Source of the DNA: a virus
Taxonomy: Duplodnaviria > Caudoviricetes
Direction: 5' to 3' (one strand)
Virus record (IMG/VR): IMGVR_UViG_3300020043_002012
Span: 1-26,662 of that record
Length of the DNA: 26,662 bases
Part shown: piece after piece, positions 1-26,662 of the stretch
Layout of the letters: each line of letters begins with the position of its first letter
How positions within the stretch are numbered: the first letter of the stretch is position 1
Program-made: the position numbers and the translations under genes
Notes under the pieces: model-generated
Seen by the model: only the letters and a program-made list of their open reading frames with translations
Database searches by the model: none
What the model was told of the DNA's origin: nothing

Positions 1-1108
1 GCAAACATTCAATTCCTTCTGAACACTTCATGGCATCAAACCAAGTGCGACTTAACGCCATTCTTGTAGCTTGTATGCCGTCTTGTAATGACAGATTAGG
101 TACGATTTTAAACAAATTTCCACTTTTTAGGGGCAATTTATCGATTAATTGTTCAATTATTGACTTACCACCGCTTGCTAAAGTTTTAGCTCGTGCATCG
201 TGTGGTAGCCAATGTGTGCCATATTCGTATGGTCGTTCTTTAATTTGGTTGGCATAGTAAATGATGGGTTGCCCATGTGCTTCGTGGTAATCCAATACCC
301 GAATCTCGCCATGCACCACCTGAAACCACCAAATAGCCGTGGCATCGTTGTAGCCCAAATCCCATGCTGTATGTACAGGAAACATGGTATCGCACTCGAC
401 TTTGGTAATACGCCCAGCATCGGTCAGCAAACGCATCTTTGTGCCGTATATAGCACCCAATATGGCAGCTTCAAAGCTACATTCAAACTCTTGCTGGTAT
501 TGGTCAACGCTCATAGATTTAAGGGCATCATCTAATTCAGCCTGTGGCAGTATCTTAGTTTGACTGGCTCGCAATACCTTGCTAAACCAGTCGGCTTTAT
601 TAATTTCAGCGTGTTGATATATGTCATAAAAGGCGTTGTGGCCCTTAGGCGTACCAATAAACACGGCCCAGCCCATTCTGTCGGATAGTAAAGGCCTTAG
701 TACCGCACCCCATACGCTAGGCTTCATATCAGCGTATTCGTCTAGAATTACCCCGTCTAGGTACATACCCCTAAGTGCATCAGGATTATCTGCACCAAAT
801 AGACGAATTCTTGACCCGTTGACAAGCTCAACCCACAATTCTGATTGATTATGCTTGCGGTATAAAGGCTGGCTGTAGCGCAACAAATAATCCCAAGCAA
901 TAGACTTGGCTTGGCTATGGTACGGTGCAATATAGGCATATCTTCCATTTGGCTTGTTTTCTAGCCCCGCTTTAATAATCAAATCGTTAATACAGGCTAC
1001 AGTCTTACCTGCCCTGCGGTGGGCAATAACAATAGACCATCGTTGCTTACGCTCATGGAAGTCAGCAAATATAGGTCTAGGGCGGTACTTCAGCTTAATT
1101 TTAGGCAT
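1..1108 (-). CDS. terL: Terminase large subunit (5' part; runs off the left edge)
   Basis: Absent from the ORF track because it is truncated. Manual translation from ATG at 1108 gives MPKIKLKYRPRPIFADFHERKQRWSIVIAHRRAGKTVACIND (Walker A RRAGKT), later GVILDEYADM (Walker B) and FIGTPKG (motif III). The start overlaps the TerS stop. Confidence 0.93.
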   Translation of the reverse strand, partial: MPKIKLKYRPRPIFADFHERKQRWSIVIAHRRAGKTVACINDLIIKAGLENKPNGRYAYIAPYHSQAKSIAWDYLLRYSQPLYRKHNQSELWVELVNGSRIRLFGADNPDALRGMYLDGVILDEYADMKPSVWGAVLRPLLSDRMGWAVFIGTPKGHNAFYDIYQHAEINKADWFSKVLRASQTKILPQAELDDALKSMSVDQYQQEFECSFEAAILGAIYGTKMRLLTDAGRITKVECDTMFPVHTAWDLGYNDATAIWWFQVVHGEIRVLDYHEAHGQPIIYYANQIKERPYEYGTHWLPHDARAKTLASGGKSIIEQLIDKLPLKSGNLFKIVPNLSLQDGIQATRMALSRTWFDAMKCSEGIECL

Positions 1109-1436
1109 CTGCCCAAGAAATCTTTATATCGCCACCATCTTGGCCTGTGACCTCGTTGACTTGGGTTTCTTTCCACCTAGCCCTAGTCTTTAGCCAAAAG
1201 ATAGCGGCAGCCGTATTGCCCTTTTTGGCTTGACTAAACAATGTACCAGCAATAGCGGCATTAGCGTCTATACGCCCTTCGTCTAGTTCATCCTTGTAAT
1301 ACTTGACTAGGGTATCGGCACTAATCTTTAAGCGTGTGGCTATGTCCTCGTGTGGGCAACCCAATGCAGATAAGCGTTTTACCTGTTCTTGGGTGTCTTT
1401 AGTGGGTTTATGTGGGGGTCTGCCTTTTTCTGCCAT
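1101..1436 (-). CDS. terS: Terminase small subunit (HTH)
   Basis: Likely start MAEKGRPPHKP at 1436. HTH-like DIATRLKISADTL, the AAIFWLKTRARW motif typical of TerS, and position directly upstream of TerL. Confidence 0.8.
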   Translation of the reverse strand: MAEKGRPPHKPTKDTQEQVKRLSALGCPHEDIATRLKISADTLVKYYKDELDEGRIDANAAIAGTLFSQAKKGNTAAAIFWLKTRARWKETQVNEVTGQDGGDIKISWADA

Positions 1437-1438
1437 TT

Positions 1439-2665
1439 TTATAACTCCGATAAAACAGCTTGTTTGCCAGTAAAGTCTTCCCAACGCTTAACAATTACAT
1501 CGCAGTATTTAGGGTCTAATTCCATTAGACGGGATTTTCTACCTAGTTTTTCAGCAACAATCATAGTAGTACCAGTTCCACCAAAGTAATCAATAATTGT
1601 GTCTTTTGACTTAGTGCAATTTGAAACAAAATGCTCAGCAACACCTAAAGGAAAAACAGCACCATGAACGGATGCGTCATGTCCGCTAGCTATAGAGTGT
1701 GTAAATACATTACTAAATGTCCCACGACCAAAGGATGCCGATTTAATTGACCTTTTAGGTTGCTCTTCATTGGTTATAAACCACATAAACTCAAATGCTG
1801 AAGTCATTACATTATCTGCCATTGCTGGTGGTGGGTTACTTTTAGCCCAAACAGCAATATCTATAGTTCTTTCTGCATATTCACCAAACAAATGTAATAA
1901 GTCTATTTTGTTACCAGCTAACATTTGCACATTTATGCACGATATTTTTGATGTTGCTAAAGCACAATGTATAAACCCTGTCATTAAATCACGCCAATTT
2001 GTATTGTCGGCATAATCGTTATAAGCAGAATCCAATCCTTTTCTAGCACCATTTCTCAATCCTACTGCATCGCCTAAGTTATATGGTGGACTTGTAAAAC
2101 AAAAATCTGCAATTTCGCCATCCATTAACTTATCTACAGCATCAATACTTGTGCTATCACCGCACATAAGTCTATGATTTCCAAGGATATAAATATCGCC
2201 TAGTTTTGTTTTAGGCTCGATTGGCGTTTCAGGTACGCTATCTTCATCGGTTAGCCCTTCAGTTGTTTCGGGGGCTAATAAAGCGTCTAGTTCTTTATCG
2301 TCAAAGCCAAGTAGCGTCAGGTCAAAGTCTTGGTCTTTTAGTTCTTGTAGCTCTAGCGACAGAAAGTTTGTATCCCACCCAGCGTTTAATGCCAATTTAT
2401 TATCAGCAATCACATAAGCCTTTTTTTGGGCTTCTGTCATGTCTTTTAGCTCAATCGTAGGTACTTTAGCCATACCTAGCTTTCTTGCGGCTAGTAGCCT
2501 ACCATGGCCCGCTATAACGCCTTTATCGCCATCTACCAATATAGGGTTAGTCCACCCAAATTCTTTGATACTGGCGGCAATTTGGGCTACCTGAGCATCA
2601 TCGTGGGTGCGTGAATTTTTGGCATAAGGGATTAGTGCCGATACTTCGACTTCTTTGATTTCCAT
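1439..2665 (-). CDS. ParB/Srx-domain fused DNA amino-methyltransferase (N4C/N6A, beta-type motif order)
   Basis: N-terminal ParB-like region (SIKEFGWTNPILVD, IAGHGRLLAA, ADNKLA). Catalytic motif IV FTSPPY precedes the SAM-binding motif DYFGGTGTT. Confidence 0.9.
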   Translation of the reverse strand: MEIKEVEVSALIPYAKNSRTHDDAQVAQIAASIKEFGWTNPILVDGDKGVIAGHGRLLAARKLGMAKVPTIELKDMTEAQKKAYVIADNKLALNAGWDTNFLSLELQELKDQDFDLTLLGFDDKELDALLAPETTEGLTDEDSVPETPIEPKTKLGDIYILGNHRLMCGDSTSIDAVDKLMDGEIADFCFTSPPYNLGDAVGLRNGARKGLDSAYNDYADNTNWRDLMTGFIHCALATSKISCINVQMLAGNKIDLLHLFGEYAERTIDIAVWAKSNPPPAMADNVMTSAFEFMWFITNEEQPKRSIKSASFGRGTFSNVFTHSIASGHDASVHGAVFPLGVAEHFVSNCTKSKDTIIDYFGGTGTTMIVAEKLGRKSRLMELDPKYCDVIVKRWEDFTGKQAVLSEL

Positions 2666-2718
2666 ACTACCTCAAGTGATTGATTTAGTTAGGGTAAATT
2701 CTAATACTAAAACTAAGT

Positions 2719-2865
2719 TTATGCCATCTGTTTAACAAATTGGTTAAAGTGCTTAGATAGCTCCGCTTTACGCTTCATACGCTTATCTTCGTTCTTTTCT
2801 AGAGTAGTCTGTTTGTGCGGTTGCAACAAAGAGTTCTCAGGTTTAATCTTTTCTTTTTTAAACAT
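2719..2865 (-). CDS. Small Lys-rich hypothetical protein (48 aa)
   Basis: Manual ORF MFKKEKIKPENSLLQPHKQTTLEKNEDKRMKRKAELSKHFNQFVKQMA; TAATG coupling with the upstream stop. Confidence 0.65.
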   Translation of the reverse strand: MFKKEKIKPENSLLQPHKQTTLEKNEDKRMKRKAELSKHFNQFVKQMA

Positions 2866-3047
2866 TACATATCCTTCATAGCGTCAGCAATCATTTGTCT
2901 GCGGGGTTTTTTGGCGGTCTTAGCCGATTCTTTAAAGTCTTTAGCGGTGGGTCTGCCTTCTTCGCCAGCTTTCTTCATCCGCTCACCTGAACCCGCAGCT
3001 ATCCTAGCCCTTTTGGCGTGAATTGCAGCATATAGACCATGTTTCAT
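2865..3047 (-). CDS. Small basic phage protein
   Basis: GLYAAIHAKRARIAAGSGERM resembles a recurrent small phage protein; ATGA overlap with the upstream gene. Confidence 0.75.
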   Translation of the reverse strand: MKHGLYAAIHAKRARIAAGSGERMKKAGEEGRPTAKDFKESAKTAKKPRRQMIADAMKDM

Positions 3048-3229
3048 GCTTTGCTTTCAATGTATTTGCCGTAGGCTTCTTCTAGCTTATTCTTGCGGTT
3101 GCCTTTGGCGTACTTACGCTCAGTAGCAAGAGCAATAGCTACGGCTTGTTTCTTTGGTTTGCCAGCTTTCATTTCGGTCTTGATGTTTTTGCCTACCGCT
3201 TCTTTGCTACCTGATTTGACTAATGGCAT
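3044..3229 (-). CDS. Small basic phage protein
   Basis: MPLVKSGSKEAVGKNIKTEMKAGKPKKQAVAIAL resembles a recurrent phage family; AAGGA RBS. Confidence 0.78.
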   Translation of the reverse strand: MPLVKSGSKEAVGKNIKTEMKAGKPKKQAVAIALATERKYAKGNRKNKLEEAYGKYIESKA

Positions 3230-3240
3230 GATTTATCCTT

Positions 3241-3597
3241 TTATTTCAAAAACTTAAGTTTATAAGTTGTGGTGTTAATCAGGTCTGCAATCTCATCAAT
3301 AATGTTCTGTAGTTCGCTATCTTGCGGTAAATCTTGGCGGGCTTCTTTAACAAAGTTCTGTAAAGATTCCATGTAGCGTAAAGGGTCTTTAGGTTGGTGG
3401 TACACATTTGGAAATGCGGTGAACTTACCATAGATACCAGCGTGGGATTCAGCAAAGCTGTCAGTTAAATCTACAATAGCTTCGTAGTATTTTTGCAACG
3501 CTTTGTGGCGTGAGTAGGAATCCGTTGTGAAATGGAAGAAATGCGTATTAGTCGCAGAATGTAGCAATGTAGCTACGAATAATGCACAATTTTCCAT
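3241..3597 (-). CDS. Ferritin/Dps-like four-helix protein (DUF5856-like)
   Basis: HFFH...HKALQKYYE...DSFAE pattern resembling Dps ferroxidase ligands; C-terminal TTYKLKFL; strong AAGGAG RBS. Confidence 0.75.
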   Translation of the reverse strand: MENCALFVATLLHSATNTHFFHFTTDSYSRHKALQKYYEAIVDLTDSFAESHAGIYGKFTAFPNVYHQPKDPLRYMESLQNFVKEARQDLPQDSELQNIIDEIADLINTTTYKLKFLK

Positions 3598-3624
3598 AGA
3601 ATCTCCTTTACATACCCAATTATA

Positions 3625-4305
3625 TTAGGTTTTTTGCAAAATCCATACACTCCAATAAGGGTAGGCATTAAAAAAGTTATCGTCTTTATCCTCTGTCGGT
3701 TTGTATTTAGACCTAACAAATTTGTTATATGCCTCGACATCAAACATAAATCCATGCTTTTGGAATAGCCTGTACCAGTATTCAATGGGCTGAATATTGC
3801 AATGTGTAGGGTCGCCCATATACATTTCTTTGGTTTCCCCATCCTTTACGGCATCTAGACAAATAAACAAACGCCCTGATTTCTTGATAATTCTTGAAAA
3901 TTCTTGAAGAATGGCATCCATTTGTTCTTCGGGGATATGTTCTAAGACTTGTGCGGTATGCACCAAATCAACGCTTTCAGTTAGGGCGGGGGTGTCGGCA
4001 ATAGACCCACAAATCAGTTCATTGGGGTAATACCCAAAATGGGTGCGACCATACTCAATCATGGCATTGTTTAAATCTACCCCTAAAACACGCATATTGA
4101 GCTTTTGAAAGCCTTTTAGGATAGAACCACACGCACACCCAGCATCTACTACAAACCCGTCTGTGGGCGTTTTACAGGCTTTTGTGACCATTTTGGCGTA
4201 TTCTTCTTGCCAATAGCCATGCCCAAGATAATCTAAACCAGCGTCTTTATGCTCGTCATAGTAGTCTTGGGTGTATTTAGTAACCTTAAGATTCTGTATT
4301 AACAC
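3625..4305 (-). CDS. Class I SAM-dependent methyltransferase, substrate unknown
   Basis: VVDAGCACG (motif I), GVDL, VDLVHTAQVLEH and RIIKKSG motifs. Start codon uncertain. Confidence 0.85.
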   Translation of the reverse strand: MLIQNLKVTKYTQDYYDEHKDAGLDYLGHGYWQEEYAKMVTKACKTPTDGFVVDAGCACGSILKGFQKLNMRVLGVDLNNAMIEYGRTHFGYYPNELICGSIADTPALTESVDLVHTAQVLEHIPEEQMDAILQEFSRIIKKSGRLFICLDAVKDGETKEMYMGDPTHCNIQPIEYWYRLFQKHGFMFDVEAYNKFVRSKYKPTEDKDDNFFNAYPYWSVWILQKT

Positions 4306-4579
4306 GAATCAGTCCTATGGCTCTAAGTGCAGCTTCAGGGCTATCAACTCGGCTTAATGGCCCACCCTTCCAGTTGGCTATAAATTTAAGTTGGTCTGCG
4401 GTGAACTTGGCTTTAGCGTCACGCTTAACTTCCATCAAGATGGTTTCTCCGTTAAAGCACACCATTAAGTCAGGTATTCCTTTACCTACCATTGATAGAA
4501 TATAAACATCAGCACCCGCATTTCTTAGGGTTTTTACTATTTCTGTTTGATTTTCATCGGTTCTTTTAGCGTATGCCAT
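4286..4579 (-). CDS. VRR-NUC-like PD-(D/E)XK nuclease / possible Holliday junction resolvase
   Basis: GIPDL...LMEVK...TADQ..F pattern. Confidence 0.8.
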   Translation of the reverse strand: MAYAKRTDENQTEIVKTLRNAGADVYILSMVGKGIPDLMVCFNGETILMEVKRDAKAKFTADQLKFIANWKGGPLSRVDSPEAALRAIGLIRVNTES

Positions 4580-4635
4580 TGTTTTTTAACAGTAATCGGT
4601 TAATATATGCTAACTTTACCATCTAAAGGTATGTT

Positions 4636-5595
4636 ATGGCACGAAAAGCGTGTAGTGATGAGGAGTTTATAGCTCTTTGGAAAGAACATCAATCCCCTGA
4701 CAAAATTGGCAAGATTATAGGTCTTAGCACTCGCAATACATTAAAAAGACGCAGAACCATAGAACACGAATATGACATAGTTTTAGATGCTTTAAAACCT
4801 AATGGGATGCCTAAGATTTACATTCCCGATGAGCAAATGCAAGCAAATGTCACCATTGAAAATGGCGTTATCTTGGTTGGGTCGGATTGCCACTATAACC
4901 CGCAATATGTAACTACAGCCCACCGAGGGTTTATTGAGTTTGTAAAGTATCTAAAACCAAAGATTGTGATTCTTAATGGCGATATTGCCGACTTCGCTAG
5001 TATTTCAGCCCATCATCGCATTGGTTGGCAAAAAGGCCCGACAGTCAAAGAAGAACTAGACGAAATACAAGAACGACTTGGGGATATAGAGCGAGTACGA
5101 CCAGCAGGTTGTAAGCTAATGATTACGATTGGAAACCACGATTTACGCTTTTCAGGCAAGCTATCCAATGTTTTACCCCAATACGAGGGCATCAAAGGTT
5201 TTGATATTGCAGACCATACACCTCATTGGAAGTGGTATTGGGCAATTATGGTCAATCAAACTTGCATGATTAAGCATCGGTGGCATAACGGCATCCATGC
5301 GGTCTATAACAACACGATTAAATCAGGCACTAGCTTTGTTACAGGGCATTTACATTCTCTTAAAATTACGCCTTGGACTGACTATACGGGCACTAGGTAC
5401 GGAGTAGATACTGGCACTATGGCTTGTATTAAAGACAGCCAGTTCGCCTATACTGAACAAAATCCAGTCAACTGGCGGGCAGGTTTTGCAGTATTGACCT
5501 TTATTAACGGCAAAATGATGCCACCTGAACTTGCAGAAGTTATTAATGAGGATGAGGGTTTAATTTATTTTCGGGGTCAGTTGTTAAAAGTATGA
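4636..5595 (+). CDS. Calcineurin-like metallophosphoesterase with N-terminal HTH-like segment
   Basis: SDCH, NGDIAD, GNHD, KH and GHLH metallophosphoesterase motifs. Confidence 0.88.
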   Translation: MARKACSDEEFIALWKEHQSPDKIGKIIGLSTRNTLKRRRTIEHEYDIVLDALKPNGMPKIYIPDEQMQANVTIENGVILVGSDCHYNPQYVTTAHRGFIEFVKYLKPKIVILNGDIADFASISAHHRIGWQKGPTVKEELDEIQERLGDIERVRPAGCKLMITIGNHDLRFSGKLSNVLPQYEGIKGFDIADHTPHWKWYWAIMVNQTCMIKHRWHNGIHAVYNNTIKSGTSFVTGHLHSLKITPWTDYTGTRYGVDTGTMACIKDSQFAYTEQNPVNWRAGFAVLTFINGKMMPPELAEVINEDEGLIYFRGQLLKV

Positions 5596-5945
5596 AGCTC
5601 ACACCTAAGATTATTGAAAACATCTATGCCATGCTGTATTGTTGCGAGCCGTTTGCGTCTTGGGACTTACCTTTACCTGAAGAATGTAAGTTTATAGTCG
5701 ATAGCGACTTTGATGCTATGGGTACTTACCTTTACGATGATGGAGAAAAGCACGCCCATACCATTACTATATCTGACGCTCGGTGTGGTCATTTAGATAC
5801 TGTTATTCGAACTATGGCCCATGAGATGATTCATGCTAGTCGGTGGAATACAAGCACCCAAGCGTGGACTAATCACGACAAAACCTTTAGAAATAGGGCT
5901 AAAGCTGTAGCTACAGAATTAGGCTTTGACCCACTAGAGTTGTAG
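5592..5945 (+). CDS. SprT-like zinc metalloprotease domain protein
   Basis: HEMIH (HExxH) plus downstream HDKTF; ATGA overlap with the phosphoesterase. Confidence 0.78.
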   Translation: MKLTPKIIENIYAMLYCCEPFASWDLPLPEECKFIVDSDFDAMGTYLYDDGEKHAHTITISDARCGHLDTVIRTMAHEMIHASRWNTSTQAWTNHDKTFRNRAKAVATELGFDPLEL

Positions 5946-6206
5946 CCTAGCCTTGACTATACCTAGTAAGGTATCGAACTCAACTTCGTGGTATCTCTCG
6001 AAAGCCTTTGCTCCGAGTCCATGCACACCTGTAGCACCTCGGTGATGCTCGGTACATAAGGGGAGTATTGGTGCTTCTGACCGCTTTCCACCGAATCGTC
6101 TGACATGGTGAAGCTCTGCGGGGGTGTCATGGTAGCCCAAGTGGTAGCATAAGACGCAACCAAGTCTTGCAATATCGTCATTTTTTTTTCTTTCTTTTTT
6201 ATTCAT
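5934..6206 (-). CDS. Ref-like (recombination enhancement) HNH-type Zn nuclease
   Basis: GCVLC...AELHH...LPLCTEHH; likely start MNKKERKK at 6206. Confidence 0.75.
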   Translation of the reverse strand: MNKKERKKNDDIARLGCVLCYHLGYHDTPAELHHVRRFGGKRSEAPILPLCTEHHRGATGVHGLGAKAFERYHEVEFDTLLGIVKARLQL

Positions 6207-6576
6207 TGGCGTATTCGTACCACATTGTATAAAAGGCTTTAAAGTCATCAACCCCTGTGCCGAGTTTAACGCATGACCCGTAGGATTGGACTTGCCAGTA
6301 GTCTTGAATAACTAACCCGTCATCTGTGTTGCCTTGCACAATAACGACTGTAAAGTTAGGCGTTTTAGCAAAGGCTTGCAATAATCTGCGTTGGCCTTCG
6401 CTAACCTTTTCATTGGGGCGTTTCCACTCCATCACCAAAAACTTGCCTTTACGCTCTGCAATCCCATCTATGTTACTGGGGCAAAAATGTGGGTTTGTAG
6501 GCAATAGCCCTAAGAACGCACCATAGTCAATATGCGATGCAAAAGCGTTACGCATTATTTTATTGAATGTTTGCAT
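6199..6576 (-). CDS. PD-(D/E)XK-fold nuclease-like protein
   Basis: NIDG...LVMEWK...SEGQ pattern. Start at 6576 or 6555. Confidence 0.65.
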   Translation of the reverse strand: MQTFNKIMRNAFASHIDYGAFLGLLPTNPHFCPSNIDGIAERKGKFLVMEWKRPNEKVSEGQRRLLQAFAKTPNFTVVIVQGNTDDGLVIQDYWQVQSYGSCVKLGTGVDDFKAFYTMWYEYANE

Positions 6577-6727
6577 TGTTTTGCAGTACATCCTCTAGTT
6601 CTTGGGCTAAATCGGTTACATCACAGCTTTTTAAATAGGCTTCAGTTGCCTGATTTTTTAGGCAAAATTCATGCACTTTTTTAATGGCTTGGTTAATTTC
6701 TAGCATTACTTCAGCGTAATCTCTCAT
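6560..6727 (-). CDS. Hypothetical protein (55 aa)
   Basis: Manual ORF MRDYAEVMLEINQAIKKVHEFCLKNQATEAYLKSCDVTDLAQELEDVLQNNANIQ; ATGA overlap; fills the gap in the operon. Confidence 0.7.
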   Translation of the reverse strand: MRDYAEVMLEINQAIKKVHEFCLKNQATEAYLKSCDVTDLAQELEDVLQNNANIQ

Positions 6728-7053
6728 CGGGTCAACCTTTCTATATTTCTGTCGTTAGCTTGTTGGGTACGCCATGCTTCGAAACGCATCTTGGCGGCTT
6801 CTAATTGCCATCTAAGGGCTTCTTTTTGCTCTACCGCTAACCCTATGGCTTTGCATAGGTCTTGATACTCTTGACTGCGGTAGGCTTCTCGTTCTTGAGC
6901 ACCAAGGCTTTGTTCGTCAGTTTGCGACATCTTAATGGCTTTAAGACTGTGCCTAAAGTTCTCAAGCTGAGCTAGTTCACCGCTTGCTTTAGCGTATTGC
7001 GGTGCTGTTTTAAATATAAAATCTATTGCTTCGTGTGGGTCATACTCTTTCAT
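6724..7053 (-). CDS. Helical/coiled-coil phage hypothetical protein
   Basis: Start MKEYD at 7053 with GGGGGG RBS; coupled to neighbours. Confidence 0.75.
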   Translation of the reverse strand: MKEYDPHEAIDFIFKTAPQYAKASGELAQLENFRHSLKAIKMSQTDEQSLGAQEREAYRSQEYQDLCKAIGLAVEQKEALRWQLEAAKMRFEAWRTQQANDRNIERLTR

Positions 7054-7247
7054 TTCCACTCCCCCCAGTTACCTTTGTTACCTTTTTTCCATTGGTCTGC
7101 AAAGCCTATTAGTAAATTACTATCAAGTTGGTATTTTGATAAATATTCTCTAAACTTTGCTAACCCCCATTGACTACGCCACTTGCATAACTGCCGTACT
7201 GCACATTGATGTTTGTATTCAAGCGAATAATAACTGTTGTGATTCAA
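7050..7247 (-). CDS. Hypothetical protein, Trp-rich C-terminus
   Basis: ORF in operon (HQCAVRQL...DQWKKGNKG); start uncertain. Confidence 0.65.
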   Translation of the reverse strand: MNHNSYYSLEYKHQCAVRQLCKWRSQWGLAKFREYLSKYQLDSNLLIGFADQWKKGNKGNWGEWK

Positions 7248-7830
7248 CTACGCCACCTGAGTCATATTTTTTTGTATCTCCTTTTGGGTAAGGCAAAACT
7301 TCATATTTTAATAAATTACGCATTAATTTTTTCTGTTTTTTATCGCCATGAAAATATACATATCTGTTTTTTGAGCTTCTGAACACACGAATTGATGGGT
7401 CTTTATTGTGCCTAGAATGTTTGCCATCACGCCCACCCATGTCAGTTCTTTCTTTGGTTGACCCTGTATATAAAAAATTAGTAGCTTGATATACATAACC
7501 AACATGACCTTGTGCTTGGTCTGCATAACTTACAACAATCGTTGGTTTTGGCAACAATTTAATAGAATTAGATACAAGAAAACTAGATTGGTTTTTGGTG
7601 TTATCTTGCAAACATAGGCGGTTTAACTCTAAAACCTTATCTGACCATTCCTTACCACAGATACCCATACACAATGATGGACTAGCTGGTATGCCGTAAG
7701 TTATCACTCCAACAAGCGTAGATTCTTCGTATAAGCCAAAAGCATACATAATTTGTGGTATTCTTTTAGCGTAATGTTTTTGCAATAGCCAAGGATATGT
7801 TTCTTCTGATTTAATGGGCAAAATTATCAA
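7219..7830 (-). CDS. Mom-like GNAT-fold DNA (adenine) modification enzyme
   Basis: HY...FGL...GVITYG, ELNRL, SYAD..QGHVGYVYQATNFLYTG resemble the phage Mu Mom family. Likely TTG start at 7830 overlapping the upstream TGA. Confidence 0.75.
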   Translation of the reverse strand: MIILPIKSEETYPWLLQKHYAKRIPQIMYAFGLYEESTLVGVITYGIPASPSLCMGICGKEWSDKVLELNRLCLQDNTKNQSSFLVSNSIKLLPKPTIVVSYADQAQGHVGYVYQATNFLYTGSTKERTDMGGRDGKHSRHNKDPSIRVFRSSKNRYVYFHGDKKQKKLMRNLLKYEVLPYPKGDTKKYDSGGVVESQQLLFA

Positions 7831-8201
7831 TCTATTTCCATCCCCATTCGCATCATACATTTTTTCTTTAAAGTATCGTAGCTGTCGTACCCGTTACCCA
7901 GTATTCCTAGTTCACGAGCTTTGTTCTCAATACCTTGTTGGCTAAACATCCAAGACCTATCCACCTTTTCTTTGGCGGGGGTCATGTCTAAAACATCTTC
8001 CCATCGTGCAGCGTTTATCCAACTCGCAGGGTACGGGATGTAGTCTATTTCGGTTCGTTTAAGTTGCCAATGTCTAAGGTGTTTAGGCAAGGCTTCTAAG
8101 GCTTCACGCTTTTCAAGGTCAGTCAATCGTTTCCAAGCAATCTCAGCTTTTTTCTTGGCGACCTTTTTGGGCCAATTCATCCAAAACTTTTCAAAATCCA
8201 C
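7827..8201 (-). CDS. Short replication-initiator-like protein (resembles the C-terminal domain of phage replisome organisers)
   Basis: FEKFW..WPKKVAKKKAEIAWKRL...YIPYPASWINAARWED; GTG start with AGGGGGA RBS. Confidence 0.65.
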   Translation of the reverse strand: MDFEKFWMNWPKKVAKKKAEIAWKRLTDLEKREALEALPKHLRHWQLKRTEIDYIPYPASWINAARWEDVLDMTPAKEKVDRSWMFSQQGIENKARELGILGNGYDSYDTLKKKCMMRMGMEID

Positions 8202-8210
8202 ACTATCCCC

Positions 8211-8357
8211 CTATTTTGTTGCAAGTATATAAAGTCCAACATTACTAAATGCGTAACCGCTATATACAACCGCCATAGCTGTATTACCTTTAAAGCCTTG
8301 TTCAGCAGCTATGTAAAAATAAATTAAACCAGTAACAATGATTAGCCAAGAACTCAA
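8211..8357 (-). CDS. Small membrane protein (48 aa, two hydrophobic segments)
   Basis: Manual ORF (TTG) MSSWLIIVTGLIYFYIAAEQGFKGNTAMAVVYSGYAFSNVGLYILATK; TTGA overlap. Confidence 0.65.
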   Translation of the reverse strand: MSSWLIIVTGLIYFYIAAEQGFKGNTAMAVVYSGYAFSNVGLYILATK

Positions 8358-8542
8358 AATGGTGCATCCTCAAATTTAGGCTTATCAGCCTTAACATACT
8401 GGTAAGTCCAATCGGTATAGGTTTTAATTAAATGCTCGGCTTCATGCTTAGTCTTTACTGTACGCATTAATTCACCATGCTCATCATAAATTTTGTAATG
8501 GCTATAAGCGTTTATGCGGTCATCGGTAGTAAAGGTAGTCAT
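8354..8542 (-). CDS. Hypothetical protein (62 aa)
   Basis: GGGGGATTT-ATG RBS; ends in EDAPF. Confidence 0.75.
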   Translation of the reverse strand: MTTFTTDDRINAYSHYKIYDEHGELMRTVKTKHEAEHLIKTYTDWTYQYVKADKPKFEDAPF

Positions 8543-8565
8543 AAATCCCCCGTAAAGACTGTAGG

Positions 8566-8579
8566 TTAAGTTTACTTAA
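8566..8579. promoter_or_regulatory. Palindromic operator copy 1 (TTAAGTTTACTTAA)
   Basis: One of four TTAA-N6-TTAA copies, all upstream of operon starts. Confidence 0.65.
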
Positions 8580-8699
8580 TAATAAGGTATATAGGGATAA
8601 ACCCTTATAACTCATAAGTATTACATTAACGCCTATAAAGTAACCTATAAGTTACATTATGTTGGTATATATAATTTACATATAACTTTTTGTATTAAA

Positions 8700-9045
8700 G
8701 AACCCTTTACTTGCAAGCTCTTTTCCCATAGAACGACCAACGCCACAAGTGGCGATACTGTCAAGAGATGTATCGAGTAACGACTCTACCCAAGCTGGCT
8801 TGACCCAGTATCTTGGCGGCTATCGCAGGTGTCGACCCTCGCTCCGATGCTGAATCTCCATCGGCCTCTAGCCCATCCCCGACTTCTTCTAACACCCTGT
8901 CGTTTCGGGTGGCAGAAATAGAAAAACCCCTTTGGGTAGCTCTAAGTTGAACCCGCTTTAGGAAGCACTCCACAGGCTTTCCAAAACGCTCAAAGCTACC
9001 CAAAAGGGTCTTAATGGAGTTCTACTAAACAGGGTTCAATCTGCT
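8700..9045 (-). ncRNA. Putative structured non-coding/leader RNA
   Basis: ~24-bp helix 9012-8989/8946-8923 that pairs fully only on the minus strand (four G-U pairs), followed by a U-run. A second helix 9039-9015/8972-8947. Further hairpins CACCC/GGGTG, CCGATG/CATCGG and CGCCA/TGGCG. TATACT -10-like element at 9056-9051. Confidence 0.6.
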
Positions 9046-9064
9046 TATACAGTATACAACAAAA

Positions 9065-9301
9065 TCAACGCAACTCAGGCCATATCAACTGGTATGAGTC
9101 AGGAAATAAGTCTTTGCGGCTTACCAATCCTTTAGATTCTTGCTCTAACAAAGCCCCCAAATACACCATTTTATCGGCTGGAATACCTGAGTTTTTCCAC
9201 ATAGACACCGCAGGTACGCTAATTTTGCAGATTTTGGCTATTTTGGTAGGCCCACCCAGTAACTCGATAATTTGACTATCGGTAAACATTTTCTTCTTCA
9301 T
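9065..9301 (-). CDS. Cro-like HTH transcriptional regulator
   Basis: LGGPTKIAKICKISVPAVSMWKNSGIP...RKDLFPD, a Cro/YdaS-type pattern. Confidence 0.85.
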   Translation of the reverse strand: MKKKMFTDSQIIELLGGPTKIAKICKISVPAVSMWKNSGIPADKMVYLGALLEQESKGLVSRKDLFPDSYQLIWPELR

Positions 9302-9370
9302 TAAGCAAGTTTAACAAAAATACAACGCCATATCAAATAGTTTGCACATTTATTTAATTTGGCTTAATAT
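9301..9370. promoter_or_regulatory. Divergent control region with a rightward sigma70-like promoter and operator copies 2 and 3
   Basis: TTGCAC-N17-TAATAT (9342-9370); palindromes TTAAGCAAGTTTAA (9301-9314) and TTAATTTGGCTTAA (9354-9367). Confidence 0.65.
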
Positions 9371-9396
9371 GGTGGTACAGCATAAGCTGTTTACTT

Positions 9397-9621
9397 TTGG
9401 AGATGATTATGGATGACTTACAGGAATTACATAACGAAATGATGGCAGAGCAAGAACGCCTTGAGATAGCTTTAGATAAGGCAGAAGATGGTGATATGTT
9501 GACATTGGCAGAAATTGACCTAATTAGGTTTCATTGTGGCTTACCCAATAAGCGTAGGATTAGCCCCATTTTGGGTACGATTTTTGACGATTTTTCTAAT
9601 ATTTTTGGGGGGAAACAATGA
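9397..9621 (+). CDS. Hypothetical early protein
   Basis: First ORF of the rightward operon; GGAG RBS suggests a start at 9409. Confidence 0.7.
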   Translation: MEMIMDDLQELHNEMMAEQERLEIALDKAEDGDMLTLAEIDLIRFHCGLPNKRRISPILGTIFDDFSNIFGGKQ

Positions 9622-10235
9622 TTGTGACAGGCACAACTACAGAAAAGAAAGAGTTTAAGGTAGCCCCAGTAGGGTCACACTTAGCTCGTTTATACCGAAT
9701 TATTGATTTAGGTACACAGAAGTCCGAGTACATGGGTCAAGTCAAGATGCTACGCAAAGTAAAGTTCTTTTGGGAGCTTCATGGCGATGACTTAAAGATT
9801 GAGGGCAAACCCCTTATCCAAACACGCAACTACACGCTGTCGCTAGGCGATAAGGCTTCGTTACGGAAGGACTTGGAATCTTGGCGTGGCAAATCATTTA
9901 CCGATGATGAGTTGCGTGGCTTTGACCTACGCAATTTGTTAGATAAATGGTGCATGGTTACTGTTCAGCATAGGACTGCCAATAACGGCAATACCTACGC
10001 TGATGCGGTGGCTATTACCCCAGTTCCTGCAATCGTACAGAAAGCGGGTGTACCACAAGGCGTAAACCCATGCGTATTGTTTGACTTGCAGAAGTTTGAC
10101 CAAGAAGTATTTGACAGCTTATCGCAAGGTTTAAAAGACCAAATCATGCTGTCAGCCGAGTACCGCAATACTTTTACCGATGTAAATAAGCAGTTGCAAG
10201 ACGCAGCAATTATTGATGACGATGTTCCATTTTAA
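9618..10235 (+). CDS. SSB-like / replication-associated protein with acidic tail
   Basis: IIDLGTQ, YTLSLGDKASLRKDLESWRG motifs; C-terminal DDDVPF typical of SSB tails; lies beside an exonuclease. Confidence 0.7.
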   Translation: MIVTGTTTEKKEFKVAPVGSHLARLYRIIDLGTQKSEYMGQVKMLRKVKFFWELHGDDLKIEGKPLIQTRNYTLSLGDKASLRKDLESWRGKSFTDDELRGFDLRNLLDKWCMVTVQHRTANNGNTYADAVAITPVPAIVQKAGVPQGVNPCVLFDLQKFDQEVFDSLSQGLKDQIMLSAEYRNTFTDVNKQLQDAAIIDDDVPF

Positions 10236-10247
10236 AAGGGGAAATGT

Positions 10248-10376
10248 ATGAAAAAAGCACTCGCAATATTTGCAACATTTTTTGTAGTTGGTTTTGCAGT
10301 AGCCCAACAAGCAAATTGCTGGCAACAGTATGTTTGCGGTGGGGGCGGTTGCCAATGGGTAACAATTTGTCGCTAA
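10248..10376 (+). CDS. Secreted four-cysteine micropeptide (42 aa)
   Basis: Manual ORF MKKALAIFATFFVVGFAVA-QQANCWQQYVCGGGGCQWVTICR; AAGGGG RBS; classical Sec signal peptide with AVA cleavage motif. Confidence 0.75.
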   Translation: MKKALAIFATFFVVGFAVAQQANCWQQYVCGGGGCQWVTICR

Positions 10377-10405
10377 CTGGGGGAATTAACCTTTAGGAGT
10401 AAGCC

Positions 10406-10603
10406 ATGAACCACATGATTAAAGACTTTATTGACCAAAAATATACAGTCAAGACCTTTCAAGAACGGGGCTACGATGAAGAAGTACCCATCATTGGATT
10501 TGCCCAAGATGACTTGGAAACTGTCATTAAGACTGTGGTTCAGGCTTGTGCCGACAGGGTTAAAAACCTAGAAGATAGAACGGCAATACTACAGTTAATG
10601 TAA
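10406..10603 (+). CDS. Hypothetical protein
   Basis: AGGAG RBS; in operon. Confidence 0.72.
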   Translation: MNHMIKDFIDQKYTVKTFQERGYDEEVPIIGFAQDDLETVIKTVVQACADRVKNLEDRTAILQLM

Positions 10604-10621
10604 TGTTTAACAGGGGGAATT

Positions 10622-11380
10622 ATGTTAGTGAAAGAGAATACAAGTGAGAGCGGTCATTGGTACTTACCCGATGGCAGTCCAGCCTATCGCATCATTGGCA
10701 AGAACGGCAAAGAAAGAAACTCAACTGTCAAAGACGCAAGAGAACATGGCTTATTGCCCTCAGTTACCACAATTATTGGTTGTGCGTCAAAACCCGCATT
10801 GGATGTATGGAAACAACAACAAGCCATACTGTCCGCTCTTACATTACCTCGCTTAGAGGGTGAATCTGAGGAAGATTGGTTAAGTCGGGTTGTATCGGAT
10901 TCTAAAGAAACTGCCAAGCAAGCTGCGGAACGGGGAACGCAGATACATGGGGTCATAGAAGCCTTCTACGAGGGCATTTACCTACCTGAGCTACCACCCT
11001 ATGTCCGAGCCGTAGAAAGTGCCATAAACGAGCATTTTGGCTCACAGCTATGGATGGCAGAGAAGTCCTTTGCTTATGGGGGGTTTGGCGGTAAATGCGA
11101 CCTAATTAGTAAATCCCATCAAAAGTCTGATGGCTTTGTAATTGACTTTAAAACGACTGAAAAAGACTTAGATAAGCTCGATTACTTCTTTGACCACCAA
11201 ATGCAGTTATCAGCCTACCGCCAAGGGTTTGAGATGCCTAAAGCTCGGTGTGCGATTGTTTATGTCAACGCCCTACAAAATAAGGCTAAACTAGTCGAGA
11301 TACCTGAAGATGACCTGAGAATTGGGTGGGAATGTTTTACCCATTTATTAGCGTTTTATAGGGCAAAGAATAAACTATAA
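10622..11380 (+). CDS. PD-(D/E)XK exonuclease (RecB/Cas4-like phage family)
   Basis: PSVTTII, RGTQIH, E..F, GKCD, IDFKT and QLSAY motifs. Confidence 0.88.
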   Translation: MLVKENTSESGHWYLPDGSPAYRIIGKNGKERNSTVKDAREHGLLPSVTTIIGCASKPALDVWKQQQAILSALTLPRLEGESEEDWLSRVVSDSKETAKQAAERGTQIHGVIEAFYEGIYLPELPPYVRAVESAINEHFGSQLWMAEKSFAYGGFGGKCDLISKSHQKSDGFVIDFKTTEKDLDKLDYFFDHQMQLSAYRQGFEMPKARCAIVYVNALQNKAKLVEIPEDDLRIGWECFTHLLAFYRAKNKL

Positions 11381-11387
11381 TGATTAC

Positions 11388-11439
11388 GGGGTGGCGGCAA
11401 TCCCCCTGCCACAATCTCCTTCACACCGAGGGCCACCCC
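11388..11439 (+). ncRNA. Putative small RNA with two anti-SD motifs
   Basis: GGGGTGGC/GCCACCCC closing stem, inner GGCA/TGCC hairpin, motifs CAATCCCCCT and CAATCTCCTT; TATAAT at 11376-11381. Confidence 0.55.
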
Positions 11440-11445
11440 ACCTTT

Positions 11446-11543
11446 ACAGGGCGTTAAGCCGCCCCAAGAGGATGTGGCAAGTAACGAATTTTGCGGCTTT
11501 CAGCGTTACATGAAACAGCTACCAAATCTTGCCCTGTCTTTTT
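11446..11543 (+). ncRNA. Putative pseudoknotted RNA followed by a T-run
   Basis: Stems ACAGGGC/GCCCTGT, AAGA/TCTT, GTGGC/GCTAC and GTAACG/CGTTAC; pseudoknot AAGCCGC (11456-62) with loop GCGGCTT (11493-99). Confidence 0.55.
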
Positions 11544-11560
11544 ACTCTTATACAAGACTT

Positions 11561-11601
11561 AGGGTATGTCCCTAGTATATTAATATGTTAAGTTGGCTTA
11601 A
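11561..11601 (+). promoter_or_regulatory. Composite site: AGGG-N5-CCCT palindrome plus operator copy 4 (TTAAGTTGGCTTAA)
   Basis: Same arrangement as 8566-8605, upstream of an identical GGGGGATTT-ATG start. Confidence 0.6.
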
Positions 11602-11633
11602 TATTTAATTGTTGTTTAACCAAAGGGGGATTT

Positions 11634-11726
11634 ATGAAAGACTTTTTATTAGGTATCGTTGCAGGTCTATTAGCATTTGGCATACCTGCTATTGTGTATG
11701 TGTGGAGAACTGGGGGTATATCATGA
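11634..11726 (+). CDS. Single-TM microprotein (30 aa)
   Basis: Manual ORF MKDFLLGIVAGLLAFGIPAIVYVWRTGGIS; AGGGGG RBS; ATGA overlap with the next gene. Confidence 0.65.
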   Translation: MKDFLLGIVAGLLAFGIPAIVYVWRTGGIS

Positions 11727-11926
11727 TTGGTACTGTAACGATTGGCGATACGCCTGTTGATGTATATGGCACAGAATGTCCTTCTGAACCTGCTGTTGGA
11801 ATTATGGGAAATTATGTTGAGATTGAGGACTTAGAAGTAGGTGGCATTAGCATCTATGAGATGGTCGCTAACAACCCAATCTTTGACCAAATCCAAGAAG
11901 CAATTAACGATATGGTGAACTCATGA
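11723..11926 (+). CDS. Acidic hypothetical protein (67 aa)
   Basis: Start MIGTVTIG at 11723 with GGGGG RBS; the ORF-track start at 11609 is probably over-extended. Confidence 0.7.
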   Translation: MIGTVTIGDTPVDVYGTECPSEPAVGIMGNYVEIEDLEVGGISIYEMVANNPIFDQIQEAINDMVNS

Positions 11927-12009
11927 ATCCATTTATAGCTACAATTCTATTTGTGTTATTTGCAGTAGCGTGTACAACTCTAGGTTATGTTTTAGCGGGG
12001 TATCTATGA
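11923..12009 (+). CDS. Single-TM microprotein (28 aa)
   Basis: Manual ORF MNPFIATILFVLFAVACTTLGYVLAGYL; ATGA overlaps at both ends. Confidence 0.6.
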   Translation: MNPFIATILFVLFAVACTTLGYVLAGYL

Positions 12010-12209
12010 ATGTTCCATATAACAACGGCAAAGTCAGTATTGGTAAGTATTATGTGCCACCTAAGTATGTCGAGAAAGATAGCGATATGCTAGAGCTTCA
12101 GTCTTATTTAATCCACGACCCAGCCCGTCTTAACAGGGTTTACTGGACAGAAAAAGCCTTATTAGTGCTAAGTCTGTTTGTCGTTATGGTTGTGTTCCTC
12201 AAGAGCTAG
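12006..12209 (+). CDS. Small protein with C-terminal membrane anchor
   Basis: Start MNVPYNNG at 12006 with GGGG RBS; hydrophobic C-terminus. Confidence 0.68.
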   Translation: MNVPYNNGKVSIGKYYVPPKYVEKDSDMLELQSYLIHDPARLNRVYWTEKALLVLSLFVVMVVFLKS

Positions 12210-12707
12210 TTTTCTAGCATCTTCAACCCGATTAAGCCAACCTTTAATAAAGCGAGCTTGGTCGGGTTTTCTTGCAACTATCCCTTGGTAGAAGTCTGCC
12301 CTAGCGTCTGAAAACTTTGCAATAAGGTCTTTAGGGTTTGCACCATTAATTGCTGCCATAGTCTTAGGCCCGATAACTCCATCAGCCACGCATCCGATTG
12401 CCGATTGTAGCGTCTTAACGCTTCGCCCTGTGCCTGCATTAACGGCAAAATCGAATACCACATAATCTAAGCCTTTCGGTAGGACTGCACAATAACTGGG
12501 ATTCCAGTATTTAATCTTGTACATTGGGGCGACCTTTTGGGGGGTCAAGGCTCGCATATCAGCTTCGGATACAGGATGTCCTACAAATTCTTCCCAAACA
12601 CGCTTAGTAACGCCTAGGTTCGTAAATCCACCGCTATCAAGCGGGTCATTGCTCACGCCCCCTTCGTGCTTTAAAACACGAGCCAAACACTCCTCAAATC
12701 GGCTCAT
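12168..12707 (-). CDS. Endolysin, glycoside hydrolase family 108 with peptidoglycan-binding C-terminus
   Basis: HEGG..NDP.D.GG.TNLGVT, FDFAVNAG, ADGVIGPKT and FIKGWLNRV motifs. Confidence 0.92.
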   Translation of the reverse strand: MSRFEECLARVLKHEGGVSNDPLDSGGFTNLGVTKRVWEEFVGHPVSEADMRALTPQKVAPMYKIKYWNPSYCAVLPKGLDYVVFDFAVNAGTGRSVKTLQSAIGCVADGVIGPKTMAAINGANPKDLIAKFSDARADFYQGIVARKPDQARFIKGWLNRVEDARKLALEEHNHNDKQT

Positions 12708-12723
12708 AGCCTAACCATGCGGT

Positions 12724-13092
12724 TCATTTTTTCAGGTTTGCCATAATCCGACTACCGAATAAGAATCCAAAAGCAATGTTGGCGGCTTCCAAGCCGATGC
12801 GTTGTATATATTGGTCAACTGGTAAGAATAAAGTAGCAAGCCCCACCACAATGACTGTCAAAGCTCCTAAATAACGACTAGAAGCTCTTAAATCAATAAC
12901 CCATTGGCTAGGTTGTCCAAACGGGTTATCGAGCTTTGCAAGGGCTTCTAAACGAGCAATTTCGCTGTTATCAAGCTGAATCTGCTCTGCAATGGTGGTT
13001 GGGCGAACTCCACCATTAAAACGCCCTATAAGCTGTTTAATGCCTTCTACGCCTACTGGAACTAAAGCCCCGATGATAGTTTCTAAAATCAC
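12724..13092 (-). CDS. Holin-like membrane protein
   Basis: Hydrophobic segments, C-terminal GFLFGSR; adjacent to the endolysin. Confidence 0.6.
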   Translation of the reverse strand: MILETIIGALVPVGVEGIKQLIGRFNGGVRPTTIAEQIQLDNSEIARLEALAKLDNPFGQPSQWVIDLRASSRYLGALTVIVVGLATLFLPVDQYIQRIGLEAANIAFGFLFGSRIMANLKK

Positions 13093-13256
13093 TTAGGTAA
13101 TGACCATCCATGAGTTGTTAGGTAAGCGTAGCCTAAACCAGCTACAAAGACATAAAACAATGTTCGTATAGAGAACCAACCAAACTGGGCTACTTTCTCG
13201 TTTAACCACTCTTTAATGGCTTCTTTGACGATTTCTTTTTCAATCTCGTTAGCCAT
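13089..13256 (-). CDS. Small single-TM protein in the lysis cassette (55 aa)
   Basis: Manual ORF MANEIEKEIVKEAIKEWLNEKVAQFGWFSIRTLFYVFVAGLGYAYLTTHGWSLPK; GTGA overlap. Confidence 0.68.
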   Translation of the reverse strand: MANEIEKEIVKEAIKEWLNEKVAQFGWFSIRTLFYVFVAGLGYAYLTTHGWSLPK

Positions 13257-13428
13257 TTTTTTTCCTAACTGTAGTCTTTTTAACAGCAGGTTTTCTTTTA
13301 ACCGCAGGTTTTCTAACTGTTTTTTTAGGTGTGGCCTTTATTGTGCCTTCCCAATCATTGAGCAAAGTTAACCAATGCACCTTTTTGGTGTAGCCCATCT
13401 TATCAAAAACCCAGTCAATGATAAACAT
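13249..13428 (-). CDS. Small protein with Lys/Arg-rich tail (59 aa)
   Basis: Manual ORF MFIIDWVFDKMGY...TPKKTVRKPAVKRKPAVKKTTVRKKNG; TAATG coupling. Confidence 0.65.
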   Translation of the reverse strand: MFIIDWVFDKMGYTKKVHWLTLLNDWEGTIKATPKKTVRKPAVKRKPAVKKTTVRKKNG

Positions 13429-13598
13429 TAATCTGCACTTTCAGGTGTATTACCTTCAGCTACCCACTTTAGGTACTCTTGGTACAAAGGATTATCTTCT
13501 TGTGCAACGAATGATGTAAAAGAACCATCTCCGTTATCACGAATGATAAATTTAGAAGGCTCGCCATAAGGATTGTCTTGGATAAATTCTTTATACAT
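13428..13598 (-). CDS. Putative tail-fibre assembly chaperone
   Basis: DNPLYQEYLKWVAEGNTP motif; follows a fibre gene. Confidence 0.65.
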   Translation of the reverse strand: MYKEFIQDNPYGEPSKFIIRDNGDGSFTSFVAQEDNPLYQEYLKWVAEGNTPESAD

Positions 13599-13599
13599 T

Positions 13600-14736
13600 C
13601 TATAACTCCGCATTTAAAGCAACAAATCCAGTTGTAGAGTTGTTACCTAGCAACATAGATACCTGACCAACAGTTCCAACAGCACCAGATGTAACTGCAT
13701 TTAATAAAACTTGAGTTTGACCAGCTCCATAAGACGCATCAGCTAAAGTTAAACTATTTAATCCTGTTACCCCAGCACCCCAAGCAGCAATAACACCAAT
13801 CGTAGAATAATCAACAGAAGATGGATTAGCTCTAAGTGTTACAGGTAGTTGTAAAAATGCGTAGTGTGATGTTGTAGTTCTAACATTACAAAACGCTAAC
13901 TGATTAAATAAAGTTCCTGTAACCGCTTTGTAGTAATACCTCTGACACAAAGCTAACTCAGTACCATAAGGTCTGTAATCAAAGCTAGTAGCTGTAGAGC
14001 CTACCTCAAGTTGAACTCCTGTAATGTAGAAAGTTGCTCCGTTAGTGCCGACTACGGATGTTGCTCCTGTGGCACTATATACAGTAGAACCAGTCCAAGC
14101 ACCAGCAGTACCGCTAAGAGAAGAACCTACTCCAAGTCCAAATCTGACATTCATGCCGACACCATTAGTGGTTAGCCATGTGCCTGTCGTATCTCCAGCA
14201 ATGGTTACTGTTTTATATTCCCAAGTATTTGCTGAACTAATTGTGTATGTAAATGGATAAACACGAGAATCGCCTGAGTTGCTGACAGTTCCACCAAATG
14301 TTCCAGTTAAAGAACTGCGTACCCAAAACGATAGCGTTACAGTTTTAGCGTTAGCAGTTCCCCAACCTAAATCAGCGACATTAAAACCCTCAATAGGTTG
14401 CGAAAACAAAAACAGTTCACTTGCTCCAACTGTGTAAGCAGAAAGTGAAGTTACTCCTAAATAGTTTGAAAATCCAGCGGGTGGAGTTACAGAACCAGCA
14501 TTTTGTTGAACACTGTATTTTGAACTTTGACTCAAAGAAAAAACCCAACGGTCTAAAAGATACACTCCACCAACTGTTGGAGTAACACTAGCACCAGCAT
14601 TACGCTGGTCGATGGTCATGTTCCCATTTATTATTCTGTTCTTCATATTAACGGATGGAGTTACCGCATTAGCAGTAATACTCCCGTTGTACATGGGAGT
14701 TGTTATTCCGTTTGAGCCGTCTAAGGTTATAGGCAT
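13600..14736 (-). CDS. Tail fibre / receptor-binding protein with carbohydrate-binding-like domain
   Basis: KNRIINGNM.IDQR, VTLSFWVRSS, ITGVQLEVG..AT.F..R.YGTELALCQRYY motifs. Confidence 0.8.
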   Translation of the reverse strand: MPITLDGSNGITTPMYNGSITANAVTPSVNMKNRIINGNMTIDQRNAGASVTPTVGGVYLLDRWVFSLSQSSKYSVQQNAGSVTPPAGFSNYLGVTSLSAYTVGASELFLFSQPIEGFNVADLGWGTANAKTVTLSFWVRSSLTGTFGGTVSNSGDSRVYPFTYTISSANTWEYKTVTIAGDTTGTWLTTNGVGMNVRFGLGVGSSLSGTAGAWTGSTVYSATGATSVVGTNGATFYITGVQLEVGSTATSFDYRPYGTELALCQRYYYKAVTGTLFNQLAFCNVRTTTSHYAFLQLPVTLRANPSSVDYSTIGVIAAWGAGVTGLNSLTLADASYGAGQTQVLLNAVTSGAVGTVGQVSMLLGNNSTTGFVALNAEL

Positions 14737-14909
14737 TATTTTGCTCCTGTTACAGCATCAAGCTGTTCTTGTGTTGGGCGGGGCAGGGAATGTTCCCACT
14801 TTTCTATATATACACCATGACCATCATCTCTTAAAGAGATAGTGCCACCGTTAGGACTAAAATCACTTGATTTTAATTCAGGGTAAATAGAAATAATTTT
14901 TTCAAACAT
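14736..14909 (-). CDS. XkdW-like small tail-fibre chaperone (57 aa)
   Basis: Manual ORF MFEKIISIYPEL...LRDDGHGVYIEKWEHSLPRPTQEQL; TAATG coupling at both ends. Confidence 0.7.
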   Translation of the reverse strand: MFEKIISIYPELKSSDFSPNGGTISLRDDGHGVYIEKWEHSLPRPTQEQLDAVTGAK

Positions 14910-15484
14910 TATGCACTCCGAATTAATGAAGCAGAAAATTGCGTTGATTGATTGCCAGATGAGCCTGTTCCTGTGCTTCCAACATACATATATGCTTGAA
15001 TATAATCCGTTGTTCCATTTAAATAAATAATAGTGGATGCAATAGAGCCAGCTTGTGTTCCTGATGAAATATTAATGTTTGAACCATTAATCCAAGGAGA
15101 ACCATTTTTTTGAATACTTACCTGAGCTTCTTGGTTGGTGTTATTAGACCTAACAACGGCATTTACTTGATAATAACCTGCCACATTAGGCAAAAAAGCA
15201 TAAGCTGGAATACTTCCAACAGTTGCATTTGTGTTATTAAAACAAGAAGCTGTATCCCAGTTTTCAGTTTGAAATTGAACTAAAACTGTAACTCCTGAAC
15301 TGTAAGTTTGGGCAGAACTTTGATAAGCACTAAAAGTTGGCATATTACCGCTAACCATTGCTGTTCCTGTTACCGATGGCACAGTAACTAAGTTACCAGT
15401 ACCCGATGCTAACTGTAATACACCTGAGTTATCAGCTTGCTGGGTAAGCCCTGAGCTGACTGTAGCCGTAATAATTGAAGCCAT
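14909..15484 (-). CDS. Short tail fibre with C1q/TNF-like C-terminal domain
   Basis: PTFSAY...FLPNVAGYYQVN...YLNGTTDYIQAY pattern. Confidence 0.72.
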   Translation of the reverse strand: MASIITATVSSGLTQQADNSGVLQLASGTGNLVTVPSVTGTAMVSGNMPTFSAYQSSAQTYSSGVTVLVQFQTENWDTASCFNNTNATVGSIPAYAFLPNVAGYYQVNAVVRSNNTNQEAQVSIQKNGSPWINGSNINISSGTQAGSIASTIIYLNGTTDYIQAYMYVGSTGTGSSGNQSTQFSASLIRSA

Positions 15485-16185
15485 TAATGAGCCTTTCTGA
15501 ATCGTTTAAGTTGAGATTCACTTACTTTTTGTTTAGATGCTTCAGACATTGGTATTCCTTTATTCCAAGATGTGCGAACAATGTTGTGTTCTTTGTAATA
15601 ATTATCTTGAAATACTTGTGCTTCTTCTTTGGTTTTAAATCTACCAATTTGTATTCTTTTTCCGTTAACTGTGGCTCTAGCTTTATATGGCTTAACATCA
15701 TCACAACGATTAATGTGGCTTGCAAACATTGAGCCAACCTTACCTTCTTTGCGACATTTTACACAACTAATTCTTACAGATAGTGCTTGTGCCGCTTTTT
15801 CTGCTATTGGCAAACCTTTGTTCCAAGCTGTCTGAACACCCTTTAAACCTTTGTTCCAAGAAACTTGACCAATGTGGGCTAATGATAAATTTTTCTTTTG
15901 CTCATCGGTAAACTTGTAACCTGATGCACCCGTACCGCCATCGGCTTTGTTAGCTAACTTATAGCCCATATCCCTAAAGCATGAAATCAAAAGTATTTCG
16001 TGGTCAAGTGCTTCGGTTTCTGTATCCCAACGAGCCAGCAGTTCTACATGAGGTCTGCCGTATTTATTGACAATGTTCTGCCAATGAGAGTTACGCCCAT
16101 CCATAGCATACGCACGCCTACGCTTGCCTTTTCCTATGTAGAAAAGACCGCCTTCAGGCTTGTAATGTGCGTAGGTAAAGAACAC
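15484..16185 (-). mobile_element. Free-standing GIY-YIG-like homing endonuclease with NUMOD3 repeats
   Basis: YAH...FYIGKG...R, E..LI, LAN..DGG.G motifs, three WNKG(L/I) repeats and an AP2-like IGRFKTKEEA segment. Confidence 0.82.
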
Positions 16186-16455
16186 TTATGCTACTCCCTT
16201 CGGATACTTAGCTTTGACCGCCAAGCAGTCAGCAATGTATTTATCAATCTGTGCTTGGTCACCCTTTACTACACCATCAATGTAATCGGTGATGAGCGGG
16301 TATTCTGCGGCTCTTTTAGCAATATAAGCATGAGCATCTACATAAGCCTGAACTGCGGCTTTATCGTATGCGACTTCATTGCCGTCTGCATCGTAAGCAA
16401 CATCGCCTACTGTGCGGACTACTTGAGGATATAGTTTATAAATTGCATTAATCAT
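16186..16455 (-). CDS. Putative tail-fibre chaperone
   Basis: Y..KRAAEYP...AVKAKYPK motif; follows a fibre gene. Confidence 0.68.
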   Translation of the reverse strand: MINAIYKLYPQVVRTVGDVAYDADGNEVAYDKAAVQAYVDAHAYIAKRAAEYPLITDYIDGVVKGDQAQIDKYIADCLAVKAKYPKGVA

Positions 16456-17045
16456 GCCGCAATCTCCATAAGTGTCATTGTTGCTATTCCAGCATTAGCA
16501 CTTCCACCATTTCTTCCATTAAAAGATACAGTATTTGAGCCATCATCAGATGAAAAATATAATGTATATGTTGTTGAAGATGTAGTTGCTGGTGAATCTA
16601 AATAAACAATATTTAATGCGGTTGTTATTTGAGGAGTATTACCAGTTGCTCCCAAATGTTGAGTAGTTACAAAATATGTATTGGATGATAAATTATTAGC
16701 ACCCCTATAAATTGTGTATCTATTCAAATTTATTTGAGATGAGCCTTCCATTCCAGAAACAGTAATTAAAATTTTACTTGTTGAACTAGTTGGTGTAATT
16801 GATGCAGAAAATCCTGTTGTTACTAATGATGTGCTTGCGGTAGTTGATGCGTCTGTTTTTACAGATTGAACCACTTGCAACACAGAACCAGTAGGTAATG
16901 CGGCTTTAGGAATAGACTGACCGCTTGAACCTGTGGTTAGGACTGTTCCCGATACGGCTGGTAAGTCCAATACAGTAGTACCAGCAATGGCTGGTTCTTG
17001 TAATGTAACGCTACCCGAAGTTGAGCCTTGTAAGACAATAGACAT
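16452..17045 (-). CDS. Short tail fibre / receptor-binding protein
   Basis: GSVLQVVQ, SITPTSSTSKIL, LDSPATTSSTTY and MTLMEIAA motifs; Ser/Thr-rich; AAGGAG RBS. Confidence 0.75.
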   Translation of the reverse strand: MSIVLQGSTSGSVTLQEPAIAGTTVLDLPAVSGTVLTTGSSGQSIPKAALPTGSVLQVVQSVKTDASTTASTSLVTTGFSASITPTSSTSKILITVSGMEGSSQINLNRYTIYRGANNLSSNTYFVTTQHLGATGNTPQITTALNIVYLDSPATTSSTTYTLYFSSDDGSNTVSFNGRNGGSANAGIATMTLMEIAA

Positions 17046-17081
17046 TATTTACTCCTTTTGTATATTTTAGTGGTTTTCATA

Positions 17082-17663
17082 CTAAAGTACCACCCATCTT
17101 TCGCCTGAACTTACTGTTACTGTCACACCACTATTAATGGTGATAGGCCCTACGCTTTCGGCTGATTTTCCTGTTGGGATTGTGTAACTTGTAGTAACGA
17201 TTCTTGTGTTCTCCACAAATACAGTATCCCCACCAGCACCCGTAGCCCCACCCCCAAGTTGACCCCATGCACCATTAGCATAGCCTTCAAATTGGTCATA
17301 ATCGGTGTTATAGCGAATTTGTCCATCTACGGGGCTTAAAGGTCTTTGGGCGGTTGTACCAGCAGAAATTAATACAAAGCCTGTGCTAGTAACTGTCACA
17401 TTACCTGTAAAGGTAGGTGTCTTAAACTGAGCAAACTCTACCGCATCGCCAGCTACAGTTCCCGCTACTAAATTAACAATTTTATTTGTATTTAGGTCTA
17501 AGTTCCCTGTCATTGGGGTTTGACCATCTGCCGCTACTGAATCCGTAAGGGCGGCAGCCAAGTCATTCATGGTGTTATTAGCCCATGAGCTAGATATAGT
17601 TGTGCCTGTAACTACGGGATTACCCGCAGGTAGTGAATATACGCCTGACCCGTTTCTACTCAT
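17082..17663 (-). CDS. Tail fibre-anchor / proximal tail protein
   Basis: MSRNGSGVYSLP..NPVV.GTTISS.WAN N-terminus, GTTAQRP..GQIRYNT repeat and C-terminal GPITIN.GVTVTV motif. Confidence 0.72.
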   Translation of the reverse strand: MSRNGSGVYSLPAGNPVVTGTTISSSWANNTMNDLAAALTDSVAADGQTPMTGNLDLNTNKIVNLVAGTVAGDAVEFAQFKTPTFTGNVTVTSTGFVLISAGTTAQRPLSPVDGQIRYNTDYDQFEGYANGAWGQLGGGATGAGGDTVFVENTRIVTTSYTIPTGKSAESVGPITINSGVTVTVSSGERWVVL

Positions 17664-19287
17664 TTGTTGCTCCTATGGCTTTTTGTGCTCCTGCTCCAGC
17701 TAAAAATGGCGAGCCTTGTCTAATAAAATCTGCTAATTTTTGTATTGATTCGGGTCTTTTTGCCATTAAATAAGGCATTGCACTTCTCATATAAGGCATA
17801 TATGGCAAAGCCACAGTACCTAAAGCACCAGCAGCAACACCAGCATATGGTGTTCCCATAACAGTACCAGCACCTAAACCACTACCAATTATAGAATTAA
17901 TAGCGGTTCTTTCTGAAGTTCCTGATGTTGGTATTTTGCTAGGCAAGGTAGAAACAGCAGCATCGCTTAAATCTTGCATCAATGCTTGACCTGTAGCTGT
18001 TTGACCTTTACCTGCTGATTTATCTGCTTGCCGAATAGCTGCGGCTAATTGACTTGGCGTAAAAACATCTTGTGTATTAGCCATTGAGCCAGCAGAACGA
18101 ATACGAGCATAGTTAGCAAAAGCGTTGTTAATATTGTTTAATTCTTGAGCATATTGGGGGTTATTACGAGCTAAGTTTTGACGCAATTCGCCCAAAGCTA
18201 TGTTGTAAGCATTACCCATTAATTTTTGGTCTGCATCAGCACTAGCACTAAATGTTTTGGCTAATGTGCCTAATTTTTCCTCTACTACTTTAAACGCTTC
18301 ACCTTTAATTTTGCCGTCTTTGTCTAACCGATTAGCAATAGTTTCATTTACTATAGTTAATACTTTTTGAGCGTTTTCAGCAGTTAATCCTGTTACTTCG
18401 TTAGGAATGTTGTTTAAATTTTTAGCCAAATCAGCATCAGGTACAAAAGTTACTTTTGGCAACAAATTATTGTAGGCTTTTGTAATCTGTTGCTTAACTT
18501 GCATTACACCTTCACGACCAGTAACTTCAGGTACTTTGCCACCAATAGGCTCTAAAGCCCTACGATAAGCGGCTTTATTAAATTCTTCAATTCCTTTAGT
18601 TCTAGCGTAATTAATAACATCACCTAATAATGGAACGCTTGTAGCCTTATCTTCTAATGTTTTTAGCCATCCACCAGCCATTTGACCTGCTGTTGGGGTA
18701 ATGCCTTCTTTTAACAATAACTGAGTTTCAGGACTAACTTTGGGGGCAAGAATGTTTGCAAATCCACGACCAAGTGCGGTAGCACCAGCACCACCAACTG
18801 CACCAATAGCGGCTTTTTGCGGAATGTTACTAATTGCTTCTTCTTGGGTTTTTAAGGTTTCTTCAGGTGTTAATGCCCCCATTACAGAACCAACGCCTGC
18901 ACCTTGCAAATATGGATTAGCACGAGCAAAGCTAGGAATCATGCTAGCACCTTTTAACAATGCCCCACCACCAATCATTCCACCACCAAATTCACTAGCA
19001 CCAAAAGTAATAGGATTTGCTTCTTGATATGGTTTTATGCGTTGTTGAATGTTTTGTGCTATTTCAGCAGGTCTGCCACCAGCGTATTGTGCTAATGCCA
19101 AAGCGGGATTTATTACACCTTTTCCAGCCCCAACGGCAGCAGATTGCCAAATAGGTAATTCAGGAACAGTAGGTCTAACAGCTTGTGGTTGACCTTTTAA
19201 TGCCATTAAGCCTTCGTCTGAAATTTTAGACAAATCATTGGCTTTTAAAGCCATCAAATCTGAATCAGATAGCTTAGTTAAATCCAT
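17656..19287 (-). CDS. Putative DNA ejection / internal virion protein
   Basis: Ala/Gly-rich helical protein with TM-like stretches at the podoviral ejection-protein position. Confidence 0.6.
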   Translation of the reverse strand: MDLTKLSDSDLMALKANDLSKISDEGLMALKGQPQAVRPTVPELPIWQSAAVGAGKGVINPALALAQYAGGRPAEIAQNIQQRIKPYQEANPITFGASEFGGGMIGGGALLKGASMIPSFARANPYLQGAGVGSVMGALTPEETLKTQEEAISNIPQKAAIGAVGGAGATALGRGFANILAPKVSPETQLLLKEGITPTAGQMAGGWLKTLEDKATSVPLLGDVINYARTKGIEEFNKAAYRRALEPIGGKVPEVTGREGVMQVKQQITKAYNNLLPKVTFVPDADLAKNLNNIPNEVTGLTAENAQKVLTIVNETIANRLDKDGKIKGEAFKVVEEKLGTLAKTFSASADADQKLMGNAYNIALGELRQNLARNNPQYAQELNNINNAFANYARIRSAGSMANTQDVFTPSQLAAAIRQADKSAGKGQTATGQALMQDLSDAAVSTLPSKIPTSGTSERTAINSIIGSGLGAGTVMGTPYAGVAAGALGTVALPYMPYMRSAMPYLMAKRPESIQKLADFIRQGSPFLAGAGAQKAIGATNE

Positions 19288-20456
19288 TATCTTCCACCCC
19301 GTCTGCGAGCAATTTCAGCATCAATAGCTGATTGGCTTGGCATACCACCTGTGTTTTGCAATGGAATACGAATATCAAATGGGAATTCCATTTTTGCTGG
19401 ACCTGATTCAGCTTGTGAAACTTTTTTATTATGAGTTTCAGCTTTATCAATAAGAATTTGTTTGTAAGTATTGATAACTCTAGGCAAAGCAGTAGGGTCG
19501 GTTGCAAGACTACCCATAGATTGTTGCAAAACTCGTTGTTGTTCTTGTGATGGAGAAGCATCCAATTTTTTAAGGTTTTCCATAACATTGGTAAACAATG
19601 CAGAACGCAATTCTTCTGTATTTGCAACTTTACTAGGATTAATGTTTGTACCTAAATTGTTGTTAAAGAATTTTGCAAGTTCAAGTTTTTGCTCACCAAA
19701 GCTACCCGCAAACGATTGAGGAGCAAGTTCTGCCGCTCTATCTAAAGTTCTAATTGCGGTTGGAATGTTTTGCAAAGTTTCAAAGTTTTTAATTAATACT
19801 TCACCCATTTGACCTTGTGCTTTAGACTTAAATGGTTCAAACGCTTGAACATTTGTAATGGCTGTCATGCTTGGTGCACCAGCTTTTTTAAGTCCCATCA
19901 AATATTCTTTATAAGATGGGTTTTTCTGTGCGTATTCAAATTCTTTGATTGCAGAAGGCGTTTCAGGTATTAAATTTTTAGCAATTTGTGGCATAAATTC
20001 TTTACCAGCACCATATTGATTAGTGCGAATTAAACGAGCAGCTTCTGCATAATTTGGCTCTGTTGGTGGCTGATAAGAAATAGGCATTGGCACATTACCT
20101 GTATATGGCCCAGCCATTTCATTAATTTGTGCAGGTTGTGGTGTTAGTGCTTTAATAATGCTTTCTTCTGCTTGTGTTTTACCAGTTTGTACATTACGCA
20201 ACAAATCAGCCATAGCTTTATCGCCTTTTTCGGCAAGGCGTGTTCCTGCGTACATTTGGGCTAGAGGTGCTGCGTATTGGAAAAAACTAGGTGCAACATA
20301 ACGCCCACTTACCATCTGTCCTGACGGCATAGATTGACCTTGTTGCATTAGCAACTGAGCCATTTGTTGTTGGCGGTTTAACGCCTGCTGTTGCTGTAGG
20401 ATTTCAGGTGGTAAATTACCGCCTACATTAATCATGGGCATTTGTCCGTTTGCCAT
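19287..20456 (-). CDS. Putative DNA ejection / internal virion protein
   Basis: Gln/Ala-rich N-terminus; synteny. Confidence 0.55.
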   Translation of the reverse strand: MANGQMPMINVGGNLPPEILQQQQALNRQQQMAQLLMQQGQSMPSGQMVSGRYVAPSFFQYAAPLAQMYAGTRLAEKGDKAMADLLRNVQTGKTQAEESIIKALTPQPAQINEMAGPYTGNVPMPISYQPPTEPNYAEAARLIRTNQYGAGKEFMPQIAKNLIPETPSAIKEFEYAQKNPSYKEYLMGLKKAGAPSMTAITNVQAFEPFKSKAQGQMGEVLIKNFETLQNIPTAIRTLDRAAELAPQSFAGSFGEQKLELAKFFNNNLGTNINPSKVANTEELRSALFTNVMENLKKLDASPSQEQQRVLQQSMGSLATDPTALPRVINTYKQILIDKAETHNKKVSQAESGPAKMEFPFDIRIPLQNTGGMPSQSAIDAEIARRRGGR

Positions 20457-20457
20457 A

Positions 20458-20823
20458 TTAGAACTCCTGTGCCGCTAACATTCTGCTTTGTTGCGAATAT
20501 GGGTCTGTACCATAAGTGTTAGACACATTGTATTGGGTATATGGGTTATAAGTTCCCATACCGCCCATTTGTACATCTCTAGCGTTAATTTGTTCTTGTG
20601 TTTGTGGCTTGCGTAGGGCATTTGCCATAGCTAATTGGTCGTATCCAGCCCCTACTTGTTTACCATCAACTGTCATACCCGCTTGATTGGTCAGATTCAT
20701 ACCTTGTTGCATAGCCTGTTGTTGCATGGCTTGTTGTGTGGCTATGTTTTGCATATACGGGGATAACCCACCTAAATCTTGGGTTTGGGGCATCTGCTGA
20801 ATGTAGGGGTTGTACATATTCAT
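20458..20823 (-). CDS. Gln/Met-rich hypothetical virion protein
   Basis: Coupled ORF in the virion operon. Confidence 0.6.
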   Translation of the reverse strand: MNMYNPYIQQMPQTQDLGGLSPYMQNIATQQAMQQQAMQQGMNLTNQAGMTVDGKQVGAGYDQLAMANALRKPQTQEQINARDVQMGGMGTYNPYTQYNVSNTYGTDPYSQQSRMLAAQEF

Positions 20824-22109
20824 GGTAATAGTCCGTAATCTACGACTTTATAGCCGTCATCTAGGGTTTTAACTGCGTATGGGAACACTTGCTCTACTTC
20901 TTGTGCCATTACACCAACATGAACACCATCACCTGCTAATGGGTGAGATTTAATTTCATCAACATATTCAAAGCTATAAAGGGTTAAGCCGTTAGGCATT
21001 ACGCCTACAGGCTTAATGTTTTCTTTAAGTCTTATGTCTGAAAACATAGGTATTGCAGCAGCACCCATTTGAAATAAACCTTGATTAAGGTTAGCTTGGG
21101 CGGCTTGTTTGGCATTAAAGTCACCCATTTGGGCGTTATATCCCATCTGTGCTGCACCTAATATGTCAGGGCCAGCAGTCGTAGCTTGTTGGGCAGAATT
21201 AACAAATTGTGGGCCTTGTACCTGTGCCCCTGAACGCAACGCATTGAGCATATTTAGTGGTTCATTACGCAAATAAGCGGCTTCTTGTAAACCTTGTGTT
21301 CTTGCTTGCTGACCAACGCCAAAACCTTGCGTGGTAGCACCTAACAATAGGTCATTTTCACGCTGAGCTTGTTGCATCATGGCTCGGTCATACGCTTCAG
21401 AGCCAATGTCTATACCTTGATTTGCTAATCGTTGCTGTAATCGTTCTTGCCCTTGCTGTATTTGTGGGGCAAGCCGTTGCATATAGGCTTCTTGGTATGT
21501 CTGACTAGGATTAAAACCTGTCGATGGCAGTTTGCTTGTATCAAATGGCTTTGCTAATGTGTTTTCAAGATAACCAATACCTGTTTCAGCCAAACCGCCT
21601 GTGCGTTGGCTTAGTCTGTTTTGAATATCTAATAATTGTTGTTGCTCAGGACTTAGAATCTGTCTAGCAGTCCAACCTTGGTCAGGGTTTGCGGGAGCAG
21701 TTAAAAAATCTTCTGCTCTAGGTGGTTTTAAATCTCCTGCACCCTTAGGTACTTCAATGCGGTCACCTGATGGGCCATAAGCAAACTGAAAACCCTCTCG
21801 TGGCATGACTGTTGTTCTAGGTTGCATTGGATTAGTGTCAGTAAGACTATACCCTTCAGGCAATCCACCGCCTTGGCTAGCTTTTTGATAAGACTGATAC
21901 GCTTGTTCGTATGCTCTAGGGTCAAAAGTACCTTGTTGGCTATATACCAACGAACCATATGGGGTAAATTGATTTACACGATTGGCAGCAGCAGCAGCTC
22001 TAGCCGCTTCTAAGTTACCCGCAGAAGTTTCTTGTGCAGCAGCCCTGTAATCAGGAGCAGCAGGGGCACTTGGAGCAGGCCCTAATCCTAAAAATCCACC
22101 ACCACCCAT
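20820..22109 (-). CDS. Virion (pilot/ejection-like) protein with C-terminal peptidase S74 intramolecular chaperone domain
   Basis: N-terminal APAAPDY...NQFTPYG; C-terminal SDIRLKENI...GVMAQEVE...VDY. Confidence 0.75.
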   Translation of the reverse strand: MGGGGFLGLGPAPSAPAAPDYRAAAQETSAGNLEAARAAAAANRVNQFTPYGSLVYSQQGTFDPRAYEQAYQSYQKASQGGGLPEGYSLTDTNPMQPRTTVMPREGFQFAYGPSGDRIEVPKGAGDLKPPRAEDFLTAPANPDQGWTARQILSPEQQQLLDIQNRLSQRTGGLAETGIGYLENTLAKPFDTSKLPSTGFNPSQTYQEAYMQRLAPQIQQGQERLQQRLANQGIDIGSEAYDRAMMQQAQRENDLLLGATTQGFGVGQQARTQGLQEAAYLRNEPLNMLNALRSGAQVQGPQFVNSAQQATTAGPDILGAAQMGYNAQMGDFNAKQAAQANLNQGLFQMGAAAIPMFSDIRLKENIKPVGVMPNGLTLYSFEYVDEIKSHPLAGDGVHVGVMAQEVEQVFPYAVKTLDDGYKVVDYGLLP

Positions 22110-22110
22110 A

Positions 22111-22545
22111 CTATTCTCCCTTGTTTAAAGAGCATCGGATGTTAAGAAACCGACACTCCTCTTTTCTCATAGCCATAATCACTAAATCACCACTCATGTG
22201 GGCATCAGGTATTTCAGCTACAACCTTAAAGCCCAAATGTCGGTTTAACTTTAGGGCGTCTGTGTTATCAGCACAGATTTGCCCTAGTATAACGCTAACT
22301 CCAAGTTTATTAAAGGGGTAATCAAATACCGCCCATATAAAATCTTTACTAGCCCAATGCTCACCAACGCTACCAATATGTATTTCACAAGCCTTTGGCA
22401 TAAAGTTGGTATATCCAGCCACCGCTACTAAATTGCCGTCTTTTAACTGCCCGATACATTGGGTGGTTTCAGGTAGGGGAAAATTGAGGATTCTGACTAG
22501 CCATTCCCCCAAATAGCGTTGATTTTCAGTCGTAACAGTCCTCAA
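22111..22545 (-). CDS. GNAT-fold acetyltransferase-like virion-assembly protein
   Basis: FDYPF..LG, N..ALKLN.HLGF motifs; TTG start at 22545 with GGGGG RBS. Confidence 0.75.
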   Translation of the reverse strand: MRTVTTENQRYLGEWLVRILNFPLPETTQCIGQLKDGNLVAVAGYTNFMPKACEIHIGSVGEHWASKDFIWAVFDYPFNKLGVSVILGQICADNTDALKLNRHLGFKVVAEIPDAHMSGDLVIMAMRKEECRFLNIRCSLNKGE

Positions 22546-24311
22546 ATAACTCCCCCTCTTTCCATTACAAAATCGGTTGATGCCCAATGAAATTCAATAC
22601 CTTGCGATGCCACATTCATACTAACTGACCCTGCATAGCCTAATCCTGTCACGCCTTGCCATATTTTAGTGACCACTAAGCCACCGCCCCAGTTGGCGTT
22701 ATCCCATGTATCTAAGTCCCATTCACCTGTTTGTAGAATAGAAGGGTTAAAGGATATTTGACTAGTCAATTCAACTGTATCAAAATCGGTGCTTAAACCG
22801 CATAAAACAGTCGGTATGCCGTTATCGGTCTGTAGGATAGGGCGTACTAGGGTAAAGCGTTTTTGTTGCCCCCTAGACTCAAAATACGAGTAGGCTTGCT
22901 GTACAAAGCCTTTAATATTAGTTCCAGCGTCGGCAAAAGTGTCGTAAAACTTGCCTACAAAACCAGTTCCACCAAAATACATATCGTCACCGCTAGATTC
23001 CCAGCAGTTAGCACTAATATTGGTAAATCTTCCCCATGACTTTGTAATATTGTGCATTACATACTGCTCAGAACCCCCTGTTACGGGGATATTAAGAATC
23101 AACATATTGTGTTTAGCAAAGTAATTCATTTGCCAGCCGTAATTTGTAGAGTATTGGTCGGCAGCTTGGTTAATTGCGTAGAAAATCTTGTCTGTAATGT
23201 TAACTCGTGGGTCTAAACGGGTAGATTGCAAGCCTGCCGATAAAGGTACAAGTCCATCTTCGGTCAAAAGTAGAATGTCACCACCAAATTTGAACACGCA
23301 TTTACGGGCAAAAGTCTGTCCAATGTTCCAAATACCGACCAAAGCCCAATCATCTACATCGGATGGGTTAGAACCCTTGTAAACGGCCACTTCTCCGTTA
23401 CTTGTAACGAATACGGCTAAGTCATCGACCCCGTAACCTGCGTCAATAGTCCAAGTTCCCATCGCTTGTAGGTAGCCACCCTTTTTAAAGATGCCACCAA
23501 GGGGAAACTCGGTTACTGCCCCGTTAATTGAATCTACGCCTAAATACCAAAAAGACAAACTGTTCTTTTCTACAAAGTACAGACGCTCTTTAAACAAGTT
23601 GACATAAGCAAATGTATTAGAATTTTTACCTGTAATGTAGTAATCAATGGTGTAAGTACCCATAACAGTTGCATCACCGCTTGGGGCGGTTGCCATTACA
23701 TAAGTTAAAGTAGTTCCACCCGTTACAGTAATTCGAAAAGTTCCGTTAAATTGGGCGGGTGTTGCCCCTGCGACTGTTATGGTGTTACCTGTAACGAGGT
23801 TATGGGCACTTGCAGTCGTTAGGGTAGCGGTTAAATTACCCGTTCCACCCCTAGTAATAGTAGAAATAGTTTCTGCTGTATCAGTTGTAGCACTTCTTGA
23901 CCATCTAGTACCATCATAAACGACCATTGGGTCAATTCCGTTGACAGCAGGCATAAACGAACCACCCGCAGTCGTAATCATGGAATGTATCCATTTACCA
24001 TCGGTGTTCCCTGTAAGACTTGAGGTAGCCGTAGAGGTACTGGCATCATAAATAATGGTAGCGGTAGATGCAAACAGCTTATTACCCGTTGGGCTAGAGT
24101 AATTCATTAAAGATAAAACAGCCCCAGTAATGCCTATAGATACTTTAGAGTAGCCTTTTCTAAGGGTTACATCCGTAGGTGTAGGAAAGAAATTAACCAT
24201 CTGAACCGCATCAAGTGGGTTCATTTCAGCCAAAGAATCTCTAGCGTTCCAACCCCCAATGGGGGATGGTAGAGAAGCTGTAACTGCCCGTCTTTGTTGA
24301 GCGACTGCCAT
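22542..24311 (-). CDS. Tail nozzle / packaged-DNA stabilisation protein
   Basis: PSPIGGWNARD start, beta-rich 589 aa, position after the adaptor gene. Confidence 0.72.
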   Translation of the reverse strand: MAVAQQRRAVTASLPSPIGGWNARDSLAEMNPLDAVQMVNFFPTPTDVTLRKGYSKVSIGITGAVLSLMNYSSPTGNKLFASTATIIYDASTSTATSSLTGNTDGKWIHSMITTAGGSFMPAVNGIDPMVVYDGTRWSRSATTDTAETISTITRGGTGNLTATLTTASAHNLVTGNTITVAGATPAQFNGTFRITVTGGTTLTYVMATAPSGDATVMGTYTIDYYITGKNSNTFAYVNLFKERLYFVEKNSLSFWYLGVDSINGAVTEFPLGGIFKKGGYLQAMGTWTIDAGYGVDDLAVFVTSNGEVAVYKGSNPSDVDDWALVGIWNIGQTFARKCVFKFGGDILLLTEDGLVPLSAGLQSTRLDPRVNITDKIFYAINQAADQYSTNYGWQMNYFAKHNMLILNIPVTGGSEQYVMHNITKSWGRFTNISANCWESSGDDMYFGGTGFVGKFYDTFADAGTNIKGFVQQAYSYFESRGQQKRFTLVRPILQTDNGIPTVLCGLSTDFDTVELTSQISFNPSILQTGEWDLDTWDNANWGGGLVVTKIWQGVTGLGYAGSVSMNVASQGIEFHWASTDFVMERGGVI

Positions 24312-25228
24312 TATGTCCCGTAGCCAGTATCAGGTATATTAGCGTAACCAATCAGCACTTTGCTTGGATATGGTGCAAACGACAGGGTGGCAGAGCCTTT
24401 ATCGTTGGCTTTAGCAACATTCAGATAGCGGAAATAGTCTTGTTGCAATGCGGTAGTATCAAATCCTTTGATTTGGAAATACTTAAGTTTTGTACCTAAA
24501 ACTAAGACTGTATCGTCAAATATGGTCGTGTCTGTGTCAGCCGTAAAGCTATTCTTTACTTGGTCTGTAGCACTTCTAGCCCAACCTTTTGAGCGGTATT
24601 CAAAACCTAAATACTCTTGTGTGTTATATGGTGGCCAAATTTGGAACTTATTGCCTAGAATACGCCACCGAATACGAGGACCTGTTGATATATAACCCGA
24701 CTTTAGCCATTGCCATTGTTGGGCATCTTCAGGGCCAAGCATCTGCCAATGCTTTGTTTTGTCCCAATGGGTATTATCCGTAATGGTTTCAAAGTCAGGC
24801 GGTAATGGGTATTTGGTCTGTGAAAAGGTAAAAGTTACGCCTGTGTATGTGCCACTAGCTAATTGGCTCATTACAATCGTAGAAGTTGTGCCATTAAAGG
24901 TAACCGAGGATACATAAGTGTCTTGGTTAATGCCTGTGCCTGTAATAGAAAAATTGCCATTTAAAGCTGTAGCGTTACCCGTTACAACAATGTTATAACT
25001 TTGGTCGCTAATTGTATTACCTACAAAAGTCTGTGCATCGGTATAGAAACGATACTCCAACTGTAATGCTTGCCAATCATATTCTTTAACCAAGTCATAA
25101 CCTTGACGATTCATTAAAGCTAAAACCTGTTGTACATCCTGATTGGTATTACCCGCCACATAGGTGGGGATAGCAAGGTTTAATTCGCTTGTGGTCTGTT
25201 GCACCAGTTGGAGCATCGTTGATGACAT
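24311..25228 (-). CDS. Head-tail adaptor / tail tubular protein
   Basis: Helical N- and C-termini, YPLPPDF motif, synteny. Confidence 0.65.
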   Translation of the reverse strand: MSSTMLQLVQQTTSELNLAIPTYVAGNTNQDVQQVLALMNRQGYDLVKEYDWQALQLEYRFYTDAQTFVGNTISDQSYNIVVTGNATALNGNFSITGTGINQDTYVSSVTFNGTTSTIVMSQLASGTYTGVTFTFSQTKYPLPPDFETITDNTHWDKTKHWQMLGPEDAQQWQWLKSGYISTGPRIRWRILGNKFQIWPPYNTQEYLGFEYRSKGWARSATDQVKNSFTADTDTTIFDDTVLVLGTKLKYFQIKGFDTTALQQDYFRYLNVAKANDKGSATLSFAPYPSKVLIGYANIPDTGYGT

Positions 25229-25229
25229 A

Positions 25230-25877
25230 TTAGACTTCCTCTACGACTTTTGGTTTACGAGTTTTAGGTTTCTTTTCACCAACTGCCGCAAGTATAGCCG
25301 CCATCTGTTCTTGCATTAGGGCGAGCTTCGCATCAGTTTCAGCCTTAATTTTAGCAGTTTCCTCGTCTTTTTTGGCAAGTTCTTGCTTTAACTGATTAAT
25401 TTCTTCATCTCGCTTGGCAGCTTCAGCCGACTCGCTTGCAAGGTTTAAAAACGATTTAGCCTTATCCCGAAAGGCGTGTGGTGACATACCTGCAATCATT
25501 CCAATGCGTTGTAGCTGTAAATCTGACGCATTAGCAATAGATTCTACAGTCATAAATTTAACGCCCCGTAATTCTTGGGCTTGGGATTGGCTAATTAATG
25601 GCCATTGTTCGACAGGCGTTCCAATGATTTCGCTACTGTAATCTTGGGTTGCTTGATATTGAAGCCATTGGCGGGGAAAACGCTGTTTATGGCTTTCCTG
25701 TGCGTAGGTATCAATCTCAGTCAGGTTATCCCCAGCGACCATGATTCGTACAAAATCAAAGTCTTTAAATATGGGTCTGCCTGATTCGTTGGACTCATGC
25801 TCTAGTTTAACGGCTCTTTTGTAAAACTTAACTGCTAAACGAGAATCTGCGTTTTGCTCATCGCTATCTATTGCCAT
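25230..25877 (-). CDS. Conserved phage hypothetical protein with HhH-like motif and coiled coil
   Basis: RFPRQW, GTPVEQWP and TVESIA motifs; GAGGAG RBS. Confidence 0.7.
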   Translation of the reverse strand: MAIDSDEQNADSRLAVKFYKRAVKLEHESNESGRPIFKDFDFVRIMVAGDNLTEIDTYAQESHKQRFPRQWLQYQATQDYSSEIIGTPVEQWPLISQSQAQELRGVKFMTVESIANASDLQLQRIGMIAGMSPHAFRDKAKSFLNLASESAEAAKRDEEINQLKQELAKKDEETAKIKAETDAKLALMQEQMAAILAAVGEKKPKTRKPKVVEEV

Positions 25878-25915
25878 TTGTAAAACTCCTCTAAGTGGTT
25901 AAAGGTACTGCGGTT

Positions 25916-25955
25916 AAAAGAAAAAGGGCTACCCCAATTAAGAGATAGCCCCTTG
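25916..25955 (-). terminator. Rho-independent terminator after the capsid/decoration genes
   Basis: Minus strand GGGCTATCTC-TTAATT-GGGGTAGCCC-TTTTTCTTTT. Confidence 0.8.
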
Positions 25956-25974
25956 TTTTTACTACAATTTCTGA

Positions 25975-26283
25975 TTAAACGCTAGCTTTACCAAACCAGC
26001 CATACTCGCCCGATACCATCGAAACGGCAGGAGCAATGTAAGTACCACCACCGCTTGTAGCGGCAAAGGTAGAAGCGTTAACAGTAACATCGGTTGCACC
26101 AGCAGCAATCGTGCCACCAGCTTTGGCAAACACATAACGCAAGCCATCGCTACCAAAGGTTTCAGCACCAACAGGGCCAAAACTTGGGATAGAAACGGCA
26201 GTTGCACCATTTGTGTAGTCAAAACTAACAGGCGTGGTGCTTTCTAAATCAACACCAGCAATAGGGAGAACTGAATAAGCCAT
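25975..26283 (-). CDS. Putative capsid decoration / cement protein
   Basis: Start MAYSVLP at 26283 with AAGGA RBS; small Ala/Gly/Thr-rich protein directly after the capsid gene. Confidence 0.65.
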   Translation of the reverse strand: MAYSVLPIAGVDLESTTPVSFDYTNGATAVSIPSFGPVGAETFGSDGLRYVFAKAGGTIAAGATDVTVNASTFAATSGGGTYIAPAVSMVSGEYGWFGKASV

Positions 26284-26300
26284 GATTTTTCCTTTACAAA

Positions 26301-26662
26301 TTAGGTGGTCAAAATACCCTGCAACTGAGCGTTGCTGGTAGTTAAGTTGCCAGCCCATCCGTAGAGCTTAACAATCGCATCTTGGTTAATGGCTTGACGC
26401 TCACCACCGATAGGTACGAAATTACGCTCTTTGTGTGGGCGGAAGAAGATGTAATTGGTGTTCAAGAGATACATATAAGTTGCTGTTTCTTGATTACCAA
26501 TACCACCACCGAGTACGACATCAGCAGATGTACCACCGCCGTAGAACTTAAGGGATGCAAAACCTGCTGCACCACTTTCTTCGGTAGTAATACGCTGAAT
26601 TGCTTGTAATGCACCTACAAAATACTGATATGTGGTGTTACCTGCAATGTACAAGTCAGCCT
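26301..26662 (-). CDS. Major capsid protein, C-terminal part (truncated at the right edge)
   Basis: GFASLKF, MYLLNTNY, NQDA...WAGNLT.SN...QG C-terminal pattern of HK97-fold capsid proteins. Confidence 0.8.
   Translation of the reverse strand, partial: ADLYIAGNTTYQYFVGALQAIQRITTEESGAAGFASLKFYGGGTSADVVLGGGIGNQETATYMYLLNTNYIFFRPHKERNFVPIGGERQAINQDAIVKLYGWAGNLTTSNAQLQGILTT

Follow-up and report, generated by a model that had tools for sequence, protein, structure and literature searches.

Why does the exonuclease gene of this phage end in what looks like a promoter, and what would be made behind it? In the window, by which we mean the whole stretch of DNA analyzed here (a 26.7-kb virus record of 26,662 nucleotides; complete relatives are 34 to 37 kb), the stop codon of the exonuclease gene (10622-11380, + strand; phrog_298, E = 4e-16) overlaps a putative −10 box, TATAAT (11376-11381, +), which ends 6 nt before a candidate 55-nt small RNA that we call unit A (11388-11442, +). 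The original prediction held that an RNA made here displays two anti-Shine-Dalgarno (anti-SD) motifs and represses, in trans, either the phage's own early and replication genes or host mRNAs. Our comparison of sequences and predicted folds leads us to propose that unit A is probably a trans-acting anti-SD small RNA, whose C-run loop would pair with the G-run SD sequences of early genes and block their translation.

Relatives were retrieved via the exonuclease. At least 399 loci were fetched, five of the seven scans giving only their best 80 loci, from an estimated ~2,200 related IMG/VR stretches. A complete exonuclease end was present in 390 records, the window included; 267 were non-redundant and 241 were counted. 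The counted loci comprise 93 with a C-run hairpin in the first unit (C-hairpin) and 148 without it at ≥50% identity, assigned by a hand-curated list, an automatic loop detector having given both false and missed calls. The remaining 26 loci stand at a greater distance; most of those listed have a protein gene directly after the exonuclease.

Structure and conservation of unit A

The arrangement originally described, TATAAT followed by an element with an 8-bp stem, was confirmed: GGGGTGGC (11388-11395) pairs with GCCACCCC (11432-11439), ACC follows directly 3′, and the stem is conserved in relatives. Inside it lie hairpin 1 (11396-11410, +) and motif 2, CAAUCUCCUUCAC (11412-11424, +), which joins an anti-SD-like stretch to a conserved UUCAC. 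Hairpin 1 does have the loop first described, but only AUCCCCC (11400-11406), the predicted seed, is free; the A and U at the ends of the 9-nt match form the closing pair of the hairpin. Unit A is predicted to fold into a closed multiloop with ACC at its end (−25.3 kcal/mol, z = −3.4; 1 of 200 shuffles was equally good). Among the 23 distinct C-hairpin variants, the unpaired probability of the C-run is 0.80 to 1.00, and the ACC tail is present in 22.

RNAalifold found no consensus structure in a plain MAFFT alignment of the 23 variants, the stems being out of register. We therefore assessed covariation in two other ways, by an end-anchored count and in a model-fitted alignment. Anchored at the ends, pairs 1 to 7 of the closing stem were formed in 161 of 161 cells, versus 71 to 104 when the strands were slid, a count that is partly circular because boundaries were set from folds and one U-A pair was trimmed in five variants. 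Pairs 3 to 7 were formed in 115 of 115 cells (shuffle mean, 78; maximum, 89). In the model-fitted alignment (21 distinct rows), which is biased towards structure, the closing helix was 100% paired, four of its seven pairs were changed on both sides, and its covariation score was 0.33, versus 0.12 for shuffled alignments (0 of 500). Hairpin 1 was only 75% paired in these rows.

The reverse complement of unit A shows GGGGGAUU and AAGGAGAUU, and a minus-strand transcript serving as a GGA/SD decoy had been raised as an alternative. We consider it extremely improbable that the minus strand is the functional RNA: its fold is weak (z = −1.0 versus −3.4), the G-U pairs of closing-stem variants can form on the plus strand only, and the TATAAT box, the ACC tail and, elsewhere in the array described below, a tRNA gene and a U-tract all lie on the plus strand.

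Unit A also proved new to the catalogs that we searched. No known Rfam family matched it in the window, in 11330-11640 (best score, Atu_At1, 24 bits versus a gathering score of 60) or in the arrays of 12 relatives, and no match to the array turned up among 50,697 phage records searched with blastn. Model R1 found nothing in 141 genomes of the order to which G009 belongs, in a search run without a positive control; R1 missed the diverged units of L107, L250, L251, L319 and L396 and those of all loop-less lineages. We found no description of unit A in the literature; it may be listed, without a function, in a catalog of 10,006 phage RNAs that was available to us in part (PMC10690425). Judged by its sequence, unit A is a real, conserved and uncatalogued element, and the original observation is not due to chance.

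Predicted targets of loop 1 in the window

We infer which genes are early from their position and from the kinds of genes present (exonuclease, replication-initiator-like, Mom-like and small genes). GGGGG ribosome-binding sites (RBSs) precede 7 of 15 early-region genes versus 1 of 34 others (Fisher p = 5e-4), and the late genes of the phage use AGGAG or AGGA. Only 10 of the 53,306 9-mers in the window (both strands) match at least 5 of the 49 translation-initiation regions at ≥7 nt; two of these lie in the loop of unit A, and the other eight are, by sequence, opposite RBSs themselves.

In our own contiguous-helix model, which includes opening costs, loop 1 pairs with the seven early GGGGG RBSs at about −6 to −11 kcal/mol, and among the 34 other genes only that at 22545 is appreciably bound. 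Predicted targets on the plus strand are the exonuclease RBS AGGGGGA (10612-10618), AGGGGGATT before a 30-aa gene at 11634 (11624-11632; 9/9 match, −10.5 kcal/mol), GGGGG before the gene at 11723 (11712-11716; −6.1 kcal/mol), and GGGGGGA before a 205-aa gene at 9618 (9607-9613; −8.7 kcal/mol; phrog_862), whose product we infer to be SSB-like. A G-run that is not an SD, upstream of the AGGAG RBS of a 65-aa gene at 10406 (10379-10385, +), is a predicted extra target. On the minus strand, the predicted targets are GGGGGATT before a 62-aa gene at 8542 (8544-8551; 8/8 match, −10.8 kcal/mol), AGGGGGAT before the replication-initiator-like gene at 8201 (8205-8212; −8.7 kcal/mol; phrog_270), and GGGGGGA before a 109-aa gene at 7053 (7060-7066; −10.3 kcal/mol). 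The five RBS matches named at the outset (the genes at 11634, 8542 and 8201, the exonuclease, and the Dps-like gene discussed under motif 2) were all exact on recheck.

The sole GGGGG site of the late region (22551-22556, −), before the 144-aa gene at 22545, is present in G004 too.

Association of loop and RBSs across relatives

The exonuclease RBS carries a G-run in 85 of 88 C-hairpin loci versus 7 of 141 loci without the hairpin, and at least one GGGGG RBS is found in 90 of 93 versus 14 of 148. Confinement to early genes recurs in four complete loop-bearing relatives (early versus other genes, 3/15 versus 0/42, 7/18 versus 0/45, 8/17 versus 1/41, and 3/21 versus 0/42), and a complete relative without the loop has no GGGGG RBS in either class (0/16 and 0/41), the genes in these counts coming from a simple gene caller. 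In L288, L368 and L389, C-runs in an open loop go with few G-run RBSs; L290 lacks the hairpin, yet 3 of its 12 sites are GGGGG.

Finer changes in the loop also track changes in the RBS. The RBS TCGGGGGA occurs in 11 of the 12 loci with loop UUCCCCCGA, in 5 of 81 with other loop types, and in none of the 148 loop-less loci. On a quick tree with long branches, this loop and this RBS change four times each and agree in all 26 representatives, though the tree yields just three independent contrasts, all in the same direction (3/3, p = 0.25), and for loop presence one, on its starred branches. L250 has a four-C loop and four-G RBSs, and L251 has the loop UACCCCC and GGGGGTA at its exonuclease. The proposed extension of the match past the SD core into the spacer did not prove general: of 11 lineages, just 3 had an RBS pool best matched by the cognate loop region, and in a fourth this region came within 0.1 nt of the top guide. 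Since the cognate region is so seldom the best, the seed is essentially 5 to 7 nt.

Some G-runs lie outside the SD. The one upstream of the AGGAG of the 65-aa gene is found in 46 of 63 close relatives and also in the distant L128 and L251, and in L103, L159 and L319 a G-loop hairpin stands before AAGGAG. Binding upstream of an intact SD or in such a hairpin loop could open structure, and the RNA might then activate or stabilize early mRNAs or act as a ribosome-loading adaptor. We think activation very unlikely, because the G-run is the only SD-like element in most targets, where pairing would occlude it.

Proposed transcription and release

TATAAT stands at or just after the exonuclease stop in 190 of 240 loci, and the last sense codon is kept as xTA, be it one for Leu, Ile or Val. 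Box and stop stand apart in L251. Behind the exonuclease stop of L066 and L346 lies an inserted ORF, HNH-like by our reading of its sequence, that displaces the array; both TATAAT and unit A are rebuilt behind it. A promoter scan at the array found no canonical −35 box and no sigma-70 pair; even so, the conserved and rebuilt box argues for an autonomous plus-strand transcription unit.

Transcription from this box would give a precursor holding unit A and further cassettes, and trimming at the closing stem and ACC, as at a tRNA acceptor end, would leave a stable 55-nt RNA. A stem with an unpaired ACC resembles the hairpin-like RNase P substrates 4.5S, c4 and CI RNA, as described in the parts of the source available (PMC5499578). 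The presence of both features in 22 of 23 variants is suggestive of a 5′ end made by RNase P; the 5′ end may also equal the transcription start.

Unit A might instead belong to the rightward early mRNA as its 3′ end and act in cis, folding back on the SD sequences of the exonuclease and genes upstream. The UCCCCUG motif in the 3′ UTR of icaR is a precedent (PMC3868564, in part). Unit A does lie directly behind the exonuclease, most TCGGGGGA sites are in that operon, and one RNA-library contig (11255-11426) spans the exonuclease stop and bridges gene and unit A, a finding compatible with read-through or with DNA. The eight public RNA runs gave assembled contigs of relatives at low depth, with no discrete unit A contig, and are uninformative for a 55-nt RNA. 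Sorted by transcription unit, the GGGGG sites divide into 154 ahead of the array in its own operon, 121 beyond the array and 68 in the leftward operon; 189 of 343 are thus in other transcription units, out of reach of an element acting in cis. Since, moreover, TATAAT keeps a fixed spacing and is rebuilt behind the HNH-like insertions, and the ACC tail and a tRNA in the array suggest that unit A is released on its own, we regard action in cis as unlikely and prefer action in trans.

Motif 2

Motif 2 (CUCCUUCAC) had been matched to the RBS of a Dps-like gene. The match to AAGGAGATT, before this 118-aa gene (3600-3608, −), is an exact 9/9 complement, but the predicted pairing is weak (−4.8 kcal/mol) and the site reads AAGGAGTTT in three complete relatives, which leaves it a weak candidate. 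Predicted pairing of motif 2 reaches about −5 kcal/mol at best and is not early-specific (p = 0.09). The claim that the RNA represses the phage's own early and replication genes therefore stands for the C-run loop, where conservation, early-only GGGGG and loop-RBS covariation back it, and is weak for motif 2.

The letters CTCCT are present in 44 of 92 C-hairpin loci and TTCAC in 75 of 92, and [CU]UCCU[UA] occurs in the first unit of 123 of the 148 loci without the C-hairpin, so that motif 2 may represent an older function. It could be read as the active part of an RNA that mainly inhibits translation in the host: its CUCCUU, which resembles the 16S tail, would mask canonical host AAGGAG sites, and the C-loop would be secondary. 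This would suit the wider distribution of the CU motif, and the CU-rich RF02278 RNAs of Burkholderia, in the portions available of the report, are predicted to cover RBSs, one of them attenuating growth when overexpressed (PMC5688073). The phage's own late genes, with their AGGAG and AGGA sites, would be hit as well, however; the anti-SD letters have disappeared from several C-hairpin lineages, and the predicted pairing is weak. GGGGG RBSs make up 0 to 4% of ORFs in samples of five genomes, none shown to be a host, a figure that also speaks against a host-directed role, and we think it unlikely that host inhibition is the main function of unit A.

An array of RNA-like cassettes

The element first described is a real stem-closed unit, but it is merely the first of an array that runs to ~11543. 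Across loci, one to four stem-closed cassettes follow the exonuclease in changing combinations, with unit A first. As read from these loci, the array is modular and swappable, its cassettes being gained, lost and exchanged. The second RNA-like cassette in the window, unit C (11446-11543, +), has a closing stem, a GGAUG motif and a U-tract end, and a 7-bp long-range pair (11456-11462 with 11493-11499, +) that is a probable pseudoknot. Unit C is present in 109 loci with the conserved letters UUAA, GGAUG, UUUC and CCAAAU; the long-range pair is complete in 75 of 77 distinct variants, among which there are six different 5′ strands. No Rfam family matched unit C above its gathering score, and readings as a CsrA sponge or a pistol ribozyme were set aside for want of an Rfam match.

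Seven loci (L009, L011, L046, L054, L064, L068 and L073) have, behind unit A, B-type cassettes with very different cargo. The B-type cassette, which does not occur in the window, has an ACC-like tail and a closing stem with GAAA/AGUA, which we take to be a bulged-G-like motif. In the L077 lineage, the B-type scaffold itself bears a CUCCUU motif. In the L102, L150 and L113-type lineages, hairpin 1 has CAAAA or CACAA, not a C-run, and these phages are without G-run RBSs. A TAGGG...CCCTA inverted repeat just behind the array (11560-11574 in the window) is kept in most relatives and is a possible protein-binding site.

A tRNA-Asn(GTT) gene lies inside the array in L138 (1467-1542, +) and L367 (4843-4918, +). 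ARAGORN, run on 259 loci, found no cloverleaf or tmRNA at unit A, its sole array match being the tRNA-Asn of L138, and an Rfam scan of the window found no tRNA. A tRNA in an array of cassettes that come and go would also fit a tRNA-like decoy or protein ligand (counter-defense, or bait for Rho, an RNase or a tRNA nuclease), in which case the RBS match would merely reflect lineage history; no clear target accounts for the conservation of UUCAC, and the independent contrasts are few. Such a decoy would leave unexplained the compensatory G-C versus U-A changes beside the run, the non-SD G-runs and the early-only GGGGG, and we find it improbable.

Whatever the role of unit A, the array reveals at least two more uncatalogued types of presumably structured RNA, the bulged-G scaffold and the pseudoknotted unit C, in a large group of uncultured phages.

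Proposed mechanism

In the trans-acting reading that we favor, the rigid C-run loop would bind the GGGG(G)A of early mRNAs from three transcription units by base-pairing, thereby occluding the 30S subunit. GGGGG pairs with the anti-SD CCUCC of the 16S tail (that of the host may differ) via one G-U pair, and CCCCC is unable to pair fully with GGAGG. One SD variant would thus be read by both ribosome and repressor. The G-run would serve as an address, since a CCCCC loop would pair with GGGGG and not with the AGGAG sites of late genes. We offer, as a bolder model to which we give somewhat less than an even chance, that GGGGG is a private SD dialect, the operator of an early regulon that is switched off at once by a C-loop RNA from a tRNA-like polycistron of swappable cassettes, AGGAG late genes being spared.

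The likely purpose would be the hand-over from early to late expression or the damping of a superinfecting relative; the phage appears not to integrate. If this is true, the SD sequence itself would act as a regulon address, a simple and protein-free timer of lytic development, and would put an orthogonal translational switch on offer. The array would, in turn, be a place in the genome where phages exchange RNA tools much as they exchange accessory genes.

Relation to known RNAs

Unit A likely works like c4 or 6C RNA, yet on its sequence it appears to be a member of neither, nor of RF02278. In the parts of the sources available, the c4 RNA of phages P1 and P7 and the CI RNA of P4 are described as stem-closed RNAs whose looped antisense elements pair with their own mRNA near the RBS; the c4 precursor is cut by RNase P, and c4 acts on the ant mRNA, part of a temperate immunity region (PMC5320573, PMC5499578, PMC12197685). 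Unit A likewise has a closing stem with looped antisense elements and is a short, RBS-directed candidate phage RNA. The c4 model (RF01695) gave no match at E ≤ 1 in the window and none in the arrays of 12 relatives. Unlike c4, unit A is predicted to address at least seven genes in three transcription units via the SD, and no tyrosine integrase (PF00589) and no resolvase (PF00239) were found in five complete relatives each; no antirepressor was found among 19 proteins scanned.

The 6C RNA (B11) of Actinobacteria binds several mRNAs through C-rich loops by G-C pairing without a chaperone, according to the portions available (PMC6486639). The 6C RNA is encoded on host chromosomes and has at least two C-rich loops, whereas unit A is phage-borne, has one C-loop directed at the phage's own genes and has no Rfam match. 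The RF02278 RNAs (Betaproteobacteria toxic small RNA, or double-hairpin RNAs) are ~60 nt long, with unpaired CU-rich stretches complementary to RBSs, as far as the accessible parts of the reports describe them (PMC5688073, PMC4603805). An unpaired CU-rich anti-RBS stretch is present in unit A as motif 2. The RF02278 form, however, consists of a leader, UGUCUCCUCC, at the 5′ end, followed by a hairpin and a terminator, without the closing stem or ACC tail of unit A; its model has no match in the window, and unit A has no double hairpin or intrinsic terminator. The model did match five of five betaproteobacterial-type assemblies, and the family is found in genomes with contigs of this phage group in their assemblies.

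In the icaR 3′ UTR of Staphylococcus aureus, a UCCCC motif behind the gene pairs with the SD, in the parts of the paper available (PMC3868564). That motif acts within one mRNA, whereas unit A has its own putative promoter box and predicted targets on other transcripts. The phage small RNAs covered in the available parts of a review have either a single phage operon or host genes as their targets (PMC12197685).

Genomic context and host

The original statement that the phage has no recognizable CI repressor needs correcting: a 78-aa gene of an HTH repressor family (9065-9301; phrog_35, E = 2e-14) is flanked by divergent early-type operons. TTAA-N-TTAA inverted repeats lie at early promoter regions of the window (11587-11602, 9298-9317, 9351-9370 and 8563-8582) and are possible operators of this protein.

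Clues to the host are mixed. In 4 of the 12 relatives scanned (L041, L046, L070 and L078), Rfam placed a Betaproteobacteria-1 RNA at another position in the early region, ~1.6 to 2.3 kb upstream of the exonuclease. This RNA, which had no match in the window, hints that the host is one of the Betaproteobacteria. Placements of relatives in metagenome-assembled genomes (Actinobacteria, Bacteroidota, archaea and Betaproteobacteria) look misbinned, terminase matches were ≤46% identical, and an endolysin search named no host.

A second noncoding slot is found at the head of the leftward operon (window ~8715-9020, −). It holds a very long hairpin (~8915-9010) that is present in more than 100 loci, and after it comes a variable, GC-rich folded stretch. 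In G007 (L408-L409), the early module and the array sit on a different morphogenesis module, which indicates that the early region is mosaic.
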